From a candidate division WOR-3 bacterium (GTDB lineage Bacteria; Hydrothermota; 32-111), in contig JBBFKX010000001.1 of NCBI GenBank assembly GCA_037481815.1, forward strand, positions 352,001 to 416,000: 64,000 nucleotides of DNA, read 5' to 3'. This document shows, piece after piece, positions 1 to 64,000 of the stretch. The notes under the pieces were generated by a model, which saw only the letters and a program-made list of their open reading frames with translations, ran no database searches and was not told the origin of the DNA. A program made the position numbers and the translations under genes. Positions within the stretch are counted from its first letter, which is position 1. Each line of letters begins with the position of its first letter.

Positions 1-1635
1 TCTTTTCAGGAGAGCTTTTGCATGCTTTAGTGCTGTTTCGTATGATTCAGAACTTCCAAGAAGTCTTGCTATTTCTTTAACTCTTTCATCATCGTTAAGT
101 TCTTTTACCTTTATACTCTTGTCATCCTTTGAAACAAAAATATGATTGTCCGCCTTTGCTGCTATCTGTGGGAGATGAGTTATGGTGATAATCTGTTTGA
201 ATTTTGAAATGTTTTTCATAAGTTCAGCAACTTTAAAAGCTGTATCTCCACTGATTCCTACATCTATTTCATCAAATATCATGGTCATAACAGGATCGTT
301 TTTTCTCAAAAAATCTTTAATACTTAACATAATCCTTGAAATTTCTCCACCGGAAGCGATCTTTTTTAACGGTTGTCCTTCCTGATTGAATCTATTGATA
401 ATAAAAAACTCTATATCATCATAACCCATTTCGTTGAAGTTTTCCAATGAAAAATCGATTTTGATCTTAAGTTTAGTATCTTTCATATTCAAATTTTTCA
501 AACATTCATTTACATATTCCTCAAATTTTTTAGAACCTACAACTCTTTTTTTATGAAGTATCGACCCAAGTTCATCGAGTTGCTTTTTTAACTCGATCAA
601 CATATTCTCTTGAATTTTCAACTCTCCCTCAGGATCCTGCGCTATTTTTAACTTTGAAGAAATCTCTTCCTTAAATTTTATCAAACCAGGAAGATCCCTA
701 ACATATTTTCTTTTTAAACTCTCAAGCCTGTCATAAGTATTTCTCAGATTTTCAAGTTCATTCTTATCGTAAGATAAGGTTTCTCCATAATTATAAAGTT
801 CTTTATAAAGATCAGAAACATTTTCGATTATGATATCGATATTCTCTGTTATCTTTGAAATTTTTGAACTCTTATTCGAGATATCCTTAAGATTTTTTCT
901 GAGATCCGATAAAAGAAGATTTATATTTATCTCATTCTCTTCAAGCAATTTTAAAGAATAATCGATCCTCTCTTTGATGTTTTCAAAGTTTTCCATTTCT
1001 GATAGTGAATCTTTTAGTTTTACCTCATCAATTTTTTCTATATCAATTTCTTCTAACTCTTTAAGAGCAAACTCATAAAATTCTTTCTCTTTCAAAAAGG
1101 AATCAACTTGCTCTTTTAAGTGGTTGAAATTTTTTAACTGTTCGTTGTATTCTCTATATTTTGAAATAAACTCTGACAGTATTTCCTCACTATCTGAAAT
1201 TCTATCGATAATTTTGATATGATTTTCTTTTCTCAAAAGAAGTTGATGGTCGTACTGTCCATGTAAATCGAAAAGAAGTGCTCCTATTTTTTTTAGAGTC
1301 GTTGAACTTATTGCAGAATCATTCAGATAAATTGAGTGCTTACCGTTAGGTTTTATAACCTTTCTTATTATAAGTTCATCTTCAACATATATATCTATAT
1401 TTTTCAACTCTTCCGATATTTCATCAGAAATTTCGAAAACTCCAGTGATTGTAGCATCCTTATTTTTGTTACGAATTGTAACATCAATTTTTTCCCCAAC
1501 AAGATTTAAAAGCGTGTTCACAAGAACAGTTTTCCCTGCACCAGTTTCCCCTGTTATAACGTTGAAACCTTTTTTGAATTCAATTCTGTTGTCCTCAAAA
1601 AAAAGAAGGTTTTCTATAATAAGTTCCCTTATCAT
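1..1635 (-). CDS. recN: DNA repair protein RecN (3' end runs off the window)
   Basis: Not in the ORF track. Manual translation from ATG 1635 gives MIRELIIENLLFFEDNRIEFKKGFNVITGETGAGKT (Walker A). The C-terminus has SGGE, IFDEIDVGISG, ITHLPQIAA and EIARLLG. ATGA overlap with nadK, the usual neighbour. Confidence 0.95.
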   Translation of the reverse strand, partial: MIRELIIENLLFFEDNRIEFKKGFNVITGETGAGKTVLVNTLLNLVGEKIDVTIRNKNKDATITGVFEISDEISEELKNIDIYVEDELIIRKVIKPNGKHSIYLNDSAISSTTLKKIGALLFDLHGQYDHQLLLRKENHIKIIDRISDSEEILSEFISKYREYNEQLKNFNHLKEQVDSFLKEKEFYEFALKELEEIDIEKIDEVKLKDSLSEMENFENIKERIDYSLKLLEENEININLLLSDLRKNLKDISNKSSKISKITENIDIIIENVSDLYKELYNYGETLSYDKNELENLRNTYDRLESLKRKYVRDLPGLIKFKEEISSKLKIAQDPEGELKIQENMLIELKKQLDELGSILHKKRVVGSKKFEEYVNECLKNLNMKDTKLKIKIDFSLENFNEMGYDDIEFFIINRFNQEGQPLKKIASGGEISRIMLSIKDFLRKNDPVMTMIFDEIDVGISGDTAFKVAELMKNISKFKQIITITHLPQIAAKADNHIFVSKDDKSIKVKELNDDERVKEIARLLGSSESYETALKHAKALLKR

Positions 1636-2444
1636 ATTCTCGGATCCTTTCCAAGATGGAATTTTTCTTTCAAAATATCAAAAAGGTCAAAATCTTCAAA
1701 TTTGATGATTTTTATTTTTTCTGAATAGTTTGAAAGAATAACCTTCTGATTTTCAGAAATTTTTAATACTTTTTGAGAATCAGCAGAGATTATAGCATTT
1801 TTGGAAATTGGGATAAGAGTTATTTTGGATGAACTCTTTACGATTATCGGTCTTTGAACCAGTAAATGTGGACATATGGGTGTTATGATGAATGCATCTA
1901 TATCAGGATACACGATAGGGCCACCAGCAGCGAGAGAATATGCTGTTGAACCAAGTGGAGTTGAAACTATAACACCATCCGCAGAGATTGTGGAGATCTC
2001 CTTATCATCAACAAGAACTTTTATTTTAATCATCCGATGAATATCCTCTGATTTCATAACAATATCGTTAAGACCGGTAAGAAAAATACCTCTAATTTTC
2101 GTAGATAGAAGGTTACATAACTGTAAATAATAGTTTTTATTTTTCACCATATCAAGTCGCTTTTCAAGTTCATTCTCTCGTATATTTGAAAGGAATCCGA
2201 GCGAACCAAGGTTAACTCCCATTATTGGAAGGGAATATGGAACAGCCATTTTTGCTGCAGAAAGCATCGTTCCATCTCCACCGAAGGAAATTACAAAAGA
2301 ATCTTTGAGTTTACCTTTAAAAATTTTTAAAGTTTCAATAGGATAAACATCAACCCTATTATGGTTACACCATCTTTTTAATCTATCGAGTGCCTGCGCA
2401 CATCCCCTCTTTTCCTCATTTAAAAAATAGAATATCCTTTTCAT
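1632..2444 (-). CDS. nadK: NAD(+) kinase
   Basis: GGDGTML, GVNLGSLGFL, ND and DGVIVSTPLGSTAYSLAAGGP motifs. Confidence 0.95.
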   Translation of the reverse strand: MKRIFYFLNEEKRGCAQALDRLKRWCNHNRVDVYPIETLKIFKGKLKDSFVISFGGDGTMLSAAKMAVPYSLPIMGVNLGSLGFLSNIRENELEKRLDMVKNKNYYLQLCNLLSTKIRGIFLTGLNDIVMKSEDIHRMIKIKVLVDDKEISTISADGVIVSTPLGSTAYSLAAGGPIVYPDIDAFIITPICPHLLVQRPIIVKSSSKITLIPISKNAIISADSQKVLKISENQKVILSNYSEKIKIIKFEDFDLFDILKEKFHLGKDPRI

Positions 2445-3316
2445 AGTTTTTTAAAAAATATCACTCTCTTTATTCCCGAAAGATCTTTTAGAAATTTTAT
2501 ATCTTTATATTTTCTGGTCTCTTTTACCAACTTTTCAACCTGTTCACTCTGGTCATATCCAATCTCTATAAGACAGACACCATCCTTTTTAAGATATTTA
2601 TATGCGGAATTCACAATCGTTCTGATGATTTGCAGTCCATCATTTCCACCATCAAGTGAGACGAGAGGTTCATAAAACCTTATCTCTTCTGGAAGTTTCA
2701 AAATAACTGCTGATGGAATATAGGGAGGATTTGAAAGGATCATATCATATTTAAAACTGCTGTTTAAAGAAGAAAATCCATTCGATTGAATGAAAATTAT
2801 GTCCTTATCAACCCCATTTATTTTAGCATTCTCTTTCGCGATAAGTAATGCTCCTCTTGAAAGATCTATAGCATAATATTTTAGATTTGGAGAATATTTT
2901 GCAAGTGAAACTATTATGTTTCCACTTCCCGTTCCAAAATCCAGAATCCTGTAGTTTGAATCTTTTTTATTTTCAAGAGAATATTTTATAGCGAATTCAA
3001 CAAGAGTTTCAGTATCAGGGCGAGGGATCAACACATTTTTGTTGACTTTAAAAGTAAGACCCATAAATTCAGTTTTACCGATAATGTATTGGACAGGTTC
3101 TTTTTTAATTCTTCTCCTTATAAGTGATCTAAAAAGATTCTGTTCGATTTTTGTTAAACTTTTGTTATAATTTTCATAAAGATATATCCTATCCCCATTC
3201 ATACAATGGGACATTATGAGTTCAGCGTTCAGTTTTGCTTCCTTTATTTTATGCTTTTTTAAAATGAGAATCGATTCTGTTATCAGATCTTTAGGAGTGA
3301 CATTAACCTTTCTCAT
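2441..3316 (-). CDS. prmC: Release factor glutamine methyltransferase
   Basis: EPVQYIIG, VLIPRPDTE, DFGTGSG and NPPY motifs; next to prfA. Confidence 0.95.
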   Translation of the reverse strand: MRKVNVTPKDLITESILILKKHKIKEAKLNAELIMSHCMNGDRIYLYENYNKSLTKIEQNLFRSLIRRRIKKEPVQYIIGKTEFMGLTFKVNKNVLIPRPDTETLVEFAIKYSLENKKDSNYRILDFGTGSGNIIVSLAKYSPNLKYYAIDLSRGALLIAKENAKINGVDKDIIFIQSNGFSSLNSSFKYDMILSNPPYIPSAVILKLPEEIRFYEPLVSLDGGNDGLQIIRTIVNSAYKYLKKDGVCLIEIGYDQSEQVEKLVKETRKYKDIKFLKDLSGIKRVIFFKKL

Positions 3317-4382
3317 AAAACTCCTGTAATTTAATCCTCATATCCTCATCCTTTAAAGGTTGAATCAGAAGATCAAGGTTACCATCGAGTATCTCTTCCA
3401 ATCTGTATAGGGTTAAATTTATTCGGTGATCTGTTACCCTTCTTTCAGGAAAGTTGTATGTTCTTATCCTTTCTGATCTATCACCAGTTCCAACAAGATT
3501 TTTTCTATTCTGAGAAATCTTTTCCTGCTGTTCTTTCAGAATCTTTTCATACAATCGTGCTTTAAGAATCCTCATCGCTTTTTCTCTGTTTTTATGTTGA
3601 CTCCTTTCATCCTGACACACAACAACAGTGTTTGTTGGCAGATGTGTAATTCTAACAGCCGTAGCAACTTTGTTAACATTCTGTCCACCAGCACCTGACG
3701 AATGGAATATATCGATTCTGAGATCCTTTTCGTTTATTTCAAGTTCAACATCCTCTACCTCAGGAAGAACAGCTACCGTTACAGCGGATGTGTGAATTCT
3801 GCCATTTGCCTCTGTTTCAGGGATTCTTTGTACTCGATGCACACCACTCTCGAATTTAAAATTACCATAAGCATTTTTTCCTTTTAATGCAAATATCATC
3901 TCTTTATAACCACCCAGTTCTGTCGGATGAAAATCTATATGTTCAAATACATATCCTTTACTCTCAGCATATCTTTTGTACATCCTGTAAAGATCAGCAA
4001 CAAAAAGTGCCGCTTCCTCTCCTCCGGTTCCCGCTCTTATCTCAAAGATAATATTTTTTTCGTCCTCAGGATCTTTTGGTAACAGAAGAACTTTGAGTTC
4101 CTCTTCTAATTTATTTATCTTTTCATTTATTTCTCTAATTTCCTGATTTATCAACTCTTTCATTTCAATATCTTTTTCCTGTTTTAAAAGTTGTAAATTT
4201 TCCTCAAGTTGTTCAAGAGTTTTATAATATTCGTTAGTTTTCTGAACAAGCGCTCCCATCTCAGAATACCTTTTTGAAATCTCTTTATATTTTTTGTTAT
4301 CTGAAACTATCGAAGGATCGGAAAGCATATTTTCCATTTCTTTATATTCTTTTAACTTTACCTCTAACGCTTCTTTAAGCAT
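3303..4382 (-). CDS. prfA: Peptide chain release factor 1
   Basis: GTGGEEA, PxT (PET), GAGGQNVNK and RTYNFP. Start placed at ATG 4382 behind AAGGAG. Confidence 0.97.
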   Translation of the reverse strand: MLKEALEVKLKEYKEMENMLSDPSIVSDNKKYKEISKRYSEMGALVQKTNEYYKTLEQLEENLQLLKQEKDIEMKELINQEIREINEKINKLEEELKVLLLPKDPEDEKNIIFEIRAGTGGEEAALFVADLYRMYKRYAESKGYVFEHIDFHPTELGGYKEMIFALKGKNAYGNFKFESGVHRVQRIPETEANGRIHTSAVTVAVLPEVEDVELEINEKDLRIDIFHSSGAGGQNVNKVATAVRITHLPTNTVVVCQDERSQHKNREKAMRILKARLYEKILKEQQEKISQNRKNLVGTGDRSERIRTYNFPERRVTDHRINLTLYRLEEILDGNLDLLIQPLKDEDMRIKLQEFYEKG

Positions 4383-4384
4383 TC

Positions 4385-5296
4385 TCACTCCTTAAGGTCA
4401 TATTTTAAAGATTCTTTTAAAGAAATTATTGATACCTCTAACATGTCATCTGTTGGTTCTTTCGTTGTAATATATTGGAAAAGTAAACCAGGGAATATGA
4501 GAATTTTAACGAAAACGTTGTTCGAAAATTTCTCTGCAAGAAAAAGCAGTTCGTAAGAGATCGTTGCAACAATTGGTAAAAAGATAATATGATTAAGAAA
4601 CCTGTTTACAGGAGAATTTGTTATTTTAAAAATAGAAAACACAAAAGTATCTACTATAGAGTAAAAAATTATTGCAAATGCAAGAGTTATAAACAAAAAA
4701 CTTGTTCCACAACGGGGATGTTTTGTTGAATATTTTTTCGCGTTCTCAACTGTCAAATCATCACCATTTTCATATGCAAAAACAGTTTTATGTTCAGCTC
4801 CATGGTACATAAAAATTCTTTTTATATCTTTTATCTGAGATATCGATATCAGATAAACGATAAAAAAGATAAATCTTACAGAACCTATTAAAATGTTAAA
4901 GTAAAATTGATTGTTGATTTTCAACAGTTGAACTATTTGAATTGGTATATAGAGAAACACAAAAAACCCAATTAAAGTTGCAATAAAAAAAGCAAAAAAA
5001 GTTTCAAAAAAATTTTTTATACTTTTATTTTCCTGAACTTTTGTGTCGTAATAGATATCAGCACTTCTGTTTAAACTATCAAAACCGATTTTTAAGGTTT
5101 CAACGAAAGTTATGATTCCCCTCACTGGGAAAAAATTTAAATATCTGTTCTTTTTAACAGTTTTCTGGAAAGGTTTTGATTCTGTTATTATACTCCCATC
5201 CTTTTTCCTCACACTCAAAGCATAGCCATTTTCTGACATCATCAAAACACCTTCAATGAGTGCCTGTCCTCCAGCTTTTCTTTTTTTATTCTCCAT
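4385..5296 (-). CDS. DUF1385 family membrane protein
   Basis: GGQALIEGV, YHGAEHK, HPRCGTSF and TTKEP motifs; typical prfA neighbour. Confidence 0.9.
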   Translation of the reverse strand: MENKKRKAGGQALIEGVLMMSENGYALSVRKKDGSIITESKPFQKTVKKNRYLNFFPVRGIITFVETLKIGFDSLNRSADIYYDTKVQENKSIKNFFETFFAFFIATLIGFFVFLYIPIQIVQLLKINNQFYFNILIGSVRFIFFIVYLISISQIKDIKRIFMYHGAEHKTVFAYENGDDLTVENAKKYSTKHPRCGTSFLFITLAFAIIFYSIVDTFVFSIFKITNSPVNRFLNHIIFLPIVATISYELLFLAEKFSNNVFVKILIFPGLLFQYITTKEPTDDMLEVSIISLKESLKYDLKE

Positions 5297-5927
5297 ATTT
5301 CTCCTTTAAGGAAACATATTTCAGATATTCTTCGAGATTTGTTAAATTGGTGATAATTATTTTATCGTTATAAATTTTTATCAGATTTGACTTTTCAAGA
5401 TTTTCAATCAACCTCTTTAACTTATCGACGCCCATTCCCACAATTGGTGCAATGTTTTCATATCTAAAATCTATATTAATAAGATAACTCCCATCCTGTT
5501 GTTTTATTCCTTCATCCTGCGCTTTCATTATCAAAAAAGCGATCAATCTCTTTTCGTCTCCTTTTATCATCAAAAATTTTATCTGTTCATCAGCCCTTCT
5601 TAATCTTTTTGACAATTCAGTTATTATGTATTCGATCAAAGGCTCTTCGCCTATTTTTTTTCTAAAAGCAACTTTGTCAAAAGTTATCAGTTCAGTATCC
5701 CCTTCTGCTATCGCTGTAGCAGATCTTGGACTACCATCGATCAATGCCATCTCTCCAAAAAAATCTCCCTCTGATAGCACTGCAAGAACTTTCATCTCAT
5801 CTCCAATTTTCTGAACAATTTTTATCTTTCCAGATTTTATCAAATACATCTCATCACCAACCTCACCTTCTCTAAAAAGAACCTCACCGTCTTTTAAAAC
5901 TTTTTCAATTTTGCTGTTCTCTCCCAT
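5286..5927 (-). CDS. Crp/Fnr family cNMP-binding transcriptional regulator
   Basis: FREGE..., FFGEMALIDGSPRSATA cNMP pocket, C-terminal HTH-like region. Confidence 0.85.
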   Translation of the reverse strand: MGENSKIEKVLKDGEVLFREGEVGDEMYLIKSGKIKIVQKIGDEMKVLAVLSEGDFFGEMALIDGSPRSATAIAEGDTELITFDKVAFRKKIGEEPLIEYIITELSKRLRRADEQIKFLMIKGDEKRLIAFLIMKAQDEGIKQQDGSYLINIDFRYENIAPIVGMGVDKLKRLIENLEKSNLIKIYNDKIIITNLTNLEEYLKYVSLKEKYGE

Positions 5928-5938
5928 AAAATCTCCTT

Positions 5939-6745
5939 TTATATTTTTAAAATTTTTGGTAATTCTCTTTTGAATCGATTTTTTTCAAAACTTGAAAGAA
6001 CTTTTAATATTTTTTCCTTCTCTATACCCAGCTTTTCGATTTTTTTTAAAGTATACTTTTTGTCAAAATACAGATAAGATATAATATCGACCGTTTTGTA
6101 ATCTATTCCCATCTCACCTTCATCTGTCTGTCCAACCCAGAGGTCAGCAGAAGGTTTTTTCAAAATTATCCTTTCAGGTATATTTAAAAATTTGGCAAAT
6201 TCAAAGATCTGTGTTTTAAAAAGTTTTCCAATGGGATTGATTGAACAGGCAAGATCTCCAAAAATAGTTCCATAACCCATTATAATCTCTGATCTGTTAC
6301 TTGTTCCGATCACAAGTGCTTTATACTTGAGAGCTCTATCGAAAAGCACTGACATCCTTTCCCTTGCACATTTGTTTCCAATTCTCAATTTCAACATATA
6401 ATCATCTGGTTTTTCTTTTTCACTGTTAAAATACGCATCGATTTGAGGTGTTATGTCTACGGTTTCATATTTGATACCAAATTTTTTTGTTAAAATTTCA
6501 ACGTCCTCATAAGAAGTTTTGGAAGTTGTTCTATAAGGCATAAAAATGGGTTTTATATTTTTTCTATCAAAAGTTTCTACAAGGATCGCAAGAACAACTG
6601 AAGAATCAATCCCTCCTGAAAGGCCTATCACACTGTTTTCAAAATTTCTTTTCTTAAATTCCTTTCTTAGTCCCTTTACAATTTTTTCTAAAATTTCTTC
6701 CCAGCTTTTTGTAATTATCTCTTTTAAAATTTTTTCTTTATCCAT
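5939..6745 (-). CDS. nadE: NH3-dependent NAD(+) synthetase
   Basis: GLSGGIDS, GN..ARERM, GYGTIFGD and KPSADLW motifs; no glutaminase domain. Confidence 0.95.
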   Translation of the reverse strand: MDKEKILKEIITKSWEEILEKIVKGLRKEFKKRNFENSVIGLSGGIDSSVVLAILVETFDRKNIKPIFMPYRTTSKTSYEDVEILTKKFGIKYETVDITPQIDAYFNSEKEKPDDYMLKLRIGNKCARERMSVLFDRALKYKALVIGTSNRSEIIMGYGTIFGDLACSINPIGKLFKTQIFEFAKFLNIPERIILKKPSADLWVGQTDEGEMGIDYKTVDIISYLYFDKKYTLKKIEKLGIEKEKILKVLSSFEKNRFKRELPKILKI

Positions 6746-6753
6746 AGTTTTTT

Positions 6754-6781
6754 ATTTTAAATCATTAAAAATTTTAGTCAA
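6754..6781 (-). promoter_or_regulatory. Putative sigma70 promoter of nadE (TTGACT-N16-TAAAAT, ATG 8 nt downstream, no SD)
   Basis: Near-consensus hexamers in the 50-bp intergenic gap. Confidence 0.55.
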
Positions 6782-6795
6782 TATTAAGTTCAATT

Positions 6796-7617
6796 TTAAG
6801 GTTTTGAATTGAGAAAAACTACACCGAATAAAAGTAAAATAAAAATAACATACTGTTTAAAAGGTGGTCTCATTCTCCAAAAGATTATATCAGAAAAAAT
6901 ACCTCCCAACACAACTCCTCCACCAAGAAACGGATACGCAATAGATGCGGGAATACATTTTAAAGATTTAAGAAAAAAGAACGACATGAACTGGTTAGGG
7001 ATTCCTATAATGAACCCATAAAGTATGTTTTTAAAACTAATTTTTTCTTTTACGATAAGAAAAAAAATAAAATTAGCAATAAATGCTGACAAAAAAAGAA
7101 TAGATAAAAAAAAGGAGTTATCATTTTTGCCATAAACATCAAAAAATTTAAGACCTGATTCTGATATACCTGTATTAAAAAATAATAGAAATAATAAAAA
7201 TATGTTTATTTTATTTTTTAACTTTCCGATCATAAGGAGTGCAAGAATGATAAAAAGTGTTCCTAATAGCAAATTGATAGTCAATCTTTCTTTAAAAAGA
7301 AAAATTGAGAGAAATAATGGGATAATAAGAGAAACTCTCATAATGGATATCGATAAAGATATACCATTTTCTTTCACATTTTCATTGTAAATTAAAAAAT
7401 TTATAAAATAAAGCACTCCAACAATGACAGCAAGTATTATATCGATAAAATTTACAGTAATTATAAAAAAATTTGATTGAATAGTACTTATACAGGTTGC
7501 TATAAAATAGTTTGAAAGAAGTGTTGAAAGTATTGAAAATTCTTTATCTTTTTGAAAGAGTTTTAATAGATTCCCTATCGTTACAGATGAAACAATGCTT
7601 AAAATTAAAAAGAACAT
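6796..7617 (-). CDS. DMT/EamA-like membrane transporter
   Basis: About 10 hydrophobic helices in two repeats; LSIFLFKERLT and IPASIAYP motifs. Confidence 0.7.
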   Translation of the reverse strand: MFFLILSIVSSVTIGNLLKLFQKDKEFSILSTLLSNYFIATCISTIQSNFFIITVNFIDIILAVIVGVLYFINFLIYNENVKENGISLSISIMRVSLIIPLFLSIFLFKERLTINLLLGTLFIILALLMIGKLKNKINIFLLFLLFFNTGISESGLKFFDVYGKNDNSFFLSILFLSAFIANFIFFLIVKEKISFKNILYGFIIGIPNQFMSFFFLKSLKCIPASIAYPFLGGGVVLGGIFSDIIFWRMRPPFKQYVIFILLLFGVVFLNSKP

Positions 7618-7619
7618 TT

Positions 7620-8225
7620 TTAAAACAGTTTTTCAATCCTTACCTTTAAACTTTCAAATTCTTCTTTTTTAAAACCCTTTTTTATTTTTTCGAAAATCTC
7701 TTCAATATTTTTTTCAATTTCCGGTTTTATTTTCTCATATTTTTCTTCACCTTTATCTTTGAGTTCATTCAATTTTAGATTCAAATATTCAATCAACTCT
7801 TTAATCCTTTCATCAGATTTCAAAGAATCTATTTTTTCATTTAATCTCAATGAAAAAAGTTTTAAATAGTAATCGAGTTCATTTCCACCTTTAAAAATCT
7901 TTTCCTCATCAAAATTGTTGAAACCTTTTGAAGGATCATCAAGAACAACAATCTTCGCATCAGAGTCGGAGTCGATCAGATAAAAATAAGGATTATAATT
8001 TAAAATTTCCTCTTTTTCAGTTATTTTTATATGAACAAGATAATTTGAATCAAGTGACTCAATCTTATAGACAAAGCCAACAGAATCATTTTCAAAAATA
8101 ACAGGTGATTTTGGTTTTAAATTCCCAATCCTGTTGAAACTTACCTTTATATCGTTGTTTGAACAACCAAAAATTATAAAAAGTAACATTGACAACAGAA
8201 TGAATCTATAAATTCTTTTCATCAT
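7620..8225 (-). CDS. Lipoprotein with MlaD/MCE-like domain
   Basis: Lipobox IIFGC; FNRIGNLKPKSPV...VGFVYKI resembles the MCE N-terminus; helical tail; start likely ATG 8225. Confidence 0.5.
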   Translation of the reverse strand: MMKRIYRFILLSMLLFIIFGCSNNDIKVSFNRIGNLKPKSPVIFENDSVGFVYKIESLDSNYLVHIKITEKEEILNYNPYFYLIDSDSDAKIVVLDDPSKGFNNFDEEKIFKGGNELDYYLKLFSLRLNEKIDSLKSDERIKELIEYLNLKLNELKDKGEEKYEKIKPEIEKNIEEIFEKIKKGFKKEEFESLKVRIEKLF

Positions 8226-9216
8226 TTTCGCCCTCTTCCTTTTCAAAACTCAAAATGTTTTTAAAACTTTTTTCAGTTTTCGAAAAAGATTTCTGCAATG
8301 TTTCATAACTTTTATTCAACTCGTTAACTTTTTTTTCAAGGTTCTGTAAATTCAAAGAATTCTCTTCTAAATTTTTACTCAACTTTTCAACATTTTTGAT
8401 AATCTCCTTTGAAATCTCAACAAATCTGTACTGTTTTAAACCTGCAAGGATAACATTCAAAAAAGCAAAAAATGTTGAAGGTCCTGCAAGAAGCACTCTT
8501 TTCTTCAAAAGGGTTTCAAAAAGATCGTTCTTTTCACCATTAGGATAAGTTTGTTGTATCGCTTCAATATAAATAGAATCTGAAGGAATAAAAATGATCG
8601 CAAAATCTGATGTTCCATCTTCGGGTTTTATATATTTTGAACTAACTGATTCTCCTATCTTTTTCAACTGATTTACAAAAATTTTAAAATAATCGTTTTT
8701 GAGTTTTTCATCTTTTTCAAAATAGTATCTTTTATAATCCTCAGATGGAAATTTCGAATCGATTGGTATCAAAAGATCCCTGTACTTTATAACCAGATCA
8801 ACTATATAACTATTTGGTAGTTTGAACTGTTCTTCATACATGTTTGAAGGTAAGATTTCAGAAACCAGTTCCTTTAAAATAACCTCTCCAAATCCCCCCC
8901 GGAGTTTTGGCCGATCGAAAAAATATTTTAAATCCTTTGAAAGTTCATTTGCAACTTTCTGGTCCTCACTAATTTTACTTAAAGAATCGGATAAATTATT
9001 GATTACTTTGAACGTTTCAAGAGCGTTTGTTGAAATGAGATCCTTTGTCCTTTCAATTTTCTCAATGTTTTGATTCAACGATTGAATTATCTGATCTTTA
9101 AAATAACTTTCATTCTCTTTTATCTTTGAAACTATCTTCAATTCAAAGAATTTAAAGAAAATAAAATTGATTATCACCAAAACAAGAACGACCAAAACGA
9201 ATAAAAAAATTTGCAT
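8206..9216 (-). CDS. rmuC: DNA recombination protein RmuC
   Basis: N-terminal TM, coiled coil, RGGFGEVIL, PIDSKFP, KYIKP..GTSDFA and GPST motifs. Confidence 0.9.
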   Translation of the reverse strand: MQIFLFVLVVLVLVIINFIFFKFFELKIVSKIKENESYFKDQIIQSLNQNIEKIERTKDLISTNALETFKVINNLSDSLSKISEDQKVANELSKDLKYFFDRPKLRGGFGEVILKELVSEILPSNMYEEQFKLPNSYIVDLVIKYRDLLIPIDSKFPSEDYKRYYFEKDEKLKNDYFKIFVNQLKKIGESVSSKYIKPEDGTSDFAIIFIPSDSIYIEAIQQTYPNGEKNDLFETLLKKRVLLAGPSTFFAFLNVILAGLKQYRFVEISKEIIKNVEKLSKNLEENSLNLQNLEKKVNELNKSYETLQKSFSKTEKSFKNILSFEKEEGENDEKNL

Positions 9217-9222
9217 AAAAAA

Positions 9223-9250
9223 ATTATAATAGATTTTTTGAAATTAACAA
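9223..9250 (-). promoter_or_regulatory. Putative leaderless promoter of rmuC (TTGTTA-N16-TATAAT-N6-ATG)
   Basis: Perfect -10 six nt before the ATG, no SD; divergent from the creatininase gene. Confidence 0.5.
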
Positions 9251-9277
9251 GTATAATAGAGAAAAAGGAGTGTTTTT

Positions 9278-10012
9278 ATGGAAAGAAGAATTGATAAACT
9301 CAACTGGAGAGATATTAAAAAACTGAAAGAAAAATGTGATATCGCTTTTCTTCCAATCGGAACCCTTGAAGCACATTCTATAACCTCAAACGGGACCGAT
9401 ACCATTATCCCCGAATATATTTGTGAAAAACTCGCTGAAAAACTAAATGGACTTATCTACCCTCCGGTTAATTATTCGATCACATCTTCACTTTTACCAT
9501 ATCCAGGGTCAGTTACATTGAGAGATGAAACTTTTGAAAACTTAATTCTTGATATCGCTTTATCGTTGAAAAAAGAAAAATTTAAATATCTGATAATCAT
9601 AAATGGACATGGTGGGAACAATAAGGTCTTATCAAATTTAAAGAAAAAAATCTTCCTGGAAACGGGAATGTTTGTATTCATTATACACTGGTGGATTATC
9701 GGATATCCTGTATGTAAAAAGGTTTTTGGAAAAGAAGGTGGACATGGTGGAGTTGATGAAACAGCGATGGTAAAAGTCATAGATGAAAAACAGGTGAATC
9801 AAAAATACATTAAAGAAAAAAACCTTTACAACATTTCAATAGAGGGATTTGAATCGATACCTTCTCCCGCATCAACAATACTTTATTCTGAAAATGGTGG
9901 GAAGATCGATCTTGATAAAACAAAATGTAAAAAATATGCAGAACTTGTGATACAGAAAATTGAAAAATTGATCAAAGATAATGTTCAAAAGATCGAAGAA
10001 CAATTTTTTTAA
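9278..10012 (+). CDS. Creatininase family amidohydrolase
   Basis: PIGTLEAH..GTD, NGHGGN and HGGVDET metal motifs; AAGGAG SD. Confidence 0.9.
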   Translation: MERRIDKLNWRDIKKLKEKCDIAFLPIGTLEAHSITSNGTDTIIPEYICEKLAEKLNGLIYPPVNYSITSSLLPYPGSVTLRDETFENLILDIALSLKKEKFKYLIIINGHGGNNKVLSNLKKKIFLETGMFVFIIHWWIIGYPVCKKVFGKEGGHGGVDETAMVKVIDEKQVNQKYIKEKNLYNISIEGFESIPSPASTILYSENGGKIDLDKTKCKKYAELVIQKIEKLIKDNVQKIEEQFF

Positions 10013-10023
10013 AATTTTTCAAT

Positions 10024-10047
10024 AAAAAAGGGGGTTATGAAACCCCC
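10024..10047 (-). terminator. Intrinsic terminator between convergent genes
   Basis: GGGGGTT-ATGA-AACCCCC hairpin; the A-tract on its left reads as a U-tract on the minus strand. Confidence 0.75.
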
Positions 10048-10074
10048 ATTGAAATTTTGTTCTTTTTAAACTTT

Positions 10075-10653
10075 TTAATTTTTTTTCGTGTTGTTAGCGA
10101 TCATTGCGATCGCTTTAAACTGCTCAGATAAAAACCTTGTTACAATTATTATCAAAAAACTGATAACAGGCATTAAAACAATGAATACAAAATTCAAACT
10201 CAAAAAATCAAGTTTCAAACTCTGCATAAAATAACTACCTTCTTCTCCTAAAATCAAAGATACAAGTAAAGAACTTAAAAAACCAACGATACCAAGCCAT
10301 GTCCCAATCCATTCACCTACTGTTTGTAAAAAATGCGAAAATATTGGAATCACAACAAAGTCGTCTCCTATTTTTGAGATTGAAACAACTTTAAACCTTC
10401 TATCCCACCACAACTGGAAACTAACCCAACTTGCAAATGTAATTATCAACCACACTGTAAGAAATATAAAAACATATTTTGCACCACCATCAAAAATTTT
10501 ATTATCGATAGCAACATAAAGAATGTATATTGGTACAATCAGATTGACCAAAGCCAAGAACGTGTAAAGCCATAAAAAAGGTTTTTTAAAAAAATCTCCA
10601 TTGTCGATGAATTTTAGATAAGGGTTTATGAAAGCGAAGAATTTATTGTTCAT
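10075..10653 (-). CDS. Hypothetical integral membrane protein (about 4 TM)
   Basis: Strong AAGGAGGTG SD, hydrophobic helices, own terminator. Confidence 0.7.
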   Translation of the reverse strand: MNNKFFAFINPYLKFIDNGDFFKKPFLWLYTFLALVNLIVPIYILYVAIDNKIFDGGAKYVFIFLTVWLIITFASWVSFQLWWDRRFKVVSISKIGDDFVVIPIFSHFLQTVGEWIGTWLGIVGFLSSLLVSLILGEEGSYFMQSLKLDFLSLNFVFIVLMPVISFLIIIVTRFLSEQFKAIAMIANNTKKN

Positions 10654-10713
10654 ATCACCTCCTTGTTAATTTATTTCCAGAATTTTTAAATATCAAAAAT
10701 AGTTTAATAAAAA

Positions 10714-10786
10714 TCGGGGTGACTGGACTTGAACCAGCGACCTCTTGGTCCCGAACCAAGCGCGCTTCCATCTGCGCTACACCCCG
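10714..10786 (-). tRNA. tRNA-Pro (anticodon CGG), CCA not encoded
   Basis: Reverse complement CGGGGTG-TA-GCGC..GCGC-G-CTTGG-TTCGGGA-CCAAG-AGGTC-GCTGG-TTCAAGT-CCAGT-CACCCCG-A folds into a full cloverleaf. Confidence 0.97.
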
Positions 10787-11427
10787 TTTTCAAAAAATCC
10801 ATATTTCCCAAGTAAAGGCACAAATCTACAGTAGTCGTATTTTTCAACCTTTATTTCACCATTTGACTTAATAACTTTTGTTAAGATCTGTAATGATATA
10901 TCTCCAAATGGCAAAACCATTATACCTTTATCTGACAACTGGTCAACAAGGTTTTTTGGTATCTGTGGAGATGCTGCAGTCACAATGATTTTATCAAAAG
11001 GTGAATAATTTGATAAACCGATGGTTCCATCACCTGTAATCAAAAAAACATTTTTTATATCAAGTTTTTTTAAATTTGACTCTGCAAATTTTTTTAATTC
11101 TGGTATCCTTTCGATTGTAAAAACAACTTTTCCAAGTTTTGAAAGTATCGCTGCCTGATAACCTGAGCCTGTTCCAATTTCAAGAATCTTATCACTTTTT
11201 TTCACCTCTAAAAGTTCAGTCATTTTTGCAACGATATAAGGTTGTGAAATCGTCTGTCCAAAACCGATGGGAACAGGAGAATCATCATAAGCAAGGTTAA
11301 CAAGTTCTTTTGGTAAAAAAAATTCTCTTGGTATCTCTTCAAATACCTTTAAAAGTTCTTCGTCCTTTATACCTCTTCTTTTTAACTGTTGTTCTACCAT
11401 CTTTTTACGCAAATCATCAAAAGACAT
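10777..11427 (-). CDS. pcm: Protein-L-isoaspartate O-methyltransferase
   Basis: GQTISQPYIV, LEIGTGSGYQAA, IIVTAA and RFVPL; follows surE. Confidence 0.95.
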   Translation of the reverse strand: MSFDDLRKKMVEQQLKRRGIKDEELLKVFEEIPREFFLPKELVNLAYDDSPVPIGFGQTISQPYIVAKMTELLEVKKSDKILEIGTGSGYQAAILSKLGKVVFTIERIPELKKFAESNLKKLDIKNVFLITGDGTIGLSNYSPFDKIIVTAASPQIPKNLVDQLSDKGIMVLPFGDISLQILTKVIKSNGEIKVEKYDYCRFVPLLGKYGFFENGV

Positions 11428-12166
11428 TTTTCGCTACCTTTTTGATTTTAGCAAGTATTTTAAAATCCGTAAGATCAAATGTAATCGGTGTTATAGAAAC
11501 ATAACCTTTTTCGATCGCCTCAAAATCTGTTCCCTTTTTTATCTTGTATGTAGGTTTCTCTCCACCTATCCAGTAATATTTTTTCCCTCTCGGATCAATT
11601 TTTGTTATGAGTGAGTCAGAATATATCCTGCTTCCAAGTTTTGTTATCTTATAACCTTTTATAGATCTGTTTGGAATATTCACATTCAAAAGCAACCTTT
11701 TTTTCTTACCAACGAGTTTTAAAAGTTCTATTATCTTTGGTATTACATCTTTTGCATAAGCAAAATCAACATTTTCAAATGCAGCCATAGAAAAAGCAAC
11801 AGAGGGTATATTCATCAAAACTCCCTCCATTGCGGCCGCAACAGTTCCAGAGTATATCACATCCTCTCCCATATTCGGTCCATGGTTTATCCCTGAAAAA
11901 ACATAATCAAATTTCTCTTTTATCAATCCATGGGTTGCTATCAGAACACAATCTGTTGGTGTTCCGGTTGTTATATATTCATTTTTACTAATTCTGTTGA
12001 TCCTCAAAGGAATCGTTAAAGTCAAAGAATGACTCGTTGCTGACTGATTCTGGGATGGAGCAACTATATAAACCTGATGTCCAAGAGAGATTAAAATCTC
12101 TTTCAAGGTTTTCAGACCTTCAGCGTAAAAACCATCATCGTTCGATAGAAGAATTTTTAAAGACAT
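11417..12166 (-). CDS. surE: 5'/3'-nucleotidase SurE
   Basis: LSNDDG, GTPTDCV, SGINHGPN and YSGTVAAA; start likely ATG 12166. Confidence 0.95.
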   Translation of the reverse strand: MSLKILLSNDDGFYAEGLKTLKEILISLGHQVYIVAPSQNQSATSHSLTLTIPLRINRISKNEYITTGTPTDCVLIATHGLIKEKFDYVFSGINHGPNMGEDVIYSGTVAAAMEGVLMNIPSVAFSMAAFENVDFAYAKDVIPKIIELLKLVGKKKRLLLNVNIPNRSIKGYKITKLGSRIYSDSLITKIDPRGKKYYWIGGEKPTYKIKKGTDFEAIEKGYVSITPITFDLTDFKILAKIKKVAKNVF

Positions 12167-12819
12167 AACATCTCCAAACACATCCTTATGAATCTTAATG
12201 TATCAAGAATTTTGTTTATTTTTGATTTTTCATCTCCATAAATAGTTTTTATATCAACATAACCTATGTCCATCTTCATCCTGCCAGCCTTTATAAGCAT
12301 CTCCGATTCGATTTGAAACCTCTTGTATTTCAGGTTCAACTTCTTCATCGATTCGACCTTAACCATTCTGAAGCCCGATTGTGAATCGAAAACTCTCTTT
12401 GTAGCAAGAAGAGATGTTACAAGGGTGGTTGTTCTATTTGTAAGATATCTATCAAAAGGCATATTTTGAAAATTCATTTTTCTTTTTCCGATCAACATAT
12501 CATATTTTTCATAATCTTGTTTAAGAAAATTTTTTATATCATCTGGAGAATGTTGATAATCACCATCCATAAGAATAATATACTCCGATTTTCCTAAAGC
12601 GAAATTTATACCATCTATTATCGATTGACCTTTCCCCTGATTCTGAGTATGTCTTATTACATGATCAGCGACCTTTTGAGCTTCCTCAAAAGTTTTATCG
12701 TTTGAACCATCATCCACAACTATAACCTTGAATCCATATTTTTGTTTTATCTCATCGATCAGTTTTCCAATAAATCTTTCCTCATTGCACACGGGAATCA
12801 AAACCATCACTTTTTCCAT
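12157..12819 (-). CDS. Glycosyltransferase family 2 (polyprenol-phosphate mannose synthase-like)
   Basis: VVDDGSND, GKG, MDGDYQH and DSQSGFR motifs. Confidence 0.88.
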   Translation of the reverse strand: MEKVMVLIPVCNEERFIGKLIDEIKQKYGFKVIVVDDGSNDKTFEEAQKVADHVIRHTQNQGKGQSIIDGINFALGKSEYIILMDGDYQHSPDDIKNFLKQDYEKYDMLIGKRKMNFQNMPFDRYLTNRTTTLVTSLLATKRVFDSQSGFRMVKVESMKKLNLKYKRFQIESEMLIKAGRMKMDIGYVDIKTIYGDEKSKINKILDTLRFIRMCLEMLCL

Positions 12820-13378
12820 AAAGACCTCTTTTGTATTCATACATTTTTAAAGCATCTGGAAATAAAAATTTCTCATCCAGATTCCGATCAAAATCTCTTC
12901 CACCCTCACCTACAATAAAGAATTCATTTTTTTTAATAAAACTACTAACCTGCTCACCTGAAAGTTCAAAATTTTTGGATAATCTTTTAAAGTTATTCTT
13001 ATGTAAAAACAAGGAAAGAGAATAAGAATTTTTTCTGATCTTCAGGATTGAAAGTATTCTTTTATCACTTTTGACTGAAAATGATAGCACATCGTGAGGA
13101 TTCAATTTAATGATCTTATTTCCATCATCACCTAACACAAGACCTTTTGCAAATGCTTCACCTATTCTCATACCTGTGAGTTTTCCTACTTCAGAAAGTA
13201 TAACAACATTTTTTAAAATATTGTTTTTAAAAATATTTTTTATATCGTCGTTATCAAAAATTTCAGGAAGTTCGATCAGAAAATCTTTATCTTCGATTTT
13301 TTTAAAAATGTTAATTTCGTCACCAACCAATAATACCGAAAGTTGTGAAGTCACAGATGAAATATAAACATCTAACAT
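12782..13378 (-). CDS. tsaB: Divergent TsaB-like t6A biosynthesis protein
   Basis: GKLTGMRIGEAFAKGL resembles TsaB GSFTGLRIG..AKGL; directly downstream of tsaE. Confidence 0.6.
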   Translation of the reverse strand: MLDVYISSVTSQLSVLLVGDEINIFKKIEDKDFLIELPEIFDNDDIKNIFKNNILKNVVILSEVGKLTGMRIGEAFAKGLVLGDDGNKIIKLNPHDVLSFSVKSDKRILSILKIRKNSYSLSLFLHKNNFKRLSKNFELSGEQVSSFIKKNEFFIVGEGGRDFDRNLDEKFLFPDALKMYEYKRGLYGKSDGFDSRVQ

Positions 13379-13791
13379 ACAACCCTTACCTTTCTTTTTT
13401 CATCCTGTATCTCAAAAAAAATTTTTATCAAATGATAATCAACAAGATCGATATGATCAAGGATTTCAGGCCATTCGATAAAAGTAAAATCTGAATCCTC
13501 AAAAAGATGAAATATGTCAAGTTCAAGAACATAATTTATATTTGTTATGCGATAGAGATCTATATGACTTATCCTGACTTTTTCGTTTTCATATATATGA
13601 ACAATGTTGAAAGTTGGGCTCGAAACATTTTCGATTTTGAAATGTTTGGCGAACATTCTAACCAATTCTGTTTTCCCTGCGCCAAGATTACCGTAGAGAA
13701 GTACCACAGGAGATTTTAAATTCATGTTTAAAATTAAATCAACTATTTCTCTCAACTCATCAACATTTTTTACAAAAAAAATCTTTTCCAT
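13372..13791 (-). CDS. tsaE: tRNA t6A biosynthesis ATPase TsaE
   Basis: GNLGAGKT, VSSPTF, HIDLYR and IEW motifs. Confidence 0.93.
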   Translation of the reverse strand: MEKIFFVKNVDELREIVDLILNMNLKSPVVLLYGNLGAGKTELVRMFAKHFKIENVSSPTFNIVHIYENEKVRISHIDLYRITNINYVLELDIFHLFEDSDFTFIEWPEILDHIDLVDYHLIKIFFEIQDEKRKVRVVC

Positions 13792-14479
13792 ATTCGTTTA
13801 TCGCTTTTAACAAAAAATCTTGATCAAAATTTGCATCTTTAATAAAATCTTTTAAAAGAAATGAGTTACCACCTGTTATCAAAATCTCAGGATCCTTTAA
13901 AACCTTTTTACCAAAACCAATAAAAGTTAATACTCCAGAAAGCCATTGCAAAAAAATTCCGTTCTTTAACGCCTGTTCGGTATTTTTTCCAATTTTTTCA
14001 TCAAAGGTGAAGGTATCGACTTTAAAAAGATTGTCTGTTCTTTTTTCAAGAGCGAATGAAATCGTCTGTAATCCTGCTGAAATGAACCCTCCAAGATGTT
14101 TTCCTTTTTCATCAATAAAATCGTAAGTGTCTGCAGTTCCAAGGTCAAGGATCAACGATGGATAAAACTTACTTTTTATAGCATAATAAACTGAAACGAA
14201 CCTGTCGATACCAATGTTGTCAAAAGAGTAATCGGATTCAAAAAGGTCCTTTTTCTTTTCAAGAAAAATCACATTGAAATCAAATTTTTTTGCAAACGTC
14301 TCTTCAAATAATTTTTTGTTTTTTTTGTTTACAGAGATAGCGTATATTCTCTCAGGAAAAAATTTTAAAATTTTTTCTGAAACTTTCTGGTCAAATGTAT
14401 AAACTTTTTTCACAACACCTTTTGAAAACAAACCAACTTTTATTTTTGAATTTCCAATATCAACAGCAACTGTTTTCAT
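13760..14479 (-). CDS. coaX: Type III pantothenate kinase
   Basis: VDIGNSKIK, GIDR, LDLGTA, HLGGFISAG and ITGG motifs. Confidence 0.9.
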   Translation of the reverse strand: MKTVAVDIGNSKIKVGLFSKGVVKKVYTFDQKVSEKILKFFPERIYAISVNKKNKKLFEETFAKKFDFNVIFLEKKKDLFESDYSFDNIGIDRFVSVYYAIKSKFYPSLILDLGTADTYDFIDEKGKHLGGFISAGLQTISFALEKRTDNLFKVDTFTFDEKIGKNTEQALKNGIFLQWLSGVLTFIGFGKKVLKDPEILITGGNSFLLKDFIKDANFDQDFLLKAINEYGKDFFCKKC

Positions 14480-15222
14480 TTTAACTTTTCCCGTGTGATT
14501 CTATCGAGAATCAAAAAAAGTTTTTTTATTTCCCTATCATCAATACTTTTTGATATCTTATGGATCAATTTTGTATCCCGTCTTACAGATGGTCCTGTTA
14601 TCACATCCTTAATTTTTTTCGAACCGAGTTTTTTTATAAGAGTTTGCAATGCAGGTAAAAAGGGTTTTATTTCAAAGTTTTGAGATGTTGAAATCTGAAA
14701 TAAATTCTCGGAAATCGAAAGAAGTGTGAGTGTATAGTTTAAAGCAAACATCGAAGATAAATGATATTTTTTTCTATCTATATCTTTTAATCTTAAAAGT
14801 TTAATACTGTTTCTCTCACAAAATTCATCAATAAAATTTGACTTTTTATCAGATTCACAGGTAGCATAAATATTTTTGAATATTTCAGGTTTATCATTAT
14901 TCTGAAATGACTGAATCGGATGAAAAATTGACACATTCGATGCTCTCTTCAAAATTTTCCTTGCATGTTTCAACTCATATGAGCCGGAAACAAGTATAAC
15001 CTCTTTATCGAAATCTTTTATGATCTTTAAAACTTCTGTAATCGAATCATCATTCACAGATACCAGAATTATATCGGATGAAAAAAGTTTAGAAAGATTT
15101 AGATTCCTTTTAAATCTCTTATCGTAGATATAAAAAATTCTCTTTCCTTCAAAACATTTCTCATAATTTTTCCTAAAAATTTTTCCAAATCTTCCAAATC
15201 CTATAATAGATAACTTTTCCAT
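14476..15222 (-). CDS. Rossmann-like plus DUF2520 domain oxidoreductase
   Basis: IIGFGRFG, SVNDD, FHPIQSF, KYH and TGPSVRRD motifs. Confidence 0.8.
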   Translation of the reverse strand: MEKLSIIGFGRFGKIFRKNYEKCFEGKRIFYIYDKRFKRNLNLSKLFSSDIILVSVNDDSITEVLKIIKDFDKEVILVSGSYELKHARKILKRASNVSIFHPIQSFQNNDKPEIFKNIYATCESDKKSNFIDEFCERNSIKLLRLKDIDRKKYHLSSMFALNYTLTLLSISENLFQISTSQNFEIKPFLPALQTLIKKLGSKKIKDVITGPSVRRDTKLIHKISKSIDDREIKKLFLILDRITREKLK

Positions 15223-15227
15223 AAAAA

Positions 15228-16454
15228 TTATAAAAAATTAGTTCTGATAAATTTTGAATATCTTTTGGGTATGTAAAATTTTATATTATTTTTAAGATCA
15301 CTTTTCATTTCAACGATTATTCCAAATCTGTTTACATATTTCAGGATTTTTTCCAACATTTCATCATCACAGGAAATTTCAAAATAATCAAGAGAATTAT
15401 AAAACTTTTCGAAAATAACCTTTTTCAACATTTCAAAATTGTCTCCAGTTTTTGCTGAGATAAAAATTGAATTTTTATAAACATCACTATAATAGTTTAT
15501 TCTATTATAATTTAAAAGTAAATCGATTTTATTAAAAACATATACAATTTCCCCTCTGTTCAACTTTAACTGTTCGATCACCTCTGCCATATCTTCAAGA
15601 ACAAGATCTATGAACTGATCTGATATATCGACAACGAAAAGTTTCAAATCTGAGTCCGATGCTTCTTCTATAGTTAATTTAAAAGATTCAATTATCTCAT
15701 GAGGTAAATCACCCAGAAAACCTACAGTATCGGTAACAACTATGAATCTTTCAAGTTTTCTGGTCACTGTATCAAGTGTGGTGAAAAGTTTATCGTCAGT
15801 ATAAAATCTGTTCCTTGTTAACCTGTTCATTATTGTTGTCTTACCTGCATTCGTATATCCAAAAAGTGTAACCTTGAAAAGATTCTTTCTCTTCTCACTT
15901 TTAACTTTAACACTCTTTTGATACTCTTTTATCTTGTTTTTTAAAATTTCGATTCTTTTTTCTATGTACCTTTTCTCAACTTCCAATTTTTTTTCACCAG
16001 GTCCTCTTGTTCCTATTCCACCACCGGTTTGAGACATCGATATTCCTTTCCCGGTCAACCTGGGCAACATATAAATCCATTTTGCGAGTTCACTTTCAAG
16101 TTTTGAAATCGTTGTTTTCGCATTCCTTTCAAAAATTCTTAAAATTAACTCTGTTCTATCGATAACATTCACGTTAAGATATTTTTCTAAATTTCTCTTT
16201 TGCAAAGGTGACAACTCGTTTGAGAATATAACAGAATCAACTTTTAATTTTTCAACCATCTGATGAATTTCATCTACCTTCCCTTTTCCAATATAGAAAG
16301 CAGGGTTTATTTTTTCAATTTTTTGAATCACATCTTCTTTACTGACCATATTTAGAGATAAAGAGAGATCTTTCATCTCAAGTATTGTTTTGTTGATTCT
16401 ATCTTCAGACTCATTTTTAGAAAACGTTCCAACGATAATACAACTACTTTTCAT
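15228..16454 (-). CDS. hflX: GTPase HflX
   Basis: GIGTRGPGE, GYTNAGKTT, LFTTLD, DTVGF, NKID and ISAKTG. Confidence 0.95.
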   Translation of the reverse strand: MKSSCIIVGTFSKNESEDRINKTILEMKDLSLSLNMVSKEDVIQKIEKINPAFYIGKGKVDEIHQMVEKLKVDSVIFSNELSPLQKRNLEKYLNVNVIDRTELILRIFERNAKTTISKLESELAKWIYMLPRLTGKGISMSQTGGGIGTRGPGEKKLEVEKRYIEKRIEILKNKIKEYQKSVKVKSEKRKNLFKVTLFGYTNAGKTTIMNRLTRNRFYTDDKLFTTLDTVTRKLERFIVVTDTVGFLGDLPHEIIESFKLTIEEASDSDLKLFVVDISDQFIDLVLEDMAEVIEQLKLNRGEIVYVFNKIDLLLNYNRINYYSDVYKNSIFISAKTGDNFEMLKKVIFEKFYNSLDYFEISCDDEMLEKILKYVNRFGIIVEMKSDLKNNIKFYIPKRYSKFIRTNFL

Positions 16455-17073
16455 ATCTTTTTGATTTAAAAATTTCTGTCAGATATACTATTAAAAGAAT
16501 CAAAGACGCAATAATAACTCCAATCTTCCCCATAAAAATGAAAATCGAAACTATTACAGAAGCAAGTAGGATACCCAGAGTTATCGCTAAAAGAGATCTT
16601 TTAAAATCGAGATTCAAAATAACCGCAGCAAGTGAACCAGTCCAAGCACCTGTTCCTGGAAGAGGTATACCTACAAAAATTACAAGTCCCCAGAATTCAT
16701 ACTTCTTAATATCTTTAGATTTTTTTTCAGTTCTTTCAATCACCCAATCAAAAAATTTTTTTACAGGTGTAACCTTCTCAAAAACCTTATAAGCACCTTT
16801 CAAGAGTAAAAGAATTGGTATCACGGGAAGAAAATTTCCCAAAAGGGAAAATAAGAGCGCATTGAAATAGTTCATTTTAAAAAGTGTCATCGCTAAAGGC
16901 AGTCCTAACCTCAACTCGAAAACAGGCAACATAGATATAATAACCACTATAAAACTATGTGGAATGTTTTTCTCTTTCATAAAATCTATAATTCTGTTGC
17001 TATTCTCAGCGGAAAATAAAATGGAACAGAAAAACAGGATGATCAGAAAAATAAATATTTTGTTCCTCATCAT
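16444..17073 (-). CDS. COG2426 / small multi-drug export family membrane protein
   Basis: SMLPVFELR.GLP and FVGIPLPGTGAWTG motifs. Confidence 0.85.
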   Translation of the reverse strand: MMRNKIFIFLIILFFCSILFSAENSNRIIDFMKEKNIPHSFIVVIISMLPVFELRLGLPLAMTLFKMNYFNALLFSLLGNFLPVIPILLLLKGAYKVFEKVTPVKKFFDWVIERTEKKSKDIKKYEFWGLVIFVGIPLPGTGAWTGSLAAVILNLDFKRSLLAITLGILLASVIVSIFIFMGKIGVIIASLILLIVYLTEIFKSKRYEK

Positions 17074-17534
17074 TTTTCCTTTAGTAAAACTATTGAAACA
17101 GCACAGATACCTTCTCCTCTACCTGTAAAACCCATATACTCAGTTGTTGTTGCTTTCACTGAAACCTTTTCTTTTTCAATTCCAAGTGTCTGTGCGATCC
17201 TTTCAACCATTTTATCCATATAGTTTAAAAGTTTTGGTTTTTGACATATAATAACCGTATCAAGGTTAATAATTTCAAAACTGAATTTTTCTTTTATCTT
17301 TTCAAGTAAGAGTATAGAATAAATCCCTCGATATTTCTCTTCTGAATCGGGGAAAATCCTTCCAATATCTCCTTTTCCGAGTGCACCTAAAATCGAATCG
17401 ATTACAGCATGTATTAAAACATCAGCATCAGAATGGCCATCAAGTCCCATCTCATAAGGGATCTCAATCCCTCCAAGGATAAGTTTTCTATCCCTGGAAA
17501 ACCTATGAGCATCAATACCTATTCCTACTTTCAT
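17070..17534 (-). CDS. ispF: 2-C-methyl-D-erythritol 2,4-cyclodiphosphate synthase
   Basis: GIDAH, GHSDADV, GDIG and KATTTE..GFTGRGEG. Confidence 0.96.
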   Translation of the reverse strand: MKVGIGIDAHRFSRDRKLILGGIEIPYEMGLDGHSDADVLIHAVIDSILGALGKGDIGRIFPDSEEKYRGIYSILLLEKIKEKFSFEIINLDTVIICQKPKLLNYMDKMVERIAQTLGIEKEKVSVKATTTEYMGFTGRGEGICAVSIVLLKEK

Positions 17535-18231
17535 TTATCCATCCTTTGTAAATTGTTTCAATGATATTTATATCCTGCGGGTTTGTTATCTTCACATTGT
17601 TTCTATCGCCTTCAACAAACTCAACCTCTATTCCTTCCTTAATTAGATATTCTAAATCATCCGTTAAAAAAATTTTGTTTTCTATGTTCCTTTTTAAAAT
17701 CGGAACATATAAACTTTTTTTTACAACCTGTGGTGTCTGAATAAGCATAACTTTGTCTCTATCAAGTGTTCTTACATACCCATCCTCTATGATTCTAACA
17801 GTATCGATCGGTGTTATGTAAGGTGCAATCGGTTTTTTTGATTCTTTGAACTTCTTATAAAGTAAAAATAAAAGTTGTTCACTTAAAAAAGGTCTTGCAC
17901 AGTCATGGATAAAAACAGTTTCATTCGAACTTTTTAAAAGCCCATTTAGAACTGATGCTGGTCTTTCCTCACCACCTTCAACGAGTTTAACATCACTAAA
18001 ATTATAATAATCTAACGATTCTTCGATTTCCTGTTTATCCTCTCTTGAATGAACAAATATTATTTCGACTCTTTCTTTGAATACGGTTTTTATGTTCTTC
18101 AATAAAAAAATAAAAACCGGAGTTTGACCGTTGATCTTGTAAAAAATCTTTTTTTTGTGATGCAAAAATCTCTTCGATTTCCCAGCACCAACTACTACAA
18201 AAGATAAACGATCAATAGATTCTTCTAACAT
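17512..18231 (-). CDS. ispD: 2-C-methyl-D-erythritol 4-phosphate cytidylyltransferase
   Basis: GAGKSKRF, GGEER, IHDCARPF, QTPQ, TDD and NVKIT; next to ispF. Confidence 0.92.
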   Translation of the reverse strand: MLEESIDRLSFVVVGAGKSKRFLHHKKKIFYKINGQTPVFIFLLKNIKTVFKERVEIIFVHSREDKQEIEESLDYYNFSDVKLVEGGEERPASVLNGLLKSSNETVFIHDCARPFLSEQLLFLLYKKFKESKKPIAPYITPIDTVRIIEDGYVRTLDRDKVMLIQTPQVVKKSLYVPILKRNIENKIFLTDDLEYLIKEGIEVEFVEGDRNNVKITNPQDINIIETIYKGWINESRNRY

Positions 18232-18892
18232 ATATTATCCTTTTTTGTGGAGATTCAAAAATACTTTCAACTTCAACATCCAACTCCTCCTCTTCGTTTA
18301 AAGGATATTCACCATCTTTCAAAAATATTATTACTTCTTTTTGATCGATTCTCTTGCAGTAATAACCATCTTCGGTTTTTTCCATCATTTTAACCTTGAA
18401 TCTTAAACCTTTATACTCTTCATCCTTTTTGTTTTCAAAAGATGAAAGATCAATAATTTTAATGTTGAACATCTTCAATAGATTTTTTGGTATCTTTTCT
18501 TCGGTAATTATCAAAATCAAATTATTTTTATATGAATAGGACAATATATCGGAGATTCTGTTATCAACATTTGAATAAAAAATTGTTCCTTTTTTCTTTA
18601 AAAATTGAATCGTTTTTAGGGTGAATTCGTTATAGTTATCAATGTTCTCTTTTGATGGTATAAAAAATTCACCTTCCAAAACATTCGCACTTAAAAGATC
18701 ATAAAGTAATTTGTTGGATAAAGATGAAGATGTAATAAAATACTTTTTATGGTTATTTGTTCTATTTTCTTTTTTCAAAAAAAGATATATTTTAGAAAGA
18801 AAAAGTAATAAGAGTAAAACGGTTGCAAAAATTTCTAAATGGAATATTAAAAGTATTATCGAAACAACAATCAAAAGTAATTCGAAGATCAT
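18212..18892 (-). CDS. Membrane-anchored protein resembling a degenerate PIN/TRAM (YacL-like) protein
   Basis: N-terminal TMs, PIN-like segment ITSSSLSN...LEGEFFIP, beta-rich C-terminus; lies upstream of ispD like yacL. Confidence 0.45.
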   Translation of the reverse strand: MIFELLLIVVSIILLIFHLEIFATVLLLLLFLSKIYLFLKKENRTNNHKKYFITSSSLSNKLLYDLLSANVLEGEFFIPSKENIDNYNEFTLKTIQFLKKKGTIFYSNVDNRISDILSYSYKNNLILIITEEKIPKNLLKMFNIKIIDLSSFENKKDEEYKGLRFKVKMMEKTEDGYYCKRIDQKEVIIFLKDGEYPLNEEEELDVEVESIFESPQKRIIYVRRIY

Positions 18893-19896
18893 CTGATCCT
18901 CTCTAAAATTCTCTCTTCCATCTCTTCAACACTTTTAACGATTTCATCATCTCTTAAAACTTCTCTTGAAATTTTCGAATCAAGAGACAGGATACTTTTG
19001 CAGAATCTCTTATAAAGATGAAGTTTGCCACTTCCTTCTGTTGAATCGAGTTTTGTACTGATACATATATCAGCATCCTTTAAATATTCAGATAAACTTT
19101 CAAATGGTATCTTTTCAAGAAATATGATTCTGTCATTATATTCCTTAAATTTTTTTTTCATATTTCTACTTATTGGAAACGATATTATATAGAAAACTAT
19201 ATCATTCTTTTTATTAGCAATATTTTTTGCGATTTCAAGAAAACTTTTTAAATTTTGAACCTTAGTGTTGATTCCAACCCATACGATTTTAAACAATTTA
19301 TTTTTGTTCTCTTCCTTTATAATTTTTTTATCCTCATCAAAAAAATCATCGTCTATATAAAGTTTATTTTTCTTTTCTGATTTTTTAAAATTAAAATTAG
19401 TGTTGTAGATTATTCCAAAACTCTTTTTCTCAACTATTTTTTCGATAAATCGAATTATAAAAGAGAATGGGGGAAATCGAAAGACAGGATTCGAAGTTAT
19501 CATCTCAGAGTAAAGTGAACCCTGATAATCAAGAATATACTCTTTACCGTATAGAAATTTAACAATCAGGGAGATTATTCCCGCTTCATGTGTGAAAGAC
19601 AGAATATAATCGTATTCTTTCTTTTGTAGCATATTCAAAGTTTTAAAAAACATTTTAACATCAAAAAAAATTTTTAAAGGATGGAACCCAACTGGATCAA
19701 AATCTTTGAAAAATCTGCCGATTCTAAATATTTTAAATCCGTTTATATCTCTTCCATAAGAATATGTGAGTATGTCGATAGTGTTACACTCTTTTTCCAT
19801 ATATTTTAAAATCTTTAAAATCCTTGTATGACAACCACGATCGTTGAAAAATGCTGTTGTACATAAAGCAAGGATATTTTTATTTTTTATCATCAC
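18889..19896 (-). CDS. Glycosyltransferase family 4-like protein
   Basis: DRGCHTRI N-terminus, YLKDADICIS.K.DSTEGSGKL, GT-B organisation. Confidence 0.7.
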   Translation of the reverse strand: MMIKNKNILALCTTAFFNDRGCHTRILKILKYMEKECNTIDILTYSYGRDINGFKIFRIGRFFKDFDPVGFHPLKIFFDVKMFFKTLNMLQKKEYDYILSFTHEAGIISLIVKFLYGKEYILDYQGSLYSEMITSNPVFRFPPFSFIIRFIEKIVEKKSFGIIYNTNFNFKKSEKKNKLYIDDDFFDEDKKIIKEENKNKLFKIVWVGINTKVQNLKSFLEIAKNIANKKNDIVFYIISFPISRNMKKKFKEYNDRIIFLEKIPFESLSEYLKDADICISTKLDSTEGSGKLHLYKRFCKSILSLDSKISREVLRDDEIVKSVEEMEERILERIR

Positions 19897-20842
19897 CCAA
19901 GAATCTTTTCACTCTGTAAATTCCTTTCCTTGTTGTCTCAAAATATGTTCTTATTATAATTTCACTTAAAAGGCCAATCATTAAAAGTTGAACAGAAATC
20001 AAAAGTAGGAAAACCGATATCAGGAGTAGAGGATTACCGGTCATGTCAACATTCTGAAAGATTTTCATAAGAACCAGTAAAATAAAAGAAATTATCCCAA
20101 AAATGAAAGATAAAAATGATAGTCCTCCAATGATGTATATCGGATTTGTTGAAAAATCGTTTAGAAATTTTACAGTTAAAAGATCGAGTAAAACATTTAT
20201 TATTCTTGAAAACCCATATTTACTCTTTCCTTTAAACCTTTTTCTATGGTTAACTTCAATCTCACCGATTCTATAACCTTTTGAATACAAAAGGTATGGG
20301 ATGAACCTATGCATCTGTCCATAAAGGTTTAGATCCATTAAAATTGACCTTTTGAAAACTTTCAAAGTACATCCTGTATCGTGAATTTTAAGTTTTAAAA
20401 AAGATGAAATTATCCTGTTTGCGATAAGTGAAGGAATTTTTTTCGAAAAGAACGGATCCTGTCTTTTTCTTCTCCAACCAACAACCATATCATAGTCATT
20501 TTCTAAAAGGTGGTCTATCATCAAAGGGATATCTTTTGGATCGTTTTGAAGATCTCCATCTATCGTTATAATGATATCATTTTTTGCACTGTCAAAACCC
20601 GCCTGAAAAGCGGCCGACTGGCCAAAATTCCTTGCAAGTTGAATTACTTTTACATTAGAATCCTTTAAAGCTAAACTTTCAAGTATTTTAAAAGAACTAT
20701 CGGTCGAACCATCATCAACAAATATTATCTCATATTCATAATCTTTTAAATTATACTTGAGTTCTTCATAAAGTTTTTCAATGTTCCCATCTTCGTTGAA
20801 GATGGGAACAACAACTGAAATTCTTATGTCCCTTCTTCCCAT
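19880..20842 (-). CDS. Glycosyltransferase family 2 (ArnC/GtrB-like, C-terminal TMs)
   Basis: VDDGSTD, RNFGQSAA, IDGDLQNDP, HRFIP and SKYG motifs. Confidence 0.9.
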   Translation of the reverse strand: MGRRDIRISVVVPIFNEDGNIEKLYEELKYNLKDYEYEIIFVDDGSTDSSFKILESLALKDSNVKVIQLARNFGQSAAFQAGFDSAKNDIIITIDGDLQNDPKDIPLMIDHLLENDYDMVVGWRRKRQDPFFSKKIPSLIANRIISSFLKLKIHDTGCTLKVFKRSILMDLNLYGQMHRFIPYLLYSKGYRIGEIEVNHRKRFKGKSKYGFSRIINVLLDLLTVKFLNDFSTNPIYIIGGLSFLSFIFGIISFILLVLMKIFQNVDMTGNPLLLISVFLLLISVQLLMIGLLSEIIIRTYFETTRKGIYRVKRFLGDDKK

Positions 20843-22080
20843 GATTTTAAATATTCTTCCTGTTCCTTTGTAAGTTTATCGTACTTAACCCCCATAGATT
20901 TCAACTTTCTTCTTGCGATATCAACATCTATCTCATCAGGTAGTTTATAAACTTTTTTTGAAAGTTTTGAATGGTTTTCTTTTATGTATTTTACTGACAG
21001 CGCCTGATTTGCAAAAGACATGTCCATCACACATGCAGGATGACCCTCTGCTGATGCAAGGTTTATCAATCTTCCTTCAGCCAGAAGATAAACTTTCTTT
21101 TCATCTTTCAAAGTATGTTCTACAAGAAATGGTCTTATCTCTTTTTTTCTTGCTGTCAACTTTTCGAGAGCTTTTTTGTTTATCTCAACATCAAAATGAC
21201 CTGAATTAGCAACAATACAGTTATTTTTCATCATTTTGAAATGTTTTTCATCTACCACATTTATATCACCTGTTAAGGTAACTATAAAATCAGCTTCTTT
21301 ACATGCATCATCCATCTTCATCACTCTGAAACCATCCATCAACGCCTCAAGTGCTTTAATCGGATCAACTTCGGTCACTATAACATTCGCTCCAAGACCT
21401 CTCGCTTTAAAAGCAAGACCCCTGCCACACCAGCCATAACCTGCAACCACAAATGTTGAACCAGCAAGCAACCTGTTGGTCGCTCGAAGTATACCATCTA
21501 TGGTTGACTGCCCTGTACCGTACCTGTTATCAAACATAAATTTTGTGTACGAATCGTTCACAGCAACTATGGGGTATCTCAGGATTCCATTTTTCTCCAT
21601 ACTTTTTAACCTGATCACACCTGTCGTAGTTTCCTCTGTTCCACCAATAATTTTTTTCGAAAGTTGAACAAACTCTTTATGAAGCATCGTTACAAGATCA
21701 GCACCATCATCCATTGTAACATTTGGCTCGTTCAGAAGAACACTCTTTATATGATTGTAATATCCTTTATCATCTATTCCTTTTTTTGCAAAAACTGGAA
21801 TTTTGAAATCCTTAACAAGCGATGCTGCAACATCATCCTGTGTAGATAAAGGATTTGAAGCACATAAAAAAACCTCAGCACCACCGGCTTTCAACACTCT
21901 CATAAGATTTGCAGTTTCAGAGGTAACATGTAAACAAGCACCTATCTTCAAATTCTTCAGTGGCTTATTTTTTGAAAATTCATCATGGATGCTTTTTAAA
22001 ACAGGCATATCCTGATAAGCCCATTCGATCCTTTTTAAACCTTTCTCAGCAAGTTTAATATCTTTTATATCATATTTCAT
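20824..22080 (-). CDS. ahcY: Adenosylhomocysteinase
   Basis: CLHVT.ETA, SNPLSTQD, EETTTG, FDNRYGTGQS, GYGWCG and GHP motifs. Confidence 0.97.
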   Translation of the reverse strand: MKYDIKDIKLAEKGLKRIEWAYQDMPVLKSIHDEFSKNKPLKNLKIGACLHVTSETANLMRVLKAGGAEVFLCASNPLSTQDDVAASLVKDFKIPVFAKKGIDDKGYYNHIKSVLLNEPNVTMDDGADLVTMLHKEFVQLSKKIIGGTEETTTGVIRLKSMEKNGILRYPIVAVNDSYTKFMFDNRYGTGQSTIDGILRATNRLLAGSTFVVAGYGWCGRGLAFKARGLGANVIVTEVDPIKALEALMDGFRVMKMDDACKEADFIVTLTGDINVVDEKHFKMMKNNCIVANSGHFDVEINKKALEKLTARKKEIRPFLVEHTLKDEKKVYLLAEGRLINLASAEGHPACVMDMSFANQALSVKYIKENHSKLSKKVYKLPDEIDVDIARRKLKSMGVKYDKLTKEQEEYLKSWEEGT

Positions 22081-22090
22081 CTTCACCTCT

Positions 22091-23227
22091 TTATTTTAAA
22101 ATCTTTTTTATCTCATCGACTTTATCACAAACTTCCCATGTGAAACCTTCTTCCTCTCTTCCAAAATGTCCATAAGCAGCCGTCTTTTTGTATATCGGTC
22201 TTCTGAGTTTTAACTGGTCTATTATTCCGTTTGGTGTCAGATCAAAAATTTCTCTTATAACTTTTACGATTTTTTCATCATCATATTTTGAAGTGTTGAA
22301 AGTATCAACCGCAATTGAAACAGGTTCTGCTATACCGATGGCATAAGCAACCTGGATTTCAACTTTTTTCGCAACACCTGCAGCAACAAGATTTTTTGCA
22401 ATATATCTGCACATATACGCTGCTGATCTATCAACCTTTGATGGATCTTTACCTGAAAAGCATCCACCACCATGTTTCGCCATTCCACCATAGGTGTCAA
22501 CGATTATTTTACGACCGGTCAAACCTGTATCAGCAAGTGGACCTCCAACTACGAACCTTCCGGTTGGATTAACAAAAATTTTTGTCCTGGAATCTATAAG
22601 TTTACTATCGATAACCTCATTTATCACACGATTCTTCATATCTTTCTCTATTGTCTTTCTGTCAACATCAGGATTATGCTGAACACTTAAAACTATGGCA
22701 TCTATTCTCGTTGGAACACCATCATCATACTCAACGGTCACCTGTGATTTTCCATCAGGTCGAAGATAATCAAGATCCCCGAATTTCCTGAGTTCAGCAA
22801 CTTTTTTTATAAGTTTATGAGCATAAGATATTGTCATTGGCATAAGTTCCGGTGTCTCATCTGTTGCATAACCAAACATCATTCCCTGATCACCTGCTCC
22901 ACCGATGTTTACGCCCATCGCTATATCGGGAGACTGTTCCTGTATCGATGTAACAACCGCACAGGTTTGATAATCTAAACCATAATCAGGATCCGTGTAT
23001 CCAACCTCTTTAACCACATTTCTGACAAGTTTTTGAGTATCAACATAACAGGTTGTTGTAATTTCTCCCGTTATAATGATCATACCTGTTGCTGCCATCG
23101 TCTCAGCTGCAACCCTTGCGTTTGGATCCTGTTCGAGTATGGAATCAAGCAGGGAATCAGATATGATATCACAGAGTTTATCGGGATGCCCTTCTGCAAC
23201 CGATTCTGAAGTTAAAAACCTTTTCAT
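22091..23227 (-). CDS. metK: S-adenosylmethionine synthetase
   Basis: [27 protein letters not shown] and GGGCFSGKD. Confidence 0.98.
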
Positions 23228-23241
23228 CTTTTACTCCTTTT

Positions 23242-24189
23242 TTATTTTTTTATTATTGTGTTTTCACCACAGATTATCGAACCTTTGAAGTTCTCCAAAT
23301 TCGAATTATCACCTATTATTGAGTTTTTTATTTTACAATTTTTCAAAACAACATTGTTTCCAACTATTGAATTCTCCATCTTTGTGTCGTTTATTTTAAC
23401 ATTTTTGAAAATCGAACAATTCTTTGAAATCTTTGAATTTTCGATATCAGAAGAAGGATCTATAAAATTCTTTCTTTTTTCGATTTTTAACAACAAACTG
23501 TTTGCTTTCAAAAGAGTTTCAAAATCACCACAGTCGATCCATTTTTTTACATCACCGTATTCAACCTTTTCTCCATCATCTATCATTTTTTTTATACCAT
23601 CTGTAAGCTGTATCTCTCCTCTTGTTCTTATATTATTTTCATAAAGATAATTTAGTGATTCAAAAAGTTTTTTTGAAGATTTAAAGTAGTAAAAACCAAC
23701 TATCGCTTTATTTGAAATATAATGCTCCGGTTTTTCAACAACATCCACAACAAAATCTTCAGAAACTTTTGCAACCCCAAATCGTTTTGGATCTTCAACT
23801 TCCATCAAAGCGATTTTTGAATTTTTTGTCTTTAAGAATCTTTTTACATCAAGATCTATTATCGTATCCGAAAGTAAAACAACTAAAGGGTAATCTTTCC
23901 CTTCAATCTCTTTTAACCCTTTAAAAACTGCATCCCCAAGTCCAGATTGTTTTTCCTGTTCTACAAATGTAAATTTTTTGTCAGGATAATTTTTTAAAAG
24001 GTGTTCTTTCAACATCTCTTTTTTGTATCCAACAATGACAATGTATTCATCTATTTCAACTTCAGACAGGGAAAGAATAACATAATCTATTATCCTTTTA
24101 CTTCCAACATAGAATAATGGCTTTGGTAAAAAGAATGTAAGAGGTTGTAGCCTTTTCCCTATGCCCGCTGCCGGTATTATTGCTTTCAT
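23242..24189 (-). CDS. Sugar-phosphate nucleotidyltransferase with C-terminal beta-helix
   Basis: PAAGIGKRL.PLT..PKP, EKP and GEIQLTD motifs; hexapeptide-like tail. Confidence 0.88.
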   Translation of the reverse strand: MKAIIPAAGIGKRLQPLTFFLPKPLFYVGSKRIIDYVILSLSEVEIDEYIVIVGYKKEMLKEHLLKNYPDKKFTFVEQEKQSGLGDAVFKGLKEIEGKDYPLVVLLSDTIIDLDVKRFLKTKNSKIALMEVEDPKRFGVAKVSEDFVVDVVEKPEHYISNKAIVGFYYFKSSKKLFESLNYLYENNIRTRGEIQLTDGIKKMIDDGEKVEYGDVKKWIDCGDFETLLKANSLLLKIEKRKNFIDPSSDIENSKISKNCSIFKNVKINDTKMENSIVGNNVVLKNCKIKNSIIGDNSNLENFKGSIICGENTIIKK

Positions 24190-25175
24190 CTTTTCATCCT
24201 TTCTTTTAGAGTGTCTATCCTCTCGATTTTCATAGGATCAACTCCATTTTCTAAAGCAAGATAAAATGATATAAGATCAAAAGTGATTATACTGTCAATA
24301 ATGTTGAAAATTTTATTATCATCATCAAACTCAAATATCATAGTTTCGAAACCATTATCTCTTAGAATCTCATTTGTTATCATCGTTCTTTTTTTATTTC
24401 TTTCATTCATCTGTTTAAAGATCAAAAACAAAATGTAGATTTTCGATTTTATAAATTCAGGCTTTTCAAGCCCAACTATTTCATTATGATCCATTTCAGG
24501 CAAAAAGTTGAAATGAGAAAAATGTTTTGAGTTTTCGTGAAGTTGGTTCGCAAACCTTCTGGCAACAGATGAAAAATCTGAATCGGTATAAATATTTACA
24601 ATTCTATTTTTTAAAACTTTTGCAACCTTCTTTGCATTCCCCTCATCAAAAGAATATTCAGTTAGTTTAAGAATAGTATCATTCATTTCCTTTTCAAAAT
24701 TATCATCCTTTAAAATGTAAATCATCTTTTTTAACAAAGCCCCAAGGGTCATCCCAAGTGCTGCTCTCGGAGGACAATCGAGTTTTAGTTTGATGCTCTT
24801 TATTCGATTTTTCTTTGATAGTTTTTCCAAGTCACCACCACTGGAAAGAGTTAAAATTTTTGCTCTTCTTTTGAGTCCTTCTTTAAAGCATTTCAAGGTT
24901 TCCTCAGTGTTTCCAGAAAAGGATGAGACTATTAAAAAGGTTTTCTCGTTAACATAATTTGGAAGATCATAATTTCTGACAACTTCAAAAGGAACTGGGG
25001 AGAATGGGTAGATAAGTTCTTTTAAAATATCTCCAGCGATCGCACTACCTCCCATTCCAGTATATACGATGTTTTCTATTCTTTTCAATTCGATCCTTTC
25101 ATGATCAAGATTGAATCCATCAACAAAAAAGGATGGGAAACTTTTTATAAGTGATAGCATATCATTATTTGTCAT
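24186..25175 (-). CDS. Bifunctional phosphoglucose/phosphomannose isomerase
   Basis: GMGGSAIAG, SSFSGNTEET, PPRAA, QLHENSK and PEMDHNEI. Confidence 0.9.
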   Translation of the reverse strand: MTNNDMLSLIKSFPSFFVDGFNLDHERIELKRIENIVYTGMGGSAIAGDILKELIYPFSPVPFEVVRNYDLPNYVNEKTFLIVSSFSGNTEETLKCFKEGLKRRAKILTLSSGGDLEKLSKKNRIKSIKLKLDCPPRAALGMTLGALLKKMIYILKDDNFEKEMNDTILKLTEYSFDEGNAKKVAKVLKNRIVNIYTDSDFSSVARRFANQLHENSKHFSHFNFLPEMDHNEIVGLEKPEFIKSKIYILFLIFKQMNERNKKRTMITNEILRDNGFETMIFEFDDDNKIFNIIDSIITFDLISFYLALENGVDPMKIERIDTLKERMKR

Positions 25176-26928
25176 AGAACTCTCCAAGGAAATATTTTAT
25201 AAGGTTTGGGAATTTTTCAGAAATTATTCCTTTCATATACTCTCTCACCTTTTCAGACGACTTCAAAAGTAAAGCGTTTTTTGCGATCTCTTTTGTTTCC
25301 TCATATGAAAGTTGTTTGATTATCATTTTGATCTCTGGTATGAAAATAGGAGACATCGATAGTTCATCAACTCCAAGTCCTACAAGTATCGGTATAGCTA
25401 TTGGATCAGACGATAGTTCCCCGCATACTCCAGCCCATATGTTTGCTTCATGCGCAGCATCGATCGTGAACTTGATAAGTTTTAAAACAGCAGGATCAAG
25501 AGAATCAAAATATGAGGAAACGTTGTTGTTGTTTCTATCAACTGCAAGAGTATATTGTGTAAGATCGTTTGTACCCAATGAAAAGAAATCCACATACTTT
25601 GCAAACTCTTCAGCCATTATTGCAGCAGATGGAACTTCAACCATTATACCAAGTTCAATATCCTTATCAAAATCGATCTGCTGGTTGAAGAGTTCTTTTT
25701 TTATATCATCAAGAACCATTTTTGCTTTTATAACTTCGTCAATTTTTGAAACCATGGGAAGCATTATCTTCAAATTTTTTTTGGAACTTGCCTTCAATAT
25801 CGCTTTGAACTGGTCCCTCAAGATTTTTTCATTTCCAAGAGAAACTCTGATTCCTCTAAAACCTAAAAATGGATTCTCCTCTTTGTTCCTAACATAGATC
25901 GGTTTATCACCTCCGATATCAACAGTTCTTATAATTACAGAATCGGGAAAAACCGTTTCTGCTATCCTTCTGTAAATGTTTTCCTGCTTTTCTACAGTTG
26001 GATATCCGTTCTCTTCAAGAAATATGAACTCGGTTCGAAAAAGTCCTATTCCCCTTCCACCATACTTTTTAACTTCACCAAGTTCCTCGAGAAGTTCTAT
26101 ATTTGCTGATAGATCTATATTTCTGCCATCTATGGTAACAGATTCTTCATCCTTCATTTCCATTAACTTCAGATTGTAATTTTTGTATTCCTCTTTTCGT
26201 TTTTTAAAAGTTTTTTCAGAATTTTCATCTGGATCGATGATCACCGTTCCAGTATAACCATCAACAATAACAATATCACCATCGTTGACATTTGAAAGAA
26301 AATTTTTAACATTTACCACAGCAGGAATGTTAAGTGCCCTTGCGAGTATCGATGAATGACTCGTCATCCCTCCACTTTCTGTTACGATCCCCAGTATACT
26401 ATTTTTATCGAATTTCATCGTTTCGGCTGGAGTCAGGTTGAACGCTCCTATTATTATTTCTTCAAAAGATTTTATAGATTCTTCATCCCTGTTTTTTAAC
26501 CTTTTTAAAACTCTGTTCATAACATCTATTATATCGAAACTTCTCTCTTTAAGATATTTGTTATCCGTCTTCTGCATTTTTTCAAGTATTTCGGATACAA
26601 CATTTTTATAAACCGATTCAGCATTCTTTTTTGTTTCCCTTATATTCTTTATACTTTTTTCTATAACACTTTTATCCTCAAGTGCAAGGATCTGTGCTTC
26701 AAAAATTTCCTCGTACTGGTTACCAACCGTCTCCTTAATGTTTTTTTTACTCTCAAGAAGTTCTTTCTTTGATTCTTCTATAGCAGTTAAAAATCTTTCA
26801 ACCTCTTTTTCTATATCTTTAATATCATATTCCTGTATAACCTCTATTTTGTTACTCAAAATTTTGATTTTACCTTTCACAAGACCTGGAGATGCAGGAT
26901 AACCTCTTAAAATTATATTACTCTTCAT
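25165..26928 (-). CDS. ptsI: PTS enzyme I (PEP-protein phosphotransferase)
   Basis: GGMTSHSSI (phospho-His), GLFRTEF, NPFLGFRG, GTNDLTQY and GVCGE. Confidence 0.96.
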   Translation of the reverse strand: MKSNIILRGYPASPGLVKGKIKILSNKIEVIQEYDIKDIEKEVERFLTAIEESKKELLESKKNIKETVGNQYEEIFEAQILALEDKSVIEKSIKNIRETKKNAESVYKNVVSEILEKMQKTDNKYLKERSFDIIDVMNRVLKRLKNRDEESIKSFEEIIIGAFNLTPAETMKFDKNSILGIVTESGGMTSHSSILARALNIPAVVNVKNFLSNVNDGDIVIVDGYTGTVIIDPDENSEKTFKKRKEEYKNYNLKLMEMKDEESVTIDGRNIDLSANIELLEELGEVKKYGGRGIGLFRTEFIFLEENGYPTVEKQENIYRRIAETVFPDSVIIRTVDIGGDKPIYVRNKEENPFLGFRGIRVSLGNEKILRDQFKAILKASSKKNLKIMLPMVSKIDEVIKAKMVLDDIKKELFNQQIDFDKDIELGIMVEVPSAAIMAEEFAKYVDFFSLGTNDLTQYTLAVDRNNNNVSSYFDSLDPAVLKLIKFTIDAAHEANIWAGVCGELSSDPIAIPILVGLGVDELSMSPIFIPEIKMIIKQLSYEETKEIAKNALLLKSSEKVREYMKGIISEKFPNLIKYFLGEFYDK

Positions 26929-27187
26929 AAAACCTCTTCTCAAAAAGTTCCTCTACAGCATCCATCGCATCCTTCTCATCAGCCCCGTCGATTCTGAATA
27001 TCAGTTTTGCACCCTGTTCCGCAGCAAGCATCATGATACCCATAATCGATTTTCCATCAACCAGCAGATCATCTCGTTGAATTTCTACTTTTGACTCGAA
27101 TTTACCCAAACTTTTAACAAGAAGAGCCGCTGGTCTTGCATGAAGTCCAAGTTTATTTTTTACAATTACTTCTTTTTCGATCATCAC
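26918..27187 (-). CDS. ptsH: Phosphocarrier protein HPr
   Basis: GLHARPA (His15) and GKSIMGIM (Ser46). Confidence 0.95.
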   Translation of the reverse strand: MMIEKEVIVKNKLGLHARPAALLVKSLGKFESKVEIQRDDLLVDGKSIMGIMMLAAEQGAKLIFRIDGADEKDAMDAVEELFEKRFYEE

Positions 27188-27831
27188 ATTAAAACCTTAA
27201 ATAGTACTTCTAATACAACTCCTAATATAAACAAAAAAATATAGGCAAACTCTTTAAAAGAAATGTTTACCCATACACATAATAAAAAAATTATAACATA
27301 TATACCTATCGAATTCAATATTTTTAAGTTTAAAAATAGTAAAAAGATTGTAAAGAATCCAAACAAGAAATATTTTATTTTTGGAAGAAAAAATCTAAAA
27401 TTTTTGAAGAAAAAAGAAGAATAAAAATTACTTAGAGTTTCACTATTTTTTGCTCCATAATCATAACCGAAAAACCTTAAAGTATTAGTTGAAAAAAAAT
27501 ATAGTACAAAAGGAATTAAAAGAAAATGATAATCGATTCGAAATATATAAACCAACAAAGACACCATTAAAGTTATAGGTTTCAAATTGTTCCAGAATAG
27601 GTCATCTCCAATAAACGCAGAAATACTTGCAAAAATTTCTACTCTTTTTAGATCATCAACTTTTGAGATAAACCCTGAAACGATAGTTGCTAAATAGGGG
27701 TTTGAGTTTATGTGATGGTTGAATTTACCATTTGTAAGTAATTTATAACCAGGCATTTGCATCTCTTCTTCATTCAACAGAACCTGAACGAAAAGTGATT
27801 TTAAAAAAAGTTTATGTTTATCTTTAAACAT
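27184..27831 (-). CDS. Divergent mannose-family PTS EIID
   Basis: Q...NEEEMQ.PGY, NSNPYL and IGDDLFWNNLKPI resemble ManZ NYERMQ, FNT.P and IGDSLFW.TLRP; lies upstream of ptsH. Confidence 0.65.
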   Translation of the reverse strand: MFKDKHKLFLKSLFVQVLLNEEEMQMPGYKLLTNGKFNHHINSNPYLATIVSGFISKVDDLKRVEIFASISAFIGDDLFWNNLKPITLMVSLLVYIFRIDYHFLLIPFVLYFFSTNTLRFFGYDYGAKNSETLSNFYSSFFFKNFRFFLPKIKYFLFGFFTIFLLFLNLKILNSIGIYVIIFLLCVWVNISFKEFAYIFLFILGVVLEVLFKVLM

Positions 27832-28430
27832 AAAAATAGTCCTATCAAAGTTCCCACAAAAAATAAAATGGTCCCCAACTTTTTATTTACTTTCGTATAT
27901 TTTATCTGTGCGAGTATCAAAAAAATAGAAATTATAAGAATACTATCTTTTTGTATTTTAAACATGTGAAAGTTTTTTAATAAAAAATATTCCAGTAAAA
28001 GAAAAAACAGATAGGAAAAAAAGGTTATCAATATTGAGAGAATTAAAGCAAGTTTTATTTCAAAATTTTTTGATAGATAAAAATTGATTTTTCTTTTTAA
28101 AACATAAAAATACCCAAAAATCAACGAAGAAAAAATACCAACAAGGATTGAGAACGAGAGAGGATATTTTAAAAAACTGTAAGTTAATAAAGAAGACACA
28201 AAACCCATTTGAAAGTTAGGAGGAGAAACTTTTCCAAGTTGGAGAGAAAAAATCGATAATGTTTGGAAAATTAACAACAAAAACAATAAAGAGTGATCAA
28301 AATTTATTTTTAAAAAGAATGAAAGAACTGGAAAGATAAATACAGGTTCACTGATCAAAGATTGAAATAACATCCTATTATCAAGGAGTAAAATAGAAGA
28401 TATAAGAATCAGATAATAGGTTCTATCCGT
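27801..28430 (-). CDS. Divergent mannose-family PTS EIIC (ATG at 28373; probable true start ACG at 28430)
   Basis: LLLD....Q.LI.EP and LG..SPPN motifs resemble the ManY N-terminus; frame is open upstream of the ATG. Confidence 0.5.
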   Translation of the reverse strand, partial: TDRTYYLILISSILLLDNRMLFQSLISEPVFIFPVLSFFLKINFDHSLLFLLLIFQTLSIFSLQLGKVSPPNFQMGFVSSLLTYSFLKYPLSFSILVGIFSSLIFGYFYVLKRKINFYLSKNFEIKLALILSILITFFSYLFFLLLEYFLLKNFHMFKIQKDSILIISIFLILAQIKYTKVNKKLGTILFFVGTLIGLFLCLKININFF

Positions 28431-29476
28431 TTCGAATCCTCCATGTTGAAATAATGGAATTTATTTTTATTGAAATAGATTTTATAACTCTCTCCAATTT
28501 TAAACCTTTTATGTAAAGTCGTTTTTAAAACAACAGTTTTGTTGAGAATGTTAACATAAAGAAATGTAACATCACCTAAAGATTCAGCAAGTTCAACGAT
28601 CCCTTCCCTGAATATCTCAGTTTCTTTATCTATATAAATGTCTTCAGGTCTTACACCAATATATACATTTTTTAAATCTTTAACATCAAAACCTATTTTA
28701 AAATTGAAGAAATCTGATCTTATTTGACGATTTTCGTAGACATTTTCAAAAATGTTCATTTGAGGTGAACCGATGAATGTTGCACAGAAAAGGTTTGCGG
28801 GTCTATTGTAAAGTGTATCGGGATCAGCGATCTGCATTATCTCTCCATTGTTCATTACAACGATCTTTGAACCCATCGTCATCGCTTCTGTCTGATCATG
28901 TGTAACATATATTATTGTCGTATTTATCTTCTTATGTAATTTCGAAATTTCCGATCTCATTGAAACTCTCATTTTTGCATCAAGGTTTGAGAGTGGTTCA
29001 TCAAAAAGAAAAACTTTTGGTTCTCTTACAATCGCTCTTCCGATTGCAACCCTCTGTCTTTGTCCACCTGATAGTTCCCTCGGTTTACTCTTTGCATATT
29101 TTTCTATACCGAGGATTTCAAGTGCTTCTTTAACCTTTTTATCTATATCTTCTTTTAAATACCCTCTAGTTCTCAAACCAAAAGCAACATTATCATAAAC
29201 ACTCATATGAGGATAGAGAGCATAATTTTGAAAAACCATAGCGACATCTCTATCTTTCGGATGGACATCGTTGACAACCTGCCGATCGATGATTATCTCA
29301 CCTTCAGTTACCTGCTCAAGGCCGGCTATACATCTTAAAAGTGTGGTTTTCCCACAACCTGAAGGTCCAACAAAAACCACAAACTCTTTATCCTCAATTT
29401 CAAGGTTGATATTTTTTAATGCGACATAACCGTTTGGAAAAATTTTTGTTACATTTTTTAGAATAACATCAGCCAC
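28409..29476 (-). CDS. Sugar ABC transporter ATPase (MalK/MsmX/UgpC family)
   Basis: GPSGCGKT, VFQNYALYPH, LSGGQRQR, DEPLSNLD, YVTHDQ and TOBE-like tail; GTG start. Confidence 0.92.
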   Translation of the reverse strand: MADVILKNVTKIFPNGYVALKNINLEIEDKEFVVFVGPSGCGKTTLLRCIAGLEQVTEGEIIIDRQVVNDVHPKDRDVAMVFQNYALYPHMSVYDNVAFGLRTRGYLKEDIDKKVKEALEILGIEKYAKSKPRELSGGQRQRVAIGRAIVREPKVFLFDEPLSNLDAKMRVSMRSEISKLHKKINTTIIYVTHDQTEAMTMGSKIVVMNNGEIMQIADPDTLYNRPANLFCATFIGSPQMNIFENVYENRQIRSDFFNFKIGFDVKDLKNVYIGVRPEDIYIDKETEIFREGIVELAESLGDVTFLYVNILNKTVVLKTTLHKRFKIGESYKIYFNKNKFHYFNMEDSKRIEPII

Positions 29477-29485
29477 TTTTCACTC

Positions 29486-29896
29486 CTATTCTTTTCCAAT
29501 TTTGAAATAAATATTTGGTTTCCCGGATTTTTCTGTTGCGATATCAGAATTATCGATAACAAAATATAACTTTTTATTTTCAAAGATATAAAACCTTTCA
29601 TCGATAAAAGATTTTGAAACAAAAGTCAAAGGATACTCAAAATATTCTGAATAAAGTTTTGATGAATCTTTAAAAAGATCAAAACCTTTCTTCGAAGAGA
29701 AGAAGAAAATGTCAATAACATAATCAGAATTCAATAGAACTGAATAGAAACCTGGTTCAATTATAATAGAATCAGCAATGATCTCTCCTATTTCCATAGT
29801 TTTTGAAACCTCATAAACTGTAGGATAAAAGAGTGAACATCCTGATATAAAAACAAAAATTATAACCCAAAGTAATCTATTCGTTCTTAACAACAT
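29486..29896 (-). CDS. Hypothetical lipoprotein
   Basis: Signal peptide with lipobox ISGC. Confidence 0.6.
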   Translation of the reverse strand: MLLRTNRLLWVIIFVFISGCSLFYPTVYEVSKTMEIGEIIADSIIIEPGFYSVLLNSDYVIDIFFFSSKKGFDLFKDSSKLYSEYFEYPLTFVSKSFIDERFYIFENKKLYFVIDNSDIATEKSGKPNIYFKIGKE

Positions 29897-30320
29897 AAAG
29901 ATGTGCTCCTTCGACTCTTACGATTCTAACAAAATCATCTTTTTCGATAACCTTTCCATCATCAGAATATGCTCTCCATCTTACACCATCTATCTCACAT
30001 ACACCTTGATCTTTTGAGTTATCTATGGTTGTAACAACTTTACAAACTCTTCCGATATAAGAATCAACATTTGTTTTCAAACCACCTCTGTCATCTTTTG
30101 AAAGGTATTTTATAAAAATTTTTCTTATCGTGAAAGCAAAAATGATCGAAAGAAAAACAAATATAAAAATCTGTAAAAAAACAAGTTTCGGAAAAAACAA
30201 AGAGAAAAGTGATGAAATCAATGCGGCAAAAGAAAATAGGACAAACAGAAAAAATGGTGTTAAGACCTCGATTATAAACATAATAACAGCAACGATTATC
30301 CAGAAAAGTGATGGAGACAT
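29877..30320 (-). CDS. NfeD/YbbJ family protein
   Basis: W...IIEVLTP TMs, then OB-fold YIGR...GVCEIDGVRWRA...VEGAHLYV. Confidence 0.85.
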   Translation of the reverse strand: MSPSLFWIIVAVIMFIIEVLTPFFLFVLFSFAALISSLFSLFFPKLVFLQIFIFVFLSIIFAFTIRKIFIKYLSKDDRGGLKTNVDSYIGRVCKVVTTIDNSKDQGVCEIDGVRWRAYSDDGKVIEKDDFVRIVRVEGAHLYVVKNE

Positions 30321-30329
30321 AACTCCTCC

Positions 30330-33113
30330 TTATCTTTCTTTTCTTAAGTACTCAGCAGTATAAGAGTTTTTACATTTTAAGAAATCATCATATCTACCCT
30401 GAAAAAGAAGTTTTCCGCCTTCATCTCCTCCTTCAGGACCTAGATCAATAATCCAGTCAGCAAATTTTATGATATCAATGTTGTGCTCTATCACAACTAA
30501 AGTATTACCTTTTTTAACCAACTTGTCAAGAACTTTAAGTAAAAGTTTAACATCATAAAAATGGAGTCCAGTTGAGGGTTCATCGAGTATGTATAGAGTT
30601 CTTCCAGTATCGGTTCTTGAAAGTTCTTTTGCAAGTTTTATCCTTTGTGCTTCTCCTCCAGAAAGAGAAACCGCAGGTTGTCCAAGTCTAATGTAACCAA
30701 GTCCAACCTCGTTTAAAATTTCCAACTTTTTAACGATTCTGGGGACATCTTTAAAAAGTTCCATAGCGTTTATCACTGTCATGTTCAAAACATCTGAAAT
30801 ATTTTTCCCTTTGTATTTAACCTGCAAAGTTTCCTCGTTGAATCTTTTCCCATTACAAACATCACACTGGACATAAACTGGAGGAAGGAAATACATTTCA
30901 ATCTTTTTGTATCCATCACCTTCACACGACTCACATCTTCCACCTGGAACATTGAAGGAAAATCTACCAGGTTTGTATCCTCTCATCTTTGATTCTTTCA
31001 ACTGTGAAAAGAAATCTCTGATGTATGTAAAAACACCAGTATAGGTCGCTGGATTTGACCTCGGAGTTCTTCCAATAGGTGATTGATCTATATTTATAAC
31101 CTTATCTATAAAATGCAAATTTTCAATTCCATCATGTTTTCCGGGTTTGATTCTCGAAATTTTTAAATATCTTTTGACAGCATTGTAAAGAATATCATTT
31201 ACGAGAGTCGATTTCCCGCTACCGGAAACCCCGGTTACACACACAAAACAGCCAAGAGGAATCTTGACATCAATATTTTTTAAATTGTGTTCAGAGGCAT
31301 TTTTTATCAAAATAAAATTATTTTCGTCAAATTTTCTTTCTTCTTTTCTTTCAAAAACTTTTTCTTTACCGGTCAAAAATTTTCCTGTCAGAGAATCGTT
31401 TGATTTTAAAATTTCATCATAACTTCCTTGAAAAACTATGTCCCCTCCAAAATCTCCGGCTCCAGGGCCAAAATCTATTATATGATCACTCTCTTTTATA
31501 AAATTCTTATCATGTTCAACAACTATCACTGTGTTATCTCTGTCCCTGAGATCTTTTAAAGTTTTGATAAGCAACCTAACATCCCTCTGATGAAGACCGA
31601 TTGATGGTTCATCAAGAACATACAAAACATCGTTTAATCCACTTCCGATCTGGGTTGCAAGATGTACCCTCTGCGCTTCTCCACCTGATAGAGTTTCTAC
31701 TGATCTTTCCAGTGTCAGGTAACCAACACCAACGTTTATGAGAAATTCCAGTCTCTTAACTATTTCCTTGATAAGATCTTTTGAAATCTCCTTCTTTGTT
31801 TCGTCAAAAGAAATTTTATTTTTAAAAAAATCAAGAGAGTCGGAAATATTCATCAGGGTTATCTCATATATGTTCAAACCGTTAATCCTGACTGAAAGGT
31901 ATTCTTTTTTCAATCTCGCACCATTGCATACTTTACATTTTGCGAATATCAGATATTTACCCATTTCCTGTTGCATCCAATCAGAATCTGTGGAATGGTA
32001 GATCCTTTTTAAATATTCTGTTATCGACTCAAACGAGAAATTTTCTGGAATATTGAACGATCCATAATCATCATCATCTATTCCATAAAAAAGTATTCTT
32101 TTAAAAAAACCTGGTAAATCTTTGTAATTTTTCTTTAGATCAATCTTTAAAATTTTTGCAAGTTCTAAAAGATCTGTTCTTTTTGATATATCAGTCCAAA
32201 GATGAATCGCTCCTTCCCATAACGAAAGATCCTCGTTTGCAATTATGAGTTCTTCATCTGCTTCTATACTATATCCAAGCCCATGACATGCCGGACATGC
32301 ACCTATAGGAGAGTTGAATGAGAAACTTCTTGGAGAGATTTCACCATAAGAGATGTTACAAAATGGACATGAAAGTGATGTATTGAATATCCTTTCAGGA
32401 CCATCTTCTGGTAAAATTGAAACGATTCCTGAAGATTCTTTCAACGCTAATTCAAGAGATTGTGTCAATCGCATCCTGCTTACATTTTCGATCTTTATTC
32501 TGTCTATAATTATGGAAATATTATGCAACCTGTTTTTTTCAAGTATTATATCCTCTTCAAGCCGTCTTGGCTGTCCGTCAACCAAAACTTTTGTATATCC
32601 CTTCTTCATCAAATTTTTAAAAAATTCCTTGAACTCTCCTTTTTTGTTTCTAACAACAGGTGAAAGGATCGTTATAACTTTTTCTTCGTTCATGAGTATT
32701 TCATCGACTATCTGATCAACACTCATCTTTTTAACAGGTCTTGAACAGTTATAGCAATATATATCTCCAACTCGTGCAAAAAGAACTCTCAAATAATCAT
32801 ATATTTCTGTAATCGTAGCAACAGTTGATCTTGGATTTTTTGAAATATTTCTTTGTTCAATTGAAATAGCAGGTGAAAGTCCATCGATCCTTTCAACTTC
32901 AGGTTTTTCAAGGACTCCTAAAAATTGCCTCGCATAGGAAGATAGTGATTCAACATACCTTCTTTGACCTTCAGCATAGAGAGTATCAAAAGCAAAAGAT
33001 GATTTCCCTGACCCGCTCACTCCGGTAATAACTATGAATTTTCTTTTAGGGATTTCGCAGGATATATTTTTAAGGTTGTGGACCTTGGCACCTTTAACAA
33101 CTATTTTTTCCAT
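30330..33113 (-). CDS. uvrA: Excinuclease ABC subunit A
   Basis: Two GVSGSGKS Walker A motifs, two LSGGEAQR signatures, zinc fingers. Confidence 0.98.
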
Positions 33114-33116
33114 TCA

Positions 33117-33974
33117 TCAAATCAGGTCGTTTTTATGTTTGTTGTTCTCTTCAAGTATACTGTTGGCTATTTCAAAAATTTCTCTATCTATGATCCTCTC
33201 ATGCTTACCTTCAACTCTTCTTTCCTCAATTAAAACAGGTTTCCTCTTGTTTTTTTCGGTTTCGATGTACTTATAGTAGTTGTAGGACAGAAAACCTATA
33301 TAGAACTTGTTCGTCAAAATGTTGTACAACGCCTGTCTTGAAAAGATCTTTCCCCTTTTTGTTCTTATATTGTTCTCCTGAAGATATTCTTTTAACCTCC
33401 CAAGAGATTTGAACTCTATATATTTGTTGAAGATAAGTTTCACTATTTCTGCTTCTTCCTTTACCACAACGATTCTTTTATCGTTGACTTTTCCAACATA
33501 TTTATATCCTAATGGACAATTTCCACTCGACTTCAATCTTTTTTCAACTGTTCTTAACACTCTATGTGCTGCAAGTTTGTTGGGAAGTTTTTCCTTTTCA
33601 TACCTTGCAAATGCCCCTATAATTTTTTCCCTTAAAATTTCATATTCGATAGAATCAGATATTTTTTCATCAATGTATCTAACAGTAACACCATACTTGA
33701 TGAGTTCCTTTTCAACCCACATCGTAAAGACATCATCCAAAGAAATATTCTCTCTTGAATATGCAAGTATCTTTTTAACACTCTCATTAACCCTTGCATA
33801 ATTGAAGAGTTTAGCAAGCCCTCGATCCTCAGAATCAGGGTCATCAGTAAATTTTTTTATCACTCTGTAAATTTTTTGTTCATCTAAAAACTTTTGAACT
33901 TTTTCTTCAATCTTTTTATCTTCTTTTTCATCTTTTGAAAATCTTAAATAGAGATAAACATCTATAGATTTCAA
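33117..33974 (-). CDS. Serine recombinase family protein (resolvase-like plus recombinase domain, no zinc ribbon), degenerate
   Basis: [38 protein letters not shown] and [11 protein letters not shown] motifs; TTG start behind AGGAG. Confidence 0.8.
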
Positions 33975-33991
33975 ATACACTCCTTTTTTTT

Positions 33992-34021
33992 AAATGTTAT
34001 AACAATTTGTCAAAAAATCAA
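33992..34021 (-). promoter_or_regulatory. Putative promoter TTGATT-N16-TAACAT overlapped by palindrome TGTTATAACA
   Basis: Divergent intergenic region; perfect 10-bp palindrome at 33995-34004. Confidence 0.45.
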
Positions 34022-34034
34022 TATCCAATTTTAC

Positions 34035-34064
34035 TTGACAATTTTTTTTTTATCGTTATAAAAT
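34035..34064 (+). promoter_or_regulatory. Putative sigma70 promoter of the 717-aa gene/smpB operon
   Basis: TTGACA at 34035-34040 followed by TATAAA (16-bp spacer) or TAAAAT (18-bp spacer). Confidence 0.5.
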
Positions 34065-34097
34065 AGAAAGTAAAGAAAATAAAAAAGGAAGAGAACA

Positions 34098-36251
34098 ATG
34101 AAGAAATCGTTTTTGTTTTTATTTTTAATTTCAATTTTTCTGTTTTCATTTTCAGCAAACCTTCTTCAAAACAGCGATTTTGAGAACTGGACTGATAACA
34201 ACCATCCTTTAAACTGGTTTCCAGATTCTCTATTTCCAGATTCCTTCTATATCGAAAGATCCACATTTTCATTTTCCGGGAATTACAGTTTAAAGTCAAA
34301 CGTTTTTACAAAAAATCAATCTCTTACGGATGTTGTATCTGAATATGTTCCAGTTCTCCCAAATAAGGTATACAGAGTCAAATCTTTTGTTTACGATAAT
34401 GACCAGTATCTATATGCAAAAATTTATCTTAATTATTATAGTTCAACATATACTTTTCTTTCGAACAACTTCACTCTGGATTCTGTGGGGAACTCAAACT
34501 TATGGCAATCTTTCCCAGAAACACTGATCACAACACCTGCGAACTGTTATTATGTCAGAGTAGGATTCAGGTTCTACGATTTAGCCGGTTTTGCAGGATA
34601 TGGAACAATCTATATCGATTCAGTTTATTTTGGGGACACTCTTTCAACAACATCATCTCCAGTTATCTCAAATGTTCAAAGAACACCGTTAACTGTAACG
34701 CCCCAGGATATCGTGATAGTTTCAGCAGATATAACGGATGATGTTACAGTTTCAACAGATTCATTGTATTATAGAGTTAATGATGGAATCTGGTCAACAG
34801 TCTTTCATGATAGTATTAAAGTTTCTAAAAGATTTTTTACTATTCCTCCACAAACGTCTGGAACAGTGGATTATTTTATAATAGCAAGGGATAATGAAAA
34901 CAACAGAACTGTAAGTTCGACATACTCTTATACAATTTCTCTTCCAACAAAAGTTAAAAAAGTTTTATTCGACTATACAAAAAATCAAACAGCAGGAAAC
35001 GCTGATTGGGTAATCGATAGAGATTATCCAACTCCCCTCCCTCAGAATCCGACAAATGAAACCGATTGGGATGGAGCGATATCCGCATGGGGATTTGAAC
35101 TTGATACCGCATATATCACCAATTCAATAACTGGAGAAATTATCACATTTCAAATTTTTACATTACCCCCCGATTCCCCTATTAGATACAATTCATCAAG
35201 TCCACTTGATCTGAAAAATTTTGATCTATACATAGTATGTGAACCACAAAATCCTTTCACATCAACAGAAAAAACGAATATTTTTAATTATATACGCGAT
35301 GGAGGATCGCTCTTTATGATCGCAGACCATGTATCATCCGATAGAGATGGAGATGGTTGGGATTCGCCAGAGATATGGCAGGACTTTGGTTCAGATTCAT
35401 TTGGAATACATTTTCAACAGGTTGGAGAAGGATTCAATAATATTTCTGATTCAACGAATTCATTTTCAACAACTAACGATACGATAACAAATGGTCCTTT
35501 TGGAAATGTTTCTGGATACTTTTATTTTCATGCTGGGACAATGATACCGAAATCTTTAAAGTCAACAGCGATTGCACTTTACGGAACAAATTATTCTATG
35601 TTAACTATTTCAAGATACGGAAAAGGCAAAGTTGCAGGTTGTGGAGATTCATCTCCTTTTGACGATGGAACAGGTAACCCTTCAGATGTTTTATACGATG
35701 GATGGAACGAAGGTGTTTCAAGAAAACTCTTACTGAACACTACATACTGGCTTGTTATAGATTCAACAGATTTACTAGGGTTGAATGAAATTTCCTATTT
35801 TTTCAAACAGATAGATGAAACACTTTTTGTAACTATAAATCCAGATAAAGATTATAAAGAGATAAAACTCTATAAAAATGTAAAAAACAACTATAAACTT
35901 ATAGACAGTTCAAAATTCAAAAAAACTATTGTTTTGAAAGATAAAAATTTTAAAGAGAGATCAGGTTACAAAATAGATTTTGTTTCTGATAACGGAGTAA
36001 CTGAAAAAACGATAAACTTTTTCTTCTCTCCCAAAGATTTAACAAATGAAAAAGTGGTTTTTGATTCCCAAACTAACCTAATAACCTTTAAAGATAGTAT
36101 ACAGAAAAATGTCAAAATTATTGATATTTCTGGAAAAACTATTTTAGAATGTAACGCAAAAGAATATGTTGATGTAAAAAGATTGAATAAAGGTTTATAC
36201 TTTGTTATTGTTGAAAATAAACCTGTTTTAAAATTCTTAAAATTAAGATGA
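34098..36251 (+). CDS. Secreted multidomain protein with a T9SS type-A-like C-terminal sorting domain
   Basis: Signal peptide; NLLQNSDFENW carbohydrate-binding-like domain; Ig-like linker; GATase-like domain (VLFD...TAGNADW, ADH); C-terminus KIIDISGK...LNKGLYFV...KFLK. Confidence 0.65.
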   Translation: MKKSFLFLFLISIFLFSFSANLLQNSDFENWTDNNHPLNWFPDSLFPDSFYIERSTFSFSGNYSLKSNVFTKNQSLTDVVSEYVPVLPNKVYRVKSFVYDNDQYLYAKIYLNYYSSTYTFLSNNFTLDSVGNSNLWQSFPETLITTPANCYYVRVGFRFYDLAGFAGYGTIYIDSVYFGDTLSTTSSPVISNVQRTPLTVTPQDIVIVSADITDDVTVSTDSLYYRVNDGIWSTVFHDSIKVSKRFFTIPPQTSGTVDYFIIARDNENNRTVSSTYSYTISLPTKVKKVLFDYTKNQTAGNADWVIDRDYPTPLPQNPTNETDWDGAISAWGFELDTAYITNSITGEIITFQIFTLPPDSPIRYNSSSPLDLKNFDLYIVCEPQNPFTSTEKTNIFNYIRDGGSLFMIADHVSSDRDGDGWDSPEIWQDFGSDSFGIHFQQVGEGFNNISDSTNSFSTTNDTITNGPFGNVSGYFYFHAGTMIPKSLKSTAIALYGTNYSMLTISRYGKGKVAGCGDSSPFDDGTGNPSDVLYDGWNEGVSRKLLLNTTYWLVIDSTDLLGLNEISYFFKQIDETLFVTINPDKDYKEIKLYKNVKNNYKLIDSSKFKKTIVLKDKNFKERSGYKIDFVSDNGVTEKTINFFFSPKDLTNEKVVFDSQTNLITFKDSIQKNVKIIDISGKTILECNAKEYVDVKRLNKGLYFVIVENKPVLKFLKLR

Positions 36252-36703
36252 AAGTTTTACAAAAAAATAAAAAAGTTTTTTTCGATTATGAGGTATTGGA
36301 GGACTTCGAGGCAGGGATTGTGCTAAAAGGTGATGAGGTCAAATCGATCAGAAGAGGTGCATTTTCGATCAAAGAAGCGTACTGTAAAATAGATAAAGAA
36401 AAAATTGAAATTTATATCCATGATATGACGATCGACAAAAATCCATTTGGAACACATACGAATATTGATCCCAAAAGAAAAAGAAAACTTCTGATGCATA
36501 AAAATGAGATCAAAAGATTATTGCGAAAAGTTGAAGAAAAAGGTTTGACTTTAAAACCTGTTGAAGTATACTTAAATGAAAGGAACATTGTAAAAGTTAA
36601 AATCGCTTTATGTAAAGGTAAAAAGTTGTACGACAAAAAAGAAGTTATAAAGAGAAAAGATTATGAAAGAGAGATTTCAAGAGATCTTAAAAAGTACAGG
36701 TAA
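36248..36703 (+). CDS. smpB: SsrA-binding protein SmpB
   Basis: NKK..FDY, EAGIVLKGDEVKSIR, RKLLMHK.EI and GKKLYDKK. Confidence 0.96.
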   Translation: MKVLQKNKKVFFDYEVLEDFEAGIVLKGDEVKSIRRGAFSIKEAYCKIDKEKIEIYIHDMTIDKNPFGTHTNIDPKRKRKLLMHKNEIKRLLRKVEEKGLTLKPVEVYLNERNIVKVKIALCKGKKLYDKKEVIKRKDYEREISRDLKKYR

Positions 36704-38123
36704 TTTTTTTAGAACATATTTTTTTATTTTGACTTTAATTTTAATTTCACAAAACATTTATTCAGAGAATTTTTTTGAAATCATAAAAAACGGAATCTCC
36801 GATTCATTAGAGATAACCAAATTTGACGAAATAGAGTATATAGATCTCAACATCTTCATAAACTCCATAAACGGTAAGATAAAATTTAAAAAGGTTCAGG
36901 AAGAGATCACAATTGAAACAAACAGGAACTATGCTATTTTACTTATAAATTCTCCCTATGTAAAAATAGGTGGTTCCACCTATAAAATATCATACACTCC
37001 CATCCTAAAAGATCAACAGATCTTCCTACCAGTCAAAAGTATAAAACAAATATTCGAAAAACTTTTACCTGAAGATACATACTACACCGATTACATTATC
37101 AAATATGTTGAAAAGATACATTTAAAAAAAGTTAAAGAAAACGAAAACAGTATTACACTTTTTTTCAACAAAACCCCGCAAACAGATTATGAGTTAACCC
37201 AAAGGGACTTAATATTATTCTTTAAAAATTGTTTTATCCGAGAGGACTCATTTAAATTTAAAAATTCTAAAAATCTCATAAGAGTTGCAGAAGCGATCAA
37301 TGATAATGATGGATCAACATACATCATCACATTTTCTCCAGAATTTTTATTCGATACTCTCATTCTATTTGAGGATTCGATCAGGATAAATTTCATTAAA
37401 TTAAAAAAAAATGATAACAATAATGAACCACAAACTATAAAAACTATCATTATCGATCCCGGGCATGGCGGAAAAGACCCAGGTGCGATTGGATACAATG
37501 GGACAAAAGAAAAAAATTTGAATCTTGATATATCTTTAAGGTTAAAAGAAAAAATAAAATCAAATTTGAGTTATGTTGATGTAGTTTTAACAAGATACGA
37601 CGATAGATTTCTTTCGCTCAAGGAAAGGACAAATTTTGCAAACAAATACAAAAATGCGATTTTCGTGTCAATACATTGTAATGCGTCTAAAAACAGTGAA
37701 GCAAAAGGATTTGAAACATACTTCCTTTCAACAGCAAAAACTGATTGGGAAAGAGCCGTAGAAGCAAGAGAAAACGCCTCGGTCACATTTGATCTGCCAG
37801 AGGCAGAAAAAAAAGGATTGGATTTTATATTCTTTGATTTAGCTCAAAACGAATTTTTAAATGAATCATCAAGGTTAGCAGAACTCATCCAAACAAAATA
37901 TGAGAAAAAATACAAAGATTCTGAAAGAGGAGTAAAACAAGCCGGATTCTATGTTTTAAAGGGAAATTTTATGCCCGCGATACTTATAGAATGTGGTTAC
38001 ATTTCAAACAAAGAAGAGGAAAAGAGATTAAACAACAAAAGTTACAGGGATGAACTTTCTCAGGTAATATTTGAAGGTATAAGGGATTTTATAAAGGAAT
38101 ATGAAAAAAAATTTGCAAAATAA
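36663..38123 (+). CDS. N-acetylmuramoyl-L-alanine amidase (Amidase_3, AmiC-like)
   Basis: IDPGHGGKDPGA, EK..L, SIHCNA and MPAILIECGYISN motifs. Confidence 0.92.
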   Translation: MKERFQEILKSTGNFFRTYFFILTLILISQNIYSENFFEIIKNGISDSLEITKFDEIEYIDLNIFINSINGKIKFKKVQEEITIETNRNYAILLINSPYVKIGGSTYKISYTPILKDQQIFLPVKSIKQIFEKLLPEDTYYTDYIIKYVEKIHLKKVKENENSITLFFNKTPQTDYELTQRDLILFFKNCFIREDSFKFKNSKNLIRVAEAINDNDGSTYIITFSPEFLFDTLILFEDSIRINFIKLKKNDNNNEPQTIKTIIIDPGHGGKDPGAIGYNGTKEKNLNLDISLRLKEKIKSNLSYVDVVLTRYDDRFLSLKERTNFANKYKNAIFVSIHCNASKNSEAKGFETYFLSTAKTDWERAVEARENASVTFDLPEAEKKGLDFIFFDLAQNEFLNESSRLAELIQTKYEKKYKDSERGVKQAGFYVLKGNFMPAILIECGYISNKEEEKRLNNKSYRDELSQVIFEGIRDFIKEYEKKFAK

Positions 38124-38925
38124 ACCGATAGGGATATTCGATTCGGGAATCGGCGGTCTGACAGTTTTGAAAGAAATACGAAAAGTTTTACCGCATGAGG
38201 ATTTAATATATTTTGGTGATACCGCAAGGGTTCCATACGGAATCAAATCTGTTGAAACGATTCGGAAATACGCACTTCAGGACACAAACTTTTTACTCCA
38301 CAAAGATGTAAAACTCATAGTTGTTGCTTGTAATACTGTTTCATCAAACGCGATGGATATATTAAAATCCAGATATAGAAATATACCATTTGTAGATGTT
38401 CTGATACCAAACGCTTTGTACGCTTCACAGATAACAAACAATCTAAAAATAGGAGTCATTGGAACTCCAGCAACAATCGGTTCGGGGTCATACAGAAAAG
38501 TTTTAAAGAGATTCAATCCTAAGATAAAAGTTTTTTCAAAGATGACTCCACTCCTTGTCCCGTTAGCGGAAGAGGGTTTTTTCAAAGGAGAGATCGTAAG
38601 ATTGGTACTAAAAAATTATCTAACAGAACTCATAAACAAAAATATCGACACACTCATTCTTGGATGTACTCATTACCCATTATTTGAAAAAGAGATTTCA
38701 AAAATCTGTGGTAAAAAAATCTCAATAGTAAATTCTGCAAGACAAACAGCAAGAACGGTTAAACATATTCTTGAAGATAATAACATAGAAAATACAAAAG
38801 AATTCTCTGGAGAAATAAAACTTTATCTTTCAGATATACCTGCACACTTTTCTAAAATAGTTTACAGGTTTCTCAAGATCGATTTAAAAGACAAAATAGA
38901 AAAAGTTGATATTGAAAAATATTAA
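38101..38925 (+). CDS. murI: Glutamate racemase
   Basis: FDSGIGGLTV, PYG, VACNT and LGCTHYP. Confidence 0.96.
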   Translation: MKKNLQNKPIGIFDSGIGGLTVLKEIRKVLPHEDLIYFGDTARVPYGIKSVETIRKYALQDTNFLLHKDVKLIVVACNTVSSNAMDILKSRYRNIPFVDVLIPNALYASQITNNLKIGVIGTPATIGSGSYRKVLKRFNPKIKVFSKMTPLLVPLAEEGFFKGEIVRLVLKNYLTELINKNIDTLILGCTHYPLFEKEISKICGKKISIVNSARQTARTVKHILEDNNIENTKEFSGEIKLYLSDIPAHFSKIVYRFLKIDLKDKIEKVDIEKY

Positions 38926-39515
38926 TCAGTAGATGTCTTTTCTCCTTGAAGGAAAAATACTTCCAACCTTTCTCCTGTCATATCTTTTGTTGTCACGGGA
39001 ATGGAGTCCTGATTGAAGCCTATAACAGTATATTTTTTCACTTCAAGTTTTATAGATTCTAATTTTTTTATTTCTTCTTTTGTTTTGTTTGGCTTATTAG
39101 CAAGTTCGTTGTAAGTGGCAAGATCTGGAATAAAAAAACCTATAGCAAAAGTTCCCGGTGTTCCCCTCTGTGATCCATGTTTACCTGAAAGAGTGTTATC
39201 CACTATATCAAGAGTGTTTTCAAGATTATATATTTTTATATCTCCTTCTTTGTATTCCTCATTTGTGTATGGATTCTTTATGTTGAACTCTTTTAAATAT
39301 TGATATATCTTGTTGTCAATTTTATCGGGAAGCTCTCCATTGTTATCAAGCGCAACATATTTTTCATATGCTGCTCTTAAAGCATATATATTGGAAATCA
39401 TATTATAATTGTTGTTCGTTTCTTTATTTTTAACATATCCAGGATATATTAAAATGTAAAGAAGAATTGCTGTTGCTATTATAATTCCTATCTCTAAAAA
39501 TGGAAATTTTTTCAT
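38922..39515 (-). CDS. Pilin/pseudopilin-like protein with atypical N-terminus
   Basis: MKKFPFLEIGIII...LIYPGY hydrophobic helix, later KNPYT; has its own promoter and SD. Confidence 0.45.
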   Translation of the reverse strand: MKKFPFLEIGIIIATAILLYILIYPGYVKNKETNNNYNMISNIYALRAAYEKYVALDNNGELPDKIDNKIYQYLKEFNIKNPYTNEEYKEGDIKIYNLENTLDIVDNTLSGKHGSQRGTPGTFAIGFFIPDLATYNELANKPNKTKEEIKKLESIKLEVKKYTVIGFNQDSIPVTTKDMTGERLEVFFLQGEKTSTD

Positions 39516-39541
39516 CTGTTTACTCCTGTTTTTTAGGTTTT

Positions 39542-39569
39542 ATTATATTAAAAGGATGAATTTTGTCAA
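39542..39569 (-). promoter_or_regulatory. Consensus promoter TTGACA-N16-TATAAT
   Basis: Both hexamers perfect, upstream of an AGGAG SD. Confidence 0.7.
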
Positions 39570-39582
39570 CATCTTTCTAAAA

Positions 39583-40449
39583 TCAGTTATAGGAAAGGTG
39601 GTTTAAATCTTTTATGATTTTTTTGAAGAATGTTCTCTGTCGTTTTACAAGCGAAAGAGTGTTTTTTACAATTTGTTCTTTCATCTTTTCTTTCGATATA
39701 AGACCTTTAATATAATCGAGTGTTTCGAAATAACCTATAACAGGTTTTTCATAAAAAATCTGTTCCCCATACAGAACTTTTATTCTTTGAACTTCTTCAA
39801 CAAGTCCTGAAGAGACCATTCGTTCAACCCTTTGAACTATCCTTTCATGTAATTCTTTTCTATCTTTATAAAGATATTCTATTTTTTCGAGTTTAAAGCC
39901 GATTTTTTTTCTTTTTCTATAGAATGAACTTATCGGTTTTTTTGTTTCAAAGTAAACTTCAAGTGCCCTTGTAATTCTCTGTTTATCGTTTTTGTTCAAT
40001 TCCTGTGCCCTCTGTGGATCCACTCTATTCAAAAGATCATAAAGATAAGGAAGACCTTTTTCTTTCAACATAACTTGTACCTTTTCCCTTGTTTCCTTTG
40101 AAACTTCTGGAATATCATCAAGTCCGTAAATAATCGAATTCAGATAAAATGGCGTTCCAACACTTAAAATTATCCTTCTATCCTCTCTGTTTAAATATTC
40201 ATTAAAATTTCTTAAAAAATCTCCTGCTGAAAAATTTTGATCATATTCAACAATATCTATAAAATAATGAAAAACCTTATCCAGAAAATCTCTATCAGGT
40301 TTTGCTGTTCCTATATCAAGGAATTTGTATATCTGTCTTGAATCACAATTAAAAACAACAAAATTTTCTTTTTTAGATCTTTCCTTTAAGTATTCGGTTT
40401 TCCCTGATGCTGTTTCTCCGAGTAAAAGTTCTATCTTCTTTTGAACCAT
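39583..40449 (-). CDS. miaA: tRNA dimethylallyltransferase
   Basis: GETASGKT, DSRQIY..LDIGTAKP, RITRALEV and KRQRTF; follows mutL. Confidence 0.93.
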   Translation of the reverse strand: MVQKKIELLLGETASGKTEYLKERSKKENFVVFNCDSRQIYKFLDIGTAKPDRDFLDKVFHYFIDIVEYDQNFSAGDFLRNFNEYLNREDRRIILSVGTPFYLNSIIYGLDDIPEVSKETREKVQVMLKEKGLPYLYDLLNRVDPQRAQELNKNDKQRITRALEVYFETKKPISSFYRKRKKIGFKLEKIEYLYKDRKELHERIVQRVERMVSSGLVEEVQRIKVLYGEQIFYEKPVIGYFETLDYIKGLISKEKMKEQIVKNTLSLVKRQRTFFKKIIKDLNHLSYN

Positions 40450-42101
40450 CTTTCAAAATCATCTGTTTCAAAAATAATGAAAGTCGGCCTACCATGAGGA
40501 CATGAGTGAGGATTTTCACAACTGAAAAGCTGGTTGAATATCTCTTCCATCTCATTAACATTTAACTTTTTACCTGCTTTTATTGAAGATTTACATGCAA
40601 TAATTTTTAAAATTTCATCGAACTCTGATCCAAAACCAACATTATAGATTTCATTGATAAAATCTTCAAAATCTTCTTTGTTGAAATCCTCTTCTATTAT
40701 TGAAGGTATAGATTCAACAAGAATTTTGTTGTTATCAAAAACCCTTATCGAAAAACCTAAATTTTCAAATCTTTCGATATTCTCATTTACGAAAAGATAA
40801 ATTTCGGAATTCAATCGCAGAGTAAGAGGAAATAAAAGTTTTTGAGAAGTGATTTTTGATTTTTCTTTTAAAAGTTTTTCATATGCGATCCTTTCCGCTG
40901 CAGCGTGCTGGTCTATTATATACAGTTTATTTTTAACCGAAGCAAAAATGTATGAATTTTGAAATTGCCAGAATTTTGAACTCTCTTGACCCTGAACTAC
41001 ATTTTTTTTCTCAGAAAGATAAAAGTCAACCTCTGAAAATAGTTTTTCCTCTCTTACAAAAATATCCGGTTTAGAAAAATCAACATCACTTTCTTTTTTT
41101 TCAAATTCAACTGATTTTTTATCAACCGTCAATCCACTCTTGACTGCTCGGTTCACCACATAAAAAAGATCATTCTCCGAAGAGAATTTAACCTCTTTTT
41201 TCATCGGATGAACATTAAAATCAACCAGTTCTGGTGATATCTCTATATAAACGATATACGGAGTAAAACCCTTTTTCAGTTGAGTTCCAAAAGCACTAAA
41301 AATTGCTTTTTTTATCTGGGGGAAATTTATATACCTTCTGTTTACGAATACGATACCAACTTTATATTTTAAATCGTTGAAAAGGTTTGGATTCCCGACA
41401 AACCCCTTAACCCGTATACCCTTTTCAAAATAGTCCACAAGAAAACTATTTTTTACAAAAGTTTCACCTTTCAATTCTTTAACTCTTTCTTTTAAATCTT
41501 TTGATTTTAAATTGTAAACGATGTGACCATCGACTATGAGTTTAAAATTTATCTCAGGGTTTGCTAAGGAATGGTAAACGAATTCTTCTTCAACTTTTTT
41601 TTGTTCATAAAGATCAGATTTTAAGAATTTTCTCCTTGCAGGAATATTTTTAAAAAGATCTTTTACAACTATACTTGTTCCTTTCTCAATCGATGACTTT
41701 TCTATTCCTATAAGATTTCCAGAATCTATCCTTATCGAATTACCTATCTCGTCTTCTTTAACTTTCGATTCTATAAACAACTCTGATACAAGACCTATCG
41801 AATATAAAGCTTCTCCCCTGAAACCGTAAGTGTTCAAATTTTTAAGATCATCGATCGTACTGATTTTACTTGTAGCGTGTTTCTTCGTTGCAAAAATCAG
41901 ATCTTCTCGATCCATCCCTTCACCATCATCGATAACATTTATTAACTCCTTCCCACCTTTATTTATAGAAACAGTTATATTTGTTGAAAAAGCATCTATT
42001 GAATTTTGAACCAATTCCCTTACAACTGAGGAAGGCCTATCGATAACCTCACCTGCCGCTATGAAAGAGTAGACCGACTCAGGTAAAAGTTTTATCTTCA
42101 C
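40431..42101 (-). CDS. mutL: DNA mismatch repair endonuclease MutL
   Basis: IAAGEVI, HATSKI, GFRGEAL, DQHAAAERI, ACK and CPHGRP. Confidence 0.96.
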   Translation of the reverse strand: MKIKLLPESVYSFIAAGEVIDRPSSVVRELVQNSIDAFSTNITVSINKGGKELINVIDDGEGMDREDLIFATKKHATSKISTIDDLKNLNTYGFRGEALYSIGLVSELFIESKVKEDEIGNSIRIDSGNLIGIEKSSIEKGTSIVVKDLFKNIPARRKFLKSDLYEQKKVEEEFVYHSLANPEINFKLIVDGHIVYNLKSKDLKERVKELKGETFVKNSFLVDYFEKGIRVKGFVGNPNLFNDLKYKVGIVFVNRRYINFPQIKKAIFSAFGTQLKKGFTPYIVYIEISPELVDFNVHPMKKEVKFSSENDLFYVVNRAVKSGLTVDKKSVEFEKKESDVDFSKPDIFVREEKLFSEVDFYLSEKKNVVQGQESSKFWQFQNSYIFASVKNKLYIIDQHAAAERIAYEKLLKEKSKITSQKLLFPLTLRLNSEIYLFVNENIERFENLGFSIRVFDNNKILVESIPSIIEEDFNKEDFEDFINEIYNVGFGSEFDEILKIIACKSSIKAGKKLNVNEMEEIFNQLFSCENPHSCPHGRPTFIIFETDDFERWFKRR

Positions 42102-42102
42102 T

Positions 42103-43410
42103 TTAACTTTTAATTTTTATTTTGGGGAAAGGATTTTCAGGGATAGCGATAAAGAAGCCCTGCCCGTATTTTATACCTATACTCTTCAAGGTTTCAAATT
42201 CCTCTTCAGTTTCGATACCTTCGGCTATTATTTCCGAGCCCAATCTTTCAGTAAAAGGAATAAGAGTTTCAAGAAGATCTTTTTTGATCAGATTTTTATG
42301 AATATCCCTGATCAGAGCCATATCGTATTTTAAAAAGTTTGGTTTCAACTCTGATATAGTTCTTAAAGAAGAGTATCCTGCGCCCATATCATCTATCGCT
42401 ATCTTGAAACCTTTATCTTTTAAAATTTTTACTGATTTGTCAAACGATTGATAATCGGTAACAGCAAGTTTTTCGGTTATCTCTATGACAACATTTTCTT
42501 TGGGAATAGAGTGCTCTTCAAGGAAGTTCTCAAATTTTTTTGACTTGAACTCAGGGTCATAGATACCTTTTGCACTCGAATTCAAAAAAAGTAATTTGCC
42601 ATTTAATTTTTCCGGTAAATGCAGAACAGCGTTTGTTCTACAGATTCTTTCAAGATCAAGAAGCATATCTGTTTCAACAGCATAGGAAAAAAGAATCTCA
42701 GAGTTTGAAAGAAACGAGTCGTTGGTTATCCTCGATAAAGCTTCATATCCAAGAATTTCACCATTTTTTAAATTGATTATCGGCTGATACACAGTGCTTA
42801 TCTCATTGTTTGCAATTATGTACTCAAGGTTTAAATCCCTGTCGAGTCGTGCCTCCTCTTTCTGCCTTTCAATGATTCTTCTTGCTTTATCGATCGCCTG
42901 AAAAATTGTTCTCTCCATTCTTCTTGTAGGACTTTTCGTGAAAAATGAATATCCTGTTCTAAAAACTTTTGTCGCAAATATATAGTTCGGTTCCCATCCC
43001 GGGAGTTCATTCTCTATTTTTGATTTGATTCTTCTTTCGATTTTTTCAACATCATCGTTGGAAAGTATGTTTCCGTTTTTATCGGTTGAAAGAAAAAGAA
43101 GTATCTCTCCACTTCTAACACCGGTAAGTGTGATGATGGTATTTTCGGGAAGAATATCTTTTTTCAAAAATGATATCGAATTGACCGTCTGTCTAATCAA
43201 CTTATCATACATCTGCCATCCATACAGCGACTCTATATCTTTGGTAATATCGATGTAGATCACAACAACTTTACCATAATCATCTGAGAGTTTTCTGATA
43301 TCCTCTATCACGAGAGGAAGAACAGGCAATCCTGTATTCATATCGAAAAGACAGCTTTTATACCTTAACCATTCAGTATGCATCTGAAAATAATCTTTTT
43401 CGTTCATCAA
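42103..43410 (-). CDS. EAL-domain c-di-GMP phosphodiesterase with degenerate GGDEF-like N-terminal domain
   Basis: YQPI, YEALSR, LFLN, EITE, DDMGAGYSSL and AEGIE; N-terminal D..TGLP but no GGDEF. Confidence 0.88.
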   Translation of the reverse strand: MMNEKDYFQMHTEWLRYKSCLFDMNTGLPVLPLVIEDIRKLSDDYGKVVVIYIDITKDIESLYGWQMYDKLIRQTVNSISFLKKDILPENTIITLTGVRSGEILLFLSTDKNGNILSNDDVEKIERRIKSKIENELPGWEPNYIFATKVFRTGYSFFTKSPTRRMERTIFQAIDKARRIIERQKEEARLDRDLNLEYIIANNEISTVYQPIINLKNGEILGYEALSRITNDSFLSNSEILFSYAVETDMLLDLERICRTNAVLHLPEKLNGKLLFLNSSAKGIYDPEFKSKKFENFLEEHSIPKENVVIEITEKLAVTDYQSFDKSVKILKDKGFKIAIDDMGAGYSSLRTISELKPNFLKYDMALIRDIHKNLIKKDLLETLIPFTERLGSEIIAEGIETEEEFETLKSIGIKYGQGFFIAIPENPFPKIKIKS

Positions 43411-43417
43411 AACTCCA

Positions 43418-43810
43418 TCAGTTTAAAATTTTAAATATTTTGTTAACTCTTGTTATCAACTCCTCAGGTGAGAATGGTTTTGTTATATAATCTATTGCTC
43501 CCTCCTGAAGACCGGTCAACTTATCCCTAACATCGGTTTTGCAGGTTAACATTGCAACAGGGATTTTTCTCGTTTTTTCATCAGTATGGAGCATCTTCAT
43601 AACTTCCCATCCATCAGTTCCAGGCATCATTATATCAAGCAGGATTAGATCAGGTTTTTCTTTCAAAGCCATCTTGATACCTTCATCACCACTCAAAGCC
43701 CCTATAACGGTGTAACTCTCATTTTCAAGTATGATCCTGATCAAACTTATTATATCCTCATCATCATCAATTATCAGTATTTTTTTTACCTTTTCATCTT
43801 TTTGTTTCAT
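43418..43810 (-). CDS. Single-domain response regulator
   Basis: IIDDD, LLDIMMP, MLT and YITKPF. Confidence 0.92.
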   Translation of the reverse strand: MKQKDEKVKKILIIDDDEDIISLIRIILENESYTVIGALSGDEGIKMALKEKPDLILLDIMMPGTDGWEVMKMLHTDEKTRKIPVAMLTCKTDVRDKLTGLQEGAIDYITKPFSPEELITRVNKIFKILN

Positions 43811-45155
43811 TTTCCCCTCCTTTAACCTTTAAAGGTAAAACTATCTTCACATTTGTCCCCTTTCCAACAACAGAAGATACATCTATAGTTCCATAATGAG
43901 CATTAATGATCGTTTTTACTATTGAAAGACCAAGACCCATTCCTGGATACTTTTTCGAACTCATTTGTTCAACCTGGTAGAACCTATCAAATATTTTATC
44001 GATTTTATCTGCCGGGATTCCTATTCCAGTATCCTCAACTCTGATCACAGCATAAAGGTTGTTGTTATCCATTTTTTCGTATCCTGTTATAGTAATATTA
44101 CCATCCTTTTGAGTGAATTTCAAGGCATTATTTATTATGTTATCGAATGCTTCGATAAGAGCATTCCTGTCAGCATATATTGGTGTTTCAAGATTATTTA
44201 CTTCAAGAACAATTTTTATATTTTTTTCTGTTGCGATAGGGATATAAGTATCAACTATATCTTTTAAAACTTTTTTAAGATCGAAAATTTCCCTTTCAAG
44301 GTTTATGTACTCTGACTTTGCATATTTTATAATTTTGTCGATCTGGTTTAATATCGAGTTTACATTTTTTATAACAACCGTTAAAGCATCCTTCTGGGAT
44401 GGCTGCAGTTCACCCATTTTTTCAGAATACATATATTCAAGATATCCTTTGATCTTCGTTAACGGAGTTTTCAGTTCATGTGAAATATTTTCGATTACAT
44501 TTGATTTTGCACTGTCCATTTCCTTCAAGGAAAAATTTTGATCTTTTAAAATACTTATAACTCCTTTCAACCTTTCAATTTCACTTTCTCTCTTTTTTAC
44601 AATCTCATTTATAGTTGAAAATAAATCGTAGAACTCATCGCCGACATCTTTATTTTCAAGTTCTCCATTTTTTATCGAATCGATAATACTCAAAATATTT
44701 TTTTGCCTTCTATCTTTTAAAACAAAGATAAAATAAAGGATAAATGCGAACAATGCACTTCCAAAAATAAACTGTAAAATTAAAGCGAATCTAAATTTCG
44801 ACTGGGTCTCTTTATAAACAAAAAGTATCGATCTATTCTCATTTGGAAGATTGTACTTATAAATTTTGGGATAGGACGAAAGATCTTTCATATCAAACAT
44901 TTCATCTTTATAGATTATACTATTTTGATAGAAATTTTCGTTATCAAAAACGATCACAGCAACAAGATCCTCATCGATTAAGGAAATCTCTTGTTTTGTG
45001 AGTGTTTGCTGAAGATATCTCTCACTTTTATTTTTAAGATGTATATCAACAAGTTTATCAAGTATTAGATTTACAAGAACTGAAACGAAAAACCAGAAAA
45101 CTAAAAAGGAAAATAGAAAAACCAGAAGATAAAAAAAAGTTTTATCCTTTTTCAT
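43794..45155 (-). CDS. Membrane sensor histidine kinase
   Basis: Two TMs, SHELKTPLT H-box, NALKF, DTGIGI and GMGLGLSI; start likely ATG 45155. Confidence 0.92.
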   Translation of the reverse strand: MKKDKTFFYLLVFLFSFLVFWFFVSVLVNLILDKLVDIHLKNKSERYLQQTLTKQEISLIDEDLVAVIVFDNENFYQNSIIYKDEMFDMKDLSSYPKIYKYNLPNENRSILFVYKETQSKFRFALILQFIFGSALFAFILYFIFVLKDRRQKNILSIIDSIKNGELENKDVGDEFYDLFSTINEIVKKRESEIERLKGVISILKDQNFSLKEMDSAKSNVIENISHELKTPLTKIKGYLEYMYSEKMGELQPSQKDALTVVIKNVNSILNQIDKIIKYAKSEYINLEREIFDLKKVLKDIVDTYIPIATEKNIKIVLEVNNLETPIYADRNALIEAFDNIINNALKFTQKDGNITITGYEKMDNNNLYAVIRVEDTGIGIPADKIDKIFDRFYQVEQMSSKKYPGMGLGLSIVKTIINAHYGTIDVSSVVGKGTNVKIVLPLKVKGGENETKR

Positions 45156-45199
45156 TATAATGATTATAAAACTTTTTTGTTGAAAAGACAATAGAATAG

Positions 45200-48100
45200 T
45201 TAGAATCTAAACAGAGTCCAGAAACCCAAACTTATAAGTTGTCTTTTATCTCCCCTTTTTCTATCCTCACTTCTTGAAAATGTAAAGTTAATACCACCTG
45301 ATATATTGTTTGTAAAATTGTAATCTGCTCTCGGTTTGATATCATAAAGGATTTTATCCTCAACAAGGTTGTTGTTTGTGATATCAAGATCCTGCACTTT
45401 CGTATAAGAAAAATCTATTCCAGTATTCAAAGTTGATTTGAATTTTATCATCTTATTTATAATAGGGATGTTGATGCCCGATGGGGAAGAAAAAGCATAA
45501 TTGAAAGATAGAGTGTTGGAGTATGTTTTATTTTCTCTTGAGATTTCAACACCTGAATAAGAATTGGAAAGTGATTTTGTATAGTTAAAATTGTAATTGA
45601 AATTTAAATTGAAAAATGTTGCTCCTGATAATCCTATAAGTGGATAAAAATCAAGAGAATTACTATTTCTGTTTAAAATAGTATCGTTCATGAATGAAAA
45701 TATTTCTCCATTAGAAACACTTGTCGTAGCGTTCAAATATCTGAAAAACTTTTCAAGAGGTTTTATCTGCTCTACATTTGACACTGTCAAAGAGATGTTT
45801 GGCCATTTTTTATTTGTGTCTTTGATTATATTCTGGTTCTGCGCGCTCCTGTTATACGAAAAAGAATATGATCCTCTGATATCAAAATTCCATATGGATA
45901 CACCCGATGAGAAAGAATATGAATAGTTGTTGTTGTTTCTTACCTGAGAATATGAAGAAAAGTAATCTGATGGCAAACTGTCAGAAATTCCTAATTTGAA
46001 CAAAAATGATGGATTCTCTTTAACATAGTTGAACGATAAAGTTCTATTTGTAGAAAGTGAATAGTTTAGACCAGAAAAATTGTTCAAAAATCTTTCAAGG
46101 TAAATAGCGATCCAGTGAGGAGAACCTGTCAATGCGATAGAATCTTTTGATTCATCCCTGATCTGAGTTATAAGTTTTAACAATTTTGCATAATCAAAAT
46201 TCCCGTTCAAAGATAATCTTGTGTTCTGGGAAAGATCTGTTGAAAATAAAGAATCGAGAGAGTAAAGATTACTGTTGTTCCTTTCCGAATAACTTGTTGA
46301 AATATTTAATGAGTGAGTTAACTGTTTTATAAAAACCGGTGTGTAGTTTATATTAACATTATTGTTTTCTCCAACCTTTTTTCCTAAAAATCCCAAAAAT
46401 TCATTATCCTTCTGTAAAAAGTCATGTATTTTACTTTCCGAATAGTTCAGTTCGAGGGATCTAAAAATCTTGTATCTTGTCGAAAAGGATCTGTTGAAAT
46501 TCTTCAAAAAATTTTCTCCTACATTTACGAAACCATTCTCACCGAGCAGAAATGACTTCGTTTCATTCGTTGAATAGGAAAGATTGTAATTGATGTTTGA
46601 AGGGAAATAATAAAATTCAAAATTTCTGAAAATTTTTATTGGCACAATGTTAAAGTTATAGCCAAAATTTGAAGATAAAGAATTTGTTTTTGTTGAATCG
46701 GTTCTGTTATACGTTAAATTGTTTGATGATGAGTTTGCATAGGACAGTGAAGGTATATCAAAAATATAATGTAGAAATCTGTTTGTAAAATTGTTAGATC
46801 TTTTAATACTTGCACTGAAATTTGTAGATGTTGTGAAATTTGAAAACCTTTTAATCTCTTGATCTGTAAGAGTATAATCTGAACCGATATAGTAAACCGG
46901 TCTGTTGGTCGATTTTGAATAGGAAAAAGTTACGGGTGAAACGATACCAAAAAATTCTGGTAAAAGTTTTTCACCGTTCAATGAGAAAGAAAATCTATAG
47001 TTGTTGTTGAAATTACCTGAACCATATTTATCACTAATAGTTTTAAAGTATGGATTTTTTATCCCGCTTAAAAATGATATGTTTAAAAGTTCAGGGATTT
47101 CAAGATTGGATGATATATCTCCCGCATAACCCAATTCGTTCTTTGGATTAATCACCATTATATCATCAACCCAGATCTCTGTAGATTCAGCACTATTTCC
47201 AATATTTTGAACATAGAGTTCAAGATAACCAATATTTGTTAAAGATGGAGAACCAGAAAATCCATATATATCTTTTTCAGCAAAAGATTTATCAAGGTTG
47301 TTCTTCTTCAAATTCACAAGTGAATCGAGAAACACCGTAACCGTATCCCATTTGGTCGTTGGAGTATACTTTATGAAATAGTAGTTTAAAGAATCACCTC
47401 CAAATTTTAAATAGAAATTGAACGAATCAGAATTTGTAGATCTGATATAAAACTGAAGCATCTGATACCTTTCATAACTCTCTCTTACTGGCAAAACTTT
47501 GTAAACTTTTCCAGACTCGTTGTGATAAAAATTGTTACAATAGATAACCATCGATTGTTCTCTTTTGGGTTTACCGTTAAAATCAACTCCTGGATTGTAA
47601 GGTGGATAATAATCAGGATCGGTTTGATTGTTTTTTGCTCCAAAGAAAAATTTGGAACTATCACCGTTTACAATCCTGCTTTTCCACTTGTTTGTTATCA
47701 TCGAAATCTGATAGATTGAGAGCGTATCACTTCTTGAAACTCCATACCAATAAAGACGGGCATATTTTATGTATTTCAAATCGGGATTTCCAATTTTCTC
47801 AACTGAGGATGATTGTATGGGGATTCTGTAAAGTTTCCAGTTTGTGATTGGATTTTTGTAAACAAGGTTTTCATCAGAGGTTAAATTTATCGTAAATCTA
47901 TAATAGTCATCTCTATTGTTCAAAGAACCATCCCTATCAAGATCCTCAGTATCAAAAAGATTGTTATTTTCTATTCCATTTATTTTTTCATAGTAATATT
48001 GTTGAGACAATGAATAATAATAATCATCGTTACCATCATCACCTGGAACATTCAAAGAGTCAGAACCGTAAACACCATCAAGTCCAGTATCCTCATTAAC

Positions 48101-50620
48101 ATCAAGTATTCCATCATTGTTTTTATCCTCAGTTTGTAAAATACCATCTGGACCAGTAAGAGTTTTATCCTTTCTTCTTCTGATCATATCTTCAGGAATA
48201 TTTTTACCTACTTCTAAAACAACATTACCTTCATCACCTTTAACCCAGATTTCCAAAAACATCATATCTGTAAGATCGATTCCAGTTCTTGAGATGATTT
48301 GGTTCAAAGAGACGAATGTGTTCGTAGAGGAAACTGAATTGTCCATAAAAATCTTCATCACTGAAACATCTTTTGTTTTCTCTACATCTGGTAACAATGA
48401 ATTTATATTACCATTTAGTTCAATCGCGTTATACCAATAATACTTGTAAGAAAGATCGTTTGGATCAAAACCAAAAGGTAAAGAACCAAAAACCCATGAT
48501 TTCCTATCTATAGACAGATCGTTTGAAACAATAACCGATTCCATATTTTCGATCGATGCTTTTTTAGCACTGTTGTTTTCAGGTTTCGAAAGAGCCATTT
48601 TTGAAACAACTGAAAATTTTGATGGAGAAGTAGTATTGTAGAATGGTAAAAAGTTTGCAAGATCACTTAAAGAATAAAAATTTTCATTGTATGAAATATC
48701 ACCCTCTCCAAGAAGTATCTCCTGCGGTTCCTCTCCTATTTTTGGGTAATCTTCAAGATTGTATGAAAGAGTGTTGTATAGCCAGTTTGAGTTTGCAAAA
48801 AGTTTATCAGAAAGTTGATAATCAAAATGCATTCCCAAAAGGTTTTTAGACGTTAGAGAAAGAAATGGCGAGTACTGATAATCTATTGTTATCTGTGCGT
48901 TTGGGGAGTTTACAACATCAGTTAAAAAATTCACTATCCCATATTCATAATCGATAGTGTAATCCTTATCTCTTGTTAAAGTCACCCCGTTAACTCTAAC
49001 AATTTCAGATCCTTCGATTATGTTAAAAGTTCCCAGTGAATAGACGGATTGACTACCACTATATTTGATATCAAGATAATATTTTCTTCCAACAGAAGTT
49101 CCACTTTCTATTGTCCAGTAGATAATAGAATCCTTATCGATCAAACTATCTGAATCGAAAGGATAAAGAGATGGGAAAATCAAAAAACCCCTATTGAAAT
49201 CTACATAGTTTAAATCAACTTTACCATCACTATTTTGATCGAGTCCCAAAAGTTTAAGATAGGTTGTATTCCCCTGTAATTCATAATCCTCTCCAGATCC
49301 TGTGTTAACTTTTTTTATCGAAAGTTTAAAACTTTCTGGAATGATATTTTTAGAGTTGAAAGAATAAACATTCTTCATCATATATTCCCAGGTTGGAGAA
49401 AAAGGATAGTCGTCCTTCTGTTTTATTATTTTTAAAACCAATGTATCAACATATCCAAAATTCCCAACAGTATCGATCTTTCCATCAGACCTTTTAACGA
49501 TATAAGAGATTCCGATCACTTCTGAAGATGCAAGTGTAGAAGTGAATTCTATGAACTGTCCATTCTTATAATAGATGTAGTCCTTATCTTCCCCCGGTAT
49601 CATCAAAGAAAAATTACCAACAAAAAGAAGTGAATCCCCAGTTAATGGATTTAAATATAGTTTCGCTGGTAACACTCCCTCTTCATCGTTATTTGTCCCT
49701 ATACCATCATCTTTATACACATTCAGAAGTATTATAGAATCTGAAGAAGAAAGACCCAAAAGAAAAAATCTATTTTTTTGATAATCTATATCATATATTC
49801 TAATAGAATCAACACTCGTATTTCCGACGAACTGTTTCTGTTCATTCTCTCCAGATTCTTTTGAAGCAACAAAAGTGAAATTCAATCCTCCGAGTTGTCC
49901 ACTTCCCTTTATTCCAAAAAGTCCTTTGTGTTGAGGTGTTCCACCGATAAGTTTTATTCCGGGTAGAGTCAATGAAACATCTCCCGCTTGAACGGTTTGG
50001 AGGATATCATCATCGAGCCCTTTATATTCAAGAACAACAGTGTTATCAGATTTTTTTTCAGTTTCACTGTTATGTTTCAGGTTGACCTTTATCCTTTCTC
50101 CAACACTTCCAGTCACATTTACTATGAGTTGTTGTTTAAGCATGAACTCAGGGATCCATGAAATATTTGCGGTTCCCTTTTCAATTGCGGTTAGATCGAA
50201 AGTTTTGCTACCTGAATAATCGATTCTCTCAGATCCTTCTACAACAAGTTTTCCACCTTCACCGAAAAATGATGTCATCTTCCCAAAAGTAATAGGAATA
50301 TCTATATCACCAATAAGACCAGTTGAAGTTGAAGTTTTAAACGATTCTTTGAAATTCGCAGTCAACATATCTCTGACAATTTTTTCATTTTTCTGTGAAA
50401 AATAGAGTTCTTTTGTTTTTATCGAATCAATTCCTAAAAAATAATCTTTGTAAAAACTTTTGAATATAACGAGGTTGTTCACCTCATCAAATTCGATCGT
50501 CTGTTTATATCCATCAAACTCCTTTTTGTATTCCAGAAATTTTTTTTCAAGATTCAAGATCTCTTGAGAGAAAACGGATATGAAGAATATAAGTGGGAGA
50601 AAAAACTTTAAAATTTTCAT
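45200..50620 (-). CDS. sprA: SprA-like outer-membrane protein (type IX secretion translocon homolog)
   Basis: LEYKG.DDDILQ.VQAGDVSL.LP, GLFGIK..GQLG, GSEIVRVNG..L...DYTIDY..G and TEDLD.DG motifs; amphipathic beta-strand C-terminal half ending in Phe. Confidence 0.8.
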   Translation of the reverse strand: MKILKFFLPLIFFISVFSQEILNLEKKFLEYKKEFDGYKQTIEFDEVNNLVIFKSFYKDYFLGIDSIKTKELYFSQKNEKIVRDMLTANFKESFKTSTSTGLIGDIDIPITFGKMTSFFGEGGKLVVEGSERIDYSGSKTFDLTAIEKGTANISWIPEFMLKQQLIVNVTGSVGERIKVNLKHNSETEKKSDNTVVLEYKGLDDDILQTVQAGDVSLTLPGIKLIGGTPQHKGLFGIKGSGQLGGLNFTFVASKESGENEQKQFVGNTSVDSIRIYDIDYQKNRFFLLGLSSSDSIILLNVYKDDGIGTNNDEEGVLPAKLYLNPLTGDSLLFVGNFSLMIPGEDKDYIYYKNGQFIEFTSTLASSEVIGISYIVKRSDGKIDTVGNFGYVDTLVLKIIKQKDDYPFSPTWEYMMKNVYSFNSKNIIPESFKLSIKKVNTGSGEDYELQGNTTYLKLLGLDQNSDGKVDLNYVDFNRGFLIFPSLYPFDSDSLIDKDSIIYWTIESGTSVGRKYYLDIKYSGSQSVYSLGTFNIIEGSEIVRVNGVTLTRDKDYTIDYEYGIVNFLTDVVNSPNAQITIDYQYSPFLSLTSKNLLGMHFDYQLSDKLFANSNWLYNTLSYNLEDYPKIGEEPQEILLGEGDISYNENFYSLSDLANFLPFYNTTSPSKFSVVSKMALSKPENNSAKKASIENMESVIVSNDLSIDRKSWVFGSLPFGFDPNDLSYKYYWYNAIELNGNINSLLPDVEKTKDVSVMKIFMDNSVSSTNTFVSLNQIISRTGIDLTDMMFLEIWVKGDEGNVVLEVGKNIPEDMIRRRKDKTLTGPDGILQTEDKNNDGILDVNEDTGLDGVYGSDSLNVPGDDGNDDYYYSLSQQYYYEKINGIENNNLFDTEDLDRDGSLNNRDDYYRFTINLTSDENLVYKNPITNWKLYRIPIQSSSVEKIGNPDLKYIKYARLYWYGVSRSDTLSIYQISMITNKWKSRIVNGDSSKFFFGAKNNQTDPDYYPPYNPGVDFNGKPKREQSMVIYCNNFYHNESGKVYKVLPVRESYERYQMLQFYIRSTNSDSFNFYLKFGGDSLNYYFIKYTPTTKWDTVTVFLDSLVNLKKNNLDKSFAEKDIYGFSGSPSLTNIGYLELYVQNIGNSAESTEIWVDDIMVINPKNELGYAGDISSNLEIPELLNISFLSGIKNPYFKTISDKYGSGNFNNNYRFSFSLNGEKLLPEFFGIVSPVTFSYSKSTNRPVYYIGSDYTLTDQEIKRFSNFTTSTNFSASIKRSNNFTNRFLHYIFDIPSLSYANSSSNNLTYNRTDSTKTNSLSSNFGYNFNIVPIKIFRNFEFYYFPSNINYNLSYSTNETKSFLLGENGFVNVGENFLKNFNRSFSTRYKIFRSLELNYSESKIHDFLQKDNEFLGFLGKKVGENNNVNINYTPVFIKQLTHSLNISTSYSERNNSNLYSLDSLFSTDLSQNTRLSLNGNFDYAKLLKLITQIRDESKDSIALTGSPHWIAIYLERFLNNFSGLNYSLSTNRTLSFNYVKENPSFLFKLGISDSLPSDYFSSYSQVRNNNNYSYSFSSGVSIWNFDIRGSYSFSYNRSAQNQNIIKDTNKKWPNISLTVSNVEQIKPLEKFFRYLNATTSVSNGEIFSFMNDTILNRNSNSLDFYPLIGLSGATFFNLNFNYNFNYTKSLSNSYSGVEISRENKTYSNTLSFNYAFSSPSGINIPIINKMIKFKSTLNTGIDFSYTKVQDLDITNNNLVEDKILYDIKPRADYNFTNNISGGINFTFSRSEDRKRGDKRQLISLGFWTLFRF

Positions 50621-51450
50621 AACAGAGAATACAAAATTTTTAAATCGTGCTCATAATCTGAAACATCACCTGGAACTTCGAGAATCATCGGATGATCTTT
50701 AAACCTTTTATCCTTTAAAAGGATTTCAAAAGATTTTAATCCCAAAAATCCTTTTCCGATGAACTCATGTCTATCCTTTCTCATATTCAGGTCGTATTTG
50801 GAATCATTCAAATGAAAAAGTTTTAATTTTTTCAAACCTATAACACTGTTAAAAGTTGCAAATGTTTTTTCAAAAACATCCTGTTCTCTGATATCATAAC
50901 CTGCTTCAAAAGTATGACATGTATCATAACATACAAACAATCTCTTTTCATATTTTGTTTTAGAGATTATATCCCTTAAATGTTCGAATCTGTATCCTAT
51001 CGAACTTCCCTGTCCTGCTGTCGTTTCAAGAAGTATATTTCCATAATCGATCTTTTCAAATATTATATCAAGTCCTTCTGCAACTCTTTTTATCCCATAC
51101 TCTTCCCCTTCTCCCATATGGTTACCAGGATGGAAAACAACATCATCTATTCCGAGTTTCTCGGCCCTTTTAAGATCATCAATTAGATTCTCAATACTCT
51201 TTTTGAAAATCTCTTTATCTTTTGATGCAAGATTTAAAAGGTAAGAAGCGTGTATGTTCACATATTTAACATCAGAAGATTTAAAACCTTTCTTGAAATA
51301 TTCTATTTCCTCTAAATCAAAAAACTTACTTTCCCATCTCCTCTGATTTTTCGCAAATATTTGAACCGCTGAACATTTGATCATGTCAGCGGTTTCAAAC
51401 ATTTTTAAAAAACCTTCAGAAACTGAGAGGTGTGCCCCTAAAAATGGCAT
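50617..51450 (-). CDS. nfo: Endonuclease IV
   Basis: GAHLS, HASYLLNL, FHPG, LETTAGQG, DTCH, HLNDSK, DRHE and LE motifs. Confidence 0.95.
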   Translation of the reverse strand: MPFLGAHLSVSEGFLKMFETADMIKCSAVQIFAKNQRRWESKFFDLEEIEYFKKGFKSSDVKYVNIHASYLLNLASKDKEIFKKSIENLIDDLKRAEKLGIDDVVFHPGNHMGEGEEYGIKRVAEGLDIIFEKIDYGNILLETTAGQGSSIGYRFEHLRDIISKTKYEKRLFVCYDTCHTFEAGYDIREQDVFEKTFATFNSVIGLKKLKLFHLNDSKYDLNMRKDRHEFIGKGFLGLKSFEILLKDKRFKDHPMILEVPGDVSDYEHDLKILYSLL

Positions 51451-51457
51451 ATAATTC

Positions 51458-54241
51458 CTATTGACTTATTAAAGTTTCGACACTTTCTTCTTTTAAATCT
51501 TTATCATTTTTATCATCACCTAAAGTTTTGTGTCCTTTTCTTTTAACCCACATTTTTACCTCTTCTCTTATCTGCTGTATCTGTTCATCTCCTGGTTTTA
51601 TAATATCCCAAAGATCAAGCAATCTAGTTAAAATTTCAGGTTCTTCTTTTTCCATATAGAAGAATCCAATAACATTTCCGAGAAGTTGTAAATCGGTTTT
51701 TAAATTTTGAACGATACTTTCAAAATTTACACTATCCCCTTGCTTATAATACACTTTTAAAAGACCAGATAAAAACATCGCATTTTTTGGATCCTTATCA
51801 ACATACTTTTTGAATATTTCCAAAGATTTTTGATAATCGTTTAATTTTAAATATATTTGTCCAAGAAGGAAATCGAATATCTCTGTCTTTTCTCCCTTTT
51901 TATCGATTGATTTACCATATAATATCTCTCTCTCAGCCTCTTCATATTTACCTAAATCCATAAGAAATCTTGTGATCTGCAAAGTAACTGCGTTTCTATC
52001 ATAAACATAAAATTTTCTTCCCTCTCTTAAATACTCGATCGATTTTTCAAGGGAATCTATCTGTGCATAGTATATCCCAAGTTGTAAAAATCCAGCAGCA
52101 TAGTTAGTCATTATTCTATCGATGTTATCATCTTTAACAATTTTTTCGTCAAGAATATATTTGTATTTATAAACGTTATAGATATTATGTTTCGTTCTTT
52201 CAACATCTATCAGATAAGGATACTTCTTTGCTTCTTCAGTAGAAACGATTCTGTATGCTAATCCTTCAAGAACAGAATTCTGTTTGTAACCCATTCTTGC
52301 ATCATCCGAAACCGTAACCGAAAAATATATTTCTATAGAATCTGCCTTGTAATTATCAAGAACTTTCGTTTTAAATTCCTGTGTGCTAGAATAAAGAATA
52401 TCCTTTGTACATTTTATTCCAGAAGTTGTACACATCATATTCCTTATCGCAAGATCTCTAACATAAAGTACCTCTCCATTAGGTAATCTGACGGGCATAA
52501 GATTATCTATCTCTTCATCAGTAAAACTTATTGGAACACCAAAAGATTTCATCTGTTTTATATACCAAGGAGTATTCAAAAGTGAAAGGTTACATACCAT
52601 AACACCTTTTCGATTTTTACGGTCGAGTGTTCTATAATTTCTCACTACCTGTTCAAACCAGAGCGGATATGTATCATTATCACCATTTGTAAAGATAACA
52701 GCGTTATCCCTCGGTGTGTCAAGCATATTTTTCGCATATTCATCTGCGATCCAATTGTTTCTTCTGTTTGCGTTTGATCTTATATTCGCAAAAATTGGTG
52801 AAATCGATATTATTACAAGAAAGATTATCAAAAATATTGATATAAAGTTCATGCTATTTTTGTTGTTTTTTGCTCTTTCAAAAAATTCTCTTATTCCAAA
52901 AGCGAAGAAAAAGAAAAAGAGAAAATAGGAAGGAGCATAGAAATAATCCCTTTCTCTGACTTCTTTTTCAACATGTAAAGGATTTGGGTCTGATGGTGAA
53001 TATTTCAGATTTAGATATGTTATTAGCCCAAACGAAAGAAGAAGCAAAACTATACCTATAAGAATAAAAGTTTTTTTCTCTTTTTTGTAATGAACATATA
53101 TACCATAAAACCCTATTATCGAAGTGATTGAAACTATAAGTGATGAAAGAATTTTTAATAGGACAGATGGATTTAAAACTTCTTCAGGTCTATATATTGG
53201 TGAGAATTGCCAAGAATAATATCTTATAAAAACTTTAATCTGCTCAATATATGCAGGAATCGTTCCAATGCCATAATCAGTTTTTCTTGGTAAAAGGTTC
53301 ATCGGACCATACTGTTTTCTGTTAAAGACATCCCATAGATCTCTCAATGTAACTGGTGCTGCTATGTTTATATATGGATTTTGTTTTGCTCTTATTATCA
53401 AAACAGCGTAAGTTGATACAGCAACGAGAATCAGAAATGTGTAAATTCCAAGATATGAAAAAACTTTTTTATAATTTACTTTTCTTTGAGAATTGAAAGA
53501 ATCGATCATCACAACCGTAATAACAGACAAAAACAAACCAACTATCAGAAGAACCATATTTTCTTTTGTAACAGCAAGATAAAGGAATGAAAATAAAACA
53601 CCAAAAGAAATGAGAGAAACTGAAAGATCATAATATTTTCTCCAAGCAACAACGATAAAAAATATTAAAGCAGCAGGTAAAGCTAAAAGTGAAAGCATGT
53701 GGATACCTATAGAAAGCAAAGTTATATAGATCACAAGCATAACATACCTATCATCATTTTTATCATCTAATTTATCCCACCATACAAGACATAAGAAAAT
53801 TGAGATCAGGATCATCAAAACAGCTGGATTATAAACTTCCGCCTCAATAGCTGACTGCCAGAACGAATATATTAAAGAAGCAAAAAGAGAAGAGAAAAAT
53901 GCTGAAATGTAATTCCATTTTTCATCTTTAAAAGTTTCAACTCTTCTGAAGACCTTCAAAATTATAAAGAAAAGAAAAACAGATGCGAGTGCACTTGAAA
54001 TCGAAGAGAAAAGGTTCACTCTTAAAGCGACCTCTTTAACAAAGAAAAGTATTCTTATAATCATGTTTCCAAGAAGTATCATCAAAGGAGTTCCTGGAGG
54101 ATGGGGAACGCCCAAAGAGTAGGAACAGGAAATAAATTCCCCACAATCCCAGAATGGAAGCGTTGGAGTAACAGTATAAAGATAAACTGAAAAAACTATT
54201 ATGAAAAGTAAAAGTCCTAACAGATAATCAAACTTTTTCAT
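51458..54241 (-). CDS. DUF2723 (TMEM260-like, GT-C fold) membrane protein with C-terminal TPRs
   Basis: FWDCGEFI...LGVPHPPG.P, WQSA.EAEVY, RERDYFY and FTNGDNDTYPLW motifs; TPR-like tail. Confidence 0.88.
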   Translation of the reverse strand: MKKFDYLLGLLLFIIVFSVYLYTVTPTLPFWDCGEFISCSYSLGVPHPPGTPLMILLGNMIIRILFFVKEVALRVNLFSSISSALASVFLFFIILKVFRRVETFKDEKWNYISAFFSSLFASLIYSFWQSAIEAEVYNPAVLMILISIFLCLVWWDKLDDKNDDRYVMLVIYITLLSIGIHMLSLLALPAALIFFIVVAWRKYYDLSVSLISFGVLFSFLYLAVTKENMVLLIVGLFLSVITVVMIDSFNSQRKVNYKKVFSYLGIYTFLILVAVSTYAVLIIRAKQNPYINIAAPVTLRDLWDVFNRKQYGPMNLLPRKTDYGIGTIPAYIEQIKVFIRYYSWQFSPIYRPEEVLNPSVLLKILSSLIVSITSIIGFYGIYVHYKKEKKTFILIGIVLLLLSFGLITYLNLKYSPSDPNPLHVEKEVRERDYFYAPSYFLFFFFFAFGIREFFERAKNNKNSMNFISIFLIIFLVIISISPIFANIRSNANRRNNWIADEYAKNMLDTPRDNAVIFTNGDNDTYPLWFEQVVRNYRTLDRKNRKGVMVCNLSLLNTPWYIKQMKSFGVPISFTDEEIDNLMPVRLPNGEVLYVRDLAIRNMMCTTSGIKCTKDILYSSTQEFKTKVLDNYKADSIEIYFSVTVSDDARMGYKQNSVLEGLAYRIVSTEEAKKYPYLIDVERTKHNIYNVYKYKYILDEKIVKDDNIDRIMTNYAAGFLQLGIYYAQIDSLEKSIEYLREGRKFYVYDRNAVTLQITRFLMDLGKYEEAEREILYGKSIDKKGEKTEIFDFLLGQIYLKLNDYQKSLEIFKKYVDKDPKNAMFLSGLLKVYYKQGDSVNFESIVQNLKTDLQLLGNVIGFFYMEKEEPEILTRLLDLWDIIKPGDEQIQQIREEVKMWVKRKGHKTLGDDKNDKDLKEESVETLISQ

Positions 54242-54256
54242 CCATCCTCCTATATT

Positions 54257-55108
54257 TTATCTTTCAAACCTTAACTTCCAAAAATCTTTAAAATCAGGTA
54301 GATAACCTATAGTTTCAACAAGATTATAAAGCATATTATCTTTTTTCACAAGATTTTTTTCGATTAATGGATATATGTTAATATTAATATAAAACTCATA
54401 TCCAGCCATATATATCCACCACGGCCATTTAGTATAATATTCTGAGTTTCGAAACATTTCTCTATTAAAAGACCAATAAAAAGTGACATTTTCAAGGTAT
54501 CCATAATGTTTAAGCAAAGCGTTGAAAACTCCTAAAATGTTTGCTGAAAGATCAAAAATATCAAAACCCTCTCCTTTCTGGTGACCATCCATATACTCCT
54601 CAAGAACTCCAAATCCAATTACAACAGAAGAAGAAAGAACAACAGACCAGTTTGAAATTTTTTTATGGATTTTACCTGTCGTCATTATGTTGTATGAACG
54701 ATCAAAAAGTGTCGCAAGAGGTATGACTGGAAGATATGAAAATATAAAATGAACACCTTTATCACATTGTGTCTCCTGAGCTATCTGTTCCGACCATGGT
54801 TTAAAATAAAAATCTCTTGCCTGAGAGGGATCAGCATGGTTTGGGCTTGTGAACCTTGTCCATCGATCAGCGAAATACCATCTCAAATCTTTGTTAAGAG
54901 AGATCAGAACAACTCCTCCTACAACTATCGTTGGAACTGCGATCTTCATAATATCTGAAAAATATTGATTGTTGAAAACAGTTAAGGTGTCCTCAAAATT
55001 TTCATCTTTGTTGTAAAATGAAAAAATGTTTATACATACAAAAGAGACAAGAAGTATTTTAAAGATAAAATCTTGAAATCTCTTTTTCAAGGGTTTGGGA
55101 ATCAACAT
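54257..55108 (-). CDS. Hypothetical protein with YfiM/DUF2279-like motif (start uncertain)
   Basis: DKGVHF...EEYMDG...GFDIFDLSANILG. Confidence 0.5.
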   Translation of the reverse strand: MLIPKPLKKRFQDFIFKILLVSFVCINIFSFYNKDENFEDTLTVFNNQYFSDIMKIAVPTIVVGGVVLISLNKDLRWYFADRWTRFTSPNHADPSQARDFYFKPWSEQIAQETQCDKGVHFIFSYLPVIPLATLFDRSYNIMTTGKIHKKISNWSVVLSSSVVIGFGVLEEYMDGHQKGEGFDIFDLSANILGVFNALLKHYGYLENVTFYWSFNREMFRNSEYYTKWPWWIYMAGYEFYININIYPLIEKNLVKKDNMLYNLVETIGYLPDFKDFWKLRFER

Positions 55109-55802
55109 CTCTTTTCAAAACTCCTTTTTCCGCGATCGAAATCATTCTTCTTTCCTCTGAAATTACTATCACTAGTGCATCTGTTTCCTCTGAAAGTCCA
55201 AGTGCAGCCCTATGTCTTGTTCCAAGAGTAACTCCCTGTATCGGATTTTCAGATAAAGGTAAAATAGCTGATGCAGCAACTATCCTTTCATCTTTTATTA
55301 TCAAGGCACCATCATGGAGTGGAGATTTTGGAGAAAAGATTGAAACTATCAGGTCAGAATTTATCGCAGAGTTTAAACTTGTCCCGGTTTCATAAAAATG
55401 TTTAAGTCCAACATCTCCTTCAAGAACTATAAGTCCTCCAAGCCCTCTGTCAACAAGTTTTTGAACACTTTTAACTATTTCGTCTATATAGGTTTTTCTT
55501 TCCTCTTTTATAAAGTATCTCACAAACTTCGATTTACCAAGAACAGTTAATACCCTTCTGATTTCTGGCTGAAAAACAACTATGAAAAATATTATCCATA
55601 TCGATTTAAGGCCGTTCAATATCCAGGTTAAACCTCGAAAGTTCAAAAAATCGGAAACGAAAGTTACAAGAAAGATCAGGAATATTCCAATAAACATCTG
55701 AACAGCTCTTGTGCCTTTCAGAAACCTTAAGGCCTGATAAACAATTGCAGAAACTATAATGATATCGAGTAAATCAAGTATACCAATCTTTATCAATGAC
55801 AC
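55059..55802 (-). CDS. cdaA: Diadenylate cyclase CdaA
   Basis: Three TMs, FQPEIRR, PLHDGA, GTRHRAA and SEE motifs. Confidence 0.94.
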   Translation of the reverse strand: MSLIKIGILDLLDIIIVSAIVYQALRFLKGTRAVQMFIGIFLIFLVTFVSDFLNFRGLTWILNGLKSIWIIFFIVVFQPEIRRVLTVLGKSKFVRYFIKEERKTYIDEIVKSVQKLVDRGLGGLIVLEGDVGLKHFYETGTSLNSAINSDLIVSIFSPKSPLHDGALIIKDERIVAASAILPLSENPIQGVTLGTRHRAALGLSEETDALVIVISEERRMISIAEKGVLKRDVDSQTLEKEISRFYL

Positions 55803-56977
55803 AAAACCTCCGATGCGATTTTTAGAGCATCATAATTTTCCTTAACATTGTGAACTCTGAAAATTTTTGCACCATTAAAAAAACCACAAACATTTGCTCC
55901 AACTGTTCCATACAATCTTTCCTGTGATTCCCTGTTCAAAATTTTTCCTATAAAACTTTTGTTTGAAACCCCAAGTGTTATGGGTTTTTTCAGGGATCTA
56001 AAAATTTCAAGATTGTTCAAAATTTTTAGATTATCCTCAACGGTTTTACCAAAACCAATACCAGGGTCAACAGAAATTTTTAATGGATCAATACCTGAAG
56101 AAAGAGCATTTTCGATACTTTTTTCAAGATACTCAACTATATCAAGAAGAAGATCTTCATAGGTTGGATTCACTTGCATATCTTTCGGGGTTCCTTTTAT
56201 ATGCATCAAAATCACAGATGAATTTTTTTTTGCAACAACATTTTTCATCTCAGGATCAAAGTTTAAACCACTTATATCGTTTACTATCCTGACTCCCGCT
56301 GATAAAGCATAAGATGCTGTTTTTGAGTTGTATGTATCGATAGAAAGCAAAAGTTCTGGAAACCGTTTTAAAATATTTTCAATAACAGGCAAAACCCTTT
56401 TTATCTCTTCATCAACACTTACAGGTTCACTGAAAGGTCTTGTCGATTGACCACCAACATCTATAATGTCAACGCCCTCCTCGATCATCTGTTCAACTCT
56501 TATCAACGCTTTTTCAATATTATTAAATTTTCCTCCATCGTAGAACGAATCAGGTGTAACATTCAAAATCCCCATGATCAGAAAATTTTTTTCAGACAAC
56601 AAATCTTTACCATCAACAAAAAAACAATCTTTGTACTCAATCATTTCAATAATTTGATTCATACTTTTTTCGAGTGAAAATGGTTGTCCTTTCAATTTCT
56701 CTTTCATCTTGATAATCTGAGATAATGTTGCTGAGAGTAGAATATCCGATTTATCAGTTTTTCCAGAAATAACATCTTTTGCAATAGAGCAATCACATCC
56801 AACAGAAAGAGCCGTTTGTTTTAAAATATTTGCGAATTCGATTTTTGCATCCTTAAAAAAAACAAGGTATGAATATGTTTTCTTTTCCATCAATTCAACA
56901 GAATAGGGATCACATTTTGTTTTTTCGATCCAGTCCTTATAACTTTTTTTATCCTTTTTCAAAATGTATATTTTCAT
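55793..56977 (-). CDS. folP: Dihydropteroate synthase with about 125-aa N-terminal extension
   Basis: MGILNVTPDSFYDGG, GGQSTRP, SIDT, DPGIGFGK, SNKSF and RVHNV. Confidence 0.95.
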   Translation of the reverse strand: MKIYILKKDKKSYKDWIEKTKCDPYSVELMEKKTYSYLVFFKDAKIEFANILKQTALSVGCDCSIAKDVISGKTDKSDILLSATLSQIIKMKEKLKGQPFSLEKSMNQIIEMIEYKDCFFVDGKDLLSEKNFLIMGILNVTPDSFYDGGKFNNIEKALIRVEQMIEEGVDIIDVGGQSTRPFSEPVSVDEEIKRVLPVIENILKRFPELLLSIDTYNSKTASYALSAGVRIVNDISGLNFDPEMKNVVAKKNSSVILMHIKGTPKDMQVNPTYEDLLLDIVEYLEKSIENALSSGIDPLKISVDPGIGFGKTVEDNLKILNNLEIFRSLKKPITLGVSNKSFIGKILNRESQERLYGTVGANVCGFFNGAKIFRVHNVKENYDALKIASEVLCH

Positions 56978-57564
56978 CTACTCTCACCTGCTTTTATCAG
57001 GTTCAACGCTTCTTCCCTTGTGATAGGTTTTTTCATCACACCTCTTATCGCACTCGTTGTGGTATAGACACCAGGTTTTTTTATTCCCCTCATATAAAGA
57101 CACATCTGCTGTGCTTCAACAATAACTAAAATACCCATCGGTTTTAAAAGTTTGTTGAGAGTATCCGCAATATCTGTTGTCATTCTTTCCTGTATCTGTG
57201 GTCTCTTGGCAATCGTATCAACCACCTCTAAAAGATTAGAAAAGCCGGTTATCTTGTTGTTAGCAGGGATGTATGCTATATGGACATATCCGAAAAAAGG
57301 TAGAAGATGGTGCTCGCACATTGAAAAAAAAGGAATATATCTTAACACTATCATCTCATCCTGATTTTTGGTTTCTATAAGTTTGATCTCCTTGTTCACA
57401 TCTTTGAACAAACCTGAAAATATCTCCTCATACATCAAAGCAACTCTTTTGGGAGTATCTTTCATCCCCTCTTTGTTTATTTTTTCGCCAAGTGCATCGA
57501 TTATAAGTTGAACACCCTTTTCTATCTTTTTTAAATCTATACTTCTTTTAGACGACCTCTTCAT
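56974..57564 (-). CDS. folE: GTP cyclohydrolase I (variant active site)
   Basis: TPKRVA, CEHHLLPF, RPQIQER and MC..MRG; sits between ftsH and folP. Confidence 0.9.
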   Translation of the reverse strand: MKRSSKRSIDLKKIEKGVQLIIDALGEKINKEGMKDTPKRVALMYEEIFSGLFKDVNKEIKLIETKNQDEMIVLRYIPFFSMCEHHLLPFFGYVHIAYIPANNKITGFSNLLEVVDTIAKRPQIQERMTTDIADTLNKLLKPMGILVIVEAQQMCLYMRGIKKPGVYTTTSAIRGVMKKPITREEALNLIKAGESR

Positions 57565-59419
57565 TTTTTACCTCATTTTTTTCATTATCTTTTTTCAATG
57601 GTTCAAGTTCTTCTCCTCTCATTATTCTGTCGATATCTTCACTATCGAGTGTTTCCCTTTCAAGAAGATAATTTGCCATTTTGTTCAATTTATCAAGGTT
57701 GTTTTTAAGTATATCGAGTGCTCTTTGCATCGCTTCATCAACTATCTTTTTCACTTCTGAATCTATCAACCTTGCAGTTTCCTCTGAAAAATCTTTCCTC
57801 TGAGTTATCTCACGGCCAAGGAAAATCGAATCATGTGGGTTTGAATATTGTATCGTTCCAACCTTCTCACTCATTCCCCATTCACAAACCATTTTATGTG
57901 CGATTTCGGTTGCTTTTTCAATATCGTTGCTTGCACCTGTTGTTATATCACCTAAAGCAAGGATCTCTGCTGCTCTTCCACCAAGAAGTGAAGCAAGATT
58001 ATCAAGAAGATAATTTTTCGAATACATATGTCTATCATCTATTGGTAAAAACTGTGTTACTCCCAAAGCCATACCTCGCGGGATAACGGTTACTTTAAAC
58101 ACTGGGTCAACATTTTTCAAATTTTTTGAGACGATAACATGACCAGATTCATGATATGCGCTTATTCTTCTCTCATTCTCAGATATCACAGCCGACTTCC
58201 TTGCAAGTCCCATGAGGATTTTATCCTTTGCTTCCTCAAATTCCTCCATGTTCACTTCATTTTTATCTTTTCTTGCAGCAAGGAGTGCCGCTTCGTTTAC
58301 CATATTAGCGATATCTGCACCTGTAAAACCTGGAGTCGCTTTTGCAAGGATTGAAAAATCAACATCTTTTCCAAGTGGAATCTTTCTTGTATGAATTACA
58401 AAAATTTCCTCTCTCCCTTTTACATCCGGTCTATCGATAACGATTCTTCGATCAAACCTCCCAGGTCTTAGAAGTGCCGGATCAAGTATGTCAGGTCTAT
58501 TTGTAGCAGCCATAACTATCACTGCTTCATCCGTCTGAAATCCATCCATTTCAACGAGTAGTTGGTTCAACGTCTGCTCTCTTTCATCATGTCCACCACC
58601 TATACCTGCTCCTCTGTGTCTTCCAACAGCATCTATTTCATCGATGAAAACTATACAAGGTGAATTGGCTTTTGCTCTTTGAAACAGATCCCTTACTCTT
58701 GAAGCACCAACTCCCACAAACATTTCAACAAAATCTGATCCGGATATTGAAAAGAACGGGACTTTTGCTTCACCAGCGACAGCTTTTGCCATCAATGTTT
58801 TTCCTGTTCCAGGAGAACCTAAAAGTAGAACTCCTTTGGGAATTCTACCACCCAAACGGATGTATTTACCTGGATGTTTTAAAAAATCTATTATCTCCTG
58901 TAATTCTTCCTTTGCTTCTTTAGCACCAGCAACATCGTTGAAAGTAACTTTTGGTGTTAAAACCATCACAGCGTTTGATCTTCCAAAAGTGAAAGCACGA
59001 TTCTGACTGTTTGAAATCGATCGTGTAAAGAAATAGAATAGAACAAAAAATGTGATCAATGGAATAACATAAGGTAAAACTTCCCCCCAGAAATTTGAAG
59101 GGATTTTAACTGTTATATTCACATTCTGTTCAACCATCTTTTGAACAAGATTGTTATCATCATAAGGAATTATCGTCTTAAACTGTCCACCATCTTTATA
59201 CTCTCCAGATATATTCCTCTCAACGATCGTTACACTCTTAATCTTTCCGCTCATCAACTCATTGTAAAAAGTGGAATAATCTATCTGTTTCACCTGTGAA
59301 GTGAAGAACCCTATTATGTTCGGTAAAAAAAGCAAAAGAAGAAGTGTTATTATCCAGATAGTCCATTTGGCTTTATCCTCATTCCCTTTGTATATTTTTT
59401 TTATGTTCCTTTTCTTCAT
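57548..59419 (-). CDS. ftsH: ATP-dependent zinc metalloprotease FtsH
   Basis: Two TMs, [17 protein letters not shown] ([10 protein letters not shown]) and HESGH. Confidence 0.98.
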
Positions 59420-59423
59420 AAAC

Positions 59424-59951
59424 TTATTCCTCCTTTAAGATACCAATATATGGCAGATTTCTGTACATCTGTTTATAATCGAGACCATAACCAACAACAA
59501 AATGGTCATCGATAACAAAACACGAATAATCAGGGTTTTCATCTACCTTTCTTTTACATTTTTTATCAAGAAGTGTGACAAGTTTTAAACTTTTTGGAGA
59601 GTTCGCAAGAAGTTTTAATTTTAAATGTTTATAGGTTAAACCTGTGTCTATGATATCCTCAACAACAACTACATCCCTACGTTCAATATCTATACTGATG
59701 TCCTCTTCAATCCTCACCTTCCCGGAACTCATTTTTTCACCTTCGTAAGAACTTATTATCATAAAATCGACATTCAAAGGAAAATTCAATTTTGTGATAA
59801 GGTTGGCAGCGAAAATAAAAGCTCCTTTTAGAATAACTATGAATACAGGTTTTTTATCTTTGTATTCTTGATTCAAAATCTTTGCCAATTCATCTATCTT
59901 TTTTTTGATCTCATCTTCTGTTATAAAAACTTCAACATATTCTTTTGACAT
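59424..59951 (-). CDS. hpt: Hypoxanthine phosphoribosyltransferase
   Basis: ILKGAFIF, VVVEDIIDTGLT and FVVGYGLDY; tilS-hpt-ftsH synteny. Confidence 0.95.
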   Translation of the reverse strand: MSKEYVEVFITEDEIKKKIDELAKILNQEYKDKKPVFIVILKGAFIFAANLITKLNFPLNVDFMIISSYEGEKMSSGKVRIEEDISIDIERRDVVVVEDIIDTGLTYKHLKLKLLANSPKSLKLVTLLDKKCKRKVDENPDYSCFVIDDHFVVGYGLDYKQMYRNLPYIGILKEE

Positions 59952-61290
59952 AAAATTGTATACACTCCTTTTCTTTCTGAAGATCAACAACATAAAGGTT
60001 ACTTCTTTTCAAATCACCCAATACCAAAACCTCATTTTTTTCGTTTATGATAACAGGTAATCTTTCTCTCAAACTTTTTTCAACTTTCAAATCCAGAAAA
60101 ATTTTGCTTATTTTCTTTTCATAATCACAATTAAACAATGTCATTCTATAACCTCTTTCATATCTTTTTAAAAAGAATCTTTTTCCACAATCAAGTGTAA
60201 AATAGAATCTATTTTTATCAAACCTGACATTTTCTGATTTGACTTTTTTCATAGAAACTTCGAAACCGTTGAAATAAACTTTTCTGTTCAACTTTATTTC
60301 ACAGAAATCTTTTAAATCTTCTTTCTCCTCTTTTGATTTATATACCAATATAATGTTATACTTTTTTTCTAAATAAAAATCTCCTATCTTTTTTTCAATG
60401 TTTTTTTTACTGGATGCTATTATCTTTTCAACCTCATCGATGATATTTCTGTTAACATAAAAAAACTTTGAAAGAGCAATGTATATTAAAATTTTTCTTA
60501 ATTTTTTATTATAAACCAAAACTTTTGAAATATCAATAACAAGTGAACCATTTTCATATTGAAAAATTTTTAAATATTCAAATAAAAGTTGTTCAAACCC
60601 ATTTTCAAATTCTTTCAGGTTGTTAAAAAAAACTTTGAAATGGTATATACCATCTTTCAACGAATTTTCAAGAACAGGGATAAGATCATGTCTTATTCTG
60701 TTTCTTAAAATATTTTTGTTTAAATTGGTGGGATCTTCGATGTATTCTATACCTTCTTTTTTTAACATGTTCAATATATCATTCTTTTTTAAAAACAGTA
60801 AAGGCCTTACAAAAACATTTTCTACTGGATCTATAGACGACGCACCTCTAATTCCAGTATTCCTCTGGAGGTTTATAAAAAATGTTTCAACGGCATCAGT
60901 TAAATTATGTCCGGTAAAAATATAGTCAAACTTTTTCTTTTTTAAAATATCGAAAAGATATTTTTTTCGAACTTCCCTTGCTGCCCTTTCAAAACCCAAC
61001 TTTTTCGTTTCTTTTAAATCCAACACTTTTTCACTTCTGTAATTCAATCTGATATTGTTATCTTTACATATCTTTTTTACAAAATTTTCCTCTTTTAAAA
61101 CATCTTCCCTTTCATTATGGTTAAGATAAAAACATTCAAAATAAATGTTGAACTTCTTTTGGCAGTAAAGCAAAAAATAAAACAATAAAGTAGAATCGGG
61201 TCCCCCTGAAAAACTCAAAAGTACCCTTTTATCTTTTAATTCAACACTGTTATCTTTTAAAAATTCTAAAATTTCCTCAAAAAGTTTCAT
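59932..61290 (-). CDS. tilS: tRNA(Ile)-lysidine synthase
   Basis: SFSGGPDS, AAR..R, TGHN.TD..ET, RPLL, DPTN and RNRIR; start likely ATG 61290. Confidence 0.93.
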   Translation of the reverse strand: MKLFEEILEFLKDNSVELKDKRVLLSFSGGPDSTLLFYFLLYCQKKFNIYFECFYLNHNEREDVLKEENFVKKICKDNNIRLNYRSEKVLDLKETKKLGFERAAREVRKKYLFDILKKKKFDYIFTGHNLTDAVETFFINLQRNTGIRGASSIDPVENVFVRPLLFLKKNDILNMLKKEGIEYIEDPTNLNKNILRNRIRHDLIPVLENSLKDGIYHFKVFFNNLKEFENGFEQLLFEYLKIFQYENGSLVIDISKVLVYNKKLRKILIYIALSKFFYVNRNIIDEVEKIIASSKKNIEKKIGDFYLEKKYNIILVYKSKEEKEDLKDFCEIKLNRKVYFNGFEVSMKKVKSENVRFDKNRFYFTLDCGKRFFLKRYERGYRMTLFNCDYEKKISKIFLDLKVEKSLRERLPVIINEKNEVLVLGDLKRSNLYVVDLQKEKECIQFYVKRIC

Positions 61291-61296
61291 TTTATT

Positions 61297-61324
61297 AGTA
61301 TAATTCAAAATAGTGTAATATCAA
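61297..61324 (-). promoter_or_regulatory. Putative leaderless promoter of tilS (TTGATA-N16-TATACT-N6-ATG)
   Basis: Near-consensus hexamers; ATG at the expected +1; no SD. Confidence 0.55.
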
Positions 61325-61415
61325 TAGGAAGTGATCATATATTATATTAAAAATTCTTTTTTAATTGTTGACTTTTAGAAATGACATTTGATTTGTGGAC
61401 ACTTTTAGTAAATTT

Positions 61416-61440
61416 AAAAGGGCGAGTTTCTCACCCTCTT
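61416..61440 (-). terminator. Intrinsic terminator of the lexA-polY cassette
   Basis: Minus strand AGGGTGAG-AAA-CTCGCCCT followed by TTT, just after the polymerase stop codon. Confidence 0.7.
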
Positions 61441-61442
61441 CA

Positions 61443-62618
61443 TCAAAAAATTATCCTGTTTCCTCTTATCTTTCTATCACTCACGTAAAGATCTCTAAGT
61501 GTTAAAATCGATGATTCCCCATATTTGTTTTTTATCATTTCAATATATTCCTTCAACCTTTCTCGTTTATCAAAATCTCCGTTAAACGCTAACTCCTGAT
61601 AAATCCCTCTATTTCTTATCCCACCTACCGATATTCCAACCAATCTCACAGGTAAAGTCAAAATTATTTTTTCAAATATTTTTTTTGTTTCTTCAAAAAT
61701 ATCCTTCCACTCATGTATGTATCTTTCAAGTTTTTTCTGTTTTGTAAATGTTTGAAAGTTTGAATATCTCACAGTTAAGGTTATCCTGTTTCCCTCAAAA
61801 AAATCATCAAGCAACCTTTTTTCTATATGTTTTGAAATCAAAGAAATATAAGATAAAATCTTTTCTTTTTCAAAAGTATCTTCTGAGAATGTGTGTGTGT
61901 TACCAACAGATTTTACTATATCAATCCTTTTATATATATCATCATTTATCTTTAAACATGTTAATTCTTTTAAAAAATAGGCATAATGTTTAAAAAGTTT
62001 TTTCAAAACAGAAAAAGGAATTTCATCGATTTGTTTAACATAAAATATACCATACGATTTCAATTTTTTTTCAATCTTTCTTCCTATACCTGGAACTTTT
62101 TCTATCTCCTTTTCTTTTATATAATTCAAAGGATCATCAACCACAAAAAAACCATTAGGTTTGTTCTCATCCGATGCTATTTTTGCAACGATTTTTTTTG
62201 TTGATATACCACATGATGCTGTGATTTTCAGTTTCTCTTTTATCGTTTTTTTTATCATCAGTGATTTTACAATCAAATCATCTTTTATGGTCGAACAAAA
62301 AAAACATTCATCTATAGAATAAGGGAAAACATTCCCTGCTATATCCTGAACTATTTTAAAAACCTCTTTCGATATTGAAAGATATTTTTCCATATCAGGT
62401 TTTATAACTATCAGATGTGGGCATCTTGACAATGCCTCATAAACAGGCATTCCCGCCTTTATACCATACTCTCTGGCTTTATAGGATGCGGATGTTATAA
62501 CGGTTCTTGAATGTTCACTTCCACCAACAGCAAGAGGTAGCCCCTTATAATATGGTCTTGATGCGATTTCAACTGAAGCGAAAAAAGAATCGATATCAAG
62601 ATGAGTCCACCAGATCAT
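61443..62618 (-). CDS. dinB: Y-family DNA polymerase (DinB/PolY-like) with clamp-binding and RecA-NT-like C-terminal motifs
   Basis: HLDIDSFFASVE, ASYKAREYGI.AGM, SIDE, AKIAS..NKPNG, VPGIG and VRLVGI; true start ATG 62618 (ATGA overlap). Confidence 0.9.
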   Translation of the reverse strand: MIWWTHLDIDSFFASVEIASRPYYKGLPLAVGGSEHSRTVITSASYKAREYGIKAGMPVYEALSRCPHLIVIKPDMEKYLSISKEVFKIVQDIAGNVFPYSIDECFFCSTIKDDLIVKSLMIKKTIKEKLKITASCGISTKKIVAKIASDENKPNGFFVVDDPLNYIKEKEIEKVPGIGRKIEKKLKSYGIFYVKQIDEIPFSVLKKLFKHYAYFLKELTCLKINDDIYKRIDIVKSVGNTHTFSEDTFEKEKILSYISLISKHIEKRLLDDFFEGNRITLTVRYSNFQTFTKQKKLERYIHEWKDIFEETKKIFEKIILTLPVRLVGISVGGIRNRGIYQELAFNGDFDKRERLKEYIEMIKNKYGESSILTLRDLYVSDRKIRGNRIIF

Positions 62619-62857
62619 ACTATAGCACTCTCCACATCTATAAGGTACCATCTGTTCGTTGAAAGTGAGTAAACAATATGATAATAAAAAGAACCTGATA
62701 TAGTTGAAAAGTGTATCTTTATTCCATCCTCATCAACTGTTTTCCATGAATAAGTCAACTTCTCTACCTTTATAGTTTTACCTTTCCAAAAAAATGTTTT
62801 TGGAACTATTTTACCTTTTCCAAAATAAGCAAGAACAAAAATTTGCTCTCTATTCAT
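62615..62857 (-). CDS. Small beta-rich hypothetical protein, candidate PolY accessory subunit
   Basis: ATGA-coupled to both lexA and the polymerase; P..F.W.G...V....W....F....Y.I.Y.....W.L pattern. Confidence 0.7.
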   Translation of the reverse strand: MNREQIFVLAYFGKGKIVPKTFFWKGKTIKVEKLTYSWKTVDEDGIKIHFSTISGSFYYHIVYSLSTNRWYLIDVESAIV

Positions 62858-63444
62858 AACTTCTTTAAAACTCCAATCACCTTTCCAAAAGGTTGAAAAT
62901 CATCACCATTTTTTATCTCTATAAGAGGATATTTTGGATTTTCTGCTTTTAGATAAGTTTTACCTTTTTCAAAGATAAACCTTTTCAATGTGAATTCACC
63001 ATTCAAAAAAGCAACTATAATATCCTTATTTTTTACACTTTCACTTTTTTCAACAAGGACCATATCACCATCGTATATCATAGCACCTTCCATACTATCA
63101 CCTTTAACTTTAAGAAAAAACTTCCCTTCAACATTATCAGGGAAAAGAAAACTATCTTCTATATTTTCTTCGGAGATCACAGGTTTTCCAGCGGATATAT
63201 TACCTAAGACAGAGAGCATCTCCATTCTGAAATATTTTTTTATTTTTATTCCCCTGGATAGACCTTTCAACCTTTCAATGTATCCTTTCTTTTCGAGATT
63301 CAAAAGATGAACAAAAACACCTTTTGTGCTTTTTTTCTTTAACCCAGTACATATCTCTCTTACAGTTGGGGGATATCCATTCTTTTTATTATAAGAGTTT
63401 ATGAACTCCAAAACCTCTTTTTCTTTCTCACTCAACAAAACCAT
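62854..63444 (-). CDS. lexA: SOS repressor LexA
   Basis: GYPPTVREI wHTH, Ala-Gly cleavage site (ISAGKP), Ser (GDSM) and Lys (TLKR) dyad. Confidence 0.94.
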   Translation of the reverse strand: MVLLSEKEKEVLEFINSYNKKNGYPPTVREICTGLKKKSTKGVFVHLLNLEKKGYIERLKGLSRGIKIKKYFRMEMLSVLGNISAGKPVISEENIEDSFLFPDNVEGKFFLKVKGDSMEGAMIYDGDMVLVEKSESVKNKDIIVAFLNGEFTLKRFIFEKGKTYLKAENPKYPLIEIKNGDDFQPFGKVIGVLKKL

Positions 63445-63454
63445 AAAAACTCCT

Positions 63455-63474
63455 ATGTAAACATTTGTTTACAT
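63455..63474. promoter_or_regulatory. Candidate LexA operator ATGTAAACA-TT-TGTTTACAT
   Basis: Perfect 9-bp arms between the -10 element and the SD of lexA. Confidence 0.7.
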
Positions 63475-63500
63475 TATCAACATTTTTTGAAAAAAGTCAA
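63473..63500 (-). promoter_or_regulatory. Putative lexA promoter TTGACT-N16-GATAAT
   Basis: Near-consensus hexamers overlapping the inverted repeat. Confidence 0.55.
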
Positions 63501-63506
63501 GATCTA

Positions 63507-63534
63507 TTGACCTGTACCTTTTTGGATATATAAT
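63507..63534 (+). promoter_or_regulatory. Putative promoter TTGACC-N16-TATAAT, ATG 8 nt downstream
   Basis: Near-consensus hexamers; no SD before ATG 63543. Confidence 0.55.
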
Positions 63535-63542
63535 TTTTTCTT

Positions 63543-64000
63543 ATGGAAAATAAAATTTCCTATTTCTACAAAAAACTTGATAACAAAAAGGTTCAATGCA
63601 CACTCTGTCCCCATTTTTGTACACTCTCTCCAGGTCAAACTGGTTTATGTTTTGGAAGAGAAAATATAGATGGAGAACTGATAGCGATAAATTATGGTAA
63701 GGTCATGACTATAGCAGATGATCCAATCGAAAAAAAACCTCTTTACCATTTCCATCCAAAAGAGTATATAATATCGGTTGCACAGTTTGGTTGTAATCTG
63801 AAATGCCCATTCTGTCAAAACTATAACATATCCCAAAACTATTTTGATGCCGAATTCATTCCAGTTGATGGGCTTTACAGGTTGATAAAAAACAAAGGTA
63901 GAAAAAGAATAGCGTTCACATACACTGAACCTTTGATGTGGTATGAATACATTCATGATTTTGGTCAATCATATTCAAAACAGATAGATATAGTTCTTGT
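63543..64000 (+). CDS. amrS: AmmeMemoRadiSam system radical SAM enzyme (partial, runs off the window)
   Basis: Not in the ORF track. Manual translation MENKISYFYKKLDNKKVQCTLCPHFC...G.C..R...DPIEKKPLYHFHP...GCNLKCPFCQN shows the CxxxCxxC motif. Confidence 0.9.
   Translation, partial: MENKISYFYKKLDNKKVQCTLCPHFCTLSPGQTGLCFGRENIDGELIAINYGKVMTIADDPIEKKPLYHFHPKEYIISVAQFGCNLKCPFCQNYNISQNYFDAEFIPVDGLYRLIKNKGRKRIAFTYTEPLMWYEYIHDFGQSYSKQIDIVL

Follow-up and report, generated by a model that had tools for sequence, protein, structure and literature searches.

The C-terminal domain of ImuB (ImuB-C) is required by the ImuA-ImuB-DnaE2 mutasome but has, to our knowledge, no established structure or biochemical role. 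ImuB-C also occurs as a separate gene. In the available parts of the published accounts, operons composed of lexA, imuB-C (GSU0042-like) and polY are described for Geobacter sulfurreducens and the 'GeoPolY-like' group (Aravind 2013; Timinskas & Venclovas 2019), and a PolY-ImuBC-RecA module has been proposed (Timinskas & Venclovas 2026).

We analyzed a locus with the same gene order. The window, i.e. the whole stretch of 64,000 nucleotides that was analyzed, belongs to a 1.58 Mb genome with 31% GC (completeness estimated at 95%), whose nearest named relatives are labelled candidate division TA06 / WOR-3. A sequence-only reading had pointed to three genes joined by ATGA overlaps, and this layout could be confirmed: there are three ORFs on the minus strand, the start of the small gene lying on the lexA stop (62857-62854) and its stop on the polY start (62618-62615). 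The features are as follows.

63500..63473, minus strand: sigma-70-like promoter, TTGACT (63500-63495), 16-nt spacer and GATAAT (63478-63473), matching the consensus at 10/12 positions
63474..63455, minus strand: putative LexA operator, palindrome ATGTAAACAAATGTTTACAT with 9-nt arms and a 2-nt centre, from sequence and conservation
63454..63450, minus strand: AGGAG, ribosome-binding site at 5 nt from the lexA start codon ATG, from sequence and conserved among the compared upstream regions
63444..62854, minus strand: lexA, 196 aa
62857..62615, minus strand: gene for the 80-aa protein, putative stand-alone ImuB-C-family (DUF6504-like) member with a predicted seven-stranded all-beta domain
62618..61443, minus strand: polY, Y-family DNA polymerase (DinB-like, with a C-terminal extension), 391 aa
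61598..61584, minus strand: QELAF, PolY residues 341-345, candidate beta-clamp-binding motif, aligning with the QxxLF consensus of partner-linked PolYs
61577..61491, minus strand: candidate RecA-N-terminus-like segment DFDKRERLKEYIEMIKNKYGESSILTLRD, PolY residues 348-376, from pairwise alignment
61440..61416, minus strand: terminator-like hairpin, 11-bp stem and 3-nt loop, starting 3 nt past the polY stop, from folding

The locus is best explained, with good probability, as an SOS operon of the lexA / imuB-C / polY type that represses itself. This is a known kind of operon, already described in Geobacter and other bacteria. The earlier suggestion of a candidate new mutasome is therefore not supported, since both the operon and the proposed PolY-ImuBC-RecA complex have been published. 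The discovery is incremental, because the operon type, the SOS link and the proposed complex are all in print. What is new here is the host phylum (WOR-3/TA06-like), a putative operator that is perfectly conserved and occurs once in the genome, and a complex model that passes its controls and in which the small protein would dock on the polymerase's N-terminal part. 'WOR-3' is absent as a term from the accessible part of the supplement to the survey by Timinskas & Venclovas (2026).

The first gene encodes a complete LexA, in which residues 3-65 form an N-terminal winged-helix DNA-binding domain (PF01726, 62.5 bits) and residues 79-190 an S24 autopeptidase domain (PF00717, 97 bits). The protein scores 166.3 bits over residues 3-195 with the TIGR00498 equivalog model (cut-off 110.95). 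Its translation contains NISAGKP, GDSM and TLKR, which, going by E. coli LexA, we take to be the predicted Ala-Gly cleavage site and Ser/Lys dyad.

The cassette had also been credited with its own promoter, operator-like palindrome and terminator, and all three are present. The promoter stands as a consensus match only, as promoter-like sites in the region numbered 10 against 12.2 expected in shuffles. Its TTGACT and GATAAT hexamers are common to 5 genomes of the genus, and TTGACA and TATAAT are found in another genus. The palindrome shares 2 nt with the -10 hexamer and spans the expected transcription start. It is unchanged in all six lexA upstream regions compared (5 genomes of the genus and 1 of another genus), and in the other genus it is identical although the flanking promoter sequence has diverged. 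No other site in the 1.58 Mb genome matches the 18-mer core of the palindrome at all 14 arm positions (0 mismatches). A search of the genome for a regulon with this operator gave no convincing second site; of the two sites with 1 mismatch, one is 360 nt upstream of an ORF and the other precedes a 297-aa ORF by 18 nt. The recA gene is placed within another operon and has no such operator site. Because there is a single perfect operator copy and recA lies in another operon without one, LexA may control its own operon only. At the other end, the hairpin right after the polY stop has a folding energy of -15.1 kcal/mol (z -4.6; 0/200 shuffles fold as well). Owing to its short U-tract, it is missing from the results of the consensus terminator scan.

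The top Pfam match of the 80-aa protein is DUF6504, with 19.1 bits and an E-value of 1.6e-3, which is under the Pfam cut-off of 24.2. A search of 1.84 billion proteins returned 86 representative relatives at E<=1e-3, and 75 of these are at most 130 aa long. DUF6504 is matched at E<=0.01 by 49 of the 75 short relatives and at E<=4e-5 by 10 of them. These matches agree with the stand-alone ImuB-C/DUF6504-like module that the sequence-only reading had suggested for this ORF. Among the PolY-linked small ORFs from other phyla, only 6/22 match at E<=0.01 and 3/22 score above the cut-off. Residue W70 is kept in at least 90% of 75 family sequences; a conserved C-terminal Trp is given as a feature of ImuB-C in the portion of Aravind (2013) that deals with it.

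We compared the family with four ImuBs from annotated imuA-imuB-dnaE2 cassettes. In two of them, from A. vitis (28.7 bits, above 24.2) and Shinella (20.6 bits), DUF6504 finds a match in the 75 C-terminal residues; the other two of the four give none. Of 14 control genomes, only Caulobacter has a DUF6504 match at E<=0.01, and nothing was found in five genomes reached via PolY loci. The profile of the small-protein family itself reached 4-5 bits on two of the four ImuBs, solely at the P..FxWxG motif, and hhalign of the family against the four ImuB C-termini gave E 0.057; neither is significant. For the GSU0042 family, the accessible text of Aravind (2013) reports a link to ImuB-C by HMM at E of about 1e-4 to 1e-5. 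As the direct profile tests are weak, the ImuB-C link of the 80-aa protein rests on the DUF6504 model and the literature. Sequence comparison thus points to a divergent stand-alone ImuB-C member at the edge of the DUF6504 model. The protein had been taken not to be UmuD, and indeed neither S24 peptidase nor YolD is among its Pfam matches at E<=1.

The AF2 model of the 80-aa protein is all-beta, with seven strands and a pLDDT of 94.9. A Foldseek search of this model against the PDB returned nothing at E<=1e-3, and the family profile, run against the sequences of solved structures, returned nothing below E 0.5. In the literature as far as available, ImuB-C is reported as a 'novel beta-barrel', and the absence of a clear PDB match is in line with that description. 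The best likeness, to a propeller-blade-like beta-meander (VIA-align wide, Z 6.4 over 46 residues), was tied with many unrelated entries, and no fold was assigned. Longer, fused forms of the small protein were not found at E<=1e-3, which counts as weak evidence.

The linkage of the small gene to polY and lexA, claimed in the sequence-only reading, is borne out by the gene neighbourhoods. In 28 of 30 same-phylum loci a PolY gene lies directly downstream of the small gene on the same strand; lexA is upstream of the small gene in 24/30, and all three genes are present in 23/30. Across bacteria, where PolY loci were gathered with a PolY alignment and profile, the small gene is found upstream of PolY in 22 of the best 80 loci, and 15 of these 22 also have lexA. 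The linked loci include Geomobilimonas luticola, Geomonas silvestris and Ca. Brocadia pituitae. Within these best 80 loci, the nearest relatives of the polymerase include some from Geobacteraceae, Brocadia and Nitrospirae whose genes are arranged in the same way. The small-protein family profile matches 80 of the 272 phylum genomes (E 1.1e-25 in the own genome). An IMS polymerase is also present in 69 of the 70 phylum genomes that have a strong small-protein match, and 98 of the 167 IMS-bearing phylum genomes have no such strong match. We also observed single departures from the pattern: in one phylum genome (G020) the small-protein profile matches twice and IMS not at all, at locus L005 no PolY lies within 1.5 kb of lexA and the small gene, and in locus L040 lexA is followed directly by PolY with no small gene between them. 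The host genome has one DnaE match (PF07733, in a 1159-aa frame) and one RecA-family match (PF00154); neither ImuA nor DnaE2 was found in this genome at its estimated completeness.

The ORF listing gives polY as 62651..61443 (402 aa). The ATG in the overlap at 62618 gives a protein of 391 aa beginning with MIWWTHLDIDSFF, and this start agrees with the N-termini of homologues. PolY is the sole IMS match in the host genome and has the Pfam domains IMS (PF00817, 142.8 bits), IMS_HHH (PF11798, 27.3 bits) and IMS_C (PF11799, 68.8 bits). The motifs DIDSFF, SIDE and QELAF and the segment KRERLKEYIEMIKNKYGESSIL are all found in its translation. The catalytic acids had been described as kept, and D8, D103 and E104, which by comparison with DinB and Dpo4 we take to be the catalytic residues, are invariant in 45/45 aligned partner-linked PolYs. 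From its sequence, PolY has an intact catalytic triad and is apparently an active Y-family polymerase. With NCBIfam Pol IV models it scores 239-242 bits, the best being 242.2 against a cut-off of 256 (NF002677), and for each of the nine Pol IV models matched it falls short of the curated cut-off.

The C-terminal extension of PolY carries two further candidate elements. QELAF, singled out in the sequence-only reading, aligns with the QxxLF of the partner-linked PolYs and is a candidate beta-clamp motif. The RecA-like segment that the same reading placed after it gave mixed results. Residues 348-376 align without gaps over 29 residues with residues 2-30 of the host RecA (z 4.8; 8/5000 shuffles reach the score), and the best local match of the segment on the whole host RecA is the RecA N-terminus. 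A profile of the PolY C-terminal motif, run against 8591 six-frame ORFs of the genome, did not retrieve RecA even at E<=100. The RecA-N-terminus-like identity of the segment is therefore weakly supported. The 45 partner-linked PolYs conserve both QxxLF and the pattern L..A.D.IN.R[FY]GxF in the C-terminal extension. Compared with the family consensus, the tail of the PolY studied here is shorter and lacks the VIxPxWRP ending.

The 80-aa protein had been proposed as a partner of the polymerase, and binding is supported by the complex model. Three runs gave an ipSAE of 0.63, 0.63 and 0.62, compared with 0.00 for the best control; ipSAE is the confidence score of the model and no measurement. At least 65% of the contacts are shared between runs, and the partner has a pLDDT of 86. 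In the calibration, the mark was reached by 116/157 solved complexes and by 2/215 mismatched pairs; for this complex the calibration is only approximate, because custom alignments were used. The modelled interface would bring PolY residues 16-27, 70-85 and 131 against the conserved TYxW and HFS strands of the small protein. The model thus departs from the earlier picture of a small protein sitting at the PolY C-terminal tail. We rejected a comparison of interface residues (differences at positions 19, 20, 23, 81, 82 and 85 between 45 partner-linked and 56 partner-less PolYs) as evidence, because the two groups form separate clades.

A working scheme for the operon can be outlined. Without damage, LexA would sit on the palindrome and keep its own operon shut off. 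RecA filaments on single-stranded DNA would induce LexA self-cleavage, upon which the three translationally coupled genes would be expressed jointly. The small protein would then bind the polymerase as a 1:1 accessory subunit. The C-terminal extension of PolY may tie the complex to the beta clamp via QELAF and to RecA via the RecA-N-terminus-like helix. Such a PolY-ImuBC-RecA translesion complex would operate independently of ImuA and DnaE2.

Other roles for the small protein have to be weighed against that of a subunit. It might be a non-catalytic DNA or damage sensor that recruits the polymerase or other repair proteins and is no stoichiometric subunit. Aravind et al. proposed a DNA-binding or sensor role for ImuB-C domains, and for solo ImuB-C genes the 2013 paper also reports associations without a polymerase, namely with Ku/ligase, SplB photolyase, SRAP and metallopeptidases. 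Genome G020 with its two small-protein matches and no IMS polymerase, and locus L005 without a nearby PolY, would fit a sensor, as would a weak fold likeness to the Pur-alpha nucleic-acid-binding repeats (Z 6.2 and 5.6), which is tied with many unrelated entries. However, the model supports a small protein that touches the polymerase directly with its conserved surface, and the ATGA translational coupling and the near-obligate adjacency to PolY (28/30 loci) suit a subunit better. We thus regard a sensor in place of a subunit as improbable. The two roles are mutually compatible.

Less likely still is an ordinary SOS-induced Pol IV that acts independently of RecA and the small protein. The RecA-like segment would then be a chance resemblance, and the small protein would act elsewhere, for example on LexA or RecA. 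Such a polymerase would account for the failure of the C-terminal-motif profile to find RecA, for a modelled interface that leaves out the C-terminal extension, for the 98/167 IMS-bearing phylum genomes without a strong small-protein match and for the direct lexA-PolY succession in locus L040. It does not readily explain why the 45 partner-linked PolYs share a conserved extension bearing QxxLF and L..A.D.IN.R[FY]GxF, why the segment finds its best local match on the whole RecA at the N-terminus (z 4.8) or why the adjacency of the small gene and PolY is kept across phyla; we consider it very unlikely. That the 80-aa ORF is no real gene has a negligible chance. Its small size alone speaks for this, and it is refuted by conservation: the family profile matches 80/272 phylum genomes with E 1.1e-25 in the own genome, there are 86 representative relatives, the fold is predicted with confidence (pLDDT 94.9), and position and coupling are conserved.

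With the small protein read as a subunit, a further idea can be put forward, which we hold as tentative and somewhat doubtful. LexA might control only its own operon, making it a self-contained damage-triggered mutagenesis switch, and ImuB-C, docked on the N-terminal (fingers/palm) face of an active polymerase and not on the C-terminal tail, might regulate this polymerase. If this is true, such docking would differ from the modes of both UmuD' and YolD, and it would give a first functional handle on the role of ImuB-C in the medically important ImuA-ImuB-DnaE2 mutasome. Two-protein systems of an active polymerase and an 80-aa ImuB-C protein are the simplest setting for studying this domain. 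From a candidate phylum, the locus contributes an AT-rich and very compact example that has a clean putative operator, a confident predicted fold and a modelled interface, in which TYxW and HFS of the small protein would face polymerase residues 16-27 and 77-85.

The comparison with known systems can be summarized as follows. With ImuA-ImuB-DnaE2 the locus shares a small protein that DUF6504 appears to relate to the ImuB C-terminal domain, and, according to the available parts of the literature, ImuB has a RecA-N-terminus-like motif where PolY has its own. In contrast to that system, the Y-family protein here is predicted to be catalytically intact and the putative ImuB-C module is a separate protein; neither DnaE2 nor a second RecA-family match was found in the genome. 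Pol V (UmuD'2C-RecA) and YqjW/UvrX-YqjX/YolD are likewise described, in the portions of the literature at hand, as SOS-controlled Y-family polymerases with a small beta-rich partner and a proposed RecA contact. The partner in our locus differs from theirs in having no S24 peptidase domain or YolD match, and in the model it would sit on the polymerase's N-terminal part rather than on the tail. The ImuB-C fold is also reported, in the same partial literature, to differ from the SH3-like core of UmuD' and YolD. PolY reaches only 70.3 bits on the UmuC model NF002955 (cut-off 431). DinB / Pol IV has the same domain architecture and catalytic residues and provides the best NCBIfam matches (239-242 bits), whereas PolY stays under every matched curated cut-off, is extended at its C-terminus and comes with a small neighbour that looks obligate.

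The Geobacter/GeoPolY-like operons are the closest. They differ in that the host here has a small (1.58 Mb, 31% GC) candidate-phylum genome, that the putative operator is a TGTAAAC-N4-GTTTACA palindrome and that the PolY tail is shorter, without the VIxPxWRP ending of the family consensus. As far as the available parts of the published descriptions go, those operons have no imuA and no dnaE2, and their PolY has a clamp motif and a RecA-N-terminus-like motif, for both of which there are candidate counterparts here. The gene order is the same, with lexA followed by an all-beta protein of about 80-100 aa and then by an apparently active PolY.

The cassette lies on the minus strand of the window and consists of lexA, a gene for an 80-aa protein (the small protein) and a gene for a Y-family DNA polymerase (PolY). 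Upon rechecking of the ORFs, overlaps and signals listed below, everything that the sequence-only reading had stated about the sequence itself proved correct.

63500..63473, minus strand: predicted promoter, TTGACT, 16-nt spacer, GATAAT (consensus match only)
63474..63455, minus strand: 20-nt palindrome ATGTAAACAAATGTTTACAT upstream of lexA
between the palindrome and the lexA ATG, minus strand: AGGAG (sequence read)
63444..62854, minus strand: lexA ORF, 196 aa
62857..62615, minus strand: small-protein ORF, 80 aa
62651/62618..61443, minus strand: PolY ORF, 402 or 391 aa
starting 3 nt past the PolY stop codon, minus strand: hairpin with an 11-bp stem, -15.1 kcal/mol, z -4.6

The lexA stop and the start of the small gene overlap in an ATGA (62857-62854, read as the reverse complement), as do the small-gene stop and the inner ATG of PolY (62618-62615, read likewise). 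This inner ATG gives the N-terminus MIWWTHLDIDSFF..., matching those of the homologues in the alignment. A promoter scan of the region returned 10 promoter-like sites vs 12.2 expected in shuffles, and the hairpin 3' of PolY is absent from the list of the consensus terminator scan. A strong consensus promoter on the plus strand (63507-63534, TTGACC-16-TATAAT, 11/12 matches) was noticed back-to-back with that of lexA, whose -35 hexamer is 6 nt away. The divergent gene downstream of it (63543-63998, plus strand) encodes a product with a CxxxCxxC-like motif that looks radical-SAM-like by eye.

The first protein is a LexA (TIGR00498 equivalog, 166.3 bits vs a cut-off of 110.95) with a LexA DNA-binding domain and an S24 peptidase domain. 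Its translation contains NISAGKP, GDSM and TLKR, which we take to be, after E. coli LexA, the Ala-Gly cleavage site and the Ser/Lys dyad. Across all six lexA upstream regions that were compared, five within the genus plus one from a different genus in that family, the palindrome is identical; in the one from the different genus, the remaining promoter sequence differs and carries TTGACA and TATAAT. A whole-genome search that scored the 14 arm positions of the 18-mer core found this palindrome to be the sole site with 0 mismatches. Two further sites, neither of which precedes an identified repair gene, show one mismatch. The recA gene lies directly behind another gene in an apparent operon. The unique perfect palindrome and the position of recA in what appears to be a different operon fit a LexA whose main or sole target is its own operon, repressed through this putative operator. 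The best second operator-like site (TGTAAACTATCGTTTGCA, one mismatch; G000:C3:185574 in the window's own genome) is found 18 nt before a 297-aa ORF. At one locus of a neighbouring genus (L030), the lexA promoter is immediately preceded by a tandem array of at least 9 CGCAATA heptamers, ~60-130 nt ahead of the lexA ATG.

The best Pfam match of the small protein was DUF6504, at 19.1 bits below the threshold of 24.2 (E 1.6e-3), and an NCBIfam scan gave no match. An exhaustive phmmer search yielded 86 representatives at E<=1e-3, of which 75 are at most 130 aa long; the long matches align in several short stretches and were excluded from the family. The closest named relatives are labelled candidate division TA06 or WOR-3. 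The 75-member family has the consensus ...V.A.F..G...P..F.W.GR...I...TY.W....G.....HFSV..G...YEL.FN.....W.L..V., in which V8, F12, P19, F22, W24 and W70 are conserved at 90% or more. In individual scans, DUF6504 matched 49 of the 75 relatives at E<=0.01 (10 of them at E<=4e-5), and no other Pfam family gathered more than two. The earlier guess that the protein resembles DUF6504 and the C-terminal domain of ImuB (ImuB-C) was a good one. AlphaFold2, using the 75-row alignment, predicted a seven-stranded all-beta domain (pLDDT 94.9). Neither sequence nor Foldseek searches of solved structures gave a convincing match, and nor did VIA-align against 48,161 chains (best Z 6.4 over 46 residues). Ten genomes (G092-G101, G133, G255) contain weak family matches (E 2e-5 to 7e-4, ORFs of ~95-125 aa), nine of them partial and within profile positions 7-51. 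They may represent a second, more distant DUF6504-like family.

The ImuB-C superfamily goes back to Aravind et al. (2013), who derived it from "small GSU0042-like proteins" together with the ImuB C-terminus and noted its beta-rich character and its conserved C-terminal tryptophan. We found no mention of DUF6504 in the literature searched, and its link to ImuB-C was therefore tested here. A tblastn search of plasmids with the genome's DnaE led to cassettes annotated as imuA, "DNA polymerase Y family protein" and "error-prone DNA polymerase" in Shinella, Burkholderia gladioli, Agrobacterium vitis and Ralstonia solanacearum. In the A. vitis ImuB, DUF6504 matched the C-terminal 75 residues above cut-off (28.7 bits), and it matched the Shinella ImuB with 20.6 bits; it did not match the two betaproteobacterial ImuBs, both of which carry a deletion there. 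Among 14 control genomes, only Caulobacter had a DUF6504 match at E<=0.01. Our family HMM matched two ImuBs weakly (4-5 bits, at the P..FxWxG motif only), hhalign of the family against the four ImuB C-termini was likewise weak (E 0.057), and fusions of the small protein into longer proteins were searched for without success, a negative that is itself weak evidence. The proposed homology of the small protein to ImuB-C therefore draws its support from the Pfam model and the literature; the direct profile comparison made here leaves it unproven.

Of the 272 phylum genomes, 80 contain a match to the family profile at E<=1e-3, 70 of them at E<=1e-10 (counted from the table). The 30 phylum loci listed (the window's own included) have PolY immediately downstream in the same orientation in 28 cases, lexA upstream in 24 and all three genes in 23; several loci missing one neighbour end at a contig edge. 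Two loci, L003 and L005, lack PolY although 1.5 kb of downstream sequence is present. Of the 272 genomes, 167 encode an IMS polymerase; among the 70 whose small-protein match is strong, the count is 69. One phylum genome (G020) has two small-family matches, at L003 and at G020:C115:2786-3013 (E 9.8e-31 and 4.5e-6), and no IMS polymerase match in an assembly that is 90% complete in 410 contigs; ImuB-C may be used independently of a polymerase there, or the assembly may have a gap.

We also compared a profile of partner-linked PolYs (those adjoined by a small gene) with one genome per species. Among the best 80 loci, 22 have a small-family member upstream on the same strand, 15 of them with lexA too. 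These 22 include Geobacteraceae MAGs, Geomobilimonas luticola, Geomonas silvestris and Desulfuromonadaceae, Ca. Brocadia pituitae and other anammox bacteria, Nitrospirae, Omnitrophota, Zixibacteria, Ignavibacteria, Endomicrobiales and CPR lineages; DUF6504 matched 6 of the 22 small ORFs at E<=0.01, three above cut-off. The linkage of the small gene to PolY and lexA, for which the sequence-only reading had proposed a survey, was found inside and outside the phylum. The pair is not always contiguous, since unrelated genes intervene in a Thermodesulfobacteriota locus (286 aa, L041:1467-2327) and a Nitrospirae locus (169 aa, L051:1625-2134); L057 and L068 have gaps of at least 1 kb. In one MAG (L040:1869-3640), lexA is directly followed by the closest outside relative of the window PolY, without a small gene between them.

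PolY itself is a Y-family polymerase (IMS 142.8 bits, IMS_C 68.8 bits, HhH motif), with D8, D103 and E104 invariant in 45/45 aligned relatives. In NCBIfam it matches Pol IV models best, yet it falls below the curated cut-off of each one matched, and far below that for UmuC. No other IMS match occurs in the genome (1.58 Mb, 20 contigs, 31.4% GC, estimated 95% complete). Since a single DnaE-type polymerase and a single RecA-family match were detected, neither DnaE2 nor ImuA is found in this estimated 95%.

The QELAF of PolY aligns with the QxxLF consensus of partner-linked PolYs. Residues 348-376 align ungapped to residues 2-30 of the RecA from the same genome (BLOSUM62 40, z 4.8), a score reached by 8 of 5000 shuffles, and when the segment is matched locally to the full-length RecA, this N-terminal stretch again comes out best. 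Evidence to the contrary comes from an HMM of the segment made from partner-linked PolYs and run against 8591 six-frame ORFs: it retrieved PolY itself only, and RecA was not retrieved even at E<=100. A RecA-like reading of the segment is no more than plausible here and agrees with the literature. Partner-linked PolYs of other families share a conserved VIxPxWRP ending (consensus of the PolY alignment, A6), and the window genus has a shorter, degenerate tail (IRGNRIIF; PolY C-terminus, 61443-61490).

One complex prediction was run, with 45 rows for PolY, 75 for the small protein and three controls. The pair reached ipSAE values of 0.63, 0.63 and 0.62 vs 0.00 for the best control, with a partner pLDDT of 86 and at least 65% of contacts common to the runs. 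In calibration, the ipSAE mark was reached by 116/157 solved complexes and 2/215 mismatched pairs, a calibration that is only approximate for our own alignments. As a prediction, the model supports binding of the small protein to PolY. The confidently predicted contacts involve residues 35-40, 49-53, 58 and 78-80 of the small protein, including the conserved TYxW and HFS strands, and PolY residues 16, 19-24, 27, 70, 77-78, 81-82, 85 and 131. A comparison of the interface residues between partner-linked and partner-less PolYs is confounded by phylogeny. The VIxPxWRP/IRGNRIIF tail region lies outside the modelled interface.

The sequence-only reading had proposed a new RecA-activated mutasome. 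This claim is unsupported because an operon of this type and the complex proposed for it have both been published. Solo ImuB-C proteins are mostly combined with DinB, often together with LexA (Aravind et al. 2013), and the known lexA, imuB-C, polY operon is reported to be damage-induced and to form a single transcription unit (Timinskas & Venclovas 2019, citing Jara et al. 2003). Timinskas & Venclovas (2026) list PolY-ImuBC-RecA among 11 module types, present an AlphaFold 3 model of it and describe ImuB-C as a beta-barrel of novel fold; the term "WOR-3" was not found in the accessible part of that survey's supplement. With its compact cassette, confident fold, unique putative operator and modelled interface, the system is a reasonable experimental entry point to the role of the ImuB-C subunit. 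The window cassette is an instance of the published PolY-ImuBC-RecA class. In UmuD'-UmuC, the partner sits on the C-terminal tail of UmuC, whereas the modelled contact here is with the N-terminal part of PolY.
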